Shown here one piece after another: positions 1 through 64,000 of a stretch of 64,000 nt of DNA (within the stretch, counting starts at the first letter, position 1; the number at the start of each line of letters is the position of its first letter). A program made the position numbers and the translations under genes. The DNA is taken from the sequence record ON645936.1; one strand, 5' to 3'. The stretch comes from Escherichia phage N2. The notes under the pieces were generated by a model, which was not told the DNA's origin, did no database searches, and worked only from the letters and a program-made list of their open reading frames with translations.

Positions 1-8883: not shown

Positions 8884-9156
8884 TCATTTTAAATAAATTG
8901 CGTATTTTTTATAACCCGCTGACTCATGACGAAGACCCTTATCATTAGCAAAACGCTCAATGTTGTTAATTTGATTCTGGTCAAGTTCAGAGATGTCAAA
9001 CACGAAAAAGTTACGTTTGTTACCAACTGTTACATAGTCAGTTAAATCAATATCATATAGGTAATTGATGTCAGCAATCAAAGTCTTGACAGCTTTGCTA
9101 ATTTTTACTTTTTCGTTAAAAGTAGCTTCATTGATAAATTCTTTAAATGTTTTCAT
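8884..9156 (-). CDS. Internal head protein with capsid-targeting sequence (second novel IP variant)
   Basis: 90 aa from ATG at 9156 (GGAG RBS); same MKTFKEFINEA signal, then unrelated mature sequence. Confidence 0.7.
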   Translation of the reverse strand: MKTFKEFINEATFNEKVKISKAVKTLIADINYLYDIDLTDYVTVGNKRNFFVFDISELDQNQINNIERFANDKGLRHESAGYKKYAIYLK

Positions 9157-9192
9157 TTTATTCTCCAATCACCCATTTATTTTGATAGGGTA

Positions 9193-9222
9193 ATAGTATC
9201 ACAACTAAAACCCCGTGTAAAT
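9193..9222 (-). promoter_or_regulatory. T4 early-type promoter, copy 3 of repeated cassette
   Basis: Minus strand ATTTAC acggggttttagttgtga TACTAT upstream of IP gene at 9156. Confidence 0.55.
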
Positions 9223-9234
9223 AACTTTGTGAAA

Positions 9235-9931
<697 letters not shown>

Positions 9932-9932
<1 letters not shown>

Positions 9933-10657
9933 TATAGTACCTTTAGTGTATTTTTAATTTTAGAAAAAAGTTCTTCAAGAGAACCATCGTTTGTAATTAC
10001 TAAATCGCCATCACGAATTGGCAATCCAGCTTCTGTAATATGAGTATCATTGGATTTTTGACCAGGACGAACTACATGAATTACTGTAGCACCCATCGCC
10101 CTAGCCGCATCCATTTCATGATCTTGACGAGTATCAGGAACGATATAATAATCATAACCTGAGTTAAATTTATCAAGATAATCTAAAGCAAATAATTTTA
10201 CCCAATACATGCGGTCGAAGTTATTAACAATCAAATCCGTACCTAGGGCTTGCATCAGACGACGGACTGACCATTGATCTTCAATATTATTTATAACGTC
10301 AGCAATCTTGTTAAATGCTACGAAAGTAACTGATTCTTTTCCTTCGTCATCAAAAACAAGCACACCTTTAATTGGGCTTTTACTATTAAGATAGCAAAAT
10401 GCTTGTTCCATAATCGTAATTACTTCTAATTTAGTCAGATTTAAATTAGTTTCACGATCATAGTCAATTCCTTCAAACTCTTTACGAGTTAAACAAGGAT
10501 AGTCGGTGTTTGCTGCAAATACACCCCATGCATATGCCAATGCATCCTTAATAGGACCAGCAAGTTGATATTTAACTGCAGAATAATTTTCCATGATAAA
10601 ATCTGCAGTAGTATCTTTTCCACTGCGCTTTACACCACTTAAAAAGATTAGTTTCAT
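9932..10657 (-). CDS. 1: dNMP kinase gp1
   Basis: 241 aa; P-loop LSGVKRSGKDT; size and synteny as T4 gene 1. Confidence 0.9.
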
Positions 10658-10706
10658 ATGTTTCTCCTCAAATTTAGTTAAGATTATAACACATGAAACT
10701 GAAGCA

Positions 10707-11237
10707 TTAAACTTCTGCTATAATTTTGCCATCTTTTTCTACTTGAAAATACGTATAAGGAATCGTTGCTGTGCATACTAAAGCTGGGTCTGAATCTTCC
10801 GTGTAGCTAAATTCTACTTCAGACAGGTCAGAAACCCAAGGCTTATAAAAATTTATTGACATCACGATTTCAGTTTTACTGTTATCTAAAATGTAAAGCG
10901 TAATGTATTCAGGACCTGTTTTTTGGGCAGTATTTTCGCCTGTAAGATAGTTACTAGTTCCTAGCATCCATTCATACATTCCTATCCACGACTTAAGCTC
11001 TTCATCAACTATAAATCTCACGATGAGTGGATCGTACTCAAATGTAACTCCTGGACGCTGTGCTCGGCCTAGTCCAAACGGCCCAGTCACGGTATCGGTA
11101 ACAGGTATTCTAATTCCTGGAATAGGAACTGACTGAGCATTTAAAGTAAAAGCAGATGTAGTATTACTATGCGGTATTGATACTACAAAGTTAGTTGTAT
11201 TTGCTTGGTTAAAAATTTGTTGCAGAGCTTGTGACAT
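10707..11237 (-). CDS. 3: Tail completion / sheath stabiliser gp3
   Basis: 176 aa from internal ATG at 11237 (T4 gp3 is 176 aa); longer track form starts at a non-ATG codon. Confidence 0.8.
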   Translation of the reverse strand: MSQALQQIFNQANTTNFVVSIPHSNTTSAFTLNAQSVPIPGIRIPVTDTVTGPFGLGRAQRPGVTFEYDPLIVRFIVDEELKSWIGMYEWMLGTSNYLTGENTAQKTGPEYITLYILDNSKTEIVMSINFYKPWVSDLSEVEFSYTEDSDPALVCTATIPYTYFQVEKDGKIIAEV

Positions 11238-11343
11238 ATATTCCTCATAATGCTTTATAAATGTTGGTGGTATAATGGGTCTAAGTCCCTTCCATTCAAT
11301 TCCAATTAGAACAAACAATAGAAAAGAATGGAAGATAATAGAA

Positions 11344-12168
11344 TTAGATATTTGACCAGACTTTGTTTGCAGAGAAACGTTTTCCTTTTGAAACGAACTG
11401 CTGAAGTGGCATTAACACAACGTTCGCCCAGTCTTTCGGGGCGATTTCAACTAGGCTACCCATAATATTACCAGGTATATATGCCTTAATCATTTGGTCT
11501 GCACCCCTAAATCCTTTCACTTGACTCCAATCAATTTTTAATTTCGTTTTATTAGTAATAGTAGGTGTATTCGAATATTGCTTTAAAAGCTCTTCTAGAA
11601 ATTGCTGACGAGCTTTAGGTGGAATATAGTGCAAGTTCAATCCGTACATTAAATTGTGTTTACCTAAACCGAGGTAAATTATCAAAGGAAATTTATCCCA
11701 ATAAGGAAGAGTTTCTTTGTGTTTAGCATCGTAAGCAAAAGCATATATTCGTCCCGGCTGCGGGCGAACAACTTTATGTCCTTTTACTTGCTTAATAGTT
11801 TCAGCAAACCACTTTCTGGTTTTATTATTAATTGCTGCACCTTCATTACGAATTTTATCACGCAATGTTTGTCTGAATGAATTTATCATAAGCAGTTGTC
11901 TTTCTTGCTTATTGAGTTTATTCATTGGTTTTGATTCAAGCTTTTGAATCTTTTCAGCCGTTTTAATTCCTGAAGCATATTTTGACATTGCCGAAGTAAA
12001 CGTAGAATATTTAATTCCTCTTTCTTCAGCAAATTGCTTTCCTGTCATTCCTTTTGCTTTGGCCTTTTTGTATTCAAGACCTATCTGAATCCATTTCTTT
12101 TCGTTTAATGATTGCTTAACCTTTGGAACTTGGGGAGTGCTTTCATTAATTATTTGAAAAATAGCCAT
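11344..12168 (-). CDS. 2: DNA end-protector protein gp2
   Basis: 274 aa, same as T4 gp2; ATGA overlap with gene 4. Confidence 0.85.
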
Positions 12169-12620
12169 TATGCCCCCTTAAAGCCAAGAGCTCTTAATCC
12201 ATCTTCTGTTAGAATTCTAAATTTTATTCCACGCTTTTCAGCTAAAGCTTGCGCTGCTTTCCATTTGTCAGTATTAACGGAATATGTATAAATTTCATTC
12301 ATAAATCTTTTCTTCGCTGCAGTTGTTAGATGTGCTGGTTTAACCGGCGGTTGTGTTTCTTTTTTAGGTTTTATTTCAATAAAAAATTCTTGTCCAGAAG
12401 AATCTTTCATCCAAATATCCATGAAGTATCTACGTTTTTTCCCTTCTGCATTACAAAAATAAGGAATTACTGCTGTTTCACTACCCCATGCAATAATTTC
12501 TGGATTTTTATCTAACCATTCAAAAAAGAATTTTTCCCAATTTGATCTATACGTAATTTTTTTAGGGTCACCTCTATATTTTGATATATTTTTAGGAACC
12601 CATTTTCCAGAATATGCCAT
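12168..12620 (-). CDS. 4: Head completion protein gp4
   Basis: 150 aa, same as T4 gp4; synteny. Confidence 0.85.
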
Positions 12621-12631
12621 TGGATTCTCCT

Positions 12632-12654
12632 TATAAATAGATAATATATTTATA
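12632..12654. promoter_or_regulatory. Divergent overlapping late promoters (TATAAATA on both strands) between genes 4 and 53
   Basis: Plus TATAAATA at 12632..12639 (29 nt before gene 53); minus TATAAATA as plus tatttata at 12647..12654 (27 nt before gene 4). Confidence 0.6.
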
Positions 12655-12667
12655 AACAGGAGGGCCC

Positions 12668-13258
12668 ATGCTCTTTACATTTTTTGATCCGATTGAATAT
12701 GCGGCCAAAACGGTGAATAAAAACGCGCCGACTATTCCTATGACAGATATTTTTAGAAACTATAAAGACTATTTCAAACGTGCTCTTGCGGGATACCGTT
12801 TACGCACTTATTATATTAAAGGTTCACCACGCCCGGAAGAATTAGCAAATGCTATATATGGAAATCCGCAGTTGTATTGGGTTTTATTGATGTGTAATGA
12901 TAATTATGATCCGTATTATGGATGGATTACTTCGCAAGAAGCTGCTTATCAAGCATCTATACAAAAATACAAAAACGTAGGTGGAGACCAAATAGTATAT
13001 CATGTGAATGAGAATGGTGAAAAATTTTATAATTTAATATCATACGATGATAATCCGTATGTTTGGTATGACAAAGGCGATAAAGCCAGAAAATATCCTC
13101 AATATGAAGGAGCACTTGCTGCGGTCGATACGTATGAAGCTGCTGTTCTTGAAAATGAAAAACTTCGTCAAATAAAAATAATAGCAAAATCAGACATTAA
13201 TTCATTTATGAACGACCTTATACGTATAATGGAGAAATCTTATGGAAATGATAAGTAA
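12668..13258 (+). CDS. 53: Baseplate wedge protein gp53
   Basis: 196 aa, same as T4 gp53; synteny before gene 5. Confidence 0.9.
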   Translation: MLFTFFDPIEYAAKTVNKNAPTIPMTDIFRNYKDYFKRALAGYRLRTYYIKGSPRPEELANAIYGNPQLYWVLLMCNDNYDPYYGWITSQEAAYQASIQKYKNVGGDQIVYHVNENGEKFYNLISYDDNPYVWYDKGDKARKYPQYEGALAAVDTYEAAVLENEKLRQIKIIAKSDINSFMNDLIRIMEKSYGNDK

Positions 13259-14972
13259 TAACCTCAACTGGTTTGTTGGTGTTGTTGAAGATAGAATGGA
13301 CCCATTAAAATTAGGTCGTGTTCGTGTTCGTGTGGTTGGTCTGCATCCACCCCAAAGAGCGCAAGGCGATGTAATGGGTATTCCAACCGATAAATTGCCA
13401 TGGATGTCAGTTATTCAACCGATAACTTCTGCAGCAATGTCTGGAATTGGAGGTTCTGTTACAGGACCAGTAGAAGGAACTAGAGTTTATGGTCATTTTT
13501 TAGACAAATGGAAAACTAACGGAATTGTCCTTGGCACGTATGGTGGGATAGTTCGCGAAAAACCTAATAGACTTGAAGGATTTTCTGACCCAACTGGGCA
13601 GTATCCTAGACGTCTAGGAAATGATACTAACGTATTAAACCAAGGCGGAGAAGTAGGATATGATTCGTCTTCTAACATTATCCAAGATAGCAATCTAGAC
13701 ACTGCGATAAATCCTGATGATAGACCGCTATCAGAGATTCCAACTGATGATAATCCAAATATGTCAATGGCTGAAATGCTTCGCCGTGATGAAGGATTAA
13801 GACTAAAAGTTTATTGGGATACAGAAGGATATCCGACAATTGGTATTGGTCATCTTATCATGAAGCAGCCAGTTCGTGATATGGCCCAAATTAATAAAGT
13901 TTTATCAAAACAAGTTGGTCGTGAAATTACCGGAAATCCAGGTTCTATTACAATGGAAGAAGCGGTAACTTTATTTGAACGTGATTTGGCTGATATGCAA
14001 CGTGACATTAAATTACATTCTAAAGTTGGCCCAGTTTGGCAGGCAGTTAATCGTTCTCGTCAAATGGCATTAGAAAATATGGCATTTCAGATGGGCGTCG
14101 GCGGTGTAGCTAAATTTAACACAATGTTAACTGCTATGTTAGCCGGAGATTGGGAAAAAGCATACAAAGCCGGTCGTGATTCATTATGGTATCAACAAAC
14201 AAAAGGCCGTGCATCCCGTGTTACCATGATTATTCTTACAGGGAATTTGGAATCATACGGTATTGAAGTGAAAACTCCAGCTAGGTCTTTATCAGCAATG
14301 GCTGCTACTGTAGCAAAGTCTTCTGACCCGGCTGACCCTCCTATTCCGAATGATTCGAGAATTTTATTCAAAGAACCTGTTTCTTCATATAAAGGTGAAT
14401 ATCCGTATGTTCACACAATGGAAACTGAAAGCGGTCATATTCAGGAATTTGATGATACCCCTGGGCAAGAACGATACAGATTAGTTCATCCGACTGGAAC
14501 GTATGAGGAAGTATCACCATCAGGAAGAAGAACAAGAAAAACTGTTGATAATTTGTATGATATAACAAATGCTGATGGTAATTTTTTAGTAGCCGGCGAT
14601 AAAAAGACTAACGTCGGTGGATCAGAAATTTATTACAACATGGATAATCGTCTTCACCAAATAGATGGAAGCAACACAATATTTGTGCGTGGCGATGAAA
14701 CTAAGACAGTTGAAGGTAATGGAACTATCCTAGTCAAAGGTAATGTTACTATTGTAGTTGAAGGTAATGCTGACATTACAGTTAAAGGAGATGCTACTAC
14801 TTTAGTTGAAGGAAATCAGACTAATACAGTAAATGGAAATCTTTCTTGGAAAGTTGCTGGGACAGTTGATTGGGACGTTGGTGGCGATTGGACAGAAAAA
14901 ATGGCATCTATGAGTTCTATTTCATCTGGTCAATACACAATTGATGGTAGCCGTATAGACGTAGGTTTATAA
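13242..14972 (+). CDS. 5: Baseplate hub + tail lysozyme gp5 (cell-puncturing device)
   Basis: 576 aa; MEMISNNLNWFVGVV N-terminus; internal lysozyme domain (MAEMLRRDEGLRLKVYWDTEGYPTIGIGHL); C-terminal VxGxxxxx beta-helix repeats. Confidence 0.95.
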   Translation: MEMISNNLNWFVGVVEDRMDPLKLGRVRVRVVGLHPPQRAQGDVMGIPTDKLPWMSVIQPITSAAMSGIGGSVTGPVEGTRVYGHFLDKWKTNGIVLGTYGGIVREKPNRLEGFSDPTGQYPRRLGNDTNVLNQGGEVGYDSSSNIIQDSNLDTAINPDDRPLSEIPTDDNPNMSMAEMLRRDEGLRLKVYWDTEGYPTIGIGHLIMKQPVRDMAQINKVLSKQVGREITGNPGSITMEEAVTLFERDLADMQRDIKLHSKVGPVWQAVNRSRQMALENMAFQMGVGGVAKFNTMLTAMLAGDWEKAYKAGRDSLWYQQTKGRASRVTMIILTGNLESYGIEVKTPARSLSAMAATVAKSSDPADPPIPNDSRILFKEPVSSYKGEYPYVHTMETESGHIQEFDDTPGQERYRLVHPTGTYEEVSPSGRRTRKTVDNLYDITNADGNFLVAGDKKTNVGGSEIYYNMDNRLHQIDGSNTIFVRGDETKTVEGNGTILVKGNVTIVVEGNADITVKGDATTLVEGNQTNTVNGNLSWKVAGTVDWDVGGDWTEKMASMSSISSGQYTIDGSRIDVGL

Positions 14973-14990
14973 ATAATTCAGAGGTGAATT

Positions 14991-15857
14991 ATGAAAAAAT
15001 CTAACACTGTTCAATTTAGATACATATATAAAACAACCGTTACTAATCCGAAAGGATTAGTACGTGTTTATATTGGTAAACATGAATCTAGATATTTTGA
15101 TTTAGAAAATGACAAGTATATAGGTTCCGGTGATTATATTAAAAAGATACGCAATAAACCTGGTTATAAAATAGATTTTGAAATAATTGAATTTGTTTCT
15201 ACTTATGAAATTCTTAATTTAAGAGAAAGGTATTGGATTTCGAAATATAAATCATCTGACATTCTATGTACCAATATAAAATCCGGCGGTGATGGTTTTT
15301 CATCCGAAGATTTGAAGAGAATGTGGTCTAATCCTGAATATAGGAAAGCTCAATTGAAGGCATTAGCTAAATCAACGTCAACTAAAGAATTTTCAGAGAA
15401 AATATCTAAAATAAACAAAGAAAGATGCGCATCACCAGAATATCGAAAGAAAATGAGTAATGCGATGAAAACTGCTTTTGAAAATGACCCAACATTAAAA
15501 ATTCGTATTTCTAATACCGTTAAATCTTTATGGAAATCCGATGAATACAGAAATAAATTAATCAATCATCCAGGAAAAATAGAAGGAACGAAACAATCAT
15601 GGAATGATCCTTTGATAAGAAAATCGAGATTAGATGCTAGAAATAAAAAACTAAGATCAGTTGAACCTTGGATTAGTATAGAAAAAGTCAAAAAACTTTG
15701 GGAGGATTTGGGAAAACCACATCCACAGAAATACAAATGGTTTAGAGAAAAAGCAATTGAACATGACCTCCCGGATGTAAGTTATAACGCAATTTTAAAA
15801 GCTTTGAAAAAATGTGATTATAAATTTACATCATTAGAGAATTCAACAATTGGCTAA
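14991..15857 (+). mobile_element. GIY-YIG homing endonuclease gene (Seg-like) inserted between genes 5 and 5.1
   Basis: 288 aa ORF; N-terminal GIY-YIG (YIYKTTVTNPKGLVRVYIGKH...YIGSGDY); repeated NUMOD-like DNA-binding motifs (WSNPEYRKAQ, ASPEYRKKMS, WKSDEYRNKL). Confidence 0.8.
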
Positions 15858-15891
15858 TATACTTCCAATGAGCGCTGATTTAGGAGAATCC

Positions 15892-16386
15892 ATGGAAGGT
15901 TCTTCTATCGACGTCACCTTTACCGCTCAATTAGAAACGGGTGAAACGTTAGTATCTATAAATATAACTAGTTACGAAGAAACTCCTGGGGTTTTAGTAG
16001 AAGAAAATCGTTTATATGGAACGTATGAATCTGTATTTGGATTTGGAAATGATGCGCTGAAATATCGTTTAGATAATGAATTTAAAACTGCTTCTTCATG
16101 GGAAGACCTTCCAACTGATTCTAATACTCAGTTATATTTATGGAAAGCTCCTCAAAACCTCCAGAAGACATTCACTTACGAAGTAACATTAATATATGAC
16201 TACCAAGAACAAGGTGAATCTGGAGGTTCTAGCAGTAATTCTAGGTCATCTTCTGATACTACTGAACCAACGAATCCTCCAGCTCCAATAAGAAAAACCC
16301 TTGTTAAAAATTATACAAAAACTATAGTTGGAAATTGGAGTCGTTGGGCTAATAAATTGAGAAGCTACGTGTATGAGAGGCCATAA
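15892..16386 (+). CDS. 5.1: gp5.1-like protein, hypothetical
   Basis: 164 aa from ATG at 15892 with AGGAG RBS; Ser-rich linker; position between gene 5 and 5.4. Confidence 0.6.
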
Positions 16387-16680
16387 ATGTCAGGATTAAG
16401 TTATGATAAGTGTGTTACTGCTGGCCATGAAGCATGGCCTCCAACAGTTGTGAATGCTACACAAAGTAAAGTATTCACTGGAGGAATTGCTGTTCTCGTA
16501 GCAGGTGATCCAATTACAGAACATACAGAAATTAAAAAGCCATATGAAACACATGGCGGAGTGACACAACCTAGAACTTCTAAGGTATATGTCACTGGAA
16601 AGAAAGCTGTTCAAATGGCTGATCCAATATCATGCGGTGATACTGTGGCTCAGGCATCATCTAAAGTATTCATTAAATAG
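16387..16680 (+). CDS. 5.4: PAAR-repeat spike-tip protein gp5.4
   Basis: 97 aa; [22 protein letters not shown]... with PAAR-like motifs; same size as T4 gp5.4. Confidence 0.9.
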
Positions 16681-16688
16681 GATTCAAA

Positions 16689-18671
16689 ATGGCAAATACC
16701 CCTGTAAATTATCAATTAACAAGAACAGCAAATGCTATTCCCGAGATATTCGTCGGGGGTACATTTGCTGAAATAAAACAAAACCTCATTGAATGGCTTA
16801 ATGGTCAAAATGAATTTTTGGATTATGATTTTGAAGGATCAAGATTAAACGTTCTGTGTGACCTTTTAGCTTATAATACATTATACATTCAGCAGTTTGG
16901 TAATGCTGCCGTATATGAAAGCTTTATGCGTACTGCTAACTTACGTAGTTCAGTAGTTCAAGCTGCACAAGATAATGGATATTTACCTACTTCAAAATCA
17001 GCTGCTCAAACTGAAATTATGCTAACTTGTACAGACGCATTGAATAGAAATTACATTACTATTCCTCGTGGTACTCGCTTTTTAGCATATGCAAAGGATA
17101 CTTCTGTTAATCCTTATAACTTTGTCTCTACCGAAGATGTTATTGCTATTCGCGATAAAAATAACCAATATTTTCCGCGTTTAAAATTGGCCCAGGGACG
17201 TATAGTAAGAACTGAAATCATTTATGATAAATTAACACCTATTATCATTTATGACAAAAATATAGATAGAAACCAAGTTAAGCTGTATGTTGATGGAGCA
17301 GAATGGATTAACTGGACAAGAAAGTCAATGGTTCATGCTGGTTCTACATCAACAATTTACTACATGCGTGAAACTATTGATGGAAATACTGAATTTTATT
17401 TTGGTGAAGGTGAGATTTCCGTTAATGCGGCAGAAGGAGCATTGACTGCTAATTATATTGGAGGTCTTAAACCTACTCAGAACTCTACGATTGTTATTGA
17501 GTATATCAGTACTAACGGTGCAGATGCGAATGGTGCAGTCGGATTTTCATACGCAGATACATTAACAAATATAACTGTCATCAATATTAACGAAAATCCA
17601 AATGATGACCCAGATTTTGTTGGGGCAGATGGCGGCGGCGATCCAGAAGATATTGAGCGTATTCGCGAATTGGGTACTATTAAACGCGAAACCCAGCAAC
17701 GCTGCGTAACTGCAACCGACTATGATACATTCGTCTCAGAAAGATTCGGTTCTATTATTCAAGCGGTTCAGACTTTCACTGATTCTACTAAACCTGGTTA
17801 TGCATTTATTGCTGCTAAACCTAAATCAGGACTATATTTAACTACTGTACAACGCGAAGATATTAAAAATTATCTCAAAGATTATAATTTAGCTCCTATT
17901 ACACCATCAATTATTTCTCCTAATTATCTTTTTGTTAAGACTAATTTAAAAGTCACATATGCTTTAAATAAGCTGCAAGAATCAGAACAGTGGCTAGAAG
18001 GTCAAATAATTGATAAAATTGATCGTTATTATACCGAAGACGTAGAAATTTTTAATTCATCTTTCGCTAAATCTAAGATGTTGACATATGTAGATGATGC
18101 AGATCATTCTATCATTGGCTCATCAGCGACAATTCAGATGGTACGTGAAGTACAAAACTTCTATAAAACGCCTGAAGCAGGTATTAAATACAATAATCAA
18201 ATAAAAGATCGTTCTATGGAATCTAATACGTTTTCATTTAATTCTGGACGAAAGGTTGTAAATCCTGATACTGGCTTAGAAGAAGATGTATTATATGACG
18301 TTCGTATAGTATCAACAGACCGAGATTCTAAAGGAATTGGTAAAGTTATTATTGGTCCATTTGCTTCGGGTGATGTTACAGAAAATGAAAACATTCAGCC
18401 ATATACAGGCAATGATTTTAATAAATTAGCAAGTTCCGATGGACGTGACAAATACTATGTTATCGGTGAAATAAATTATCCAGCTGATGTGATTTATTGG
18501 AATATCGCTAAAATTAATTTAACATCTGAAAAATTTGAAGTTCAGACTATTGAATTATATTCTGACCCAACCGATGATGTTATCTTTACTCGCGATGGTT
18601 CACTGATTGTATTTGAAAATGACTTACGTCCACAATACTTAACTATCGATTTGGAGCCTATATCACAATGA
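16689..18671 (+). CDS. 6: Baseplate wedge protein gp6
   Basis: 660 aa as T4 gp6; synteny. Confidence 0.9.
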   Translation: MANTPVNYQLTRTANAIPEIFVGGTFAEIKQNLIEWLNGQNEFLDYDFEGSRLNVLCDLLAYNTLYIQQFGNAAVYESFMRTANLRSSVVQAAQDNGYLPTSKSAAQTEIMLTCTDALNRNYITIPRGTRFLAYAKDTSVNPYNFVSTEDVIAIRDKNNQYFPRLKLAQGRIVRTEIIYDKLTPIIIYDKNIDRNQVKLYVDGAEWINWTRKSMVHAGSTSTIYYMRETIDGNTEFYFGEGEISVNAAEGALTANYIGGLKPTQNSTIVIEYISTNGADANGAVGFSYADTLTNITVININENPNDDPDFVGADGGGDPEDIERIRELGTIKRETQQRCVTATDYDTFVSERFGSIIQAVQTFTDSTKPGYAFIAAKPKSGLYLTTVQREDIKNYLKDYNLAPITPSIISPNYLFVKTNLKVTYALNKLQESEQWLEGQIIDKIDRYYTEDVEIFNSSFAKSKMLTYVDDADHSIIGSSATIQMVREVQNFYKTPEAGIKYNNQIKDRSMESNTFSFNSGRKVVNPDTGLEEDVLYDVRIVSTDRDSKGIGKVIIGPFASGDVTENENIQPYTGNDFNKLASSDGRDKYYVIGEINYPADVIYWNIAKINLTSEKFEVQTIELYSDPTDDVIFTRDGSLIVFENDLRPQYLTIDLEPISQ

Positions 18672-21600
18672 CAGTAAAAGCACCTTCAGTCACTAGTCTC
18701 AGAATTTCCAAGTTATCCGCAAATCAGGTGCAAGTACGCTGGGATGACGTTGGTGCTAATTTCTACTATTTTGTAGAAATCGCTGAGACAAAAACAGACT
18801 CGGGGGAAAATCTCCCGAGTAATCAATACAAATGGATTAACTTAGGATATACTGCAAATAACAGCTTCTTTTTTGATGATGCTGATCCGTTAACATCATA
18901 CATTATTAGAGTAGCTACAGCTGCACAAGATTTTGAGCAGTCTGATTGGATTTATACCGAAGAGTTTGAAACTTTTGCTACAAACGCTTATACATTTCAA
19001 AACATGATTGAAATGCAATTAGCTAATAAATTCATTCAGGAAAAATTTACTCTTAATAATTCTGACTATGTCAATTTTAACAATGACACTATAATGGCTG
19101 CATTGATGAATGAATCGTTTCAATTCAGCCCATCATATGTTGATGTTTCATCAATAAGTAATTTTATTATTGGTGAAAATGAGTATCATGAAATACAAGG
19201 TTCTATTCAGCAAGTATGTAAGGATATTAATCGAGTTTATTTGATGGAATCAGAAGGGATTCTATATCTTTTTGAGCGCTATCAGCCTGTAGTTAAAGTA
19301 TCCAATGATAAAGGACAAACCTGGAAAGCTGTAAAGCTCTTCAATGACCGTGTAGGATATCCTTTATCTAAGACAGTATATTACCAATCTGCAAACACAA
19401 CATACGTTCTAGGATACGACAAGATTTTCTATGGCCGCAAATCTACTGATGTTAGATGGTCAGCTGATGATGTCAGATTTAGTTCGCAGGATATAACATT
19501 CGCTAAACTCGGTGACCAATTACATCTAGGATTTGATGTAGAAATTTTTGCCACTTACGCGACTTTACCAGCTAATGTATACCGTATTGCAGAAGCTATT
19601 ACTTGCACCGATGATTACATTTACGTTGTCGCCAGAGACAAAGTTAGATACATAAAAACGAGTAATGCACCTATAGATTCTGATCCATTATCTCCGACAT
19701 ATTCGGAAAGACTTTTTGAACCTGATACAATGACTATAACCGGAAATCCTAAAGCAGTATGCTATAAAATGGATTCTGTCGGTGATAAAGTTTTTGCTCT
19801 TATTATTGGTGAAGTTGAAACATTAAATGCTAATCCTAGAACATCAAAAATAATTGATTCTGTTGATAAAGGAATATATGTTTTAAATCATGACACAAAA
19901 ACGTGGAAAAGAGTTTTTGGCAACACTGAAGAAGAAAGAAGACGTATTCAACCAGGGTATGCGAATATGTCAACTGATGGTAAATTAGTTTCTTTATCAT
20001 CGAGTAATTTTAAATTTTTAAGTGATAACGTTGTTAATGACCCTGAAACTGTGGTGAAATATCAGTTAATCGGTGCTGTTAAATATGAATTTCCTCGTGA
20101 ATGGCTAGCTGATAAGCATTATCATATGATGGCATTTATAGCAGATGAAAAGTCTGATTGGGAAACTTTTACTCCTCAGCCGATGAAATACTACGCTGAA
20201 CCATTCTTTAACTGGTCTAAAAAATCTAACACACGTTGTTGGATAAACAACTCTGATAGGGTTGTAGTAGTTTATGCTGATTTAAAATATACTAAAGTTA
20301 TAGAAAACATTCCTGAAACATCACCAGATAGATTAGTTCATGAATACTGGGATGATGGCGATTGTACGATAGTAATGCCAAATGTTAAATTCACGGGATT
20401 TAAAAAATACGCATCTGGGATGCTTTTTTATAAGTCTTCTGGTGAAATAATTTCTTACTATGATTTTAACTATCGAGTGAGAGACACGGTTGAAATAATT
20501 TGGAAGCCAACTGAAATATTTTTAAAAGCATTTTTACAAAACCAAGAGCGTGAAACTCCTTGGTCCCCGGAAGAAGAGCATGGATTAGCTGATCCTGATT
20601 TAAGACCATTGATTGGCACAATGATGCCTGATTCTTATTTGCTACAGGATTCGAATTTTGAGGCATTTTGCGAAGCATATATTCAGTATCTTTCTGATGG
20701 ATATGGAACTCAGTATAACAATTTACGAAATTTAATTCGTAACAAATATCCACGAGAAGAGCATGCATGGGAATATTTGTGGTCAGAGATATATAAAAGA
20801 AACATTTATTTAAATGCTGACAAACGCGATGCTGTTGCAAGATTTTTCGAATCACGTAGCTATGATTTTTATTCTACTAAAGGAATTGAAGCATCATACA
20901 AATTTCTTTTTAAAGTTCTTTATAATGAAGAGGTTGAAATTGAAATTGAGTCTGGGGCTGGTACTGAATATGATATAATCGTTCAATCTGATTCTTTGAC
21001 TGAAGATTTAGTAGGACAAACGATTTATACAGCTACAGGAAGATGTAATGTTACTTATATAGAAAGAAGCTATTCCAATGGCAAATTGCAATGGACCGTA
21101 ACTATTCATAATCTTTTGGGAAGATTAATTGCCGGTCAAGAAGTTAAAGCAGAAAGACTCCCTAGTTTCGAAGGTGAAATTATTCGCGGGGTTAAAGGAA
21201 AGGATTTGCTTCAAAATAATATAGACTATATTAATAGAAGTAGATCATATTATGTAATGAAAATTAAATCCAATTTACCTTCTTCCCGCTGGAAATCTGA
21301 CGTTATTCGTTTTGTTCATCCAGTAGGATTTGGATTTATAGCAATTACCCTTTTAACAATGTTTATTAATGTTGGTTTAACTCTTAAACACACAGAGACT
21401 ATAATTAATAAATACAAAAACTATAAATGGGATTCTGGATTGCCTACTGAATATGCTGATAGAGTAGCCAAATTGACTCCAACCGGTGAAATTGAGCATG
21501 ATTCAGTAACAGGCGAAGCAATTTATGAACCTGGCCCAATGGCTGGTGTAGAATATCCTCTTCCTGATGACTATAATGCTGAAAATAATAATTCAATATT

Positions 21601-21766
21601 TCAAGGTCAATTGCCATCTGAACGACGTAAATTAATGAGTCCTCTATTTGATGCATCTGGAACAACATTTGCACAATTTAGGGATTTAGTTAATAAACGC
21701 CTAAAAGATAATATAGGAAATCCAAGAGACCCTGAAAATCCAACACAGGTTAAAATAGATGAATGA
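18668..21766 (+). CDS. 7: Baseplate wedge protein gp7
   Basis: 1032 aa as T4 gp7; ATGA overlap with gene 6. Confidence 0.9.
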   Translation: MTVKAPSVTSLRISKLSANQVQVRWDDVGANFYYFVEIAETKTDSGENLPSNQYKWINLGYTANNSFFFDDADPLTSYIIRVATAAQDFEQSDWIYTEEFETFATNAYTFQNMIEMQLANKFIQEKFTLNNSDYVNFNNDTIMAALMNESFQFSPSYVDVSSISNFIIGENEYHEIQGSIQQVCKDINRVYLMESEGILYLFERYQPVVKVSNDKGQTWKAVKLFNDRVGYPLSKTVYYQSANTTYVLGYDKIFYGRKSTDVRWSADDVRFSSQDITFAKLGDQLHLGFDVEIFATYATLPANVYRIAEAITCTDDYIYVVARDKVRYIKTSNAPIDSDPLSPTYSERLFEPDTMTITGNPKAVCYKMDSVGDKVFALIIGEVETLNANPRTSKIIDSVDKGIYVLNHDTKTWKRVFGNTEEERRRIQPGYANMSTDGKLVSLSSSNFKFLSDNVVNDPETVVKYQLIGAVKYEFPREWLADKHYHMMAFIADEKSDWETFTPQPMKYYAEPFFNWSKKSNTRCWINNSDRVVVVYADLKYTKVIENIPETSPDRLVHEYWDDGDCTIVMPNVKFTGFKKYASGMLFYKSSGEIISYYDFNYRVRDTVEIIWKPTEIFLKAFLQNQERETPWSPEEEHGLADPDLRPLIGTMMPDSYLLQDSNFEAFCEAYIQYLSDGYGTQYNNLRNLIRNKYPREEHAWEYLWSEIYKRNIYLNADKRDAVARFFESRSYDFYSTKGIEASYKFLFKVLYNEEVEIEIESGAGTEYDIIVQSDSLTEDLVGQTIYTATGRCNVTYIERSYSNGKLQWTVTIHNLLGRLIAGQEVKAERLPSFEGEIIRGVKGKDLLQNNIDYINRSRSYYVMKIKSNLPSSRWKSDVIRFVHPVGFGFIAITLLTMFINVGLTLKHTETIINKYKNYKWDSGLPTEYADRVAKLTPTGEIEHDSVTGEAIYEPGPMAGVEYPLPDDYNAENNNSIFQGQLPSERRKLMSPLFDASGTTFAQFRDLVNKRLKDNIGNPRDPENPTQVKIDE

Positions 21767-22763
21767 TTCAAGTGTTATCTATCGTGCGATAGTTACTTCA
21801 AAATTTAGAACAGAAAAAATGTTGAATTTTTATAATTCAATTGGAAGTGGTCCGGATAAAAACACTATCTTTATTACATTTGGAAGATCAGAACCGTGGT
21901 CATCAAACGAAAATGAGGTGGGATTTGCCCCACCTTATCCCACCGATTCTGTGTTAGGTGTAACTGACATGTGGACTCATATGATGGGAACCGTGAAGGT
22001 TCTTCCATCTATGCTTGATGCAGTTATTCCTCGTCGAGATTGGGGAGATACTAGATATCCGGATCCATACACATTTAGAATTAACGATATTGTAGTGTGT
22101 AACTCAGCTCCTTACAACGCTACCGAATCAGGCGCAGGCTGGTTAGTATATCGTTGTTTAGATGTTCCTGATACTGGAATGTGCTCAATTGAGTCTTTAA
22201 CTAATAAGGATGAATGCCTTAAGCTAGGTGGAAAATGGACTCCTTCTGTTAGGTCAATGACTCCTCCTGAAGGTCGAGGAGACGCGGAAGGAACAATCGA
22301 ACCTGGAGACGGGTATGTATGGGAATATCTTTTTGAGATTCCGCCTGATGTATCTATAAACAGATGCACGAATGAATATATCGTGGTTCCTTGGCCTGAG
22401 GAATTAAAAGAAGATCCGACTAGATGGGGGTATGAAGATAACCTCACTTGGCAGCAAGATGATTTTGGATTAATTTACCGGGTTAAGGCAAATACTATTC
22501 GTTTTAAAGCATACTTAGATTCAGTTTATTTTCCTGAAGCTGCATTGCCAGGAAATAAAGGATTTAGACAAATATCGATAATCACAAATCCTCTTGAAGC
22601 TAAAGTTCATCCAAATGACCCAAACGTTAAAGCTGAAAAGGATTACTATGATCCGGAAGATTTAATGAGGCATTCGGGCGAAATGATTTATATGGAAAAT
22701 AGGCCACCTATTATTATGGCAATGGATCAAACAGAAGAAATCAATATTCTGTTTACATTTTAA
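21759..22763 (+). CDS. 8: Baseplate wedge protein gp8
   Basis: 334 aa as T4 gp8. Confidence 0.9.
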   Translation: MNDSSVIYRAIVTSKFRTEKMLNFYNSIGSGPDKNTIFITFGRSEPWSSNENEVGFAPPYPTDSVLGVTDMWTHMMGTVKVLPSMLDAVIPRRDWGDTRYPDPYTFRINDIVVCNSAPYNATESGAGWLVYRCLDVPDTGMCSIESLTNKDECLKLGGKWTPSVRSMTPPEGRGDAEGTIEPGDGYVWEYLFEIPPDVSINRCTNEYIVVPWPEELKEDPTRWGYEDNLTWQQDDFGLIYRVKANTIRFKAYLDSVYFPEAALPGNKGFRQISIITNPLEAKVHPNDPNVKAEKDYYDPEDLMRHSGEMIYMENRPPIIMAMDQTEEINILFTF

Positions 22764-22768
22764 ATTAA

Positions 22769-22786
22769 GGGAGCCCATGGGCTCCC
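22769..22786 (+). terminator. Stem-loop terminator after gene 8
   Basis: gggagcccatgggctccc followed by TTTTTC. Confidence 0.6.
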
Positions 22787-22794
22787 TTTTTCTT

Positions 22795-22802
22795 TATAAA
22801 TA
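22795..22802 (+). promoter_or_regulatory. Late promoter TATAAATA upstream of gene 9
   Basis: Exact TATAAATA 25 nt upstream of gene 9 ATG. Confidence 0.6.
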
Positions 22803-22826
22803 CTATAAACTCATAAGGAAACCGCT

Positions 22827-23693
22827 ATGTTCATTCAAGAACCAAAGAAATTGATTGATACCGGCGAAATTGGTAACGCTTCTACTGGTGATATCTTATT
22901 CGACGGTGGTAATAAAATTAATAGTGATTTTAACGCAATTTATAACGCGTTTGGTGATCAGCGTAAAATGGCAGTAGCAAATGGCACTGGCGCTGACGGC
23001 CAAATTATCCATGCTACTGGATATTATCAAAAGCATTCTATCACAGAGTACGCAACTCCGGTGAAAGTTGGTACTAGACATGATATTGATACCTCTACTG
23101 TTGGTGTTAAAGTTATCATTGAAAGAGGCGAACTTGGTGACTGCGTTGAATTTATTAACTCAAATGGATCAATATCAGTTACTAATCCTTTAACAATTCA
23201 AGCCATTGATTCAATTAAAGGTGTTTCAGGTAATTTAGTAGTAACTAGCCCATATAGTAAAGTAACTTTACGTTGTATTTCATCTGATAATTCTACATCG
23301 GTGTGGAATTATTCTATTGAAAGTATGTTTGGTCAAAAGGAATCACCAGCTGAAGGTACATGGAATATTTCTACATCCGGATCAGTTGATATTCCACTAT
23401 TTCATCGTACTGAATATAACATGGCTAAGTTGTTAGTTACATGCCAATCAGTAGATGGAAGAAAAATTAAAACGGCAGAAATAAATATTCTTGTGGATAC
23501 TGTTAATTCAGAGGTCATTTCTTCTGAATATGCTGTCATGCGAGTTGGGAATGAAACCGAAGAAGACGAAATCGCTAATATTGCATTTAGTATTAAAGAA
23601 AATTATGTAACGGCGACTATAAGTTCTTCAACTGTCGGTATGAGAGCAGCAGTTAAAGTTATCGCTACGCAGAAAATCGGGGTGGCTCAATAA
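22827..23693 (+). CDS. 9: Baseplate wedge / long-tail-fibre socket gp9
   Basis: 288 aa as T4 gp9. Confidence 0.9.
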   Translation: MFIQEPKKLIDTGEIGNASTGDILFDGGNKINSDFNAIYNAFGDQRKMAVANGTGADGQIIHATGYYQKHSITEYATPVKVGTRHDIDTSTVGVKVIIERGELGDCVEFINSNGSISVTNPLTIQAIDSIKGVSGNLVVTSPYSKVTLRCISSDNSTSVWNYSIESMFGQKESPAEGTWNISTSGSVDIPLFHRTEYNMAKLLVTCQSVDGRKIKTAEINILVDTVNSEVISSEYAVMRVGNETEEDEIANIAFSIKENYVTATISSSTVGMRAAVKVIATQKIGVAQ

Positions 23694-25501
23694 TGAAACA
23701 AAATATTAATATCGGTAATGTTGTTGATGATGGTACCGGTGACTACCTGCGTAAAGGTGGTATAAAAATAAATGAAAACTTTGATGAGCTTTATTATGAG
23801 CTCGGTGATGGAGATGTTCCATATTCAGCCGGTGCCTGGAAAACTTATGATGCTTCATCTGGCCAAACACTAAAAGCCGAATGGGGAAAATCATACGCTA
23901 TTAATACCTCTTCTGGAAGAGTAACTATAAATCTTCCAAAAGGAACTGTCAATGATTACAACAAGGTAATTAGAGCTAGAGACGTATTTGCTACATGGAA
24001 CGTCAACCCAGTTACACTAGTAGCTGCTTCCGGCGATACGATTAAAGGGTCTGCAGTACCAGTTGAAATTAATGTTCAATTCAGCGATTTAGAATTAGTG
24101 TATTGCGCCCCAGGACGTTGGGAATATGTCAAAAATAAGCAAATTGACAAAATTACCAGTTCAGACATTAGTAATGTAGCTCGTAAAGAATTTTTAGTCG
24201 AAGTCCAAGGACAAACAGACTTTTTAGATGTTTTCCGTGGAACTAGTTATAATGTAAATAACATCCGAGTAAAACATCGTGGTAACGAATTGTATTACGG
24301 CGATGTATTTAGTGAAAACAGCGATTTTGGCTCTCCGGGAGAAAATGAAGGTGAATTAGTTCCTCTTGATGGATTTAATATTCGATTAAGACAGCCTTGT
24401 AATATTGGTGACACTGTTCAAATTGAAACATTTATGGATGGTGTATCACAATGGAGAAGTTCATATACAAGACGCCAAATTAGACTGTTAGATTCAAAAT
24501 TAACGTCAAAGACTTCTTTAGAAGGAAGCATTTACGTTACTGATTTATCAACAATGAAATCAATTCCGTTTTCAGCTTTTGGATTAATTCCAGGTGAACC
24601 TATTAATCCTAATTCTCTTGAGGTCCGTTTTAATGGAATTTTACAAGAATTGGCTGGAACAGTTGGAATGCCATTATTTCATTGTGTTGGTGCCGATTCA
24701 GACGATGAAGTAGAATGCTCTGTTTTAGGTGGAACTTGGGAACAGTCTCATACAGACTATTCAGTTGAAACTGATGAAAACGGCATACCAGAAATTTTAC
24801 ATTTCGATAGAGTATTTGAGCATGGCGACATTATCAATATCACCTGGTTTAATAATGATTTAGGCACATTATTAACAAAAGATGAGATTATTGATGAAAC
24901 TGATAATCTCTATGTATCGCAAGGACCAGGAGTAGATATTTCCGGTGATGTAAATTTAACAGACTTCGATAAAATTGGTTGGCCAAATGTAGAAGCAGTT
25001 CAATCTTATCAACGTGAATTTAATGCTGTTTCAAATATCTTTGATACGATTTATCCTATTGGAACTATATATGAAAACGCTGTTAATCCAAATAACCCTG
25101 TTACATATATGGGATTCGGCTCATGGAAATTATTTGGGCAAGGAAAAGTTTTAGTTGGATGGAATGAAGATATTTCGGACCCTAACTTTGCTCTAAATAA
25201 CAACGATTTAGATTCGGGTGGAAATCCTTCACATACTGCGGGCGGAACAGGTGGTTCTACTTCTGTTACATTGGAAAATGCTAATCTTCCTGCAACCGAA
25301 ACAGATGAAGAAGTTCTAATAGTTGATGAAAATGGATCAGTCATTGTTGGTGGATGTCAATACGATCCAGATGAATCCGGTCCAGTTTACACGAAATACC
25401 GTGAAGCTAAAGCATCTACTAACTCTACTCACACTCCGCCAACATCAATAACTAACATTCAACCATATATTACAGTTTATCGTTGGATAAGGATTGCATA
25501 A
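23693..25501 (+). CDS. 10: Baseplate wedge pin protein gp10
   Basis: 602 aa as T4 gp10. Confidence 0.9.
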
Positions 25502-26160
25502 TGAGTTTACTTAATAATAAAGCGGGAGTTATTTCCCGCTTAGCCGATTTTCTTGGTTTTAGACCTAAAACTGGCGACATCGATGTAATGAATCGTCAAT
25601 CAGTTGGGTCAGTGACAATTTCTCAACTAGCGAAAGGATTTTATGAACCAAACGTAGAATCAGCTATTAATGATGTTCATAATTTTTCTATAAAAGACGT
25701 TGGTACAATTATTACTAATAAAACTGGTGTTTCTCCTGAGGGTGTTTCTCAAACTGATTATTGGGCGTTTTCGGGAACTGTAACAGATGATTCGCTTCCT
25801 CCTGGTTCTCCTGTTACTGTATTAGTATTCGGTCTTCCAGTTTCAGCAACAACCGGAATGACAGCTATTGAGTTTGTCGCCAAAGTTCGTGTTGCTCTAC
25901 AAGAAGCTATTGCGTCATTTACTGCTATCAATTCATATAAAGACCATCCAACCGATGGTAGTAAATTAGAAGTTACTTATTTAGATAATCAGAAACATGT
26001 ATTAAGCACATATTCCACATATGGAATAACTATTTCCCAAGAAATTATTTCAGAATCTAAGCCTGGATATGGCACATGGAATTTGCTTGGTGCACAAACT
26101 GTAACTTTAGATAATCAGCAAACTCCAATAGTACTTTATCATTTTGAGAGAACAGCATGA
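25501..26160 (+). CDS. 11: Baseplate wedge / short-tail-fibre attachment gp11
   Basis: 219 aa from ATG at 25501 (ATAATG overlap with gene 10 stop). Confidence 0.9.
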
Positions 26161-27740
26161 GTAATAATACATATCAACACGTTTCTAATGAATCTCGCTA
26201 TGTAAAATTTGATCCAACTGGTACAAATTTTCCGGCAGAGATTACTGATGTTCAGGCTGCTATAGCAGCCATTTCTCCTGCTGGTGTAAATGGAGTTCCT
26301 GATGCATCATCAACAACAAAAGGAATTTTATTTCTTGCCACTGAACAGGAAGTTATCGACGGAACTGATAATACCAAAGCAGTTACACCAGCAACGTTGG
26401 CAACAAGATTATCTTATCCAAACGCAACTGAAACTGTTTATGGATTAACAAGATATTCAACCAATGATGAAGCAATTGCCGGAGTTAATAATGAATCTTC
26501 TATAACTCCCGCTAAATTTACTGTTGCCCTTAATAATGCCTTTGAAACACGAGTTTCAACTGAATCATCAAATGGAGTTATTAAAATTTCATCTCTACCG
26601 CAAGCATTAGCTGGCGCAGATGATACTACTGCGATGACTCCGTTAAAAACGCAGCAGTTAGCTATTAAACTAATTGCGCAAATCGCTCCTTCTGAAACCA
26701 CAGCTACCGAATCGGACCAAGGTGTTGTTCAATTAGCGACAGTAGCTCAAGTTCGTCAAGGAACCTTAAGAGAAGGCTATGCAATTTCTCCTTATACGTT
26801 CATGAATTCTACTGCTACTGAAGAATATAAAGGCGTAATTAAATTAGGAACACAATCAGAAGTTAACTCGAATAATGCTTCTGTTGCGGTTACTGGTGCA
26901 ACTCTTAATGGTCGTGGTTCTACAACGTCAATGAGAGGCGTAGTTAAATTAACTACAACTGCCGGCTCACAGAGTGGAGGCGATGCTTCATCAGCATTAG
27001 CTTGGAATGCTGATGTTATCCACCAAAGAGGTGGTCAAACGATTAATGGAACACTTCGCATTAATAATACGCTCACAATAGCTTCAGGCGGAGCAAATAT
27101 TACCGGAACAGTTAACATGACCGGTGGTTATATTCAGGGTAAGCGTGTTGTAACGCAGAATGAAATAGATAGAACTATTCCTGTCGGAGCTATTATGATG
27201 TGGGCGGCTGATAGTCTTCCTAGTGATGCTTGGCGTTTTTGTCACGGTGGAACTGTTTCAGCGTCAGATTGTCCATTATATGCTTCTAGAATTGGAACAA
27301 GATACGGCGGAAGCTCATCAAATCCTGGATTACCTGATATGCGTGGTCTTTTTGTTCGTGGCTCTGGTCGTGGCTCTCACTTAACAAATCCAAATGTTAA
27401 TGGTAATGACCAATTCGGTAAACCTAGATTAGGTGTAGGTTGTACCGGTGGATATGTTGGTGAAGTACAAAAACAACAGATGTCTTATCATAAACACGCT
27501 GGCGGATTTGGTGAGCATGATGATTCTGGAGCATTCGGTAATACCCGTAGATCAAATTTTGTTGGTACACGTAAAGGACTTGACTGGGATAACCGTTCAT
27601 ACTTCACCAATGATGGATATGAAATTGACCCAGCATCACAACGAAATTCCAAATATACATTAAATCGTCCTGAATTAATTGGAAATGAAACACGTCCATG
27701 GAACATTTCTTTAAACTACATAATTAAGGTAAAAGAATGA
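26157..27740 (+). CDS. 12: Short tail fibre gp12
   Basis: 527 aa as T4 gp12; repetitive beta-rich sequence. Confidence 0.9.
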
Positions 27741-29200
27741 CAGATATTGTACTGAATGACTTACCATTCGTTGACGGCCCTCCTGCAGAGGGCCAGAGCC
27801 GCATTTCCTGGATTAAAAACGGCGAAGAAATATTAGGAGCTGACACACAGTATGGAAGCGAAGGTTCAATGAATAGACCTACAGTTTCTGTACTAAGAAA
27901 TGTTGAAGTTCTTGATAAAAACATTGGAATACTTAAAACATCTTTAGAAACCGCAAATAGTGATATTAAAACAATTCAGGGCATCTTAGATGTATCTGGT
28001 GATATTGAAGCTTTGGCCCAAATAAGTATCAATAAAAAGGATATTTCTGACCTTAAAACGCTAACCAGTGAACATACAGAAATATTAAATGGGACTAATA
28101 GTACGGTTGACAGCATTCTTGCTGATATTGGTCCATTTAACTCCGAGGCCAACTCTGTATACAGAACGATCAGAAATGATTTACTGTGGATAAAGCGTGA
28201 ACTTGGACAATACACGGGTCAAGATATTAATGGTCTTCCTGTTGTAGGAAATCCTAGCACAGGAATGAAGCATCGCATTATTAATAATACTGATGTCATC
28301 ACTTCACAGGGAATACGTTTAAGCGAATTAGAAACAAAATTTATTGAATCTGATGTAGGTTCTTTAACTATTGAAGTTGGTAATCTTCGCGAAGAGCTTG
28401 GACCTAAACCACCGTCATTTTCACAAAACATCTACAGTCGTTTAAATGAAATTGACACTAAACAGACAACAGTTGAGTCTGACATTAGTGCTATTAAGAC
28501 CTCAATAGGATATCCAGGAAATAATTCGATTATCACGAGTGTTAATACAAACACTGATAATATTGCATCTATTAATTTAGAGCTAAATCAAAGTGGAGGT
28601 ATTAAACAACGTTTAACCGTTATTGAAACTTCTATTGGTTCAGATGATATTCCTTCGAGTATTAAAGGTCAAATCAAAGATAATACGACTTCAATTGAAG
28701 CTCTAAATGGAATCGTCGGTGAAAACACTTCATCCGGTTTAAGAGCGAATGTTTCGTGGTTAAACCAAATTGTTGGAACTGATTCTAGCGGTGGACAACC
28801 TTCTCCTCCTGGGTCTCTTTTAAACCGAGTTTCTACAATTGAAACTTCTGTTTCAAGCTTGAACAACGATGTTCAGAACCTACAAGTAGAGATTGGTAAT
28901 AACAGCACAGGAATTAAAGGGCAAGTTGTAGCGTTAAATACTTTAGTAAATGGAACTAATCCAAACGGTTCAACTGTCGAAGAACGTGGATTAACCAATT
29001 CAATAAAAGCTAACGAAACCAACATTGCATCAGTTACACAAGAAGTGAATACAGCCAAAGGTAGTATATCTTCTCTGCAAGGTGATGTTCAAGCTCTACA
29101 AGAAGCAGGTTATATTCCTGAAGCTCCAAAAGATGGTCAAGCTTACGTTCGTAAAGACGGCGAATGGGTATTACTTTCTACCTTTTTATCACCAGCATAA
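27737..29200 (+). CDS. wac: Fibritin (whisker) Wac
   Basis: 487 aa as T4 fibritin; coiled-coil heptads; C-terminal foldon [27 protein letters not shown]. Confidence 0.95.
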
Positions 29201-29203
29201 CAT

Positions 29204-29219
29204 GGGGCCGCAAGGCCCC
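29204..29219 (+). other. GC-rich stem-loop after wac
   Basis: ggggccgcaaggcccc immediately after wac stop. Confidence 0.4.
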
Positions 29220-29232
29220 AAAGGATTTTTAA

Positions 29233-31743
<2,511 letters not shown>

Positions 31744-31784
31744 TAAATATTATAAACTAATTAAAGCCCAGATTAGGAGAAATC

Positions 31785-34925
<3,141 letters not shown>

Positions 34926-34953
34926 TATTAAAGCATATTAAAGAGGATTAAAA

Positions 34954-36933
34954 ATGACTTTATTATCTCCGGGCATTGAGCTCAAAGAAACTACGGTTCA
35001 AAGCACTGTGGTTAATAACTCTACTGGTACAGCAGCTTTGGCCGGTAAATTCCAGTGGGGTCCTGCTTTTCAGATCAAACAGGTTACAAATGAAGTAGAT
35101 TTAGTTAATACTTTTGGTCAACCTACAGCTGAAACTGCTGATTATTTTATGTCTGCAATGAATTTCTTACAATATGGAAATGATTTGCGAGTTGTGCGTG
35201 CTGTCGATAGAGATACCGCTAAAAACTCATCTCCGATTGCTGGTAATATTGAATACACTATTTCTACCCCAGGTAGTAACTACGCGGTTGGAGATAAAAT
35301 CACAGTTAAGTATGTTTCAGAAGACATTGAAACGGAAGGTAAAATTACCGAAGTAGATGCTGATGGAAAAATTAAGAAAATTAATATTCCTACCGCAAAA
35401 ATTATCGCTAAAGCGAAAGAAGTCGGTGAATATCCAGCATTAGGTTCTAACTGGACCGCGGAAATTTCTTCGTCTTCCTCTGGTTTAGCTGCAGTAATAA
35501 CTCTTGGAAAAATTATTACTGATTCTGGTATTTTATTAGCTGAGATTGAAAATGCTGAAGCTGCTATGACAGCAGTTGAATTTCAAACAAATCTCGAAAA
35601 ATATGGAATTCCAGGAGTAGTAGCTCTTTATCCAGGCGAGTTGGGCGATAAAATCGAAATCGAAATCGTATCTAAAGCTGACTACGCAAAAGGAGCTTCT
35701 GCATTACTCCCAATTTATCCAGGTGGCGGAACACGCGCATCTACTGCTAAGGCAGTGTTTGGATATGGACCACAAACTGATTCACAATATGCTATTATAG
35801 TTCGCCGTAATGATGCTATTGTTCAAAGTATTGTTCTTTCAACAAAGCGTGGTGAAAAAGACATTTATGACAGTAACATCTATATTGATGACTTTTTCGC
35901 AAAAGGCGGTTCAGAATATATTTTCGCAACTGCACAAAACTGGCCAGAAGGCTTCTCCGGAATTTTAACTCTGTCTGGTGGATTATCATCAAATGCTGAA
36001 GTAACAGCAGGAGATTTGATGGAAGCCTGGGACTTCTTTGCTGACCGTGAATCTGTTGACGTTCAGTTGTTTATTGCGGGTTCTTGCGCCGGCGAATCTT
36101 TAGAAACAGCATCTACTGTCCAAAAACACGTCGTTTCAATTGGGGATGCTCGCCAAGATTGCTTAGTATTGTGCTCACCACCGCGTGAAACTGTAGTTGG
36201 AATTCCTGTAACTCGTGCTGTTGATAACTTAGTCAATTGGAGAACTGCAGCAGGTTCATACACCGATAATAACTTTAATATCAGTTCAACCTACGCAGCA
36301 ATTGATGGTAACTACAAGTATCAGTATGACAAATATAATGATGTGAATCGTTGGGTTCCATTAGCAGCTGATATTGCCGGTTTATGTGCAAGAACCGATA
36401 ACGTTTCTCAGACTTGGATGTCTCCAGCTGGTTATAATCGCGGCCAGATTCTTAACGTTATTAAACTTGCTATTGAAACTCGCCAGGCGCAGCGCGATCG
36501 TTTATACCAAGAAGCTATCAACCCGGTAACCGGTACAGGTGGTGATGGTTACGTATTGTATGGTGATAAAACAGCTACTTCTGTTCCTTCTCCATTTGAT
36601 CGTATTAACGTTCGTCGTCTGTTTAATATGCTGAAAACGAATATCGGACGTAGTTCAAAATATCGTTTGTTCGAATTAAACAACGCGTTTACTCGTTCAT
36701 CATTCCGCACAGAAACTGCCCAATACTTACAGGGAATTAAAGCTCTCGGTGGAATTTATGAATATCGTGTAGTTTGCGATACAACAAATAACACTCCGTC
36801 AGTAATTGATAGAAATGAGTTTGTTGCAACATTCTACATCCAACCGGCTCGTAGTATAAATTATATCCAACTTAATTTCGTCGCAACTGCTACTGGTGCA
36901 GATTTCGATGAGTTAACTGGTCTTGCAGGTTAA
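34954..36933 (+). CDS. 18: Tail sheath protein gp18
   Basis: 659 aa as T4 gp18. Confidence 0.95.
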   Translation: MTLLSPGIELKETTVQSTVVNNSTGTAALAGKFQWGPAFQIKQVTNEVDLVNTFGQPTAETADYFMSAMNFLQYGNDLRVVRAVDRDTAKNSSPIAGNIEYTISTPGSNYAVGDKITVKYVSEDIETEGKITEVDADGKIKKINIPTAKIIAKAKEVGEYPALGSNWTAEISSSSSGLAAVITLGKIITDSGILLAEIENAEAAMTAVEFQTNLEKYGIPGVVALYPGELGDKIEIEIVSKADYAKGASALLPIYPGGGTRASTAKAVFGYGPQTDSQYAIIVRRNDAIVQSIVLSTKRGEKDIYDSNIYIDDFFAKGGSEYIFATAQNWPEGFSGILTLSGGLSSNAEVTAGDLMEAWDFFADRESVDVQLFIAGSCAGESLETASTVQKHVVSIGDARQDCLVLCSPPRETVVGIPVTRAVDNLVNWRTAAGSYTDNNFNISSTYAAIDGNYKYQYDKYNDVNRWVPLAADIAGLCARTDNVSQTWMSPAGYNRGQILNVIKLAIETRQAQRDRLYQEAINPVTGTGGDGYVLYGDKTATSVPSPFDRINVRRLFNMLKTNIGRSSKYRLFELNNAFTRSSFRTETAQYLQGIKALGGIYEYRVVCDTTNNTPSVIDRNEFVATFYIQPARSINYIQLNFVATATGADFDELTGLAG

Positions 36934-36945
36934 TTGATTGATTGT

Positions 36946-36959
36946 GGGGCTTCGGCCCC
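36946..36959 (+). other. GGGGCTTCGGCCCC stem-loop after gene 18
   Basis: Perfect hairpin with UUCG loop 13 nt after gene 18 stop. Confidence 0.45.
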
Positions 36960-36976
36960 TATTCTCGAGGAAACAA

Positions 36977-37582
36977 GTGATTATTTCTAAGTTTGTTACA
37001 ATAAAACCAAGAAATCATTCAAAAATGTGGTCGACAATTCTAGGATATAAAGTATCATATCATGATACAGTATCTGTTCCAATAGAATTAATGCCAAAGA
37101 ATAGTAATAAAATAGTTGACGCTAAATGTGATTTGTGCGGTATTAAATTTAGTAGAAGCATTCAGCTTTTAAATAGAACACCTACACATGCATGTAGAAA
37201 ATGTAGCATTAAACAAGTTGCTATTAAAAATTCGGAAGTTCAATCCGGAATAAGCAGACCATGGCAAAGAGGCGATAAACACCCTCGATGGACTGGTAAA
37301 AGAAAAGAGTTTGCATTATATGCTAGTAGAGTTCATTCTATAACTAAGTCAGCTAAAATAAGAAAAATTTGGTCAAAATGGCCGAATGCTGATAAAATAG
37401 GAGTGTGCGGTGTAGAAGGTGCTTACCAACTCGATCATAAAGTATCTATCAAATATGGATTTGATAATTTAATTCCGCCGGAAATTATAGCAAGCGTAAA
37501 AAATTTAGAAATAATCACTTGGGAATCTAACCGAGAAAAGTCAAAAAGAAATAGCGTAGATCTTTGGGATTTACTAGAATGA
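36977..37582 (+). mobile_element. HNH homing endonuclease gene inserted between genes 18 and 19
   Basis: GTG start with GAGGA RBS just after the hairpin; HNH-like core GAYQLDHKVS...IITWESNREKSKRN; Cys pair CDLCG...CRKC upstream. Confidence 0.65.
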
Positions 37583-37667
37583 TTCTAAAGGCCTGTTTCG
37601 GCAGGCCATATAAATACACTATATCCTTAATTCTTTAATTCTATATGCCCTAGGTTAAACATAGGGA

Positions 37668-37675
37668 TATAAATA
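37668..37675 (+). promoter_or_regulatory. Late promoter TATAAATA upstream of gene 19
   Basis: Exact TATAAATA 15 nt upstream of gene 19 ATG. Confidence 0.55.
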
Positions 37676-37689
37676 CTACAGAGGCTAAT

Positions 37690-38181
37690 ATGTTTGTAGA
37701 TGATGTAACACGAGCGTTTGAATCTGGTGATTTTGCTCGACCTAACTTATTCCAAGTAGAAATTTCTTATCTTGGACAAAATTTTACGTTTCAATGTAAA
37801 GCCACTGCTTTACCAGCTGGTATTGTAGAAAAAATTCCAGTCGGATTTATGAACCGTAAAATTAACGTAGCAGGCGATCGTACATTCGATGACTGGACTG
37901 TTACAGTAATGAACGATGAGGCACATGATGCTCGCCAGAAGTTCGTTGATTGGCAAAGCATTGCTGCGGGACAAGGAAACGAAATTACTGGTGGAAAACC
38001 TGCAGAGTATAAAAAGAGCGCTATCGTTCGTCAATATGCTCGTGACGCTAAAACAGTAACAAAAGAAATTGAAATTAAAGGTCTGTGGCCTACTAACGTG
38101 GGTGAACTTCAATTAGATTGGGATTCAAACAATGAAATCCAAACATTTGAAGTAACTCTTGCTCTCGATTATTGGGAATAA
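37690..38181 (+). CDS. 19: Tail tube protein gp19
   Basis: 163 aa as T4 gp19. Confidence 0.95.
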   Translation: MFVDDVTRAFESGDFARPNLFQVEISYLGQNFTFQCKATALPAGIVEKIPVGFMNRKINVAGDRTFDDWTVTVMNDEAHDARQKFVDWQSIAAGQGNEITGGKPAEYKKSAIVRQYARDAKTVTKEIEIKGLWPTNVGELQLDWDSNNEIQTFEVTLALDYWE

Positions 38182-38213
38182 AATGAATGGGGAGAAATCC
38201 CCATCCTGCTTAA

Positions 38214-39838
<1,625 letters not shown>

Positions 39839-39839
<1 letters not shown>

Positions 39840-40087
39840 TGGAAGGTTTAATTGAAGCTATTAAATCAAACGACCTCGTAGCCGCTCGTAAATTCTTTGC
39901 TGAAGCCATGGCTGCAAGAACGATTGATTTAATTAAAGAAGAAAAAATCGCTATCGCTCGTAATTTCTTAATCGAAGGTGAAGAACCTGATGATGAGGAT
40001 GATGAAGACGAGGATGATGACGAAGATAGCGATGATAAAGACGACAAAAAAGACAAAGACTCTGACGAAGACGAGGATGATGAATAA
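39839..40087 (+). CDS. 67: Prohead core protein gp67 with poly-acidic C-terminus
   Basis: 82 aa; C-terminal Asp/Glu run; position after gene 20. Confidence 0.85.
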
Positions 40088-40512
40088 TGCTTCTGATCCC
40101 TGAAACTCATGAATTAGTTCTCGAGAATGTCGAAGCACTTATTCCTGAAGCACAGGGTCGCTTTGACGAATTGTCTTCTGCTTTAAATAAAGACGATATA
40201 AATACAATTGTCGAGAATATGCTTGATGATGAAACTGATTTAGCAATTGCATTAGCTTCTATTAATGAAGATATGCCGCTAAATGAATTCATCGTTAAAC
40301 ATGTTTCTGCTCGTGGTGAAATTACACGTACTAAAGACCGCAAGACGCGTGAACGTAATGCATTTCAAACCACCGGGCTGTCTAAAGCAAAACGTAGACA
40401 AATTGCTCGCAAAGCTACCAAAACGAAGATTGCCAATCCAGCAGGTCAATCTCGTGCTCAGCGTAAGCGTAAAAAAGCTCTTAAACGCCGTAAAGCATTA
40501 GGATTAAGCTAA
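40087..40512 (+). CDS. 68: Prohead core protein gp68
   Basis: 141 aa as T4 gp68; basic C-terminus. Confidence 0.85.
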
Positions 40513-41150
40513 TGAATGAACCCCAATTACTAATTGAAACTTGGGGTCAACCTGGCGAAATTATTGATGGTGTGCCAATGCTTGAATCCCACGATGGAAA
40601 AGACTTAGGTTTAAAACCTGGTTTATACATCGAAGGAATATTCATGCAAGCGGAAGTCGTCAATAGAAATAAACGTCTTTATCCAAAACGCATATTAGAA
40701 AAAGCGGTAAAAGACTATATCAATGAGCAAGTTTTAACTAAACAAGCTCTCGGAGAATTAAATCATCCTCCACGCGCTAATGTTGACCCGATGCAAGCCG
40801 CTATCATTATAGAAGATATGTGGTGGAAAGGAAATGACGTATACGGACGAGCTCGTGTTATTGAAGGTGACCACGGTCCTGGAGATAAATTAGCAGCTAA
40901 TATTCGTGCCGGATGGATTCCAGGAGTTTCTTCTCGTGGATTAGGTTCATTGACTGACACAAATAAAGGTTATCGTATCGTAAACGAAGGATTCAAATTA
41001 ACTGTAGGTGTTGATGCAGTATGGGGTCCAAGTGCTCCAGATGCATGGGTAACTCCTAAGGAAATTACCGAATCACAGACGGCGGAAGCCGATACAAGTG
41101 CCGATGACGCCTATATGGCTCTCGCAGAGGCCATGAAAAAAGCGTTATAA
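40512..41150 (+). CDS. 21: Prohead core protease gp21
   Basis: 212 aa as T4 gp21. Confidence 0.9.
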   Translation: MNEPQLLIETWGQPGEIIDGVPMLESHDGKDLGLKPGLYIEGIFMQAEVVNRNKRLYPKRILEKAVKDYINEQVLTKQALGELNHPPRANVDPMQAAIIIEDMWWKGNDVYGRARVIEGDHGPGDKLAANIRAGWIPGVSSRGLGSLTDTNKGYRIVNEGFKLTVGVDAVWGPSAPDAWVTPKEITESQTAEADTSADDAYMALAEAMKKAL

Positions 41151-41180
41151 ATATTATTATCTAAACAACAGGACTACAAA

Positions 41181-41990
41181 ATGCTTAAAGAACAACTGAT
41201 TGCCGAAGCGCAGAAAATTGATGCTTCCGTTGCTCTTGATAGTATTTTCGAATCAGTTAATATTTCTCCGGAAGCAAAAGAAACTTTCGGCACTGTATTC
41301 GAAGCTACCGTCAAGCAGCACGCCGTTAAATTAGCTGAATCTCATATCGCTAAAATTGCTGAAAAAGCAGAAGAAGAAGTAGAAAAAAATAAAGAAGAAG
41401 CCGAAGAAAAAGCTGAGAAGAAAATCGCTGAGCAAGCTTCTAAATTCATTGACCATCTTGCAAAAGAATGGCTCGCTGAAAATAAATTAGCAGTTGATAA
41501 AGGCATCAAAGCCGAACTGTTTGAATCCATGCTTGGTGGATTAAAAGAGCTCTTTGTTGAACACAACGTTGTTGTTCCAGAAGAATCAGTTGATATTGTA
41601 GCTGAAATGGAAGAAGAGCTGCAAGAACATAAAGAAGAATCAGCTCGTCTGTTCGAAGAACTCAGCATGCGCGACGCATATATCAATTATGTGCAGCGTG
41701 AAGTGGCATTGAGCGAAAGTACTAAAGATCTGACTGAGTCTCAAAAAGAAAAAGTCTCTGCTCTGGTCGAAGGTATGGATTATTCAGATGAATTCTCAAG
41801 TAAATTGAGTGCCATCGTAGAAATGGTGAAGAAGTCTAATAAAGATGAAAGCACTATTACTGAGGGTATAAATACTCCTGATACTGAAGCAGCCGGACTG
41901 AATTTCGTCACTGAAGCTGTAGAAGATAAAGCTGCACCTGGTGCAGAAGATATTGTAAGTGTATATGCGAAAGTCGCATCTCGTTTCTAA
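41181..41990 (+). CDS. 22: Prohead scaffold protein gp22
   Basis: 269 aa as T4 gp22; highly charged helical sequence. Confidence 0.9.
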   Translation: MLKEQLIAEAQKIDASVALDSIFESVNISPEAKETFGTVFEATVKQHAVKLAESHIAKIAEKAEEEVEKNKEEAEEKAEKKIAEQASKFIDHLAKEWLAENKLAVDKGIKAELFESMLGGLKELFVEHNVVVPEESVDIVAEMEEELQEHKEESARLFEELSMRDAYINYVQREVALSESTKDLTESQKEKVSALVEGMDYSDEFSSKLSAIVEMVKKSNKDESTITEGINTPDTEAAGLNFVTEAVEDKAAPGAEDIVSVYAKVASRF

Positions 41991-42008
41991 TTTTAAAGGT
42001 TAACACAA

Positions 42009-43574
42009 ATGACTATCAAAACTAAAGCTGAACTTTTGAACAAATGGAAGCCATTACTGGAAGGTGAAGGCCTGCCGGAAATCGCTAATAGCAAGCAGGC
42101 TATTATCGCTAAAATCTTCGAAAACCAGGAAAAAGATTTCGAAGTATCCCCTGAATATAAAGACGAGAAAATCGCTCAGGCATTTGGTTCTTTCTTGACC
42201 GAAGCTGAAATTGGTGGTGACCACGGTTATAATGCTACCAACATCGCTGCAGGTCAGACTTCTGGCGCAGTAACTCAGATTGGCCCAGCTGTTATGGGTA
42301 TGGTACGTCGTGCCATTCCTAACCTGATTGCTTTCGATATTTGCGGTGTTCAGCCGATGAACAGCCCGACTGGCCAGGTATTCGCACTGCGTGCAGTATA
42401 CGGTAAAGACCCGGTCGCTTCTGGTGCTAAAGAAGCATTCCACCCAATGTATGGTCCAGATGCAATGTTCTCTGGTCAGGGTGCTGCTAAGAAATTCACA
42501 GCTCTGGCTGCTAGCACACAAACCGTTGTAGGTGATATCTATACTCACTTCTTCCAGGACACTGGTACTGTGTATCTGCAAGCTTCCGCTGTAGTAACAA
42601 TCGATCCTAGTGCTAGTGATGCAGCTAAATTAGATGCTGAAATTAAGAAACAAATGGAAGCTGGTGCACTGGTAGAAATCGCTGAAGGTATGGCTACTTC
42701 TATTGCTGAACTTCAGGAAGGTTTCAATGGTTCTACCGATAACCCATGGAATGAAATGGGCTTCCGTATCGATAAACAAGTTATCGAAGCTAAATCTCGC
42801 CAGCTGAAAGCTGCTTACTCTATCGAATTAGCACAAGACCTCCGCGCTGTTCACGGTATGGATGCTGATGCTGAACTGTCTGGCATTCTGGCTACAGAAA
42901 TTATGCTGGAAATCAACCGTGAAGTTGTTGATTGGATTAACTACTCCGCTCAGGTTGGTAAATCTGGTATGACCCTGACTCCAGGTTCTAAAGCTGGTGT
43001 ATTTGACTTCCAGGATCCGATTGATATTCGTGGTGCTCGCTGGGCGGGTGAATCCTTTAAAGCTCTGTTGTTCCAGATTGACAAAGAAGCAGTTGAAATT
43101 GCTCGTCAGACCGGTCGTGGTGAAGGTAACTTCATTATCGCTTCCCGTAACGTAGTTAACGTTCTGGCTTCAGTTGATACCGGCATTTCTTATGCTGCAC
43201 AAGGTCTGGCTACCGGCTTTAACACTGATACTACCAAGTCAGTATTTGCTGGTGTTCTGGGTGGTAAATACCGTGTATATATCGACCAGTATGCTAAACA
43301 GGATTATTTCACTGTAGGTTATAAAGGTCCGAACGAAATGGATGCTGGTATTTACTATGCTCCATATGTAGCTCTGACTCCGCTGCGTGGTTCCGATCCG
43401 AAGAACTTCCAACCAGTAATGGGATTCAAAACTCGTTACGGTATCGGTATCAACCCATTTGCAGAATCCGCTGCTCAGGCTCCGGCTTCTCGCATTCAAA
43501 GCGGTATGCCTTCTATTCTGAATAGCCTTGGTAAAAACGCTTACTTCCGCCGTGTATATGTTAAAGGTATCTAA
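42009..43574 (+). CDS. 23: Major capsid protein gp23
   Basis: 521 aa as T4 gp23; optimal codon usage, strong late expression context. Confidence 0.95.
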   Translation: MTIKTKAELLNKWKPLLEGEGLPEIANSKQAIIAKIFENQEKDFEVSPEYKDEKIAQAFGSFLTEAEIGGDHGYNATNIAAGQTSGAVTQIGPAVMGMVRRAIPNLIAFDICGVQPMNSPTGQVFALRAVYGKDPVASGAKEAFHPMYGPDAMFSGQGAAKKFTALAASTQTVVGDIYTHFFQDTGTVYLQASAVVTIDPSASDAAKLDAEIKKQMEAGALVEIAEGMATSIAELQEGFNGSTDNPWNEMGFRIDKQVIEAKSRQLKAAYSIELAQDLRAVHGMDADAELSGILATEIMLEINREVVDWINYSAQVGKSGMTLTPGSKAGVFDFQDPIDIRGARWAGESFKALLFQIDKEAVEIARQTGRGEGNFIIASRNVVNVLASVDTGISYAAQGLATGFNTDTTKSVFAGVLGGKYRVYIDQYAKQDYFTVGYKGPNEMDAGIYYAPYVALTPLRGSDPKNFQPVMGFKTRYGIGINPFAESAAQAPASRIQSGMPSILNSLGKNAYFRRVYVKGI

Positions 43575-43589
43575 TCTTTGACGATTTAA

Positions 43590-43605
43590 GGGACCTTCGG
43601 GTCCC
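43590..43605 (+). terminator. Rho-independent terminator after gene 23
   Basis: gggaccttcgggtccc followed by T-rich tract. Confidence 0.65.
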
Positions 43606-43622
43606 TTTAGTTGTTTTTATGG

Positions 43623-43630
43623 TATAAATA
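43623..43630 (+). promoter_or_regulatory. Late promoter TATAAATA upstream of gene 24
   Basis: Exact TATAAATA 28 nt upstream of gene 24 ATG. Confidence 0.55.
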
Positions 43631-43657
43631 AATCATATAAACCAAAAGGAAAGCGCA

Positions 43658-44941
43658 ATGGCTAAAATCAACGAACTTCTGCGCGAGTCAACCACAACGA
43701 ATAGCAACTCAATCGGTCGCCCAAATCTCGTTGCTTTGACTCGCGCTACCACTAAATTAATATATTCCGACATTGTAGCAACACAAAGAACTAATCAACC
43801 TGTTGCTGCTTTTTATGGTATCAAATACCTTAACCCAGACAATGAATTTACATTTAAAACTGGTGCTACTTACGCTGGCGAAGCTGGGTACGTAGACCGA
43901 GAACAAATCACAGAATTAACAGAAGAGTCTAAATTAACTCTCAATAAAGGCGATTTATTCAAATATAATAATATCGTTTATAAAGTATTAGAAGATACAC
44001 CATTTGCTGATATTGAAGAAAGCGATTTAGAATTAGCTCTTCAGATTGCAATTGTTCTTTTAAAGGTTCGTCTATTTTCTGATGCAGCATCAACAAGCAA
44101 ATTTGAAAGCTCTGATAGCGAAATTGCGGATGCTAGATTCCAGATTAATAAATGGCAAACCGCAGTTAAATCTCGTAAACTTAAAACTGGCATTACAGTT
44201 GAATTAGCACAAGATTTAGAAGCAAATGGATTCGATGCTCCTAATTTCTTGGAAGATTTGCTTGCAACTGAAATGGCGGATGAAATCAATAAAGATATTC
44301 TGCAATCTTTGATTACAGTATCAAAACGCTATAAAGTTACAGGAATTACTGATACTGGATTCATTGATTTGAGTTATGCATCTGCACCTGAAGCTGGTCG
44401 TTCATTATACCGAATGGTGTGTGAAATGGTTTCGCATATCCAAAAAGAATCAACTTATACTGCAACGTTCTGTGTTGCTTCAGCTCGTGCCGCTGCGATT
44501 CTTGCTGCATCAGGTTGGTTAAAACATAAACCAGAAGATGATAAATATCTTTCACAAAATGCCTATGGGTTCTTAGCTAATGGTTTACCGCTTTATTGCG
44601 ATACTAACAGCCCATTAGATTATGTAATCGTTGGCGTAGTAGAAAATATTGGTGAAAAAGAAATTGTCGGATCAATTTTCTATGCTCCGTATACAGAAGG
44701 TCTTGACTTAGATGACCCTGAACATGTAGGTGCATTTAAAGTTGTAGTTGATCCAGAAAGCTTACAACCATCTATCGGTTTATTGGTTAGATATGCTTTA
44801 TCTGCAAATCCTTACACTGTAGCAAAAGATGAAAAAGAAGCAAGAATAATTGATGGTGGAGACATGGATAAAATGGCGGGTCGTTCAGATTTGTCTGTTT
44901 TATTAGGTGTTAAATTACCAAAAATTATCGTTGATGAATAA
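43658..44941 (+). CDS. 24: Capsid vertex protein gp24
   Basis: 427 aa as T4 gp24; gp23 paralogue. Confidence 0.95.
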   Translation: MAKINELLRESTTTNSNSIGRPNLVALTRATTKLIYSDIVATQRTNQPVAAFYGIKYLNPDNEFTFKTGATYAGEAGYVDREQITELTEESKLTLNKGDLFKYNNIVYKVLEDTPFADIEESDLELALQIAIVLLKVRLFSDAASTSKFESSDSEIADARFQINKWQTAVKSRKLKTGITVELAQDLEANGFDAPNFLEDLLATEMADEINKDILQSLITVSKRYKVTGITDTGFIDLSYASAPEAGRSLYRMVCEMVSHIQKESTYTATFCVASARAAAILAASGWLKHKPEDDKYLSQNAYGFLANGLPLYCDTNSPLDYVIVGVVENIGEKEIVGSIFYAPYTEGLDLDDPEHVGAFKVVVDPESLQPSIGLLVRYALSANPYTVAKDEKEARIIDGGDMDKMAGRSDLSVLLGVKLPKIIVDE

Positions 44942-44947
44942 AACAAA

Positions 44948-44963
44948 GGGACCAAAAGGTCCC
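44948..44963. terminator. Bidirectional terminator between gene 24 (+) and rnlB (-)
   Basis: gggaccaaaaggtccc flanked by T-runs on both strands. Confidence 0.65.
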
Positions 44964-44970
44964 TTTTTAT

Positions 44971-45975
44971 TTAACTTACCAATTCAATCCAAGCCGGACG
45001 AAGTACATCTTGTACCATTTTAACTAATTCCTTTTTAATCAAAGAAGGATTATCCGCTTGAGTTAGAGTAATACCTTCACGAGAAGTTTCTTCCAAAATA
45101 TCTTGAACAGTTAGCCCCATCACCTTTCCAAAATCTTTTGGACCAATTTCGCCAATTTTAGAAATAACATTATTTACTCGGTTCAGTGTAACGTAGCAAG
45201 CTAAAATTCCCAGCAATTTATTATCAGCTTCTGACAACTCAACTTTAGCTTTAATAGGCTTATCAGACTTTTTCTTTTCGCTAAATTTAGAGTTCTTGCA
45301 TTTAATAGCGACACGATTGCCATTAGGCATCCAAGAAGGATAACAAGGTTTCAATACATATCCTTCAGCAGTAAATACTTCGCCTTTTGCTTCGGCATTC
45401 CAAACGCATTTATTTGCATCAACTAATCCAGCATGGTCTACTGTAAAATTATAATCCTGGACGACAGAATCTAAATCATTTGGCAATTTAATAAGTTCTT
45501 CAAATTTACCACGACCCAAAAGTGGAGCCATTTTAAATTTGAATGTATTACAGAATGATTCCATCATATAATCATCGACATAAGTCACATCACCACTTTC
45601 TGTAGTAACAATAATGTCAAATACATAAAAATCTTTATCACCATAATCGACATTCTTCTGAATGCCAGGTCCAGCGAATTCGCCGAAGACTTGATAAGAT
45701 ACAACTGCCGAAGTTTCCATAATATCTTGTACTGCTTTAATGGAATCAGCGTAATTCTTTAGAATAATTTCATACCCAAAGAAATCTTCAGCAGGAAGAA
45801 TCGGTCCAGTACGTTTAGCACAAGTTGCTTTATCGCGTTCAATAATCAGTGAGAAATTTGTGCCATGAATCTTTTCACGAGCTACCCATTCGCCGCCAGT
45901 CAATCCTAAACTGTAAAGTTTTTCAATGAACTTAGAATTGTAATGATTTTCAAGACTGCTATACTTTTTAAACAT
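44971..45975 (-). CDS. rnlB: RNA ligase 2
   Basis: 334 aa as T4 Rnl2; adenylation motif KIHGTN. Confidence 0.9.
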
Positions 45976-45984
45976 AATTAATCC

Positions 45985-46263
45985 TCAAAATGTAATTTCT
46001 AACCAATCACCATCACGCTGATCACTATTGACTTTAAAGCTAAATCCTTCTTTTCTCAGCCAATCACCAATTTCTTCAGTAATCAATTTATCGCGAGCAG
46101 TGCAATAATAACTAAAATATGTTTTACCTTGCTCAGCTGCTTTATTAGCAAGTTCCGAAAAATCTTTAATAAAACACTCTAGTTTAAACTGTTTACTTTT
46201 AAGTGCTTTTTCGCGTAATTGATTAGCGAAAGATTCATTTTCATAAAAATCATACTGTTCCAT
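45985..46263 (-). CDS. Hypothetical protein (24.2-like)
   Basis: 92 aa ORF between rnlB and hoc. Confidence 0.6.
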   Translation of the reverse strand: MEQYDFYENESFANQLREKALKSKQFKLECFIKDFSELANKAAEQGKTYFSYYCTARDKLITEEIGDWLRKEGFSFKVNSDQRDGDWLEITF

Positions 46264-46465
46264 TTTTCACCTTTTTATTAATATGTCTTTTTCTATAGAC
46301 AACTTTTTCTCGAGTCTCAAATTTATTCTTAGCAGTCATAGCTCGAGCCCATAATACAGCCACTTCCTTTGCCTGTAAGTTCAATTCACGAGCAATTTCA
46401 ATGAATGACTTTCCAGACTCATGGAGTGTAAACACCACAACCTCAGTTCTCATAATCAATCTCAT
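46250..46465 (-). CDS. Hypothetical small basic protein (24.3-like), possible HTH
   Basis: 71 aa ORF; basic C-terminus; overlaps start of 24.2-like ORF. Confidence 0.55.
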   Translation of the reverse strand: MRLIMRTEVVVFTLHESGKSFIEIARELNLQAKEVAVLWARAMTAKNKFETREKVVYRKRHINKKVKNGTV

Positions 46466-46534
46466 GTTATCGAGTTAATGCCATTATATACAACGTTTTC
46501 TGATTGTGTTTTGCGTGCTTTCAAAATGAAGAAA

Positions 46535-46548
46535 GGGGCCGAAGCCCC
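46535..46548 (-). other. GGGGCTTCGGCCCC stem-loop after hoc
   Basis: Same hairpin sequence as at 3540 and 36946. Confidence 0.4.
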
Positions 46549-46553
46549 TAAGA

Positions 46554-47684
46554 TTATGGATAGGTATAGATGATACCAGTTTCTAAAGCAGTTTTATGAA
46601 TGATGTATCCATTACGCGATTCTTGGACATCAACTTCTGGATAATCTTTCATCATCTTCTGGAGAGTGTAACGATGCAGGTAGTATTTACTATCTGGATC
46701 GTCAGTTTTCCAATCTTTACCTTCTTCAGTCATTTTTTGGATTTCATCCATAACCCACCAACCGCACCAGATGTAAGCTGAAGTACGATGTGGAAGAGGA
46801 TGGACATAAGGCAATTCACCTTCTGGTTCTGGAGCAACTTTATCAGTTACCTGAACTTGACCTGTTGCTGTAATAGTTTTGCTATCATAATCAGCAGCAG
46901 TAACAGTTGCAGTAACTTCAATAGTTTGACTTCCAATAGATGAGGTATCAACTGTATATACATTAGTTGACCCTTCTACAGGAGAAGAATCTTTCTTCCA
47001 CGAGTAAGTAATTTGTGCTTCTTCTGGAGCACCCGTAACATTAGCCGTAAATGTAGCCGAAGCATCTTTCTGAACGTTAATAGAAGGAGGAGTCAATGTA
47101 ACCTGTGGATTCATTGTCTTCTTATTAACCGTTAATGACACTTCATTAGAAGTAACGCTTAGTGCATCATAATCTGTCGCGGTTACTTGAGCTATACACT
47201 TGATTTTTTTAACTCCGCTTGTGGTAGGAGTGTAATTGAATGTAGCGCTAGTTGCTTCGTCCACAGGAGAATCATCTACATACCACTGATACGTAGCAGA
47301 TGCTCCATCAGGTTGAGAAGCTAAGGCAGCAGTAAATTGAACTGGGGTTCCGATTACTCCAGCGTCAGGGTTATCAGGAGTTACAGCCAATGTAGTTGAC
47401 TGAGTTTTATTTTTAACTGTGATAGTTGTTGTCGCTTCAGCCGTTTCCGGGCCTCCTTCAGAAAGTGTATTTGTTGCAACAACTTTAATTGTTTTTGTTC
47501 CAGCAGGTCCTTTTAATACATAATTAAAAGTTGCTTCAGCTCCATCTTGTGGAACATTATCTACGCTCCAAGCATATGTAATAGGTCCATCTCCAGTTTG
47601 ACCACTGGGTGTAGCAGTAAACTGCTGAGTCTGATCTATAACTCCAGTAGGTGTTTTAGGAGTTATATCAACTGTAAAAGTCAT
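46554..47684 (-). CDS. hoc: Highly immunogenic outer capsid protein Hoc
   Basis: 376 aa as T4 Hoc; repeated Ig-like T/V-rich domains. Confidence 0.9.
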   Translation of the reverse strand: MTFTVDITPKTPTGVIDQTQQFTATPSGQTGDGPITYAWSVDNVPQDGAEATFNYVLKGPAGTKTIKVVATNTLSEGGPETAEATTTITVKNKTQSTTLAVTPDNPDAGVIGTPVQFTAALASQPDGASATYQWYVDDSPVDEATSATFNYTPTTSGVKKIKCIAQVTATDYDALSVTSNEVSLTVNKKTMNPQVTLTPPSINVQKDASATFTANVTGAPEEAQITYSWKKDSSPVEGSTNVYTVDTSSIGSQTIEVTATVTAADYDSKTITATGQVQVTDKVAPEPEGELPYVHPLPHRTSAYIWCGWWVMDEIQKMTEEGKDWKTDDPDSKYYLHRYTLQKMMKDYPEVDVQESRNGYIIHKTALETGIIYTYP

Positions 47685-47693
47685 AAGTTATCC

Positions 47694-48374
47694 TTATTTT
47701 AATGTTACGAAAGAAGAATTGCGTGTTTCACGAATTAAAACTGATCCATCACGATTAATGTAATAAATTAAGCTAAATAAAGTTTGGTGTGCTGACGCGT
47801 GTTCAAAACTAGTTGGGTGAGATTTCCAATCCGGAGTTTCAGCTATCCATTGATAAATCCACCAAGGAACAGTGCAGAATCCTGGATTTTTTCCAATCAG
47901 CTGAAGATTCGGACTAAAGTTTTCCGGAAGAGTAAATACAGACGGCTTTTCAGATTCAATAATCTCAGCTACAGCCTGTTCAAATTTTTCTTCAACAAAA
48001 GGAGTATCTTCAATCAAAACATCGGTATTTTCGGGAATTTTATCCATTTCTACTACTTCAATTTTAATATCAGATTTAACCGGAGAATCAATCAGAAGTG
48101 CTGCTTCTGGATTGACTTCTTCATCGTCATATTTTAACCCCTCTGCGGCATCAGCAGCATCAATTAAGTCTTTAATAGATAACCCATCAGTCTCTGGCAT
48201 AGGTTCACTAGCGAGCTTCTGGAGGGCTTCTTCAATATCAGCAACGATATTATCAAAAGATTTATTCTTTTTGACCTTTATACCAAACTGTTCAGCGTAT
48301 TCAGCTAATTTAGCTTTAGCTTCTTTGTTATCATCAAGAGCCTTCAGCTCTGCAATATAATCTTTATCTATCAT
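47694..48374 (-). CDS. inh: Inhibitor of prohead protease Inh
   Basis: 226 aa as T4 Inh; synteny. Confidence 0.8.
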   Translation of the reverse strand: MIDKDYIAELKALDDNKEAKAKLAEYAEQFGIKVKKNKSFDNIVADIEEALQKLASEPMPETDGLSIKDLIDAADAAEGLKYDDEEVNPEAALLIDSPVKSDIKIEVVEMDKIPENTDVLIEDTPFVEEKFEQAVAEIIESEKPSVFTLPENFSPNLQLIGKNPGFCTVPWWIYQWIAETPDWKSHPTSFEHASAHQTLFSLIYYINRDGSVLIRETRNSSFVTLK

Positions 48375-48387
48375 AATATTTCCTCAG

Positions 48388-48395
48388 TATAAATA
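48388..48395 (+). promoter_or_regulatory. Late promoter TATAAATA upstream of uvsW
   Basis: Exact TATAAATA 30 nt upstream of uvsW ATG. Confidence 0.55.
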
Positions 48396-48424
48396 TAGAT
48401 ATATTTATTACATGGTATTTAGAC

Positions 48425-49936
48425 ATGACTGACATTAAAGTACATTTTTATGATTTTAGTCACGTGAGAATTGATTGTGAAGAAAGTACATTTCATGAAC
48501 TCCGTGATTTCTTTAGCTTCGAAGCTGACGGGTATCGGTTTAATCCGAAGTACAGATATGGCAACTGGGATGGACGAATCCGTCTTTTAGATTATAATCG
48601 CCTTCTTCCGTTCGGATTAGTCGGGCAAATTAAAAAGTTCTGTGATAACTTTGGCTATAAAGCCTGGATTGACCCGCAAATTAACGAAAAAGAAGAATTA
48701 TCAAGAAAAGATTTTGATGAATGGCTTTCTAAATTAGAAATCTATTCAGGCAATAAAAGAATTGAACCGCATTGGTATCAAAAAGATGCAGTGTTCGAAG
48801 GATTAGTTAATCGTCGTAGAATTCTTAATCTTCCAACATCCGCAGGTAAATCCTTAATTCAAGCTTTGCTTGCACGTTATTATTTGGAAAATTATGAAGG
48901 TAAAATTCTTATCATTGTTCCAACAACTGCTCTGACAACTCAGATGGCTGATGACTTTGTTGACTATCGTTTATTCAGTCATGCAATGATAAAGAAAATC
49001 GGTGGTGGAGCATCAAAAGATGATAAATATAAAAATGATGCACCAGTCGTTGTTGGTACATGGCAAACTGTAGTTAAACAACCAAAAGAATGGTTCTCAC
49101 AGTTTGGAATGATGATGAATGATGAATGCCATCTTGCTACAGGAAAAAGTATTTCATCTATCATATCAGGTTTAAATAACTGCATGTTCAAATTTGGTTT
49201 GTCTGGTTCATTACGTGATGGCAAAGCCAATATCATGCAGTATGTTGGAATGTTTGGTGAAATATTTAAGCCAGTAACGACTTCTAAATTAATGGAAGAT
49301 GGACAAGTAACTGAGCTAAAAATTAATAGTATTTTTCTTCGCTATCCCGATGAGTTCACTACTAAATTAAAGGGAAAAACTTACCAAGAAGAAATAAAAA
49401 TTATTACTGGGCTCAGTAAAAGAAATAAATGGATCGCTAAATTAGCTATTAAGCTTGCGCAAAAAGATGAAAACGCTTTTGTCATGTTTAAACATGTATC
49501 GCATGGTAAAGCTATTTTCGATTTAATTAAAAATGAATACGATAAAGTTTATTACGTATCAGGGGAAGTTGATACCGAAACCCGCAACGTAATGAAAACC
49601 TTAGCTGAAAATGGTAAAGGAATAATTATAGTAGCGAGTTATGGTGTATTTTCTACTGGTATTTCAGTTAAAAATCTGCATCATGTTGTTTTAGCGCACG
49701 GCGTTAAATCAAAAATCATTGTATTACAAACAATCGGTCGTGTATTACGTAAGCATGGTTCTAAAACAGTCGCAACAGTCTGGGACCTCATAGATGATTG
49801 TGGCGTTAAGCCAAAATCTGCTAATACGAAAAAGAAATATGTCCATTTGAACTATCTTTTAAAACACGGCATTGATCGTATTCAGCGCTACGCAGATGAA
49901 AAATTTAATTACGTAATGAAAACAGTTAATTTATAA
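48425..49936 (+). CDS. uvsW: UvsW RNA-DNA and DNA helicase
   Basis: 503 aa; SF2 helicase Walker A PTSAGKS, DECH box. Confidence 0.9.
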   Translation: MTDIKVHFYDFSHVRIDCEESTFHELRDFFSFEADGYRFNPKYRYGNWDGRIRLLDYNRLLPFGLVGQIKKFCDNFGYKAWIDPQINEKEELSRKDFDEWLSKLEIYSGNKRIEPHWYQKDAVFEGLVNRRRILNLPTSAGKSLIQALLARYYLENYEGKILIIVPTTALTTQMADDFVDYRLFSHAMIKKIGGGASKDDKYKNDAPVVVGTWQTVVKQPKEWFSQFGMMMNDECHLATGKSISSIISGLNNCMFKFGLSGSLRDGKANIMQYVGMFGEIFKPVTTSKLMEDGQVTELKINSIFLRYPDEFTTKLKGKTYQEEIKIITGLSKRNKWIAKLAIKLAQKDENAFVMFKHVSHGKAIFDLIKNEYDKVYYVSGEVDTETRNVMKTLAENGKGIIIVASYGVFSTGISVKNLHHVVLAHGVKSKIIVLQTIGRVLRKHGSKTVATVWDLIDDCGVKPKSANTKKKYVHLNYLLKHGIDRIQRYADEKFNYVMKTVNL

Positions 49937-49948
49937 GGGCTTCGGCCC
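49937..49948 (+). other. GGGCTTCGGCCC stem-loop after uvsW
   Basis: Hairpin overlapping the uvsW stop codon. Confidence 0.4.
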
Positions 49949-49961
49949 TTTGGAGAAAAAG

Positions 49962-50192
49962 ATGTTACTAGGATTTAAACAATTTCTTTATGAAGCTTCT
50001 ATTGATGAATTTATGGGTAAAATTGCCTCTTGCCAAACATTAGAAGGTCTAGAAGAACTTGAAGCTTATTATAAGAAAAGAGTTAAAGAAACTGAATTAA
50101 AAGATACTGATGACATCTCTGTCAGAGATGCTTTGGCAGGAAAAAGAGCTGAATTAGAAGATTCAGACGATGAAGTAGAAGAAAGCTTTTAA
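49962..50192 (+). CDS. uvsW.1: UvsW.1 small acidic protein
   Basis: 76 aa from ATG at 49962 with GGAGAAAAAG RBS. Confidence 0.75.
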   Translation: MLLGFKQFLYEASIDEFMGKIASCQTLEGLEELEAYYKKRVKETELKDTDDISVRDALAGKRAELEDSDDEVEESF

Positions 50193-50247
50193 ATTAAAAA
50201 AGGCCCAACCAAAAAGGAAGGGCCAAAACTATAGACTAAAGGTCACA

Positions 50248-50478
50248 CTATAGCAAAAGTTGAGTTTCATTTAATTGTTCTTCCGAACTTTCTGAAACTG
50301 GTAGTTCTTTAATGTAATTATAGCAAGGCCCAGGATGTACAGGACCTTTGTCTGTTTCAACAACCAATGCAGAATCGATTGGAGTTTTACAGACAACACA
50401 AATCTTATCTGACATGATTGTCTCCTTTTGAATATAGTAATATTTATAAACCCATTTTAATCCGCATTTCTTGTACAC
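50248..50478 (-). CDS. Hypothetical Cys-containing small protein (uvsY.-2-like)
   Basis: 76 aa ORF with CVVC...C motif. Confidence 0.6.
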   Translation of the reverse strand: MYKKCGLKWVYKYYYIQKETIMSDKICVVCKTPIDSALVVETDKGPVHPGPCYNYIKELPVSESSEEQLNETQLLL

Positions 50479-50538
50479 GGATTAAGCAAGCTTCCATCTC
50501 TGCTAATAGTCGAAATACTTCTTTATAATCTGTCATAT

Positions 50539-50766
50539 TTACCCCATATCTCTCATATGCATATCAATGCCCATATCTTTAGAATAAAAATATTCATCAA
50601 GATATCCGGCAAATTTTCCTTTAATATAAAGGACATCTTCACCACATGGGTGGTCGGCCAGGATACGAATATCCTGACGCTTAAGATTATACTTTTTCAT
50701 TAAGAATTGAATTTCCGTTTCAAATTCTTCTTCATAATTAAAAGCATCATCAATGCTATATCTCAT
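50539..50766 (-). CDS. Hypothetical protein (uvsY.-1-like)
   Basis: 75 aa ORF immediately downstream of uvsY. Confidence 0.6.
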   Translation of the reverse strand: MRYSIDDAFNYEEEFETEIQFLMKKYNLKRQDIRILADHPCGEDVLYIKGKFAGYLDEYFYSKDMGIDMHMRDMG

Positions 50767-51179
50767 TATTTTCCAGCCTCAAATGCCCGCATGTCTTGAA
50801 TATGCTTAATAGCAAATCCTCGTGATTTGATAGCATCAAGAGCTCCGCTACAGAAATCTAATAAAATTCCCCAATACTGTAATGAAGTATCAACTTTTAA
50901 AACATCCTTATCAGCTGATAGAACTGTCTTCATTTCTGATTTCTCATAACGGTCCATACTAAATTCATCACCATCTCCTCGTCCCGAGTAGTAGTCTAAT
51001 CTAGCTTTAAGAGCAACTTTTTTCTGTGCGTCAATTCTAAGCATTTCCTTTTTAATACTTGAATGCTTATTGAGCCATTTACTATATAACATCACATTAT
51101 TAGCTGCTTCATACTGTAATTTAGTCGAATCTATAAACACATCTTTCTTCAATTCTTCTTGAAGATCTTCTAATTTCAT
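50766..51179 (-). CDS. uvsY: Recombination mediator UvsY
   Basis: 137 aa as T4 UvsY. Confidence 0.9.
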   Translation of the reverse strand: MKLEDLQEELKKDVFIDSTKLQYEAANNVMLYSKWLNKHSSIKKEMLRIDAQKKVALKARLDYYSGRGDGDEFSMDRYEKSEMKTVLSADKDVLKVDTSLQYWGILLDFCSGALDAIKSRGFAIKHIQDMRAFEAGK

Positions 51180-51245
51180 ATTGTTCTCTATTCAATTGTT
51201 ATTGGATGGACTTAGATTCATTATACCACGTTTACGCGTGAAGCA

Positions 51246-51644
51246 TTATACTCTATTACTGGAAGCCAGTTGCAGTTTTATCTGCTCAATATCATCAGGG
51301 TTATCGATGACTGAAAAGCGTATTTCTACTATCAGAGTATAATCATCATAAACTGGTATTACATTAACTGCTAATTTATCAATACGCGGCTCATAGTTTC
51401 TTACTGCGCTTTCGATGTTACGCTCAACTGTATCAGCAGTAAGAGGAGTCATATTCTCAAAAAGCTGATCAGATAAATCGCATCCAAATTCTGGGTCAAA
51501 AGGTCTCGACCCTTTTCTGGTTGTAATAATTCCTAAAAGGCTATTTTTAATTGACCTTAATCCAAGAGATCTAGAAACATCTTTGTCCCAATCCATTTTC
51601 ATTTCTGGGTCAATGTCAGAATAAAGCTTATTAATATTTGCCAT
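51246..51644 (-). CDS. 25: Baseplate wedge protein gp25
   Basis: 132 aa as T4 gp25. Confidence 0.9.
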   Translation of the reverse strand: MANINKLYSDIDPEMKMDWDKDVSRSLGLRSIKNSLLGIITTRKGSRPFDPEFGCDLSDQLFENMTPLTADTVERNIESAVRNYEPRIDKLAVNVIPVYDDYTLIVEIRFSVIDNPDDIEQIKLQLASSNRV

Positions 51645-52270
51645 TACAATAGCTCAAAGAATTCTTTGAGTCCTCTTATTACATGAGCGTGAGATTTTCC
51701 ACACTCTGGACACTTAATTGGAACAGCCAAATACACAGTAGGCTTTAAAAGCATATCTTTTATAGCTACAATATCTGACTCTGTGATGATAGAATATAAA
51801 TCTTCCAACTCTTTTTCATTTAAGTCTTCAACTGGAATGCTTTCCCCGTTAGCATGAATCGTTTCTATGCATGATACTATCATGTGGGCTATATTTTTAT
51901 CATCAAAAATTTTAGGGTAATGGAACTTAATTTTAATGTCACCCAGTGTATACCAGAGGTCTTCTGGTGCATCTATTTGCGTATGTAATAGATTTATATG
52001 GGTTGGTATTTCAGTTCCACAGGTGCACTTCCAGGAGTTTTCGTGATTAACTTCTCCAAGAGAATGCGCCCATAAATGAATCAGCAGTAGTTCTGATTCT
52101 TGGCGGTTTAAATCTTTTGCATTTGTGCAGTCTTTGATTAGCTTTTTAACGATCTCTTCTACTGAACCGTTCTTTTTAGCAGTAATAAGTTCTAGATATT
52201 CTTTAAGAGTAAATGCGCGACAGTTGATTATTTTAGAACCAACTCTCACATCAAATTTGTATTCATACAT
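51644..52270 (-). CDS. 26: Baseplate hub protein gp26
   Basis: 208 aa as T4 gp26. Confidence 0.85.
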
Positions 52271-52291
52271 ATTTAGCTCCTTTATTTATCA

Positions 52292-52303
52292 TATTTATAA
52301 ATA
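52292..52303. promoter_or_regulatory. Divergent overlapping late promoters between genes 26 (-) and 51 (+)
   Basis: Plus TATAAATA at 52296..52303; minus TATAAATA as plus tatttata at 52292..52299. Confidence 0.55.
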
Positions 52304-52320
52304 GAATAAAAGGAGCATCT

Positions 52321-53070
52321 ATGGCAAACATTATTCGTTGTAAATTACCAGATGGTGTTCATCGTTTTAAACCATTTACGGTAGAAGATTATCGAGATTT
52401 TTTGTTAGTTCGAAACGATATAGAACATCGGTCACCACAAGAACAAAAAGAAATAATTGCTGATTTAATTGCTGATTATTTTGGAGACTATCCGAAGACT
52501 TGGCAACCATTTATATTTTTACAGGTATTTGTAGGGTCAATAGGTAAAACTAAAGTACCGGTCATATTTGTATGTCCAAAATGTAAAAAAGAAAAGACAG
52601 TTCCATTTGAAATATATCAAAAAGAATTAAAGGAACCTGTTTTTGATGTAGCTAATGTTAAAATTAAATTAAAGTTTCCTTCTAAGTTTTATGAAAATAA
52701 AGCAAAGATGATTACTGAAAATATTCATTCTGTTCAAGTAGATGAAACATGGTATGATTGGAAGGAAATTAGTGAATCAAGTCAAATAGAACTTGTTGAT
52801 GCCATCGAGATAGAAACATTAGAAAAAATTCTCGATGCAATGAATCCTATTAATTTAACATTGCATATGTCCTGCTGTGATAAGTATGTAAAAAAATACA
52901 CTGATATAGTAGATGTGTTTAAGCTATTAGTTAACCCAGATGAGATATTTACTTTTTATCAAATTAATCACACACTCGTAAAAAGTAATTATAGCTTAAA
53001 TTCAATAATGAAAATGATTCCTGCCGAGCGCGGATTCGTATTAAAACTGATTGAGAAGGATAAACAATAA
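52321..53070 (+). CDS. 51: Baseplate hub assembly protein gp51
   Basis: 249 aa as T4 gp51. Confidence 0.85.
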
Positions 53071-54245
53071 TGAGTATGTTGCAACGCCCAGGATATCCAA
53101 ATCTCAGCGTTAAATTATTTGATAGCTACGACGCTTGGAGTAATAATAGATTTGTTGAATTAGCTGCTACTATTACCACGTTAACTATGCGGGATTCTCT
53201 TTATGGCCGAAATGAAGGAATGCTGCAGTTTTATGATTCTAAAAACATCCATACAAAAATGGATGGAAATGAAATAATTCAGATTTCTGTAGCTAATGCA
53301 AACGATATTAATAATGTTAAAACAAGAATTTATGGATGTAAGCATTTTTCTGTGTCAGTAGATTCAAAGGGTGATAACATCATTGCTATTGAATTGGGAA
53401 CTATTCATTCCATAGAAAATCTTAAATTTGGTAGACCGTTTTTCCCTGATGCAGGTGAATCTATAAAGGAAATGCTTGGCGTCATTTATCAAGACCGTAC
53501 GCTATTGACTCCAGCGATAAATGCTATAAATGCTTATGTTCCTGATATTCCGTGGACTAGTACATTTGAAAACTATTTGTCGTATGTTAGAGAAGTTGCT
53601 CTAGCTGTAGGAAGTGACAAATTTGTATTTGTATGGCAAGACATCATGGGAGTTAACATGATGGACTATGACATGATGATAAATCAAGAACCATATCCAA
53701 TGATTGTCGGTGAGCCATCTTTAATAGGTCAATTCATCCAAGAATTAAAATATCCATTAGCATATGATTTCGTTTGGTTGACTAAATCGAATCCTCACAA
53801 ACGTGACCCAATGAAAAATGCTACTATCTATGCTCATTCATTTTTAGATTCTTCATTGCCAATGATTACTACAGGAAAGGGCGAAAACTCTATTGTAGTG
53901 TCAAGGTCAGGTGCTTATTCTGAAATGACTTATAGGAATGGATATGAAGAAGCTATTCGTCTTCAAACTATGGCGCAATACGATGGCTATGCTAAATGTT
54001 CTACTGTCGGTAATTTTAACTTGACACCTGGCGTTAAAATTATTTTTAATGATAGTAAAAACCAATTTAAAACAGAATTTTACGTTGATGAAGTTATTCA
54101 CGAATTATCCAATAATAATTCAGTAACTCATCTTTATATGTTCACTAATGCAACGAAACTGGAAACAATAGATCCAGTTAAGGTTAAAAATGAATTTAAA
54201 TCTGATACTACCACTGAAGAAAGTAGTTCTTCCAATAAGCAATAA
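53070..54245 (+). CDS. 27: Baseplate hub protein gp27
   Basis: 391 aa as T4 gp27. Confidence 0.9.
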
Positions 54246-54723
54246 AGAAATTTCTATTCCTAAAATGGGTCTTAAACATTATAACATTTTAAAAGATGTT
54301 AAAGGACCCGATGAAAATTTAAAACTTTTGATCGATTCTATTTGTCCAAATTTATCACCGGCAGAAGTTGATTTCGTTTCTATTCATTTATTGGAATTTA
54401 ATGGAAAGATTAAATCTCGTAAAGAAATAGATGGTTATACTTATGACATTAATGATGTTTATGTATGCCAAAGATTGGAATTTCAATACCAAGGAAATAC
54501 ATTTTATTTTAGACCTCCTGGAAAATTTGAACAATTTTTAACGGTGAGCGATATGTTATCCAAATGCTTGCTTAAGGTCAATGATGAAGTTAAAGAAATT
54601 AATTTTCTTGAGATGCCAGCATTCGTTTTAAAATGGGCAAATGACATTTTTACAACTTTAGCAATTCCTGGCCCTAATGGTCCAATAACCGGAATTGGCA
54701 ATATTATTGGATTATTTGAATGA
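54190..54723 (+). CDS. 28: Baseplate hub distal subunit gp28
   Basis: 177 aa as T4 gp28; 56-nt overlap with gene 27 in a different frame. Confidence 0.8.
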
Positions 54724-56492
54724 AAAAGCCACAAGAAATGCAAACGATGCGTAGAAAAGTTATTTCAGATAATAAACCAACACAGGAAGCGGCTAAATCC
54801 GCTTCTAACACTTTATCTGGACTTAACGATATATCTACGAAATTGGATGATGCTCAAGCTGCTTCTGAATTAATTGCTCAAACTGTCGAAGAAAAATCGA
54901 ATGAAATAATTGGAGCAATTGACAACGTAGAAAGCGCAGTGAGTGATACTACTGCCGGTTCTGAGTTAATTGCTGAAACTGTCGAAATTGGCAATAATAT
55001 TAATAAAGAAATCGGTGAATCACTCGGGAGCAAATTAGATAAATTAACAAGTTTACTAGAACAAAAAATTCAGACAGCTGGAATTCAACAGACGGGAACT
55101 AGTTTAGCTACGGTTGAAAGCGCTATTCCTGTTAAAGTTGTTGAGGATGATACAGCTGAATCTGTGGGTCCTTTATTACCGGCTCCTGAAGCAGTTAATA
55201 ATGATCCTGATGCTGATTTTTTCCCTACCCCTCAGCCAGTTGAACCTAAACAAGAATCGCCAGAAGAAAAACAGAAAAAAGACGCATTTAACTTAAAATT
55301 ATCTCAAGCTTTAGATAAATTAACGAAGACTGTTGATTTTGGATTTAAGAAATCTATTTCAATTACTGATAAAATATCAAGCATGCTATTTAAGTATACC
55401 GTCAGTGCTGCTATTGAAGCTGCTAAAATGACAGCAATGATATTGGCTGTTGTTGTCGGAATAGACCTGTTGATGGTTCATTTCAAATATTGGTCAGATA
55501 AATTTTCACAGGCTTGGGATTTGTTTAGTTCAAACTTTACTAAATTCTCTAGCGAAACCGGAACATGGGGTCCTTTATTACAGAGCATCTTTAGTTCTAT
55601 TGATGAAATTAAAAAATTCTGGGAAGAGGGAGATTGGGGTGGTTTGACGGTAGCTATTGTAGAAGGGCTTGGAAAGGTTCTTTATAATTTAGGTGAACTT
55701 ATTCAGCTTGGAATGGCTAAATTATCTGCGGCAATTCTTCGAGTTATTCCTGGTATGAAGGATACTGCTGATGAAGTAGAAGGAAGAGCACTAGAAAATT
55801 TCCAAAATACTACAAATGCTTCTCTTAGCAAAGAAGACCAAGAAAAAGTTGCAAATTATCAATATAAAAGAATGAATGGAGACCTTGGTCCGATAGCAAA
55901 AGGGTTAGACAAAATTGCGAACTGGAAAACTCGTGCATCTAACTGGATTCGTGGTGTTGATAATAAAGAAGCACTAACGACTGATGAAGAGAGAGCAGAG
56001 GAAGAAGAAAAATTAAAGCAACTTTCTCCGGAGGAAGCTAAAATTGCTTTAATGAAAGCTAATGAAGCTCGTGCTGCTATGAATCGTTTTGATCAATATG
56101 CCGATTCAGCTGACATGAGTAAAGATTCAACGGTTAAATCAGTTGAAGCTGCCTATGAAGACCTTAAAAAACGGATGGATGACCCGGATTTAAATAATTC
56201 ACCGGCAGTTAAAAAAGAACTTGCTGCTAGATTTTCTAAAATTGATGCTACTTATCAAGAGCTCAAGAAAAATCAGCCTAATGCCAAACCTGAAACTTCT
56301 GCTAAATCGCCAGAAGCAAAACAAGTCCAGGTTATTGAAAAGAACAAAGCACAGCAAGCTCCTGTTCAACAAGCATCTCCTTCGATCAATAATACTAATA
56401 ATGTTATTAAGAAAAATACTGTCGTTCATAATATGACACCCGTAACGAGCACGACTGCTCCTGGTGTATTTGATGCGACTGGAGTTAATTAA
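54720..56492 (+). CDS. 29: Baseplate hub / tail length determinator gp29
   Basis: 590 aa as T4 gp29. Confidence 0.9.
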   Translation: MKKPQEMQTMRRKVISDNKPTQEAAKSASNTLSGLNDISTKLDDAQAASELIAQTVEEKSNEIIGAIDNVESAVSDTTAGSELIAETVEIGNNINKEIGESLGSKLDKLTSLLEQKIQTAGIQQTGTSLATVESAIPVKVVEDDTAESVGPLLPAPEAVNNDPDADFFPTPQPVEPKQESPEEKQKKDAFNLKLSQALDKLTKTVDFGFKKSISITDKISSMLFKYTVSAAIEAAKMTAMILAVVVGIDLLMVHFKYWSDKFSQAWDLFSSNFTKFSSETGTWGPLLQSIFSSIDEIKKFWEEGDWGGLTVAIVEGLGKVLYNLGELIQLGMAKLSAAILRVIPGMKDTADEVEGRALENFQNTTNASLSKEDQEKVANYQYKRMNGDLGPIAKGLDKIANWKTRASNWIRGVDNKEALTTDEERAEEEEKLKQLSPEEAKIALMKANEARAAMNRFDQYADSADMSKDSTVKSVEAAYEDLKKRMDDPDLNNSPAVKKELAARFSKIDATYQELKKNQPNAKPETSAKSPEAKQVQVIEKNKAQQAPVQQASPSINNTNNVIKKNTVVHNMTPVTSTTAPGVFDATGVN

Positions 56493-56500
56493 GGAATAAT

Positions 56501-57595
56501 ATGGCAATTGTTAAAGAAATAACTGCTGATTTAATTAAAAAGTCCGGTGAAAAAATTTCAGCCGGACAGAGTACTAAATCAGAAGTAGGAACTAAAACAT
56601 ACACTGCCCAGTTTCCAACTGGGCGTGCTAGTGGTAATGACACTACAGGGGACTTCCAGGTAACAGATCTATATAAGAATGGATTATTATTTACTGCATA
56701 CAATATGTCATCTAGGGATTCTGGAAGTCTTAGATCGATGAGATCTAACTACTCTTCTTCATCTTCGAGTATTTTACGTACGGCCAGAAACACTATCAGT
56801 AATACAGTATCAAAACTGTCAAATGGATTAATATCAGATAATAATTCAGGAACAATAAGTAAAGCCCCTGTCGCAAACATTCTTTTACCAAGATCTAAAT
56901 CTGATGTTGATACATCATCACATAGATTTAATGATGTTCAAGAAAGTCTTATCAGCAGAGGCGGAGGTACTGCTACTGGTGTGCTAAGTAATATTGCTTC
57001 AACTGCAGTATTTGGGGCACTGGAAAGTATAACGCAAGGTATAATGGCTGATAATAATGAACAGATTTATACGACAGCCAGAAGTATGTATGGCGGTGCT
57101 GAGAATAGAACTAAAGTGTTTACATGGGATTTGACGCCACGTTCAACAGAAGATTTAATGGCTATTATTAATATCTATCAATATTTTAACTATTTTTCTT
57201 ATGGTGAAACGGGTAAATCTCAATACGCTGCTGAAATAAAGGGGTATTTAGATGATTGGTATCGTTCTACTTTAATTGAACCTTTATCTCCGGAAGACGC
57301 AGCTAAAAATAAAACGCTATTTGAGAAAATGACATCGAGTTTAACTAACGTTCTAGTAGTTTCAAACCCGACAATTTGGATGGTGAAAAACTTTGGCGCA
57401 ACATCTAAGTTTGATGGAAAAACGGAAATATTTGGCCCATGCCAAATACAGAGCATCAGATTTGATAAAACACCTAATGGTAACTTTAACGGATTAGCTA
57501 TTGCTCCAAACCTCCCTAGTACATTTACTCTTGAGATTACTATGAGAGAAATTATCACGTTAAACCGTGCTTCTTTATATGCGGGGACTTTTTAA
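56501..57595 (+). CDS. 48: Baseplate tail-tube cap gp48
   Basis: 364 aa as T4 gp48. Confidence 0.9.
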   Translation: MAIVKEITADLIKKSGEKISAGQSTKSEVGTKTYTAQFPTGRASGNDTTGDFQVTDLYKNGLLFTAYNMSSRDSGSLRSMRSNYSSSSSSILRTARNTISNTVSKLSNGLISDNNSGTISKAPVANILLPRSKSDVDTSSHRFNDVQESLISRGGGTATGVLSNIASTAVFGALESITQGIMADNNEQIYTTARSMYGGAENRTKVFTWDLTPRSTEDLMAIINIYQYFNYFSYGETGKSQYAAEIKGYLDDWYRSTLIEPLSPEDAAKNKTLFEKMTSSLTNVLVVSNPTIWMVKNFGATSKFDGKTEIFGPCQIQSIRFDKTPNGNFNGLAIAPNLPSTFTLEITMREIITLNRASLYAGTF

Positions 57596-58560
57596 TGTAT
57601 TCTTTAGAGGAATTTAATAATCAAGCAATAAACGCAGATTTCCAACGTAATAATATGTTTAGCTGCGTTTTTGCGACAACTCCATCAACTAAAAGCTCTT
57701 CGTTGATAAGTTCAATTAGCAACTTTTCTTATAATAACTTGGGTCTAAATTCAGATTGGTTAGGATTGACTCAAGGCGATATTAATCAGGGAATTACAAC
57801 GCTAATTACTGCTGGCACACAAAAACTGATAAGAAAATCAGGGGTTAGTAAATATCTTATTGGTGCCATGAGTCAACGTACAGTTCAAAGTTTATTAGGC
57901 TCATTTACAGTTGGTACATATTTAATTGACTTCTTTAACATGGCATATAACTCATCTGGATTGATGATATACTCCGTAAAAATGCCAGAGAATAGATTAT
58001 CCTATGAAACTGACTGGAACTATAATTCTCCTAATATTCGTATAACTGGGAGAGAATTAGACCCTTTGGTTATTTCATTTAGAATGGATTCAGAGTCGTG
58101 TAATTATCGTGCAATGCAAGACTGGGTTAACGCTGTTCAAGACCCAGTAACTGGACTGCGTGCGTTGCCACAAGATGTCGAGGCAGACATTCAGGTTAAT
58201 CTTCATGCTCGTAATGGATTACCTCATACTGCAGTGATGTTCACCGGATGCATTCCAGTGTCAGTGAGCGCTCCTGAGTTATCATATGATGGAGATAACC
58301 AAATAACTACATTTGATGTTACTTTTGCGTATAGAGTCATGCAGGCTGGAGCAGTTGATAGACAAGCTGCGCTTGAGTGGCTTGAATCTGCTGCTATAAA
58401 TGGCATTCAAAGCGTTCTCGGAAATAGTGGAGGTGTTACTGGACTATCTAATTCGCTTTCACGACTTAGTAGATTAGGAGGAACTGCGGGAAGCATTTCA
58501 AACATTAATACTATGACGGGAATTGTCAATTCGCAAAGTAAAATATTAGGAGCAATATAA
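57595..58560 (+). CDS. 54: Baseplate tail-tube initiator gp54
   Basis: 321 aa; synteny after gene 48. Confidence 0.9.
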   Translation: MYSLEEFNNQAINADFQRNNMFSCVFATTPSTKSSSLISSISNFSYNNLGLNSDWLGLTQGDINQGITTLITAGTQKLIRKSGVSKYLIGAMSQRTVQSLLGSFTVGTYLIDFFNMAYNSSGLMIYSVKMPENRLSYETDWNYNSPNIRITGRELDPLVISFRMDSESCNYRAMQDWVNAVQDPVTGLRALPQDVEADIQVNLHARNGLPHTAVMFTGCIPVSVSAPELSYDGDNQITTFDVTFAYRVMQAGAVDRQAALEWLESAAINGIQSVLGNSGGVTGLSNSLSRLSRLGGTAGSISNINTMTGIVNSQSKILGAI

Positions 58561-58564
58561 CAAT

Positions 58565-58582
58565 GGGGACCTTTCGGTCCCC
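58565..58582. terminator. Bidirectional stem-loop terminator between gene 54 (+) and alt paralogue (-)
   Basis: ggggacctttcggtcccc followed by T-rich tract. Confidence 0.6.
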
Positions 58583-58588
58583 ATATTT

Positions 58589-58879
58589 TTATTTACGGAA
58601 TGAAATAAAAGCAGCAACTGAAGCAACTAAACTGTCTTCAATATAAACTTCAATTTTTACCGGAGCTTCTGACTCAAATTTACCTGTTACTACACCTTGG
58701 AAAATGCTTTCAGTCTGCTCTGGCTTTGAAAAATTTTCAGAAGGAAAAATTCCGAACTTTTTATCTGTTCCAAAAATTTTGATAAATTCATCATAAACTG
58801 CTTCATTAAAAGCATTATCAGCAGGAATAACGCCTTCAACTACAAGTTCTTGACCTAAAAAGCGCAAAGAAGATTTCAT
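58589..58879 (-). CDS. Alt C-terminal-like fragment protein (alt.-2-like)
   Basis: 96 aa; ...QGVVTGKFESEAPVKIEVYIEDSLVASVAAFIS resembles the C-terminus of Alt in this window (...TGEVVAMTGDIEIEDRVDFASFVSS). Confidence 0.55.
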   Translation of the reverse strand: MKSSLRFLGQELVVEGVIPADNAFNEAVYDEFIKIFGTDKKFGIFPSENFSKPEQTESIFQGVVTGKFESEAPVKIEVYIEDSLVASVAAFISFRK

Positions 58880-58911
58880 TTTATGTTCCTCATGTTATGT
58901 CAGTAAATCTA

Positions 58912-59298
58912 CTATAACACAACACGAGGGACTTGTAAACTACATTTTGAACTTTTTAGTACGCGTAATAGGCATGCGTCGATTTTATACTGTTTCATTG
59001 TTTGAAGAGCAGTATCAAAAACCGCATTAATGACACCAATTGGATTTCCACCCAAGTTTTTAAGTTTAACTAATGATAGTTTCTCATTAACACCTATCAT
59101 TACGATATGCATCATTTTATCGCCTGGCTTAACGTTTTTATTTGTATCACCGCCAGAGGTGTATGTACAAAATCTAAATCCAGGAAGCACGCTTTCTTCG
59201 CCGGCTTGAATAGCAAAAATTTGAGGTATTTTATGCTTAGGATTTAAGTTAACAACCGGCGCCGAAGCGCCGTCAAATAATTCTGTAATAAGTTCCAT
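58912..59298 (-). CDS. Alt N-terminal-like paralogue (alt.-1-like)
   Basis: 128 aa; MELITELFDGASAPVVNLNPKHKIPQIF... clearly paralogous to the first ~125 aa of Alt; no ART domain. Confidence 0.7.
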   Translation of the reverse strand: MELITELFDGASAPVVNLNPKHKIPQIFAIQAGEESVLPGFRFCTYTSGGDTNKNVKPGDKMMHIVMIGVNEKLSLVKLKNLGGNPIGVINAVFDTALQTMKQYKIDACLLRVLKSSKCSLQVPRVVL

Positions 59299-59301
59299 GA
59301 T

Positions 59302-61398
59302 TTATCCTTGAACGAACTTGTAAGGCATGTTTGTAATATCTATGCAAGACGCAATAATTCCGAGAGATGATTCTGCTTTCTGTTTAACATTTGATGAAAC
59401 AAATGATGCAAAGTCAACTCTGTCTTCTATTTCAATATCACCTGTCATTGCAACTACTTCGCCGGTTTCCATTAGACGGTCACCGTCATAAATTACTGAT
59501 TCGGTGAGTTCTTCCGTAGTCATAACTTCGGCTTGAATGAGTTTTGTATTATTAAATGTTATTCCGTCATTATTAGAAGCATCAGTTATTTTGTTAACTT
59601 TGACCATCAATCCGCGCGGTAGAATAACTTCAGCTTCTGATGCTATTCCGAGACTTCCTGGATATACAACATTAACTTTATGAGCTCCATCAATTGCCCA
59701 TCCTATTTGAACTTTAACATATTCAGGATTTTCTTTATACGCTCTTATTTCGCTTGGATTAATAGTTATTCCTTCTTCATTTTTATCAACCGTTAATTCA
59801 TTGCGAGCTTCTGGTTCTAAAAGACCGATACCAGCATGTGTAATTCCAAAACGTCCAAAAATGATAGGAGTTAAAGAAGTAGATACAAAATTTCTGAAAT
59901 AGAACACTTTATTTTTAACTAGTGCTTCGTATATAGGAGCAGTCATACTTTGAGCACGATAAACTGTAATGCCTTCTGGTATACGGTCACCATTTTCAAA
60001 GGCTGAATCTAAATTATTTATCGCAGATTCAATTTCTTTTTCACTCATTACCTCATATCGTTCTGGATTGTAGCGGCCTAAAAGAAGATTATTGATGTCA
60101 GTATATCCTGCTCCACAATACTCTCTAATGCCGCGCTTTTGTGATGGAGTATATTTAGAACCATCACGGGCAATAGTAATATCAATCATTGGACCTGCAC
60201 CAACTCCAGAAAAACTATAAATCATTCGTTTGAGGAATACAGTTTTTGCTGCGTTCCAGGAATTTTTAGTTATTTCTTCCCAGACTTCATCTGACTGTCC
60301 TTTGCGGGTTTTATTATGTGTATCAAGCCAATTATCTTTATATTCTTCAAAGAATTGATTAACAGCTGCTGCGTATTTCTCTAAACATTTTATTGAAGTA
60401 GTTGGTTCATTTTTGATCGCATTAAGAATTACATCTTTAATTTTTTCAGAAACCTCATCAACCTCACTTTTTGAAACGAATTTATAGTAATGGCGAAGTT
60501 CATTTGTAGTTCCTTCGGCAATAATTTTTGCTGCCTTAGTTTTAGAAGCTAATGAATTAATTCCAAGCTTCATTTCTTCTGCTTCGGGAATTAAAGGAGC
60601 GGTAGCAGGTTTATTAAAATTGGCTGCGGTAGATTCATACTTCTGGAATAATTCGCTTTCAAATCTAGAAGATTCTAATGATTGACTTTGTGCAATTGCT
60701 CTACGGGAAATTTTAACTTTAACGATTACAGCTTGGTCAGAACGTTTATCATTTTCTTGCGCAATAGATGCTGCAATTGCCTCATTTTTAGTTACTTGAG
60801 CTCCAGTATCTTTGTTGATATAAACATCGCCGACCTTCGATTCAACTTTAGTAAAGAGCTCGGTACTAATTTCCGGAACTCCTGGAATGTCTTCTAATGA
60901 TACATTTTTGCGATGTATAAGAATATATGCATACTTTTTATCGTAATCCCAGATTTCCTTAAGAAGGACGTATCTGCCACCTGAACGACTACGGATAAGT
61001 CTATCAGCAATAACTTGAATTTGTCGAGCTTGACCAGCAGTTTTAGACTTAAGAATACGAAGCATACAAGCATCAATTTTATACTGGCGCATCGTCTGCA
61101 TTGCAACAGTAAAAACTGAATTGATATAATTAATTGGGCTTGGACCGAGACCTTTTAATTTAGCAATTGAACCTTTAGCAGTTAATGTAAAAGGAACAAT
61201 ATGCATCATTTTATCGCCCATCTTTAAATCACGGTTAGTATCACCTCCAGATGTATAGGTACATAAACGAAAGCCCGGTTGTTCAATTGCATCATCAACA
61301 TGAACTGAAAAAATTTGTGGTATTTTCTTCTTTGGATTTAAGTTTGTAATCGGAAGAGTAGTATCTTCGTCAAATAATTCTGTAATAAGTTCCATCAT
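59302..61398 (-). CDS. alt: ADP-ribosyltransferase Alt (packaged, modifies host RNA polymerase)
   Basis: 698 aa; MMELITELFDED N-terminus; ART R-S-E signature region (YFRNF...STSL...EAEVILP). Confidence 0.85.
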   Translation of the reverse strand: MMELITELFDEDTTLPITNLNPKKKIPQIFSVHVDDAIEQPGFRLCTYTSGGDTNRDLKMGDKMMHIVPFTLTAKGSIAKLKGLGPSPINYINSVFTVAMQTMRQYKIDACMLRILKSKTAGQARQIQVIADRLIRSRSGGRYVLLKEIWDYDKKYAYILIHRKNVSLEDIPGVPEISTELFTKVESKVGDVYINKDTGAQVTKNEAIAASIAQENDKRSDQAVIVKVKISRRAIAQSQSLESSRFESELFQKYESTAANFNKPATAPLIPEAEEMKLGINSLASKTKAAKIIAEGTTNELRHYYKFVSKSEVDEVSEKIKDVILNAIKNEPTTSIKCLEKYAAAVNQFFEEYKDNWLDTHNKTRKGQSDEVWEEITKNSWNAAKTVFLKRMIYSFSGVGAGPMIDITIARDGSKYTPSQKRGIREYCGAGYTDINNLLLGRYNPERYEVMSEKEIESAINNLDSAFENGDRIPEGITVYRAQSMTAPIYEALVKNKVFYFRNFVSTSLTPIIFGRFGITHAGIGLLEPEARNELTVDKNEEGITINPSEIRAYKENPEYVKVQIGWAIDGAHKVNVVYPGSLGIASEAEVILPRGLMVKVNKITDASNNDGITFNNTKLIQAEVMTTEELTESVIYDGDRLMETGEVVAMTGDIEIEDRVDFASFVSSNVKQKAESSLGIIASCIDITNMPYKFVQG

Positions 61399-61418
61399 AT
61401 CCTCTCTAGTGTTTATTC

Positions 61419-61426
61419 TATTTATA
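61419..61426 (-). promoter_or_regulatory. Late promoter TATAAATA (minus strand) upstream of alt
   Basis: Plus tatttata at 61419..61426, 21 nt upstream of alt ATG; followed upstream by stem-loop 61432..61449. Confidence 0.5.
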
Positions 61427-61447
61427 AAATTAAAGGCCTGAAGGCCT

Positions 61448-61636
61448 TTAATAATCTAGTGGTAAGAGAGTACGATATATTTCAAACTTTGGCCCTTTTT
61501 CATAGGCATCAAATGTTTCTGTGAATTTATTATAAGCATATGCATCTACAAATTCGAGAACGATTTGTGATACAGAAGTAGAAACATCTCCACCTTCTTT
61601 TTGAGCCACGACAATTGTTTCTAAGTAAGCTTTCAT
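61448..61636 (-). CDS. Hypothetical small protein, translationally coupled to DNA ligase
   Basis: 62 aa ORF; ATGA start/stop overlap with gene 30 stop. Confidence 0.5.
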   Translation of the reverse strand: MKAYLETIVVAQKEGGDVSTSVSQIVLEFVDAYAYNKFTETFDAYEKGPKFEIYRTLLPLDY

Positions 61637-63093
61637 AGACCAGTTACCTCATGAAAATCACCAAATACATCCTCGAATGTATTAGCTTTAGTTTTATCTT
61701 CACGTAAACGAATCGCAATCGGAAGAAATAATTTAACGTAATCAGTGCGGCCATCAGATTTTAACCAACCGTTGCATTCGCACTCTAGAATTTTTCCAAT
61801 ATAATAATTTTGGTTTTCCATAATGCGAGTACGGTCAAGTTCATGTGATTTTACACCAGCTTTATCTTTTAAGCCTGAACCTGCATTGACTTTAATTTTT
61901 CCACACTCTGATTCAAGAATAAATCCACCAGCTTTAGTAGGGTCTTTACGGTGAGGATAAATTCCTACAATTTTTAAATCAACATCAATTACTTCTTTAA
62001 ATTTATAGAGATTTTTTGAACGAGCATTTTCCCACAATCCATCTGTATTTTTGAGAATAATACCTTCAAGACCTTGGTCAATATACTTTTTATAAATTAC
62101 CTTAGCTTCATCTAGGTTATTTACTACTTGGTTTTCAATTAAAATTACTTTATCATATCCTGATGTCATTTGTTCTAGTTTAGAAAAACGTACATCATAT
62201 TTTAAACGAAACGTCGGAAGACCGTATATTTCTACTAACGGAACATAATCCCAGACCTGAAACTTCATGCATTTGGCTTCTTTTTCGGAAATGGTTCCTT
62301 TTAAGGATTTATTGGCGATTCCATTAGAAGCAGTACGAGATTCCGCTACTTCGGCGAATTCTTTAGCTTTGCTAATTTCAGGAGTGTCAAAAAGAAAATC
62401 TAGGCCTTCTGGTTCCTTTTCAACTTGCTCATGGTATACCAATTCGCCATCGATTAACACGCCTTCTGGATGAATCTGGCGGGCTTCAGCAGTCATTTTG
62501 ATTAACTCTTCCTTAAGAAGATCTAATCCTAGGTATTCATTGCCAGCTCGCGATAAAAGACGAACATCATCTAATTCATCACCTCGGACTTCAGCAAAAC
62601 ACCGAGCTCCATCTGCTTTTAACTGCGCAAAAGCTGGAAATTTGATATTCTTACTAATGCCTTTTTCATCATAAGAACTTGCAAGCATTTGAGGTTGTTC
62701 AGGAATTAAACCTGGCCAAACTTTGTTTGCAATAGATACTGAAGCACCGCATTCAAGGTCTCGCATCATAACTCGACGTAGTACTTCAACATCATCCTTT
62801 TTACCATCGGTGATATACCCAGTTAATTCCTCAATTGCTGCATTTCCAGTCAATTTCCGAGTAGCTAACGTAAATTCAATAAAGTCAAGCATATCGGTAA
62901 TGGTCAGCATTCCAAAACTCTGGGTAGCAATACCAGGCTTAGGCCATTTCTTGATATAATACTGTAACCCACGAGAATAAGTCAGACGATATACTCGTTT
63001 AAGCAATTCATTATCTTTATTCTTTTCAAGAATTGCTTGCTTCTGCTTAGTTGATCCAATAGATGCTATTTCATTCAGAATTTTAAGAATCAT
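61633..63093 (-). CDS. 30: ATP-dependent DNA ligase gp30
   Basis: 486 aa; adenylation motif KADGAR; T4 DNA ligase-like N-terminus MILKILNEIASIGSTKQKQAILEKN. Confidence 0.95.
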   Translation of the reverse strand: MILKILNEIASIGSTKQKQAILEKNKDNELLKRVYRLTYSRGLQYYIKKWPKPGIATQSFGMLTITDMLDFIEFTLATRKLTGNAAIEELTGYITDGKKDDVEVLRRVMMRDLECGASVSIANKVWPGLIPEQPQMLASSYDEKGISKNIKFPAFAQLKADGARCFAEVRGDELDDVRLLSRAGNEYLGLDLLKEELIKMTAEARQIHPEGVLIDGELVYHEQVEKEPEGLDFLFDTPEISKAKEFAEVAESRTASNGIANKSLKGTISEKEAKCMKFQVWDYVPLVEIYGLPTFRLKYDVRFSKLEQMTSGYDKVILIENQVVNNLDEAKVIYKKYIDQGLEGIILKNTDGLWENARSKNLYKFKEVIDVDLKIVGIYPHRKDPTKAGGFILESECGKIKVNAGSGLKDKAGVKSHELDRTRIMENQNYYIGKILECECNGWLKSDGRTDYVKLFLPIAIRLREDKTKANTFEDVFGDFHEVTGL

Positions 63094-63226
63094 TGCTCAT
63101 CCTTCAAAGTTTGGTTTACAGCTCTATTATAAATCAATTCATCATTAAGCTCAGGCAAAGACTTATGATATGTAGTTCTAACTTTATTTCCTTGCATCCA
63201 GTGCTTGACGTAAATGAAACCTTGCT

Positions 63227-63358
63227 CTACACATTTTTAAAAATTCGTTCGTCTTTTTGAGCTCGGAATTCTGGATTGCATCTAAAAAATTGATTTACGT
63301 GACCGTAATCACGTGTAGTATTACCTTCATTTTCATAAATAGTGTGAACGACAAACAT
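63227..63358 (-). CDS. Very small hypothetical ORF (30.1-like)
   Basis: 43 aa; TAATG stop/start overlap with upstream ORF; below ORF-track threshold. Confidence 0.3.
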   Translation of the reverse strand: MFVVHTIYENEGNTTRDYGHVNQFFRCNPEFRAQKDERIFKNV

Positions 63359-63888
63359 TAGAATGCTCCTTGGAAAATATTATCACCACTAGTAAATCTA
63401 TTAAAATACCCTGCATCACCAGGCTTAGTATAACTCCACGTATGGAATGGATTCATATGATACGGGTGTGTATAATATGGATTATATGGATGTGTATAAT
63501 ATGGATTATACGGATTAAATCCAGGAGTTCTCCAGGTAGTGTTCCAGCGAAAAGAATCGTTTTTAATCATCTTTTCAATTACATCTTTTATAGCTTTTTC
63601 ACTATCAAAACTTTCTTTATTTTCCTTTGGTGAAAAAAGCTTATTCTCTACATCGTTCCATGTATAAACTCGCTGAGCAGTTTTTGGAATACTGTCACGT
63701 TCCCCTCGAGCCATCCAATAAACTGGAACATTTAATATTTCACTCGCATGATCGCAGTGGTGAGCGAGATCGTCAATATAACAAATTACGTTATATTTCT
63801 CTTTTGCCTTTTTGAACAACTCTTCTTTTGAAGAATCATGGCCACACATCAGTACTTCTGAGAAGGCACCAGGAAAAAGAGCATTCAA
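63358..63888 (-). CDS. Hypothetical protein with C-terminal Tyr/Pro-rich tandem repeat (30.2-like)
   Basis: 176 aa ORF; C-terminus NPYNPYYTHPYNPYYTHPYHMNPFH; may extend upstream if the true start is beyond 63888. Confidence 0.6.
   Translation of the reverse strand: MNALFPGAFSEVLMCGHDSSKEELFKKAKEKYNVICYIDDLAHHCDHASEILNVPVYWMARGERDSIPKTAQRVYTWNDVENKLFSPKENKESFDSEKAIKDVIEKMIKNDSFRWNTTWRTPGFNPYNPYYTHPYNPYYTHPYHMNPFHTWSYTKPGDAGYFNRFTSGDNIFQGAF
63463..63515 (-). repeat. 24-bp tandem direct repeat (2 copies) inside the 30.2-like CDS
   Basis: gtgtataatatggattata at 63468..63486 and again at 63492..63510 (period 24 nt), encoding YNPYYTHP twice. Confidence 0.8.
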
Positions 63889-64000
63889 ATTAAATTGACG
63901 ATTCAGCAGAGCGTCAATAGAATCACCCAGTGCTGTAACAGCTACAAAATTATAATCTTCTTTTAATTTGTTAATTACACACAGAGCATCTTTATATGGA

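What the first reader, a model, noticed from the sequence alone, without database searches (positions are those of the whole stretch)
14991..15857. GIY-YIG homing endonuclease gene inside the baseplate operon, between genes 5 and 5.1
A 288-aa ORF with a clear N-terminal GIY-YIG module and three NUMOD-like repeats sits 18 nt after gene 5, with its own RBS. It is a free-standing mobile gene within a late structural operon. Its cleavage site probably lies in gene 5 or 5.1 of phages lacking the insert, which would drive marker exclusion in mixed infections.
Basis: partly seen in the sequence, partly recalled or inferred. Interest (0 to 1): 0.45.

Follow-up and report, generated by a model that had tools for sequence, protein, structure and literature searches.

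The report
Seg-type homing endonuclease gene after gene 5
A selfish, mobile nuclease gene of the well-known T4 "Seg" kind sits just after the essential tail-spike gene 5 in this T4-like phage, as it does in phage T6 and a few relatives. It brings its own rewritten copy of the end of gene 5, so it is a tidy but ordinary example of a known type of element.

Summary
The 288-aa ORF at 14991-15857 is real and lies 18 nt after gene 5 with a GAGG ribosome-binding site. It is under strong purifying selection (dN/dS about 0.09).

**Distribution.** The gene is sporadic: 29 Tequatrovirus records carry it (T6 included) and 481 have an intact empty site. Three F2-type records carry it and about 150 do not.

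**Insertion.** The insert is 901 nt at 29% G+C. It replaces 13 nt inside the end of gene 5 and supplies a recoded gene 5 terminus and a TATAAATA late-promoter motif. The ORF ends on gene 5's original stop codon.

**Mobility.** Phage F2 carries the element on a Mosigvirus-type backbone with 44 nt of Tequatrovirus-type flank, a co-conversion-like footprint.

Cleavage and homing are inferred, not shown. Public records already annotate the gene as Seg-like. It is a new member of a known kind, of modest interest.

The parts
13242..14972 (+). Gene 5 (baseplate hub / tail lysozyme), the host gene. Its 3' end was invaded and rebuilt by the element.
   Evidence: Pfam Gp5_OB 2e-65, Phage_lysozyme and Gp5_C. 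Annotated as gene 5 in T4 and T6.
14948..15848 (+). The inserted DNA: 901 nt at 29.4% G+C. It replaces 13 nt (ATCGAGGATTGAC) of the empty site.
   Evidence: Alignment with insert-free Solly and T4. Its G+C is in the lowest 0.2% of 901-nt windows; the window mean is 36.0%.
14948..14972 (+). Recoded replacement for the end of gene 5. It reads GGT AGC CGT ATA GAC GTA GGT TTA TAA (the GG of the first codon, 14946-14947, belongs to the shared flank) and encodes GSRIDVGL*. Empty-site phages have GGA TCG AGG ATT GAC ATT GGC TAA, encoding GSRIDIG*.
   Evidence: This sequence occurs in exactly the 29 records that carry the ORF. GGTAGCCGT is also kept in F2 and in metagenomic locus L012.
14968..14975 (+). 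TATAAATA, a match to the T4 late-promoter consensus. It is created by the insert and overlaps the new gene 5 stop codon.
   Evidence: 24 matches in the window against 10 expected. Conserved in F2 and L012. Annotated as 'predicted late promoter' in fPS-2. Absent from the empty site.
14981..14984 (+). Shine-Dalgarno GAGG, 6 nt before the ATG.
   Evidence: Conserved in T6, F2 and L012.
14991..15857 (+). The seg-like ORF, 288 aa.
15015..15296 (+). GIY-YIG nuclease domain, residues 9-102. Key residues are Y11/Y13, Y27-I28-G29, Y43-x-G45-S46-G47, K56, E79 and N95.
15324..15620 (+). Four helical repeats with the motif [W/C]-x-[SND]-[PD]-[EL]-[YI]-R, starting at residues 112, 146, 181 and 204. Presumed extended DNA-binding linker.
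   Evidence: pairwise scores up to z = 7 against shuffles. The same motif, WSTPEYR, occurs in SegB. All-helical in the model.
15678..15812 (+). Three C-terminal helices, residues 230-274. Possibly a helix-turn-helix.
15849..15857 (+). ATT GGC TAA: the original last two codons and stop codon of gene 5, now read in frame as the end of the seg ORF.
   Evidence: The empty site ends ...GAC ATT GGC TAA and the ORF ends ...ACA ATT GGC TAA.
15892..16386 (+). Gene 5.1, the downstream neighbour. The T4/T6-type start is preceded by AGGAG.

Best explanation
The ORF encodes a free-standing, Seg-family GIY-YIG homing endonuclease, and the 901-nt insert around it is a self-contained mobile cassette.

Shown:
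- The cassette sits inside the last codons of essential gene 5.
- It supplies a recoded replacement for those codons, so gp5 keeps its C-terminus (GSRID[I/V]G, plus one Leu).
- It carries a TATAAATA late-promoter motif and an RBS.
- Its ORF runs into gene 5's original ATT GGC TAA.
- It is sporadically distributed in two phage backbones, and on one of them it carries a short tract of foreign flank.

Inferred:
- In a mixed infection the enzyme is made late in infection.
- It binds through four W-x-x-P-E-Y-R helical repeats and a C-terminal helical bundle to the highly conserved empty site at the gene 5 / 5.1 junction (around ...CAATACACAATTGATGG|ATCGAGGATTGAC|ATTGGCTAATATACTTCC...).
- It makes a double-strand break there, or within a few tens of base pairs.
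- Recombinational repair from the insert-bearing genome copies the cassette and short flanks into the cut genome.
- The carrier genome is protected because the site is split by the insert and its left half is rewritten at 10 of 21 positions.
For: Family:
- PHROG 314 'homing endonuclease', E 1e-25.
- A profile of 13 homologs hits the I-TevI catalytic domain (1LN0), E 1.7e-6. In that alignment Y13, Y27, E79 and N95 fall on I-TevI Y6, Y17, E75 and N90.
- E79, N95, Y27 and G29 are invariant in 88 homologs.
- 65 of 88 homologs hit Pfam SegE_GIY-YIG and 34 hit GIY-YIG.
- 26% identity (E 2e-9) to the window's own SegB, which is 96% identical to T4 SegB. SegB is an experimentally proven endonuclease whose Y17/G19 are essential (PMC2330249, PMC13096335). 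These residues align with Y27/G29 here.

Functional constraint: dN/dS is 0.09 against the F2 copy, and synonymous sites in the nuclease half are saturated.

Mobility:
- The insert is present in 29 Tequatrovirus records. The empty 60-mer is intact in 481 records and at least 99% identical in 478 hits, including T2 and T4.
- It is present in 3 F2-type records and absent from about 150 close relatives.
- Insert-bearing and insert-free phages share both flank haplotypes. No SNP is fixed between the two groups in 1017 nt on the left or 480 nt on the right.
- F2 equals its insert-free relative G2469 except for the insert, 44 nt of Tequatrovirus-identical gene 5 sequence on the left (13 differences from G2469), and ATTGGCTAATATACTTCC on the right.
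- The insert has 29.4% G+C against 36% for the window.
- The nearest paralogs sit at other intergenic sites in other T4-like phages.

Precedent for cutting near the insertion site: SegE cleaves the same intergenic region that holds its gene (PMC2330249).
Against: - No biochemical or genetic data exist for this protein. None was found in five literature searches.
- The sequence itself fails Pfam GIY-YIG, SegE_GIY-YIG and NUMOD3.
- The first motif starts with R rather than G, and the hairpin carries a 4-residue insertion.
- No equivalent of the I-TevI catalytic Arg27 can be aligned.
- Characterised free-standing endonucleases often cut hundreds of base pairs from their gene (PMC2988022).
- SegD cuts DNA but does not home (title cited in PMC10448857).
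- F2's element is mosaic: its 5' half is 72% and its 3' half 95% identical to the window. Its history therefore involves more than one event, and ordinary homologous recombination could also produce short converted flanks.
Confidence: 0.6

Rival explanations
1. The protein is an active Seg nuclease, but it does not home into the gene 5 / 5.1 junction. Either it cuts at a distant or degenerate site, including sites in its own genome as SegB does, or like SegD it cuts without driving inheritance of its gene. Its present distribution would then reflect older events or general recombination.
For: Free-standing endonucleases commonly cleave hundreds to thousands of base pairs from their gene (PMC2988022). 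T4 itself contains SegB sites (PMC2330249). SegD does not initiate homing (reference listed in PMC10448857). The catalytic residues and the low dN/dS fit any active nuclease.
Against: No sequence difference other than the junction separates insert-bearing from insert-free alleles within 1 kb on the left or 0.5 kb on the right. The F2 converted tract is confined to 44 nt and at most 18 nt around the insert. GGTAGCCGT at the junction is kept in three lineages whose ORFs differ by 14-22% at the protein level.
Confidence: 0.2
2. The nuclease is catalytically dead or re-purposed. The protein is kept as a DNA-binding factor, or the cassette is kept because its late promoter now serves genes 5.1, 5.4 and 6.
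For: No Pfam GIY-YIG hit. The first motif has R for G, the hairpin has a 4-residue insertion, and there is no Arg27 equivalent. The insert creates a TATAAATA upstream of the downstream baseplate genes, which the empty site lacks. The review notes that embedded promoters favour retention of endonuclease genes (PMC2988022).
Against: Y13, Y27, G29, E79 and N95 are all retained and invariant across 88 homologs. The nuclease half is under purifying selection despite saturated synonymous change. Arg27 is also missing from SegC, which is listed as active. More than 480 phages do well without the insert's promoter.
Confidence: 0.1
3. The gene is passive cargo. It was inserted once by illegitimate recombination in an unknown T4-like lineage. 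It has since spread only by ordinary homologous recombination between co-infecting phages, and the 'recoded' gene 5 end is simply the donor lineage's native sequence.
For: A third lineage (L012) carries the same architecture with uniformly diverged ORF and flanks, as expected for long vertical residence. T-even phages recombine very frequently (established knowledge). Crossovers in F2 lie at short shared stretches, GCAGAAA.AATG and ATACTTCC.
Against: A passive gene would not be expected to keep an intact 288-aa nuclease ORF at dN/dS 0.09. It belongs to a family whose tested members are homing enzymes (PMC2988022 Table 1). No insert-free phage with the recoded gene 5 end was found in 50,697 phage records, IMG/VR or JGI metagenomes.
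Confidence: 0.1

Closest known systems
T4 SegB: free-standing GIY-YIG homing endonuclease in the tRNA gene cluster. Also present in this window at 5677-6342, minus strand, 96% identical to T4 SegB.
   Same: 26% identity over 194 residues, E 2e-9. Shared features are Y-I-G, Y-x-G-S-G, K-[YP]-G, the catalytic Glu and Asn, G-G-x-G, and a W-x-x-P-E-Y-R motif downstream of the nuclease domain. Both are free-standing, in the same orientation as their neighbours, and absent from some close relatives.
   Different: The insertion site and presumed target differ: tRNA genes for SegB, the end of gene 5 here. SegB is 221 aa and contains NUMOD3 (PMC2330249). This protein is 288 aa with four W-x-x-P-E-Y-R repeats, no NUMOD3 hit, and a 4-residue insertion in the GIY-YIG hairpin. 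SegB activity is proven; this protein's is not.
T4 SegC: GIY-YIG homing endonuclease between genes 5.1 and 5.3, one gene downstream of this site.
   Same: Seg family, same late baseplate operon, same Y-V/I-G...Y-x-G-S-G...K-Y-G signature, and likewise no Arg in the Arg27 region.
   Different: A different intergenic site. Only 37% identity over 49 residues. SegC and gene 5.3 are absent from this window, where 5.1 abuts 5.4. A few phages (T4_ev151, LH2, Manna) carry both elements.
T4 SegE / Pfam PF19835 (SegE_GIY-YIG)
   Same: 65 of 88 homologs of this ORF hit PF19835. SegE cleaves the very intergenic region that holds its gene in phages lacking it, and homes at nearly 100% (PMC2330249). That geometry is the one inferred here.
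   Different: This ORF does not itself reach any PF19835 score at E<0.1. The locus is different.
I-TevI: td intron GIY-YIG homing endonuclease (PDB 1LN0, 1MK0)
   Different: I-TevI is intron-encoded. It has the alpha-1 helix with Arg27/His31 and a zinc finger, and the Seg clade lacks that helix. There is no intron here.
RB32ORF093c-type seg-like gene (annotated 'segE' in RB68), between nrdC.10 and nrdC.9
   Same: A close paralog outside the gene 5 clade in the phage collection (the top remote hits, in Klebsiella phages, lie at a similar nucleotidyltransferase-adjacent site). 28% identity over 186 residues, E 4e-16, including W-K-N-P-N-H and Y-K-D-P-V-F repeats.
   Different: A different genomic site. 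239 aa. Uncharacterised.

Membership tests
GIY-YIG nuclease superfamily (I-TevI-type catalytic domain) | 'GIY' strand with the first catalytic Tyr (I-TevI Y6) | tested here: met
   R10-Y11-I12-Y13. Y13 aligns with I-TevI Y6. Y11, I12 and Y13 are invariant in 13 homologs. The first residue is R instead of G.
GIY-YIG nuclease superfamily (I-TevI-type catalytic domain) | 'YIG' strand with the second Tyr (I-TevI Y17) | tested here: met
   Y27-I28-G29. Y27 and G29 are invariant in 88 homologs. They align with I-TevI Y17 and with SegB Y17/G19, whose mutation kills SegB (PMC13096335).
GIY-YIG nuclease superfamily (I-TevI-type catalytic domain) | 10-11 residues between the two motifs | tested here: not met
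   13 residues (KTTVTNPKGLVRV) against 10 in the other homologs. The 4-residue insertion is specific to the gene 5 clade.
GIY-YIG nuclease superfamily (I-TevI-type catalytic domain) | Catalytic Arg (I-TevI R27) on helix alpha-1 | tested here: not met
   HMM and MAFFT alignments place R27 in a segment that is deleted or variable in the whole Seg-like clade. No conserved Arg is present. T4 SegC, listed as active, has no Arg there either. Position 52 is K here, R in SegB and N in SegC. Model coordinates could not be inspected.
GIY-YIG nuclease superfamily (I-TevI-type catalytic domain) | Catalytic Glu (I-TevI E75) and metal-site Asn (N90) | tested here: met
   E79 and N95 are invariant in 88 homologs and align with E75 and N90.
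GIY-YIG nuclease superfamily (I-TevI-type catalytic domain) | Three-stranded sheet plus helices fold | tested here: met
GIY-YIG nuclease superfamily (I-TevI-type catalytic domain) | Score above the curated Pfam/NCBIfam thresholds (PF01541, PF19835, TIGR01453) | tested here: not met
   No Pfam hit at E<0.1. TIGR01453 scores 18.5 bits against a cut-off of 56. Homology is seen only at profile level.
Seg free-standing homing endonucleases of T-even phages | A stand-alone gene between conserved genes, not in an intron or intein, in the same orientation as its neighbours | tested here: met
   It lies between gene 5 and 5.1 on the + strand. Strictly, it is inserted within the last codons of gene 5, with a replacement terminus supplied.
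Seg free-standing homing endonucleases of T-even phages | Sporadic presence among close relatives, with a conserved empty site | tested here: met
   29 records carry the insert and 481 have an intact empty site in Tequatrovirus. 3 carry it and about 150 lack it among F2-type phages.
Seg free-standing homing endonucleases of T-even phages | Sequence homology to characterised Seg proteins | tested here: met
   SegB: 26% identity, E 2e-9. SegC: motif region 37% over 49 aa.
Seg free-standing homing endonucleases of T-even phages | Site-specific double-strand cleavage of the allele that lacks the gene | not testable with these tools
   Needs the protein and a DNA cleavage assay.
Seg free-standing homing endonucleases of T-even phages | Nuclease-dependent preferential inheritance with co-conversion of flanks | tested here: inconclusive
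   A natural footprint consistent with it exists in F2: 44 nt on the left and at most 18 nt on the right of foreign flank on a Mosigvirus-type backbone. This does not prove dependence on the nuclease.
NUMOD3 / I-TevI-type DNA-binding region | Pfam NUMOD3 (PF07460) or I-TevI_DNA-bd (PF20987) match | tested here: not met
   No hit for this protein. 23 and 18 of 88 homologs hit these families. This protein instead has four W-x-x-P-E-Y-R repeats.

The most novel reading that the evidence does not exclude
Many studied free-standing T4 endonucleases cut far from their gene. This element may instead behave like an intron endonuclease without an intron. On this reading it cuts within a few tens of base pairs of its own insertion point, inside the 3' end of an essential structural gene. 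It escapes self-cleavage and preserves the host gene by carrying a synonymously rewritten copy of that gene's last eight codons, and it has crossed between Tequatrovirus-type and Mosigvirus-type backbones with conversion tracts of only about 44 nt and at most 18 nt. A further unexcluded twist is I-TevI-like self-regulation: the late-promoter start point falls in the loop of a hairpin that hides the RBS and AUG in the window's variant.
Probability: 0.4. Interest if true: 0.4.

Novelty: new member of a known kind. Interest (0 to 1): 0.3.

Why it matters
If active, this would be one more Seg enzyme with a defined, highly conserved natural target: the gene 5 / 5.1 junction of T2, T4 and hundreds of relatives. 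It is carried by the classical laboratory phage T6, so it could be tested directly in T6 x T2 or T6 x T4 crosses.

It would give a local explanation for biased inheritance of baseplate-region markers. It would also be a clean example of how a selfish gene can enter the coding end of an essential gene without harming it. The F2 footprint documents transfer of the cassette between two Tevenvirinae backbones.

None of this changes current understanding of homing endonucleases. Public records already label the gene 'Seg-like' or 'homing endonuclease'.

Tried and rejected
- Pfam, NCBIfam and a direct PDB sequence search with the single protein gave no usable GIY-YIG hit. The assignment needed a family profile and a structural comparison.
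- I looked for an Arg27 equivalent in two alignments and found none. I could not inspect model coordinates to look for a structural substitute.
- I tested whether an RBS-sequestering hairpin, as in I-TevI and segB, is conserved. It folds at -5.9 kcal/mol (z = -3.8) in the window variant, but only -3.6 in T6, -3.1 in L012 and -0.6 in F2, with no compensating changes. It is not supported as a conserved feature.
- I looked for SNPs fixed between insert-bearing and insert-free Tequatrovirus flanks and found none in 1017 nt on the left or 480 nt on the right. No distant resistant-site variant is linked to the insert.
- I looked for an insert-free phage carrying the recoded gene 5 end, as a possible donor lineage or a product of loss. 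None turned up in the phage collection. IMG/VR returned only ZN18, which has the ORF, and JGI metagenomes returned nothing.
- I checked whether the nearest remote homologs sit at the same locus. They do not: they lie in the nrdC and nrdD regions.
- Five literature searches found no study of this gene.
- My initial recollection that T4 segD sits at this locus was wrong. T4 has segC between 5.1 and 5.3, and segD lies between genes 23 and 24.

Full report
**1.

The window is a T4-like phage of the Tequatrovirus type. It is 95-96% identical to T6 and other relatives over its first 25 kb and is not identical to any deposited genome.

Upstream lies gene 5 (13242-14972; Pfam Gp5_OB, lysozyme and Gp5_C). 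Downstream lie 5.1, 5.4 (PAAR) and gene 6. The gap after the gene 5 stop codon is 18 nt, and GAGG lies 6 nt before the ATG.

The exact protein sequence already exists in public data. UniRef names close variants 'Homing endonuclease'. GenBank records call it 'seg-like hypothetical protein, T6ncORF142' in T6, 'putative Seg-like homing endonuclease, GIY-YIG family' in vB_SsoM_113, and 'Phage-associated homing endonuclease' in fPS-2.

**2. Is it a GIY-YIG nuclease?**

Standard tools do not see it. Pfam gives no GIY-YIG, SegE_GIY-YIG or NUMOD3 hit at E<0.1. TIGR01453 reaches only E 0.0016, well below its cut-off. A direct PDB sequence search gives nothing.

Family-level evidence is clear:
- PHROG 314 'homing endonuclease', E 1e-25.
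- A profile of 13 homologs hits the I-TevI catalytic domain (1LN0) at E 1.7e-6.
- Of 88 aligned homologs, 65 hit Pfam SegE_GIY-YIG, 34 hit GIY-YIG, 23 hit NUMOD3 and 18 hit I-TevI_DNA-bd.
- An AlphaFold model built on that alignment has pLDDT about 90 over most of residues 9-100, about 68 in the residue 31-50 loop.
- Foldseek on the full-length model found nothing.

The protein is 26% identical (E 2e-9) to a SegB gene in the same window (5677-6342, minus strand). That gene is 96% identical to T4 SegB.

In the alignments, Y13, Y27, E79 and N95 fall on I-TevI Y6, Y17, E75 and N90. Y27, G29, E79 and N95 are invariant in all 88 homologs.

The catalytic Arg27 of I-TevI has no counterpart. The helix that carries it is missing from the whole Seg-like clade, which instead has an invariant Y-x-G-S-G and K-[Y/P]-G. 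T4 SegC is listed as active in Table 1 of PMC2988022 and also has no Arg in that stretch.

Two features are peculiar to the gene 5 clade: R instead of G at the start of the first motif, and a 4-residue insertion in the hairpin, giving 13 rather than 10 residues between the motifs.

**3. The rest of the protein**

Residues about 104-215 are helical. They contain four copies of [W/C]-x-[S/N/D]-[P/D]-[E/L]-[Y/I]-R, at residues 112, 146, 181 and 204. SegB has the same motif, WSTPEYR.

The repeats are not NUMOD3 by Pfam. They do occupy the linker where some homologs (P0008, P0012) have NUMOD3.

**4. Is it a working gene?**

Against the 86%-identical F2 copy, the overall dN/dS is 0.09. In the nuclease half, synonymous sites are saturated (pS 0.84) while pN is 0.14. 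This argues for a functional protein, nuclease domain included.

**5. Distribution**

- Megablast of the region found 662 records. Only 32 cover the ORF: 29 Tequatrovirus records (T6, ACG-C40, fPS-2, PYPS2T, ZN18, CE1 and others) and three F2/ZQ3 records.
- The 60-nt empty junction is intact (at least 80% covered) in 481 records, and 478 hits are at least 99% identical, including T2 and T4.
- T4 itself has no gene between 5 and 5.1. It has segC between 5.1 and 5.3.
- Among phages close to F2, all but three of about 150 lack the ORF.
- More distant homologs (28-34% identity) sit at other intergenic sites, in the nrdC and nrdD regions.

**6. Anatomy of the insertion**

This is the most informative result. 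The two junction types are:

| Allele | Sequence at the junction |
|---|---|
| Insert-free (T4, T2, Solly, fPS-65) | ...ACAATTGATGG ATCGAGGATTGAC ATTGGCTAA TATACTTCC... |
| Insert-bearing | ...ACAATTGATGG TAGCCGTATAGACGTAGGTTTATAA ATAATTCAGAGGTGAATT ATG...ORF...ACA ATTGGCTAA TATACTTCC... |

So 901 nt (14948-15848) replace 13 nt inside the end of gene 5.

- The insert begins with a rewritten copy of gene 5's last codons. GGT AGC CGT ATA GAC GTA GGT TTA TAA replaces GGA TCG AGG ATT GAC ATT GGC TAA. Ten of 21 positions change. The peptide GSRID[I/V]G is kept and one Leu is added.
- The seg ORF ends, in frame, on gene 5's original ATT GGC TAA.
- The rewritten end occurs in exactly the 29 records that have the ORF.
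- Its first nine bases, GGTAGCCGT, are also kept in F2 and in a third, uniformly diverged lineage recovered from a sequencing run (L012).
- The new gene 5 stop codon overlaps TATAAATA (14968-14975), the T4 late-promoter consensus. This motif is absent from the empty site, conserved in all three lineages, and annotated as a predicted late promoter in fPS-2.
- The insert has 29.4% G+C against a window mean of 36.0%, placing it in the lowest 0.2% of 901-nt windows.

**7. Evidence of movement**

Within Tequatrovirus there are two flank haplotypes, a Solly type and a T4/T2 type. Each contains both insert-bearing and insert-free phages. The window's flanks differ from insert-free Solly at 24 of 1017 positions on the left and 5 of 480 on the right. 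They differ from insert-bearing T6 at 54 and 27 positions. No SNP is fixed between the two groups.

A four-way alignment is sharper. F2 is identical to its insert-free Mosigvirus relative G2469 up to ...GCAGAAACAATG. It then carries 44 nt identical to Tequatrovirus gene 5, with 13 differences from G2469. Next come the rewritten end and the ORF, then Tequatrovirus-type ATTGGCTAATATACTTCC. From the shared ATACTTCC onward it returns to the G2469 sequence. This looks like a short co-conversion tract around a transferred cassette.

The history is not a single clean event. F2's ORF is only 72% identical to the window's in its 5' half but 95% identical in its 3' half.

**8. Mechanism**

Shown: the family membership, the purifying selection, the architecture, the sporadic distribution and the transfer footprint.

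Inferred: late expression; binding and double-strand cleavage at or near the empty junction; repair that copies the cassette; and immunity of the carrier because the site is split and rewritten.

The argument for a cut close to the junction has two parts. The junction is the only sequence that separates the two kinds of allele within 1 kb on the left and 0.5 kb on the right. The F2 tract is very short. SegE offers a precedent, since it cleaves the intergenic region that holds its own gene (PMC2330249).

Other cases argue for caution. Many free-standing enzymes cut far from their gene (PMC2988022). SegB also has sites in its own genome (PMC2330249). SegD does not home (title cited in PMC10448857).

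An I-TevI-style hairpin that hides the RBS and AUG, with the late-promoter start point in its loop, exists in the window's variant (-5.9 kcal/mol, z = -3.8). It is weakened in T6 and L012 and lost in F2, so I do not rely on it.

**9. Comparison, novelty and verdict**

The gene is a divergent, uncharacterised member of the Seg family of T-even free-standing GIY-YIG homing endonucleases. Its closest characterised relative is SegB. A close uncharacterised paralog is the RB32ORF093c-type gene.

It fails three formal membership features: the Pfam thresholds, the 10-11-residue motif spacing and the Arg27 equivalent. It meets the Tyr, Tyr, Glu and Asn positions and the fold criterion, and it shows the genomic hallmarks of the family.

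Five literature searches found no study of this gene, although databases already annotate it as Seg-like.

I rate it a new member of a known kind, with interest 0.3.

Noticed in passing
window 5677-6342 (- strand): A second Seg gene: SegB, 221 aa, 96% identical to T4 SegB. It lies between tRNA-Arg and the next tRNA, as in T4. It carries the same W-x-x-P-E-Y-R motif (WSTPEYR) as the ORF under study.
   Followed up: yes
window 5331-5424 (- strand): ARAGORN calls an unusually long (94-nt) tRNA-Lys(ttt) just beyond tRNA-Arg, roughly where T4 annotates the stable RNAs rnaC and rnaD. This could be a different tRNA complement or a mis-call.
   Followed up: no
window 16386/16387: Gene 5.1 abuts 5.4 directly. 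The segC and 5.3 genes that T4 has here are absent. A few phages (T4_ev151, LH2, SP21535, CJY920, Manna) carry both this ORF and a segC-type gene.
   Followed up: partly
L006 (phage F2) 2443-3306, compared with window 14991-15857: The F2 copy of the ORF is mosaic. Its 5' half (nuclease) is about 72% identical to the window at nucleotide level and its 3' half (DNA-binding region) about 95%, with the switch near window position 15440. This implies recombination between diverged alleles of the element.
   Followed up: partly
window 15850-15894; L003 2445-2999; L014 1615-2169: Some insert-free phages (Solly, T2) annotate a longer gene 5.1 that starts at an ATG inside the end of gene 5 (ATGGATCGAGG...). 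The insertion removes that ATG. T4 and T6 annotate the downstream ATG preceded by AGGAG (window 15892). If the long form is real, the insert truncates it.
   Followed up: partly
window 15957-15964 (+ strand): Another TATAAATA lies inside gene 5.1. It is conserved in T4, F2 and G2469 and is possibly a late promoter for 5.4 and gene 6.
   Followed up: no
model m297774ecf4e6 (ORF residues about 9-100): The best structural match is 9u75_A, described as the GIY-YIG 5hmC-specific restriction endonuclease PD-T4-3 of E. coli O157:H7. That is a bacterial anti-T4 nuclease with the same fold as the phage's own homing nucleases.
   Followed up: no
window about 14367-14640 (by correspondence with L005 3086-3356 and L002 1869-2003): T4 annotates the replication origin oriE and the small antisense ORF repEA inside gene 5, only about 330 bp upstream of the insertion point. 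Any link between the origin and the element was not examined.
   Followed up: no

Follow-up and report, generated by a model that had tools for sequence, protein, structure and literature searches.

What is the open reading frame that stands between the tail sheath and tail tube genes of Escherichia phage N2, where does its translation begin and what may its product do? The window, by which we mean the whole 64,000-nt stretch that was analysed, is a segment of the genome of this Tequatrovirus (T4-like) phage (ON645936.1). A first-pass annotation had described a hairpin after the stop of gene 18, then a GAGGA ribosome-binding site and an in-frame GTG at 36977 that opens an ORF, and all of these features were found in the sequence where it had placed them. 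It had also counted the ORF as the second HNH endonuclease gene; the first one is real and lies at 30159-30971 (Pfam HNH_4, E 1.2e-5), and the present gene, which is HNH-like, has no sequence relationship to it. TTG 36938 marks only where the mechanical ORF 36938-37582 begins, and the GTG at 36977 is in frame with this ORF. The features of the locus are as follows.

33090-34922: gene 17, terminase, upstream of gene 18
34918-34925, + strand: TATAAATA late-promoter motif ahead of gene 18, the nearest upstream late promoter able to transcribe the ORF by read-through
34954-36933, + strand: gene 18 (tail sheath), left neighbour, with its TAA stop at 36931-36933
36840-36888, + strand: hypervariable block at the 3' end of gene 18, completely linked to the allele that the insert carries; a candidate for the target or the co-converted stretch
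36934-37581, + strand: inserted segment of about 648 bp, replacing 8-9 nt, TACGGTGC(A), of empty-site phages
36946-36959, + strand: insert-borne hairpin GGGGC-UUCG-GCCCC (GGGGCTTCGGCCCC) of the C(UUCG)G type, 12 nt past the gene 18 stop
36967-36971, + strand: Shine-Dalgarno sequence GAGGA, 5 nt ahead of the GTG
36977-37582, + strand: CDS of a 201-aa protein, with GTG start 36977-36979 and TGA stop 37580-37582
37000-37366, + strand: variable cassette, the N-terminal, presumed DNA-binding half and linker, which differs between alleles A and B
37127-37204, + strand: zinc-finger cysteines C51, C54, C73 and C76 (CxxC...CxxC), treble-clef or DUF4379-like
37289-37579, + strand: predicted C-terminal nuclease domain, with its HNH-like core at 37424-37540
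37433-35 (D153), 37436-38 (H154), 37502-04 (N176) and 37529-31 (N185), + strand: key codons of the HNH-like core
37590-37607, + strand: ancestral hairpin GGCCTGT-TTCG-GCAGGCC, in occupied and empty sites alike
37609-37616 and 37668-37675, + strand: two TATAAATA late-promoter motifs serving gene 19, downstream of the insert
37690-38181, + strand: gene 19 (tail tube), right neighbour
38253-39839: gene 20, portal, downstream of gene 19

The position of the ORF is close to the terminase and portal genes.

Start codon and expression signals

Comparison with relatives supports the GTG start that had been proposed. The GTG is kept at the same codon in alleles A and B of Tequatrovirus, the two forms of the gene described below, and in Salmonella phage S16, Klebsiella phage Roth16, QL01 (L006) and Dhakavirus UP19, Karamvirus KMB20 and Gaprivervirus RZ, the homologous ORF of these named phages opening with GTG-ATT-ATT, and in metagenomic T4-like phages and in Acinetobacter phage Mokit an ATG is found at exactly the aligned position. 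Gene callers disagreed on the length of allele A of the window (185, 201 or 212 aa), and versions of 205 and 216 aa are also present in databases. These conflicting calls would favour a gene that is real and starts elsewhere, either at ATG 37025, which gives 185 aa as annotated in PP01, or at one of the upstream candidates that give 212-216 aa, namely GTG 36944, TTG 36938 or the ATG that stands at the hairpin in T6 and RB5. Such a start is improbable because ATG 37025 is not preceded by a Shine-Dalgarno sequence and residues 1-16, which lie ahead of it, are conserved, I2 being invariant among 35 homologues and residues 6-9 forming a confident strand in the structure model. Those further upstream fall within the hairpin or abut it and likewise have no Shine-Dalgarno sequence, and the frame cannot extend past the GTG in S16, Roth16 and KMB20, whose mechanical ORF itself starts with this codon; in KMB20 the codon comes straight after a TAA.

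The arrangement of hairpin, Shine-Dalgarno sequence and GTG is conserved in seven Tevenvirinae lineages. In S16, Roth16, UP19, RZ, KMB20 and Mokit a hairpin of other sequence is found at the equivalent place, and AAGGA, GGAG or GAGGA stands just ahead of the start in each lineage; what is conserved in this leader is its layout and not its sequence. Between most of the seven GTG lineages synonymous sites are saturated (dS about 1 or more), and the retention of a GTG in spite of this, when a single transition would turn it into ATG, suggests that the weak start has been selected.

The hairpin at 36946-36959 has a 5-bp stem and a UUCG loop (-9.6 kcal/mol) and is not followed by a U-tract, and the terminator scan gave no site. 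As the insert carries this hairpin of its own, gene 18 still has a stable stem-loop after it. The ancestral hairpin (37590-37607) is now 3' of the inserted ORF. A sigma-70 promoter scan gave nothing beyond chance and an Rfam search over 36700-37800 gave no credible match. [quoted passage not shown] The late-promoter motif TATAAATA was not found on the + strand between 34925 and 37609, and with no late promoter between the signals of genes 18 and 19 the ORF would most simply be transcribed by read-through from gene 18. The low, regulated expression proposed in the first-pass annotation would fit the conserved layout of hairpin, Shine-Dalgarno sequence and GTG together with the lack of a late promoter of its own. 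In UP19, QL01, RZ, KMB20 and Roth16 there are TGnTATAAT-like elements just ahead of the hairpin, and in CHI14-type phages TATAAATA is found directly upstream of the gene, the stop of which lies 6 nt ahead of the gene 19 ATG.

A precise optional insertion with two alleles

The ORF is a real and intact gene under purifying selection. Its product matched PHROG 5104 ('unknown function') over the full length (E 6e-83), and by tblastn the protein was found in 242 phage records, with an identity of at least 95% in 69 of them; the copy in phage T6 is identical at 199 of 201 residues (99%). When the window was compared with Ptacy1496 there were 13 synonymous changes and 1 non-synonymous change and when it was compared with T6 there were 10 and 2, respectively, which corresponds to a dN/dS of 0.02-0.05, and over the close-relative comparisons the ratio was 0.02-0.08. 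The seven copies that entered the selection analysis were all intact on translation and free of internal stops. A profile made from the 35 homologues retrieved 6451 cluster representatives at E <= 1e-3 from 1.84 billion proteins, 1664 of them at E <= 1e-10; this search gave no bridge from the family to the canonical HNH families, and in the longer, fusion-like members of the family no Pfam domain was found except DUF7487. In public records the label is mostly 'hypothetical protein', with sporadic occurrences of 'HNH endonuclease', 'homing endonuclease', 'type II restriction endonuclease' and 'head morphogenesis protein'. The first-pass annotation had allowed that alignments might expose a degenerate pseudogene, and what they gave was an intact frame, both in the window and in those close relatives that were examined. 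That the ORF is a decaying pseudogene or a chance frame is hardly credible given this frame, the low dN/dS and the number of representatives retrieved, even if some distant loci are only fragments of 73-90 aa (L052, L074, L085).

The gene is an optional insertion of about 648 bp with exact junctions. Empty-site phages read TAA-TACGGTGCA-TTCTAAAGGCC, and the match with the window resumes at 37582, the last base of the ORF stop. In RB14, for example, the empty site reads ...GCAGGTTAA-TACGGTGCA-TTCTAAAGGCCTGTTTCGGCAGGCC..., and the same flanks are split in the window by 36934-37581. When the empty junction was used as the query, it was intact in 532 of the 653 matching phage records and split, that is occupied, in about 118, and RB59, which is classified in the T4 species, is without the gene. 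When IMG/VR was scanned by pattern for the right junction, only 5 loci came back, too few for a census. The comparison of the gene 18-19 intergenic region with that of relatives, which had been proposed as a check together with the first description of the ORF, thus gave an optional gene, a precise junction and a conserved GTG layout. In empty sites the end of gene 18 and the spacer resemble the end of the ORF (A4 columns 703-725), which looks like chance.

Two alleles of the gene occur in Tequatrovirus genomes, allele A in the window, T6, PP01 and PST and allele B in RB5, RB3, HP3 and pSs-1. Both have in common the leader, 7 codons at the start and some 70 codons at the end (about 90% identity or better, and >87% outside the cassette as a whole), and across 37000-37366, which is the zinc-finger half, the two are about 45% identical and cannot be aligned. 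The variable part of allele B is close to the S16/Klebsiella type and that of allele A is close to the Karamvirus, Dhakavirus and Gaprivervirus types. When the flanks of 6 allele-A, 4 allele-B and 10 empty-site phages were compared, the diversity of the last 100 nt of gene 18 was 10.2% among empty sites, 10.5% between A and empty sites and 9.6% between A and B, and within groups it was 0.87% in A and 1.17% in B. In the neighbouring 100-300 nt the diversity was 0.5-2.5% in all groups, and in all other 100-300-nt bins the diversity within groups was about the same as that between groups. This allele-linked polymorphism hot spot beside the insertion is consistent with the pattern that would be expected of target-site variation and co-conversion, as seen in a sample of 20 phages and for a haplotype that lies less than 100 nt from the insert, where linkage is expected from proximity alone. 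Empty-site phages with an A-like haplotype (G28 and RB14) and with a B-like haplotype (HY01) exist.

The slot between genes 18 and 19 is kept far beyond these close relatives. Each full-length relative recovered from IMG/VR (L006-L030) has a homologue of gp18, of gp19 or of both beside it, also in phages whose gp18 is no more than 38-50% and whose gp19 is 30-35% identical. At two further loci, L027 and L052, a nuclease-domain match is found on the opposite strand between the homologues of gp18 and gp19, an orientation that suggests independent insertions. The same slot in phages that are too divergent to recombine is possibly the outcome of old vertical inheritance with losses and not of repeated homing. 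This observation leads to the question whether the gene may be a resident accessory nuclease, an old member of the tail and head cluster that is inherited vertically, has been lost repeatedly and serves the phage, either by attacking competitor or host DNA or as a DNA-processing aid like the terminase-associated HNH protein in HK97-like phages. The fidelity to the slot at 38-50% identity of gp18, the strongly purifying selection, the nearness to the terminase and portal genes and the position of the gene inside the gene 19 late transcription unit in CHI14-type phages all agree with such a role. We consider it rather unlikely, however, because the gene is missing from about 80% of close relatives, RB59 included, and is therefore dispensable, because two deeply divergent alleles occur in genomes that are otherwise >95% identical, and because two copies are in the opposite orientation and the hypervariable flank is linked to the allele. 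In addition, the terminase of T4-type phages has a nuclease of its own.

Domains of the predicted protein

AlphaFold2 with the family alignment gave a confident two-domain model of the protein (pLDDT 90). The N-terminal half holds a Cys4 site and in 13 of 35 members there was a weak match to the DUF4379 treble-clef zinc finger; this zinc finger also weakly matches the mitoribosomal protein mS66, and a PDB sequence search with the full-length profile gave zinc-finger proteins only (mS66 and C2H2 fingers). The HNH-like motif named in the first-pass annotation, QLDHKVS...WESNREKSKRN, is present and corresponds to residues 151-191 counted from the GTG. The paired cysteines that it had listed with the motif are also present, as C51, C54, C73 and C76, but they are not part of the HNH motif, since they lie about 75 residues upstream in the separate zinc-finger domain.

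When the C-terminal domain (residues about 105-201) was modelled alone, the pLDDT was 91 and the pTM 0.80, and the model has strand-strand-helix at the motif, which is the beta-hairpin-then-alpha-helix metal-finger arrangement of the HNH/His-Me finger superfamily. The structures matched by this model include Cas9 HNH domains, SspE, T5 SciA, BrxU and McrA, and the whole model gave similar ones; when the whole two-domain model was searched against the PDB with Foldseek, nothing was found below E 1. Residues Y150, Q151, D153, H154, S157, G161, N176, L177, W182, N185, R186 and K188 are invariant in the 35 homologues, and the D, H, N and N are also invariant in more distant sets of 34 sequences and 38 domains. 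The catalytic pattern of Asp-His, structural Asn and metal-ligand His or Asn is thereby found in D153, H154, N176 and N185. The motif is an H-N-N variant, its last position being Asn and not His, and the usual HNH cysteines are absent.

Profile searches gave little in comparison with the fold. Pfam gave no significant match on 38 members, PF01844, the sole family matched by more than one member, being found in 3 of the 38 with a best E of 0.014 and HNH_4 having an E of 0.078, and NCBIfam gave nothing. Alignment by hhalign with the HK97 gp74-type HNH alignment was not significant (P 0.033, probability 1.5%), though DH/DH and NL/NW were in register. A PDB profile search with the nuclease domain gave leucine-rich-repeat matches only and no HNH protein, and these matches are spurious because the segment 'IPPEIIGxIxNLQxIPWxxN' mimics a leucine-rich-repeat unit. 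A significant match to an HNH profile is, however, a criterion for detection and not a structural definition, and by its modelled fold and catalytic pattern the C-terminal domain very probably belongs to the HNH/His-Me finger superfamily. As judged from these searches, the nuclease domain is in no named HNH family. In distant relatives the nuclease domain is the same but is joined to NUMOD3, HTH or zinc-ribbon modules, and this mix of a nuclease domain with exchangeable modules has, in its domain composition, the bead-on-a-string pattern of homing endonucleases.

The same results can be read as those of a zinc-finger nucleic-acid-binding protein with an HNH-like domain that no longer cuts, which would act as a regulator of genes 18 and 19 or as a structural accessory. 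There is no significant HNH profile match, the last position of the motif is Asn instead of His, the usual HNH cysteines are missing and the zinc finger resembles that of the RNA-associated mS66, all of which would agree with loss of cutting. We nevertheless think such a protein quite improbable because the residues that are invariant in more than 70 diverse sequences are the would-be catalytic D-H, N and N and because relatives bear DNA-binding modules of homing endonucleases, e.g., NUMOD3. The H-N-N variant is, moreover, active in known enzymes such as I-HmuI.

Known systems and a probable homing element

Taken together, the gene is probably a free-standing HNH-like gene of the homing-endonuclease type in the slot between genes 18 and 19, weakly expressed by read-through, for which cleavage and homing are predicted. 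The view of the first-pass annotation that this is a selfish endonuclease gained support from the precise presence or absence of the gene, the modular nuclease family, the fidelity to the 18|19 slot and the allele-linked block in gene 18. We infer from sequence and model a course of events that runs from read-through transcription and low translation to DNA cleavage at a target site and to homing. Its transcript would prolong the abundant late message of gene 18 at the 3' end, past the stable UUCG hairpin, and weak translation from the GTG behind a good Shine-Dalgarno sequence would give little enzyme, late in infection. The N-terminal Cys4 zinc-finger module presumably binds DNA and the divergent H-N-N nuclease at the C-terminus would act on it. 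In a mixed infection the enzyme would nick or cut the genome of a relative in which the site is empty or differently occupied, the likely target being the last 100 nt or so of gene 18, or the junction, and recombinational repair from the carrier genome would then transfer the gene, together with a short stretch of its flank, to the genome that had been cut, which is intronless homing.

The free-standing HNH homing endonucleases of T4 are MobA-MobE, of which MobE and MobA nick near their own insertion site (PMC2988022, PMC2790892). The present gene is like them in being an optional intergenic gene of T-even-type phages that combines an HNH-class nuclease with a DNA-binding part, and in both cases an adjacent conserved gene is presumed to be the target. 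For a gene surrounded by hairpins and signals of weak expression there is a precedent in mobE of Aeh1, as cited in PMC2988022. The Mob proteins, however, have an N-terminal HNH domain whereas the nuclease domain here is C-terminal and the zinc finger N-terminal, and BLASTP against the Mob-like HNH gene of the window at 30159-30971 gave no similarity (E 0.53); Pfam HNH_4 recognises that gene and not the present protein. Membership in the T4 Mob family was rejected on account of this reversed domain order and lack of similarity.

The closest likeness in the motif itself is to I-HmuI and I-HmuII, which are intron-encoded H-N-N nicking endonucleases of Bacillus phages with modular DNA-binding parts. 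They have the same D-H...N...N with Asn for the last His, and by this comparison single-strand nicking would be the likely mode of the present enzyme. Small HNH nucleases such as the Geobacter Gme HNH nickase (4h9d), the phage GVE2 HNH protein (5h0o) and HK97 gp74 differ in that Cys/His zinc sites surround the motif and its last residue is His. HK97 gp74 assists terminase, and such assistance is unlikely here because the gene is optional in T4-type phages; a terminase-associated HNH protein of the gp74 type was rejected since the hhalign comparison was not significant, which also counts against a resident nuclease, and the gene is missing from most close relatives. For the homing element that we favour, the lifestyle predicted is the same as that of the T4 GIY-YIG enzymes SegF and SegG, for which intronless homing and localized marker exclusion are known, and the catalytic family is unrelated. 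Like them, the present element is intergenic and would cut the essential gene beside it, with a short flank co-converted and with target sequences that are polymorphic.

Hef of phage U5 is described in PMC2988022 as a 'unique endonuclease', and it is a free-standing homing endonuclease of a T4-type phage that belongs to no established family. Hef-like genes occur in ViI-like and Campylobacter phages, and the one in LIMEstone1 adjoins the tail-tube gene (PMC3296691). The present gene resembles Hef, in a comparison by description only, in being free-standing in T4-type phages and in belonging to no established family, and a tail-tube gene is its neighbour as it is that of the Hef-like gene of LIMEstone1. 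Genes of Acj9 for NUMOD3 and HNH proteins were considered as candidate relatives of Hef and were unrelated.

Elements of this kind are well known from T4-type phages (PMC2988022), and the particular family appears to be uncharacterised, as far as the comparison with Hef by description allows. As T4-type phages are already rich in such elements, the finding is incremental and not surprising. The nuclease domain of the family of 6451 representatives is not represented by any model in Pfam or NCBIfam, and we propose tentatively, as a view that may well not hold in all its parts, that this is a large unmodelled HNH-like clade, one lineage of which has kept to the junction of sheath and tube throughout the T4 superfamily and may change its target by swapping its DNA-binding cassette. 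As T6 carries the gene, localized marker exclusion around genes 18 and 19 in classical T-even crosses could be due in part to this element without having been recognised as such. If the proposed reading is true, it would give a function to a protein that is mostly labelled 'hypothetical' (PHROG 5104) and the start of which has been annotated in at least three ways, and it would provide a tractable free-standing endonuclease in phage T6 with the hypervariable end of gene 18 as its candidate target. The two natural alleles, with one nuclease domain and different DNA-binding domains, would then be a convenient system in which to study how specificity changes in homing endonucleases.

Left junction, gene 18 hot spot and reversed copies

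At the left junction of the gene 18/19 ORF, the putative homing endonuclease gene between genes 18 and 19, the hairpin stem of T6 (L086) and RB5 (L002) begins with the G of an in-frame ATG (TTGATTATGGGGC...), and the equivalent codon in the window is GTG. The 212-216-aa versions of the protein result from some gene callers starting at this left-junction codon, which is ATG in T6 and RB5. Haplotype comparison also revealed a polymorphism hot spot in gene 18, and homologues lying on the opposite strand were found in two loci, L027 and L052.

Hot spot in gene 18 of the window, and reversed homologues in two other loci
36840-36888, polymorphism hot spot, gene 18 codons for ...SINYIQLNFVAT...
3001-3477 of L027, opposite strand, homologue flanked by gp18 and gp19 homologues
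3001-3165 of L052, opposite strand, homologue flanked by gp18 and gp19 homologues

At least four haplotypes of the hot spot occur among the empty-site phages, the relatives without an insert between genes 18 and 19, with a Gln/Thr replacement (IQL vs ITL) among them, and the 100-300 nt flanking it show almost no variation. The reversed copies suggest separate insertions into one slot.

Promoter-like elements ahead of the homologues

Immediately 5' of the pre-ORF hairpin, an extended -10-like element (TGnTATAAT or TATAAT) was found in UP19 (L106), QL01 (L006), RZ (L108), KMB20 (L107) and Roth16 (L005), and in UP19 and QL01 a MotA-box-like TTGCTCTA lies about 11 nt upstream of it. In these genera the homologue seems to carry an early or middle promoter of its own, which is absent from the window. 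Among the Serratia CHI14-type phages, the late-promoter motif TATAAATA stands immediately 5' of the homologue in L016 and L020, and in L016, L018 and L020 the homologue stop is 6 nt ahead of the gene 19 ATG (TAACTTATG); in these phages the homologue is part of the late gene 19 transcription unit.

Family members and other homing-endonuclease-type genes

In seven proteins of 347-406 aa (P0240, P0250, P0259, P0266, P0275, P0324 and P0337) the N-terminal 200 aa match the whole family profile, and the C-terminal extension of 150-200 aa beyond this match contains no Pfam domain. Residues ~165-186 of the nuclease domain (37469-37534), IPPEIIASVKNLEIITWESN, resemble a leucine-rich-repeat unit, and the PDB profile matches to Leptospira LRR proteins drawn by this segment were rejected as spurious.

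Other genes in the window
30159-30971, + strand, 270-aa ORF between genes 13 and 14, N-terminal HNH_4 (Pfam E 1.2e-5)
5677-6342, - strand, SegB-like GIY-YIG protein gene (Pfam E 1.9e-6)
14991-15857, + strand, 288-aa ORF after gene 5, GIY-YIG-like N-terminus
39790-40110, - strand, 106-aa poly-serine ORF

The poly-serine ORF runs antisense to the acidic gene 67/68 region, and its presence is almost certainly an artefact of composition. The first-pass annotation had counted the gene 18/19 ORF as a second HNH gene, and its first is indeed present as the HNH_4 ORF, which is a Mob-like gene bearing no sequence relation to the gene 18/19 ORF. The 288-aa ORF has no Pfam match and is preceded by TATAAATA at 14968. 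Together with the SegB-like gene it makes two further homing-endonuclease-type genes, which brings those of such type in the window to at least four.

Follow-up and report, generated by a model that had tools for sequence, protein, structure and literature searches.

Alt and its paralogues in T4-like phages

The T4 protein gpAlt is a packaged NAD:arginine ADP-ribosyltransferase (ART) present at ~40 copies per head. With IPI-III, it belongs to the internal proteins of T4 that are targeted to the capsid and processed by gp21. It is a component of the scaffolding core, from which gp21 cleaves off a small N-terminal peptide (PMC9958956). Two small T4 genes, alt.-1 and alt.-2, were listed as alt paralogues by Nolan et al. 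2006 (PMC1524935), and a note in the T4 GenBank record treats the pair as a duplicate of alt's first part. Neither Alt.-1 nor Alt.-2 has a protein class (NA) in a time-course proteome of T4 (PMC9697503 supplement 4), although the lack of a shotgun-proteome signal says little about proteins this small. The equivalent ORF of phage fPS-2 is annotated as 'similar to N-terminal of Alt; putative pseudogene'. A pseudogene remnant at this position is already annotated in both T4 and fPS-2. The T4 gene alt.-3 belongs to the early RNA and early protein classes (PMC9697503 supplement 4), and mutants with C-terminal extensions of Alt.-3 evade the CmdTAC defence by blocking CmdA degradation (PMC11618068).

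Here we describe the corresponding locus in a 64,000-nt stretch of Escherichia phage N2 (ON645936.1), hereafter the window. The locus is ordinary, because its 128-aa ORF is the leftover of a deleted second alt gene and the 96-aa ORF that follows is the unrelated alt.-3.

Organization of the locus

The window is a Tequatrovirus (T4-like) segment in which the plus-strand genes gp29, gp48 and gp54 are followed on the minus strand by alt.-3, the 128-aa ORF, alt, alt.1 and the DNA ligase gene. An ORF map confirmed the coordinates and reading frames initially assigned to alt, the 128-aa ORF and the 96-aa ORF, all on the minus strand. Read from its first ATG, alt spans 59302-61398 and encodes 698 aa; the ATG one codon further in, at 61395, is the likelier start and yields the 697-aa packaged Alt ADP-ribosyltransferase (59302..61395), whose ART domain is present (Pfam PF03496, R-S-ExE type). 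Upstream of alt, after the alt.1 stop codon and a GGCCT-TCA-AGGCC hairpin, an exact motif match confirmed by direct reading places a T4-type late promoter box, TATAAATA, at 61419..61426 on the minus strand. From this box to 58584 the minus strand showed no terminator-like site, so the late box could drive a transcript through alt, the 128-aa ORF and alt.-3. The converging genes 54 (plus strand) and alt.-3 (minus strand) are separated by a bidirectional intrinsic terminator hairpin (58563..58584) whose 9-bp GC-rich stem was found on both strands (fold -20.7 kcal/mol, z=-4.6), and the same terminator is annotated in fPS-2, fPS-90 and Lutter.

Comparison of the ORF map with the T4 annotation shows that the 128-aa ORF (58912..59298, minus strand) adjoins both alt and alt.-3, lying between them on the same strand, and is the unsplit equivalent of alt.-1 plus alt.-2. 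Its ATG is found 4 nt after the alt stop codon, and a Shine-Dalgarno sequence, AAGGA (59305-59309), has been kept. NCBIfam returned no match for the four proteins searched, and a search of the literature on 'phage blade' and alt.1 found nothing.

The 96-aa ORF is alt.-3

The 96-aa ORF (58589..58879, minus strand) is an independent conserved early gene, separate from the Alt paralogue. Pfam PF17602 (DUF5498) matches it over positions 1-96 of 96 (E=1.4e-64, 215 bits against a cut-off of 27), and its amino-acid sequence is 100% identical to that of T4 Alt.-3 (P39493; DUF5498), the two genes being separated by 10 synonymous and 0 nonsynonymous nucleotide differences. The initial annotation had seen in this ORF a likeness to the Alt C-terminus, which the alignments do not bear out: the best BLASTP HSP against Alt has E=2.1 and falls in the middle of the protein, the best HSP against the 685-aa Alt paralogue described below consists of 7/19 identities (E=0.10), and an hhalign comparison of alt.-3 with 59 Alt-family sequences gave a probability of 0.15% (E=0.39).

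A single full-length copy of alt.-3 occurs in 836 phage records from several Tevenvirinae genera, diverged copies (<60% identity) included. Judged from its coding sequence, alt.-3 is under strong purifying selection: it is intact in 20/20 sequences, and synonymous changes far exceed nonsynonymous ones. The gene has its own Shine-Dalgarno sequence and a predicted early-type sigma-70 promoter (58911..58939, minus strand) made up of (G)TTTACA, 17 nt and TGtTATAGT (10/12 consensus, the -10 box being of the extended TG type); the Lutter annotation has a promoter feature at the equivalent position.

A second alt gene cut short by a 1,699-bp deletion

The resemblance of the 128-aa ORF to the Alt N-terminus, also proposed initially, is clear. 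Pairwise alignment gave 73/117 identities (62%; BLASTP, E=3e-49), and the PHROG 802 profile 'Alt-like ADP-ribosyltransferase' matched at profile positions 2-120 (E=5.5e-51). The ORF contains no ART catalytic domain and matches no Pfam family at E<=0.1, and its alignment with Alt ends at residue 117.

The origin of this truncated copy is found in related phages. An intact 685-aa Alt paralogue lies between alt and alt.-3 in PP01, T2, RB14, RB68, HP3, Killian and PYPS2T, and the central 1.66 kb of this second paralogue is contained in 402 phage records. Downstream of the intact paralogues alt.-3 is full length and 92-99% identical in nucleotide sequence to the window copy. In nucleotide sequence the 128-aa ORF and the 5' end of the intact PP01 gene are ~98% identical, and in a pairwise alignment the window and PP01 (861 versus 2,560 columns) agree at ~98% on both flanks of one 1,699-bp gap. 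The junction (58951..58959, minus strand) consists of the microhomology CTAAA (58955-58959) followed by A-AGT, with GTACTAAAGAGT on the 5' side and GTCTAAAAAGT on the 3' side. Alignment shows the same junction (…GTACTAAAAAGTTCAAAATGTAG…) in T4, SYGD1 and F26, and a junction probe was covered in 90 records; an exact junction search in IMG/VR recovered 2 contigs, and GenBank phages were used instead.

What was lost is more than the central ART domain, the only part first supposed to be missing. One deletion took everything past residue ~116 (codons ~117-685), that is, half of the conserved N-terminal module, the helical middle, the ART domain with its motifs R (YRG 481), STS (507) and ExE (EAE 587), and the C-terminus. 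The native part of the remnant, codons 1-116 (58951..59298, minus strand), covers about half of the ~240-aa Alt N-module, whose conservation among 48 Alt-like proteins is unbroken from residue 1 to ~240. In an AF2 model of Alt the breakpoint falls between strand 110-116 and helix 124-138, inside an alpha/beta unit; this model was built from a diverse alignment (pLDDT 85.5), whereas a shallow alignment of close orthologues gave a mean pLDDT of 37. Its length (1699 = 3x566 + 1) puts the deletion out of frame. Direct reading and the PP01 alignment show that the ORF ends in a non-native 12-codon tail, SKCSLQVPRVVL, plus stop (58912..58950, minus strand), in which the last paralogue codons are read in the wrong frame. 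This tail crosses the old stop codon TAG (58940-58942) before entering the alt.-3 promoter, so that the remnant stop codon lies inside the -10 box. Peptides specific to the remnant include ...IDACLLRVLKSSK and the tail peptide CSLQVPR.

The initial view of a tandem alt duplicate consequently holds in part: the 128-aa ORF is a tandem paralogue without a catalytic domain, but the two small ORFs are not a split pair, the 96-aa ORF being alt.-3.

Decay of the remnant among related phages

We read 19 junction-bearing sequences out of ~90, a non-random sample in a GenBank set that holds many redundant T4 isolates. The ORF is kept in 4/19 of these deletion carriers (the window, SYGD1, AV121 and FL23) and bears a nonsense or frameshift lesion in the other 15. 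Codon 6, GAA in the window (59281-59283), is changed to TAA (E6 stop) in 11/19 carriers, and 8/19 have a -1 frameshift at an A-run corresponding to ~59135-59139; four have both, and further indels are found in the remnants of F25 and HY03. Frameshifts were also seen in 44 of the 60 best tblastn records for the remnant.

In 7 full-length alleles the same 116 codons hold 25 synonymous and 2 nonsynonymous variants and 0 stops, while variants private to the remnants number about 8 nonsynonymous (stop included) to 9 synonymous (Fisher p=0.007). This difference suggests that constraint on the remnant codons has been relaxed. On the other hand, most of the common polymorphisms in remnants are synonymous; these also occur in full-length alleles and were probably imported by recombination. 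Remnants with a broken ORF, too, retain 95-99% nucleotide identity.

The Alt N-module and its fusion partners

A word-indexed protein search with the two small ORFs returned 3 and 7 matches, insufficient for family analysis, for which an exhaustive HMMER scan of 1.84 billion representatives was used together with tblastn. Among the proteins scanned, 59 contained the N-module, 49 of which also carried an ART domain; the others were fragments, apart from two spurious CBM48 repeat proteins. No N-module joined to non-ART cargo was found among the 1.84 billion representatives, and the reading of the module as a scaffold for cargo exchange was rejected, since its fusions are to ART domains only. SCS4 encodes a natural chimera in which Alt residues 1-~150 are joined to the body of the paralogue, indicating that the N-module can carry either ART body. 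This phage has no remnant, only a ~60-nt spacer before alt.-3.

Alternative readings of the 128-aa ORF

A split duplicate, with the 128-aa ORF as N-terminal half and the 96-aa ORF as C-terminal half of one Alt copy lacking only its central ART domain, has almost no chance of being right. The two ORFs are adjacent on the same strand, and there is a faint motif likeness between alt.-3 (VVEGVIPADNAFNEAVYD) and the paralogue (LIEGTIVPPSEQLKESVYD), the 7/19 identities mentioned above; the BLASTP comparison is not significant, however, and the profile-profile probability is the 0.15% already given. Moreover, alt.-3 also stands 3' of intact 685-aa paralogues, each with a C-terminus of its own, is endowed with its own promoter, Shine-Dalgarno sequence and Pfam family, and remains single-copy across the 836 records, including genera with diverged copies. 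The comparison with PP01 and T2 refutes a split duplicate. We also regard as highly improbable a non-coding role, in which the remnant DNA would be a spacer or leader that holds the early promoter of alt.-3 and the late alt transcript's end in a workable layout, the ORF being incidental. The 3' breakpoint is located 15-20 nt upstream of the alt.-3 -35 box and the deletion therefore spared the promoter exactly; the strong purifying selection on alt.-3 and the high nucleotide identity of broken remnants would also fit such a role. Yet a recent deletion and recombination with full-length alleles explain this identity equally well, SCS4 manages with its short spacer alone, and Rfam detected in the window only tRNAs, elsewhere, and no structured RNA family at the locus.

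A third reading is a functional small protein; the initial annotation had suggested that the N-terminal paralogue might still be packaged and either be injected as a second protein or provide a scaffold on which cargo is exchanged. The 128-aa fragment would be made late, targeted to the prohead through the Alt N-terminus and then injected, or would act as a scaffold delivering exchangeable cargo. In its favour, four carriers including the window keep the ORF intact, its ATG and Shine-Dalgarno sequence would permit translational coupling to the late gene alt behind the late promoter, its first 9 residues (MELITELFD) are the same as those of Alt, from which gp21 removes a small N-terminal peptide (PMC9958956), and the SCS4 chimera shows the N-module with either ART body. 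Against this, 15/19 carriers are disrupted, and the commonest lesion, the codon-6 stop, removes exactly the N-terminal peptide. T4 itself propagates with a split form whose products Alt.-1 and Alt.-2 are not classed in its proteome. Only half of a continuous 240-aa module remains, the tail is out-of-frame promoter DNA, and none of the 59 N-module proteins carries non-ART cargo. Such a function is consequently very improbable. For the minority with an intact ORF, it is likewise very unlikely that a 128-aa polypeptide would be made late, enter the prohead core through the Alt N-terminal peptide and then be injected or compete with Alt for packaging sites.

The 128-aa ORF very probably has no function, or a vestigial one at best, and is what is left of a second alt-like ADP-ribosyltransferase gene of full length. 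Most Tequatroviruses carry this gene in tandem, directly 3' of alt. Codons ~117-685 were removed by a single 1,699-bp deletion, with a CTAAA microhomology at either end, which either arose in an ancestor common to T4 or was later exchanged with T4 by recombination. Because the deletion is out of frame, translation passes the old stop codon and terminates 12 codons on, inside the -10 box of the alt.-3 promoter, while the promoter, gene and terminator of alt.-3 are unaffected. The lesions disruptive in most relatives, the codon-6 stop and the A-run frameshift, have not yet been acquired in the window, and coupled translation of the remnant from the late alt transcript may therefore persist here. 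Any product would amount to about half of the Alt N-terminal module and is not maintained by selection. The counterpoint to this reading is that the window ORF is intact, has a good Shine-Dalgarno sequence, starts 4 nt past the alt stop and still begins with the MELITE... peptide; on these sequence features, the 128-aa polypeptide may be expressed in this phage.

In itself the locus is of little importance, being a textbook example of how a gene decays in an accessory region of a phage. It does bear on annotation: several GenBank records label the remnant as an ADP-ribosyltransferase, a designation that neither the 128-aa ORF nor alt.-3 should carry. Likewise, the 'old duplication of the first part of alt' of the T4 GenBank record is better read as the deletion of a complete second ART gene. 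As this gene was deleted in T4 and kept by most Tequatroviruses, the laboratory model T4 is without an ART found in its relatives.

Comparison with T4 and other described systems

Comparison with T4 alt.-1/alt.-2, as the initial annotation proposed, proved the right one, since position and 1,699-bp junction are the same. The T4 genes (NP_049810, NP_049809) are 96.8% identical in nucleotide sequence to the window over 431 nt. The T4 remnant is short of one A in the A-run near codon 54 and is thereby split into alt.-1 (61 aa) and alt.-2 (67 aa), whereas the window has an unsplit ORF of 128 aa that is also free of the codon-6 stop. Compared with the 685-aa second paralogue of T2, RB14 (where it is named 'alt.-2'), RB68, PP01 and others, the first 116 codons are ~98% identical in nucleotide sequence and the flanking genes are the same, but codons ~117-685, including the ART domain, are missing in the window. 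With T4 Alt, finally, the remnant shares 62% identity over the N-terminal ~117 aa, MELITELFD included; unlike Alt, it is without an ART domain (no Pfam match) and retains only half of the conserved N-module.

Organization of the alt locus

Our ORF listing and megablast search place the window among the Tequatrovirus (T4-like) phages, 539 phage records matching the region at up to 97.4% identity. Genes gp29, gp48 and gp54 on the plus strand are followed on the minus strand by alt.-3, a 128-aa ORF, alt, alt.1 and the DNA ligase gene gp30, an order identical to that of T4 (NC_000866). A cluster of eight tRNA genes (5600-6952, minus strand; Rfam RF00005, 59-73 bits) resembles the T4 tRNA region. 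The 62-aa product of alt.1 (61448-61636, minus strand) matches PF24647 'Phage_blade', a recent Pfam family (E=1e-29); our literature search found no paper on either.

The initial annotation, whose three ORFs were all found where it had placed them, considered the two small ORFs downstream of alt as a split Alt duplicate without the ADP-ribosyltransferase (ART) domain. As a reading of the sequence, this is half right. The 128-aa ORF (58912-59298, minus strand) shows 62% identity to the window's own Alt over residues 1-117 (E=3e-49), matches PHROG 802 ('Alt-like RNA polymerase ADP-ribosyltransferase') over the profile's N-terminal 120 positions, and would be the remnant of a second alt gene. The 96-aa ORF (58589-58879, minus strand), said to resemble the Alt C-terminus, is instead the independent gene alt.-3 of T4, with a complete Pfam DUF5498 match (E=1.4e-64). 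It shows no resemblance to Alt: its best BLASTP HSP with Alt lies mid-protein (E=2.1), and its alignment against 59 Alt-family proteins reaches an hhalign probability of 0.15%. No significant match was found to the full-length paralogue described below either (top HSP 19 residues, E=0.10).

alt.-3 has an early-type promoter (58911-58939, minus strand; (G)TTTACA-17-TGtTATAGT), annotated as such in phage Lutter, and its own Shine-Dalgarno sequence, GAGGA. Its end (...FRK-TAA, 58589-58600, minus strand) lies just ahead of the hairpin of a strong bidirectional terminator (58563-58584). T4 alt.-3 mutants with a C-terminal extension of 14 or 21 residues, added by stop read-through, escape CmdTAC, a defence system, by blocking CmdA degradation, while alt.-3 deletion gives no escape (PMC11618068).

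Origin of the 128-aa ORF

In most close relatives, a 3.3-kb megablast query gave two matching pieces spread over 5.0 kb. The additional DNA in PP01 corresponds to an intact gene for a 685-aa protein that separates alt from alt.-3 (1041-3098 of the PP01 locus, L001). The window and PP01 align with one 1,699-bp gap and ~98% identity on either side; the deletion is flanked by GTACTAAAGAGT on the 5' side and GTCTAAAAAGT on the 3' side, which puts the window junction inside CTAAA (58955-58959). As 1699 is not divisible by 3, the old gene's closing codons are out of frame. Its stop codon TAG (58940-58942) is skipped and translation stops at 58912-58914, so that the tail SKCSLQVPRVVL is non-native protein. 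SYGD1, F26 and T4, whose alt.-1/alt.-2 the initial annotation proposed for comparison, carry the identical junction. Thus a second alt gene would once have been complete at this locus, and the deletion would have left an N-terminal remnant that is now decaying.

In substance the locus was already known. According to the T4 GenBank record, alt.-1 and alt.-2 jointly duplicate the initial portion of alt, Nolan et al. 2006 (PMC1524935) list both as alt paralogues, and the fPS-2 annotation reads 'similar to N-terminal of Alt; putative pseudogene'.

Probable decay and possible function of the remnant

We examined 19 sequences that carry the junction, from 16 GenBank phages, 2 IMG/VR contigs and the window itself. 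They are a non-random sample, and T4 laboratory isolates are over-represented among the records. The ORF is intact in 4/19 (window, SYGD1, AV121, FL23). A GAA to TAA change at codon 6 is the sole lesion in SG1, 215Ecol030PP, EC128, PTE-Eco15, fPS-2, fPS-90 and AV119. A -1 frameshift in an A-run near codon 54, which splits alt.-1 from alt.-2 in T4 whereas the window ORF is unsplit, is the sole lesion listed for T4, F25 and both IMG/VR contigs, F25 having an additional, second frameshift. Both lesions occur in Lutter, F26, pSe_SNUABM_01 and HY03; the HY03 copy (L007:389-825 in its locus) also bears a 7-nt insertion ~60 nt further that restores the original frame, and is a case of layered decay within one copy. 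Among the best 60 tblastn records, 44 are frameshifted.

Over the same 116 codons, seven full-length alleles carry 25 synonymous variants against 2 nonsynonymous ones, and none has a stop, whereas remnant-private variants comprise ~8 nonsynonymous (stop included) and 9 synonymous (Fisher p=0.007). Synonymous polymorphisms common among remnants also occur in full-length alleles, consistent with recombination. The adjoining alt.-3, used as a control, is intact in 20/20 sequences and changes almost solely synonymously.

The initial annotation suggested that the N-terminal piece may be a second injected protein or a scaffold for cargo exchange. gpAlt is a non-essential scaffolding-core component present in ~40 copies, and gp21 trims a short peptide from its N-terminus; the same source describes the targeting of proteins to the core as unresolved (PMC9958956). 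A capsid targeting sequence of ~10 aa is established for the internal proteins (PMC7697877). A T4 late promoter box, TATAAATA (61419-61426), lies upstream of alt. The remnant ATG, preceded by AAGGA, lies 4 nt past the alt stop codon, and no terminator-like site was found on the minus strand between the late promoter box and 58584, making late co-translation plausible where the ORF is open. T4 time-course omics class alt.-3 as early RNA and early protein, and alt.-1/alt.-2 as middle RNA with no protein class (PMC9697503 supplement 4, its column order inferred by comparison with supplement 6).

HMMER, run exhaustively against 1.84 billion representatives, gave no support to the cargo scaffold. 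The N-terminal region occurs in 62 proteins, nearly always as residues 1-120 of 600-712-aa proteins; 49 of the 59 scanned contain the Pfam ART domain, the rest are short fragments apart from two CBM48 repeat proteins that are unrelated, and in none was the module joined to non-ART cargo. Across 48 diverse Alt-like proteins, residues 1 to ~240 form one unbroken conserved stretch that has no linker at 117. An AF2 model from their alignment (mean pLDDT 85.5; 82-97 over residues 10-230) places the deletion break inside an alpha/beta unit, after strand 110-116 and before helix 124-138, and consequently the remnant is predicted to be about half of the module. With the 128-aa frame still open in N2, a vestigial packaged or competing polypeptide retains a very slim chance. 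The best explanation, and a very probable one, is that the 128-aa ORF is what a deletion left of a second alt gene and is decaying, next to the independent gene alt.-3.

Alt alleles and the full-length paralogue

The window's Alt (59302-61395, minus strand) is a mosaic when compared with its T4 counterpart: identity is ~99% over residues 1-245 and ~95% over the last ~100 aa, but only ~50% across the helical middle and ART domain (246-600). Together with the protein database, where Alt forms one 97% cluster of 641 members and the next step down is 72%, this indicates at least two allele classes whose ends are conserved and whose catalytic cassettes differ.

The PP01 paralogue is 42% identical to Alt overall (60-75% over the first ~240 residues) and bears the R (YRG), STS and ExE motifs; we found no paper characterising this 685-aa protein. 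It is likewise intact (685 aa) in T2, RB14, RB68, HP3, Killian and PYPS2T (701-2758 in each locus, L020-L025). Among GenBank phages, its central 1.66 kb is present in 402 records and the deletion junction is covered in 90, with alt.-3 at >=90% identity in 498. The full-length paralogue, with carriers including T2, T6, RB3, RB14 and RB32, is the state in the majority and is evidently ancestral. A third state was found in vB_EcoM_SCS4 (L026:880-2940 in its locus), where the second copy is absent and a lone chimeric gene joins Alt residues 1-~150 (98-100% identical to Alt) to paralogue residues ~150-685 (94-100%). This natural unequal crossover between tandem paralogues is evidence for recombination between the copies. 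T4, the laboratory model, is without the intact paralogue that most Tequatroviruses (~400 records) have.

What the first reader, a model, noticed from the sequence alone, without database searches (positions are those of the whole stretch)
63358..63888. Tandem 24-bp repeat encoding a Tyr/Pro-rich YNPYYTHP motif at the C-terminus of an early ORF
An exact 19-nt core is repeated with 24-nt period (63468..63486 and 63492..63510), giving NPYNPYYTHPYNPYYTHPYHMNPFH. Short in-frame tandem repeats can expand or contract by slippage, and a Tyr/Pro-rich tail suggests a protein-interaction or low-complexity region. The ORF may also continue beyond the annotated start toward the window end.
Basis: seen in the sequence. 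Interest (0 to 1): 0.4.

Follow-up and report, generated by a model that had tools for sequence, protein, structure and literature searches.

The report
Variable tandem repeat in gp30.2 tail
The 24-base repeat is real: it is an in-frame duplication of eight codons (PYNPYYTH) in the floppy, aromatic/proline-rich C-terminal tail of the T4-type phage protein gp30.2, whose body looks like a HAD-family phosphatase. Related phages carry one, two or three copies, so it is an ordinary length polymorphism, not a new kind of element.

Summary
Two 24-nt units (63490-63513 and 63466-63489, minus strand) share an exact 20-nt core, the longest close direct repeat in the window and beyond chance. The window is a Tequatrovirus (T4-like phage). 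The ORF is the C-terminal 213 codons of gene 30.2, just upstream of genes 30.1 and 30 (DNA ligase). The true start lies about 222 nt past the window end.

Gp30.2 has a strongly conserved N-terminal region of about 195 residues. It is predicted with high confidence as a HAD-superfamily fold with all four catalytic motifs, and 5'(3')-deoxyribonucleotidases are among its closest solved structures. After one helix comes a tail of about 65 residues that is 29% aromatic and 12% proline and is predicted with low confidence, consistent with disorder.

The repeat lies in this tail. Close relatives carry 1 copy (D5505), 2 copies (at least 29 genomes read directly, about 37 estimated), 2 plus an extra NPY (RPN226) or 3 copies (BYEP01). 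T4 itself lacks the unit. Every indel is in frame. Tail pN/pS is 0.25-0.9 against 0.00-0.06 for the core. 37 of 92 distant homologues lack a tail.

The slippage reading is supported. A role as a linker or docking region is plausible but untested. Interest is low.

The parts
63358..64000 (-). 3' part of gene 30.2: 213 codons plus the TAA stop at 63358-63360. The start codon lies about 222 nt beyond the window end.
   Evidence: The frame is open to the window end. The fragment differs at 3 of 213 residues from the 287-aa protein of phage P8. PHROG 420 matches at E 1.7e-56. Gene order matches T4: 30.3, 30.2, 30.1, 30.
63604..64000 (-). Part of the HAD-like catalytic region inside the window. It holds motif II (VTALG, 63925-63939), the motif III Lys (in SSKEELF, 63814-63834) and motif IV (YIDDL, 63766-63780). 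Motif I (DIDGV) lies outside the window.
   Evidence: D8, D10, K132, D150 and D151 are invariant and T96 nearly invariant in 92 homologues. AF2 pLDDT exceeds 94 over residues 1-195. Foldseek hits are HAD-superfamily structures, including cdN/mdN deoxyribonucleotidases.
63556..63603 (-). Predicted amphipathic helix (SEKAIKDVIEKMIKND) between the HAD region and the tail.
   Evidence: AF2 predicts a helix at residues 207-220 with pLDDT about 89 in the T4-type orthologue.
63361..63555 (-). Aromatic/Pro/Asn/His-rich C-terminal tail of 65 aa, predicted disordered and hypervariable among relatives.
   Evidence: Composition is Y9 F7 W3 P8 N7 T8 H4 out of 65. pLDDT is 43-61 in the T4-type model and 45-63 in the P0039 model. 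pN/pS is 0.25-0.9 against 0.00-0.06 in the core. DNA identity to most Tequatrovirus records drops to 60-80% here, against 90-95% for the whole 1-kb region.
63490..63513 (-). Repeat unit 1: CCGTATAATCCATATTATACACAT = PYNPYYTH.
63466..63489 (-). Repeat unit 2: CCATATAATCCATATTATACACAC = PYNPYYTH.
   Evidence: This unit is absent in D5505 and present twice more in BYEP01.
63454..63465 (-). Partial third unit: CCGTATCATATG = PYHM.
   Evidence: TRF reports 2.3 copies.
63356..63371 (-). Junction of 30.2 and 30.1: a Shine-Dalgarno-like AAGGAG inside the last codons (QGAF) of 30.2, and an overlapping stop/start TAATG.
   Evidence: Sequence. The last 27 nt of 30.2 are nearly invariant in 10 alleles. 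Translational coupling is an inference.

Best explanation
The feature is a tandem duplication of 8 codons (24 nt) inside the low-complexity C-terminal tail of gp30.2. Gp30.2 is a conserved T4-like phage protein whose body looks like a Mg-dependent HAD-type phosphatase with a deoxyribonucleotidase-like cap.

The tail is built from short (N/H)-P-(Y/F) modules. Their codons (AAT CCA TAT ...) form nested 9-nt and 24-nt direct repeats, and each 24-nt unit holds an internal quasi-palindrome (GTATAAT-CCAT-ATTATAC). Slipped-strand mispairing or unequal recombination between these repeats occasionally adds or removes whole units. This gives alleles with 1, 2, 2.4 or 3 units.

Because the tail is unstructured and sits outside the catalytic region, in-frame length changes are tolerated. 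Out-of-frame changes would be removed, because they would destroy the conserved end of the protein and the coupled start of gene 30.1.

Shown here: the repeat, its polymorphism, the HAD fold and motifs, the low-confidence tail and the relaxed constraint. Inferred: the slippage mechanism, and that the tail acts as a flexible spacer or weak multivalent contact region carrying a terminal docking motif, so that copy number changes only spacer length or the number of Pro-aromatic contact points.
For: The repeat is real and beyond chance. Natural copy-number alleles sit in otherwise near-identical sequence: D5505 has 1 unit, the window, P8 and Shfl2 have 2, RPN226 has an extra NPY, and BYEP01 has 3. 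Other in-frame micro-duplications occur in the same tail: SG (TAGTGG x2) in Shfl2, SCS4 and Some, and PFH x2 in Some. Independent duplications occur in the tails of distant homologues: PMTPCDP x2 in P0046 and PHFFDP x2 in P0057. AF2 gives high confidence for residues 1-195 and pLDDT below about 60 for the tail in two lineages. HAD-fold matches come, with weak sequence support, and catalytic residues are invariant. Core pN/pS is 0.00-0.06 and tail pN/pS is 0.25-0.9. 37 of 92 homologues have no tail. Tails in different genera keep short motifs at a fixed distance from the C-terminus, for example G(T)GIEYLxxQPT in 17 clusters. Tails are enriched in Pro (10.7% against 4.3% in the core) and Trp (3.6% against 1.3%). 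The internal palindrome comes from the RNA fold of the repeat.
Against: No binding partner was identified and no interaction could be tested. In this window's allele the widely conserved GIEYLxxQPT motif is degenerate (GDAGYFNRFT; 3.5 bits, E = 2 against the motif HMM). That weakens the docking-motif idea for this phage. AF2's low confidence may partly reflect a poorly aligned tail in the input alignment and not true disorder, and 29% aromatic content is unusually high for a disordered segment. The 2-copy allele is the great majority of its haplotype, so slippage is rare. The reading frame could be kept solely for translational coupling to 30.1, without any function for the tail peptide.
Confidence: 0.8

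Rival explanations
1. The tail, repeat included, is functionless filler. It is a dispensable low-complexity appendage that drifts by slippage and point mutation. Its frame is kept only so that ribosomes reach the overlapping 30.1 start.
For: Tail pN/pS is 5-10 times higher than in the core. 37 of 92 homologues lack a tail. The conserved EY motif has decayed in this allele. The tail alone has no relatives outside the family.
Against: Tail pN/pS is still below 1 in all 9 pairs. The Pro/Trp-rich composition is kept across genera. Several short motifs are conserved at fixed distances from the C-terminus across many clusters. No frameshifted or truncated tail was seen among the 19 Tequatrovirus-type tails read in full: 13 phage records, 5 of the 6 IMG/VR loci and the window.
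Confidence: 0.3
2. The repeat is a DNA- or RNA-level signal and not a coding feature. It could be a promoter (each unit carries TATAAT on both strands) or an mRNA hairpin that affects 30.1 or ligase expression.
For: The promoter scan finds TGGAGA-18-TATAAT at 63534-63505 on the minus strand, matching 10 of 12 positions. The mRNA-strand fold has z = -2.6, with a hairpin in each unit.
Against: Promoter-like hits in the region are barely above shuffles (9 against 4.5 +/- 2.2). TATAAT follows directly from the Tyr-Asn codons TAT-AAT. T4 and most Tequatrovirus alleles lack the unit entirely. There is no Rfam match. The only promoter annotated by depositors nearby is a middle promoter inside 30.1.
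Confidence: 0.04
3. The repeat is a phase-variable contingency switch that turns gp30.2 or 30.1 on and off.
For: It is a tandem repeat inside a coding region, and copy number does vary.
Against: The unit lengths (24, 9 and 6 nt) are all multiples of 3, and every observed allele stays in frame. Copy-number change therefore cannot switch expression.
Confidence: 0.01
4. The duplication is a sequencing or assembly artefact.
For: The same window carries a private 1-nt homopolymer deletion in gene 30.1 that may be a sequencing error.
Against: 29 other phage genome records listed span 161-163 nt against the 187-nt three-copy query, which is the 2-copy length, and about 37 are estimated in all. A 24-nt unit is far shorter than any read length.
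Confidence: 0.01

Closest known systems
Bacteriophage T4 gene 30.2 product (NP_049815.1, 278 aa, 'hypothetical protein'; PHROG 420)
   Same: It is the orthologue. It occupies the same position between 30.3 and 30.1/ligase. The first roughly 220 residues are nearly identical, and the tail framework is the same...FxWNTTWRTPGFNPYNP...TW.Y.KPG...GDNIFQGAF.
   Different: T4 has no PYNPYYTH unit (NPYNPYHPYQTHPFQ) and keeps GGIEYLYNRPT where the window has GDAGYFNRFT. No experimental function is on record. Four literature searches returned nothing relevant: one was rejected for a too-short term, two found no papers, and one found only an unrelated paper.
HAD-superfamily 5'(3')-deoxyribonucleotidases (cdN/mdN; Pfam NT5C PF06941; e.g. 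PDB 2jao, 2i7d, 4yih, 1q92)
   Same: The predicted fold matches, with TM-score 0.63-0.66 normalised to the target. The DxDG(V) nucleophile motif aligns. The Lys and DD motifs are conserved.
   Different: Sequence similarity is marginal: profile E = 0.055 against 2jao, and no Pfam hit for the T4-type protein. Other HAD enzymes (haloacid dehalogenases, epoxysuccinate hydrolase, YfnB) score equally well. These enzymes have no aromatic/Pro-rich tail. Substrate is unknown.
Disordered linker plus conserved tip, as in bacterial SSB (variable Gly/Pro/Gln-rich linker with repeated elements and a conserved C-terminal tip) and T4 gp32's C-terminal tail. This comparison rests on general knowledge and is an analogy only.
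   Same: A folded domain is followed by a compositionally biased segment of variable length and low constraint. That segment carries short repeated modules and, in many homologues, a conserved short motif near the C-terminus.
   Different: There is no sequence relationship. The tail here is aromatic/Pro/Asn-rich, not Gly/Gln-rich or acidic. No partner is known, and the conserved motif is degenerate in this allele.
Structural coding repeats such as the gp5 beta-helix octapeptide VxGxxxxx, also a 24-nt period, present in this same window at 14706-14840
   Same: Both are in-frame repeats of 24 nt (8 residues) in a phage protein.
   Different: By general knowledge, the gp5 repeats are old, diverged (70-75% matches) and build a rigid fold. 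The gp30.2 repeat is recent (20 of 24 nt exact), copy-number polymorphic among near-identical phages, and lies in a segment predicted to be unstructured.

Membership tests
T4 gp30.2 family (PHROG 420) | Significant sequence match to the family profile | tested here: met
   The window fragment matches at E 1.7e-56 and the full-length P8 orthologue at E 3.3e-89. The fragment differs from P8 at 3 of 213 residues.
T4 gp30.2 family (PHROG 420) | Conserved position directly upstream of 30.1 (DUF3045) and the gene 30 DNA ligase, on the same strand | tested here: met
   Window ORFs. Annotated relatives.
HAD superfamily phosphatase | Motif I DxDx(T/V) nucleophile | tested here: inconclusive
   DIDGV is present and D8/D10 are invariant in orthologues and 92 homologues. 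This part of the gene lies beyond the window end, so it cannot be read for this phage.
HAD superfamily phosphatase | Motif II Thr/Ser, motif III Lys, motif IV acidic pair | tested here: met
   VTALG (63925-63939), K in SSKEELF (63814-63834) and YIDDL (63766-63780) are in the window. K132, D150 and D151 are invariant and T96 is at least 90% conserved.
HAD superfamily phosphatase | Rossmann-like core with an inserted helical cap | tested here: met
   The AF2 model has pLDDT above 94 over residues 1-195. 106 PDB matches have E <= 1e-3, and the 50 listed are nearly all HAD-superfamily entries. 13 of 92 members weakly hit PF00702.
HAD superfamily phosphatase | Mg-dependent phosphoryl-transfer activity | not testable with these tools
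   Requires a biochemical assay.
5'(3')-deoxyribonucleotidase (Pfam NT5C, PF06941) | Match above Pfam's gathering score | tested here: not met
   The T4-type protein has no Pfam hit at E <= 1. Only 6 of 92 homologues hit NT5C, best E 1.2e-4. The resemblance is structural only, so I do not file it as a member.
Coding tandem repeat with copy-number polymorphism (VNTR-type) | Head-to-tail units, unit length a multiple of 3, different copy numbers in close relatives | tested here: met
   for the repeat. for alleles with 1, 2, 2+NPY and 3 copies.
Phase-variable contingency locus | Copy-number change shifts the reading frame or promoter spacing and switches expression | tested here: not met
   All units are 6, 9 or 24 nt and all alleles are in frame.

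The most novel reading that the evidence does not exclude
The gp30.2 tail could be a tunable tether. A disordered spacer made of Pro-aromatic modules would end in a short docking motif: G(T)GIEYLxxQPT in many genera, and other motif classes elsewhere. This would place the HAD phosphatase on a phage or host partner, such as the replication or nucleotide-synthesis machinery. Repeat gain and loss, and motif replacement as in this window's GDAGYFNRFT allele, would then retune or re-target the contact, possibly in response to host differences. The single metagenomic fusion of the HAD region directly to the 30.1 (DUF3045) domain (P0014) would fit a functional link between the two neighbouring genes.
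Probability: 0.2. Interest if true: 0.45.

Novelty: new member of a known kind. Interest (0 to 1): 0.15.

Why it matters
The finding matters little in itself. It is a textbook in-frame tandem duplication in a tolerant, low-complexity tail, and the 2-copy form is common among sequenced T4-like phages. Three small gains follow. (1) It gives a clear annotation for a "hypothetical" T4 core-region gene: a HAD-type phosphatase body with intact catalytic motifs plus a variable tail. (2) The tail is a divergence hotspot in an otherwise highly conserved gene, so it could serve as a typing marker among Tequatrovirus isolates. (3) The short motifs conserved near the tail end across genera hint at an unidentified binding partner, which would be the way into the function of gp30.2.

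Tried and rejected
- Literature: four searches (gp30.2; gene 30.2; 30.1/30.2/30.3 with phage T4) returned nothing relevant.
- Family libraries: Pfam and NCBIfam gave no usable family for the T4-type protein. PDB sequence search with the single protein found nothing; the profile gave only E = 0.055 to cdN.
- Tail alone: no PHROG. Among 1.84 billion representative proteins it found only a fragment of the same gene and two marginal low-complexity matches. The tail is therefore not a mobile module shared with other protein families.
- Shared docking motif: an HMM of the conserved GIEYLxxQPT tail motif found no other ORF in the 64-kb window, and even the window's own tail scores only 3.5 bits. I found no evidence for a docking motif shared with other phage proteins in the window.
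- Intramolecular docking: a second AF2 run on a homologue with the intact motif (P0039) gave only a low-confidence helical turn at the motif (pLDDT about 56) and no confident docking onto the body. The idea is unsupported.
- Other readings rejected: the promoter or RNA-element reading, phase variation (all indels in frame) and assembly artefact (many independent genomes).
- IMG/VR scan: only 6 related loci, none with the PYNPYYTH duplication.

Full report
**1. The observation**

Tandem Repeats Finder reports a 24-nt period with 2.3 copies and 90% matches at 63460-63515, and a nested 9-nt sub-period. The exact shared core is 20 nt (63467-63486 = 63491-63510), one base longer than reported. It is the longest close-range exact direct repeat in the whole 64-kb window. 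In 100 first-order Markov random sequences none exceeded 15 nt.

On the minus strand the frame reads ...TPGFNPYNPYYTHPYNPYYTHPYHMNPFHTW.... The units are:
- unit 1, 63490-63513, PYNPYYTH;
- unit 2, 63466-63489, PYNPYYTH;
- a partial third unit, 63454-63465, PYHM.

35 residues follow the second full unit: 8 complete the quoted peptide and 27 more run to the stop. "C-terminal region" is therefore more accurate than "C-terminus".

**2. What the ORF is**

The neighbouring 486-aa ORF (61633-63093, minus strand) is the T4-type ATP-dependent DNA ligase. The 1-kb region matches 501 phage records, almost all Tequatrovirus, at 90-99% identity.

In annotated relatives the gene order on this strand is 30.3, 30.2, 30.1 (DUF3045), 30 (ligase). 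The finding's ORF is gene 30.2. The TTG start at 63888 is only the first start codon that the ORF lister could see. The frame stays open to base 64000. Full-length orthologues are 274-295 aa, with 74 codons preceding the window's first codon. The true start therefore lies about 222 nt past the window end. The fragment differs from phage P8's protein at 3 of 213 residues and matches PHROG 420 ("unknown function") at E 1.7e-56.

**3. The body of the protein**

Pfam and NCBIfam give nothing for the T4-type protein. A search of 5.8 billion proteins returned 100 homologues of 176-347 aa. Their common core is the first roughly 190 residues.

In a 92-sequence alignment D8, D10, K132, D150 and D151 are invariant and T96 is nearly so. 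These are the four HAD motifs: DxDG(V), T, K and DD. AlphaFold2 with this alignment gives pLDDT above 94 for residues 1-195. Foldseek places the model in the HAD superfamily. Mouse and human 5'(3')-deoxyribonucleotidases are among the best matches (2jao, 2i7d, 4yih, 1q92; target-normalised TM 0.63-0.66), but haloacid dehalogenases and other HAD enzymes score equally well.

Sequence-level support is weak:
- the profile against PDB gives E = 0.055 to 2jao, aligned at the nucleophile motif;
- 13 of 92 members touch PF00702 and 6 touch NT5C.

I conclude that gp30.2 most likely works as a HAD-type phosphatase. I do not file it as an NT5C member. Motifs II-IV lie inside the window; motif I lies outside it.

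**4. The tail**

After a predicted helix (residues 207-220 of the T4-type protein, window 63556-63603), the last roughly 65 residues (window 63361-63555) have this composition: Y9, F7, W3, P8, N7, T8, H4. That is 29% aromatic and 12% proline, with no Leu, Val, Glu or Cys.

AF2 confidence falls to 43-61 in the T4-type model. In a second model, of a Klebsiella-phage homologue, it falls to 45-63, with only a low-confidence helical turn at a conserved motif.

Across the family:
- 37 of 92 homologues have no tail;
- the 55 long tails are enriched in Pro (10.7% against 4.3% in the core) and Trp (3.6% against 1.3%) but are not alignable as a whole;
- they fall into classes with short motifs at a fixed distance from the C-terminus: G(T)GIEYLxxQPT (17 clusters), L(K/R)A(Y/F)(Y/F) (13), PMTPCDP (10), (Y)xLLN...ND, and ALLGM.

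T4 keeps GGIEYLYNRPT. The window's allele has GDAGYFNRFT, which scores only 3.5 bits against the motif HMM, and no other ORF in the window carries the motif. The tail alone has no PHROG and no meaningful relatives among 1.84 billion representative proteins.

**5.

Within Tequatrovirus the last 243 nt of the gene are a divergence hotspot. 357 of 499 records fall to 60-80% identity there, whereas the whole 1-kb region is at 90-95% in 437 of 501 records. Matched lengths are 205-243 nt, and longer alleles (249, 252 and 267 nt) appear.

Protein and DNA alignments of 13 phage records plus 6 IMG/VR loci show the following.

| Allele | Tail sequence or change | Where seen |
|---|---|---|
| 1 unit | exact 24-nt deletion | D5505 |
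| 2 units | as in the window | window, P8, Shfl2 and others |
| 2 units + 9 nt | extra NPY | RPN226 |
| 3 units | NPYNPYYTHPYNPYYTHPYNPYYTHPYH | BYEP01 |
| no unit | NPYNPYHPYQTHPFQ | T4 |

A synthetic 3-copy query was covered at 80% or more by 39 records. BYEP01 alone spans the full 187 nt. The other 29 listed rows span 161-163 nt, which is 2 copies. The total of about 37 two-copy records is an estimate, since only 30 of the 39 rows were shown. D5505 is the only record with at least 99% identity to the 1-copy allele. The 2-copy form is therefore the stable majority of its haplotype, and changes are rare.

The same tail shows other in-frame micro-duplications: TAGTGG x2 (SG) in Shfl2, SCS4 and Some, and PFH x2 in Some. 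Distant homologues show independent ones: PMTPCDP x2 in P0046 and PHFFDP x2 in P0057. Every indel seen is a multiple of 3.

**6. Selection**

Nei-Gojobori-style counts on nine allele pairs give pN/pS of 0.00-0.06 for codons 1-220 and 0.25-0.90 for the tail. Constraint on the tail is strongly relaxed but not absent, and there is no sign of positive selection.

The final 27 nt are nearly invariant. They contain AAGGAG six bases before the 30.1 ATG, which overlaps the 30.2 stop (TAATG, 63356-63371). Part of the pressure to keep the frame may therefore come from translational coupling. That is an inference.

**7. Rival readings**

- DNA or RNA signal: each unit carries TATAAT, and the scan finds one -35/-10-like site. 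Such hits are barely above shuffles (9 against 4.5 +/- 2.2), and TATAAT is simply Tyr-Asn codons. The mRNA strand folds with z = -2.6, owing to an internal palindrome in each unit (GTATAAT-CCAT-ATTATAC). That palindrome may favour slippage, but there is no Rfam match, and most relatives lack the unit.
- Phase variation is excluded because all alleles are in frame.
- Artefact is excluded by the many independent genomes.

**8. Mechanism and verdict**

The most likely account is this. Nested 9- and 24-nt direct repeats, created by the (N/H)-P-(Y/F) codon pattern, occasionally misalign during replication or recombination. This adds or removes whole modules in an unstructured tail outside the catalytic region, so in-frame variants survive.

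What the tail does is not shown. My preferred reading, at about 0.2-0.3 probability, is a flexible spacer with Pro-aromatic contact points and a terminal docking motif for an unknown partner. The main rival is tolerated filler.

The finding is real and correctly read by the first stage, but it is an ordinary kind of polymorphism in a known though uncharacterised T4 gene. Four literature searches found no paper on gp30.2.

Noticed in passing
window 63090-63358 (-), homopolymer at 63234-63238: Gene 30.1 (DUF3045, 89 aa in T4 and P8) is frameshifted in this window. The run is T5 on the + strand (A5 on the coding strand), against A6 in T4 and P8 and A7 in RPN226. This splits the gene into ORFs of 43 aa and 35 aa. 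None of 497 phage records shares the A5 form; the best identity is 98.8%. It is either a private mutation or a homopolymer sequencing error.
   Followed up: yes
window 63356-63371 (-): The 30.2 stop overlaps the 30.1 start (TAATG), and an AAGGAG Shine-Dalgarno sequence lies inside the last codons (QGAF) of 30.2. The last 27 nt of 30.2 are nearly invariant in 10 alleles even though the tail around them is hypervariable. This suggests translational coupling.
   Followed up: partly
proteins P0005, P0015, P0026-P0053 (homologues of gp30.2): A short motif, G(T)GIEYLxxQPT, sits 18-22 residues from the C-terminus in 17 protein clusters from several T4-like genera, inside otherwise unalignable tails. 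Other tail classes carry L(K/R)AYY or PMTPCDP plus LLN..ND. These look like short docking motifs for an unknown partner.
   Followed up: partly
protein P0014 (302 aa, 1378-nt metagenomic contig): The gp30.2 HAD region appears fused directly to a DUF3045 (gp30.1-like, PF11243) domain, with no aromatic tail. It could be a true gene fusion linking the two neighbours functionally, or a frameshift or assembly artefact.
   Followed up: no
proteins P0067 and P0069 (Yersinia phage phiR1-RT type, 312-328 aa): These homologues replace the low-complexity tail with a different C-terminal extension of about 110 residues that does not look low-complexity. The extension was not examined separately.
   Followed up: no
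window 14706-14840 (+): This is the other 24/48-nt tandem repeat in the window (5.2 copies, 70-75% matches). It lies in the C-terminal part of a 576-aa ORF that looks like the gp5 baseplate hub/lysozyme. By general knowledge these are the beta-helix VxGxxxxx octapeptide repeats.
   Followed up: partly
window 4449-4475, 39988-40027, 41371-41411: Three further short tandem repeats were reported by TRF: a 12-nt unit x2.2, TGATGATGACGA x3.3, and a 21-nt AAG/A-rich unit x1.9. None was examined.
   Followed up: no
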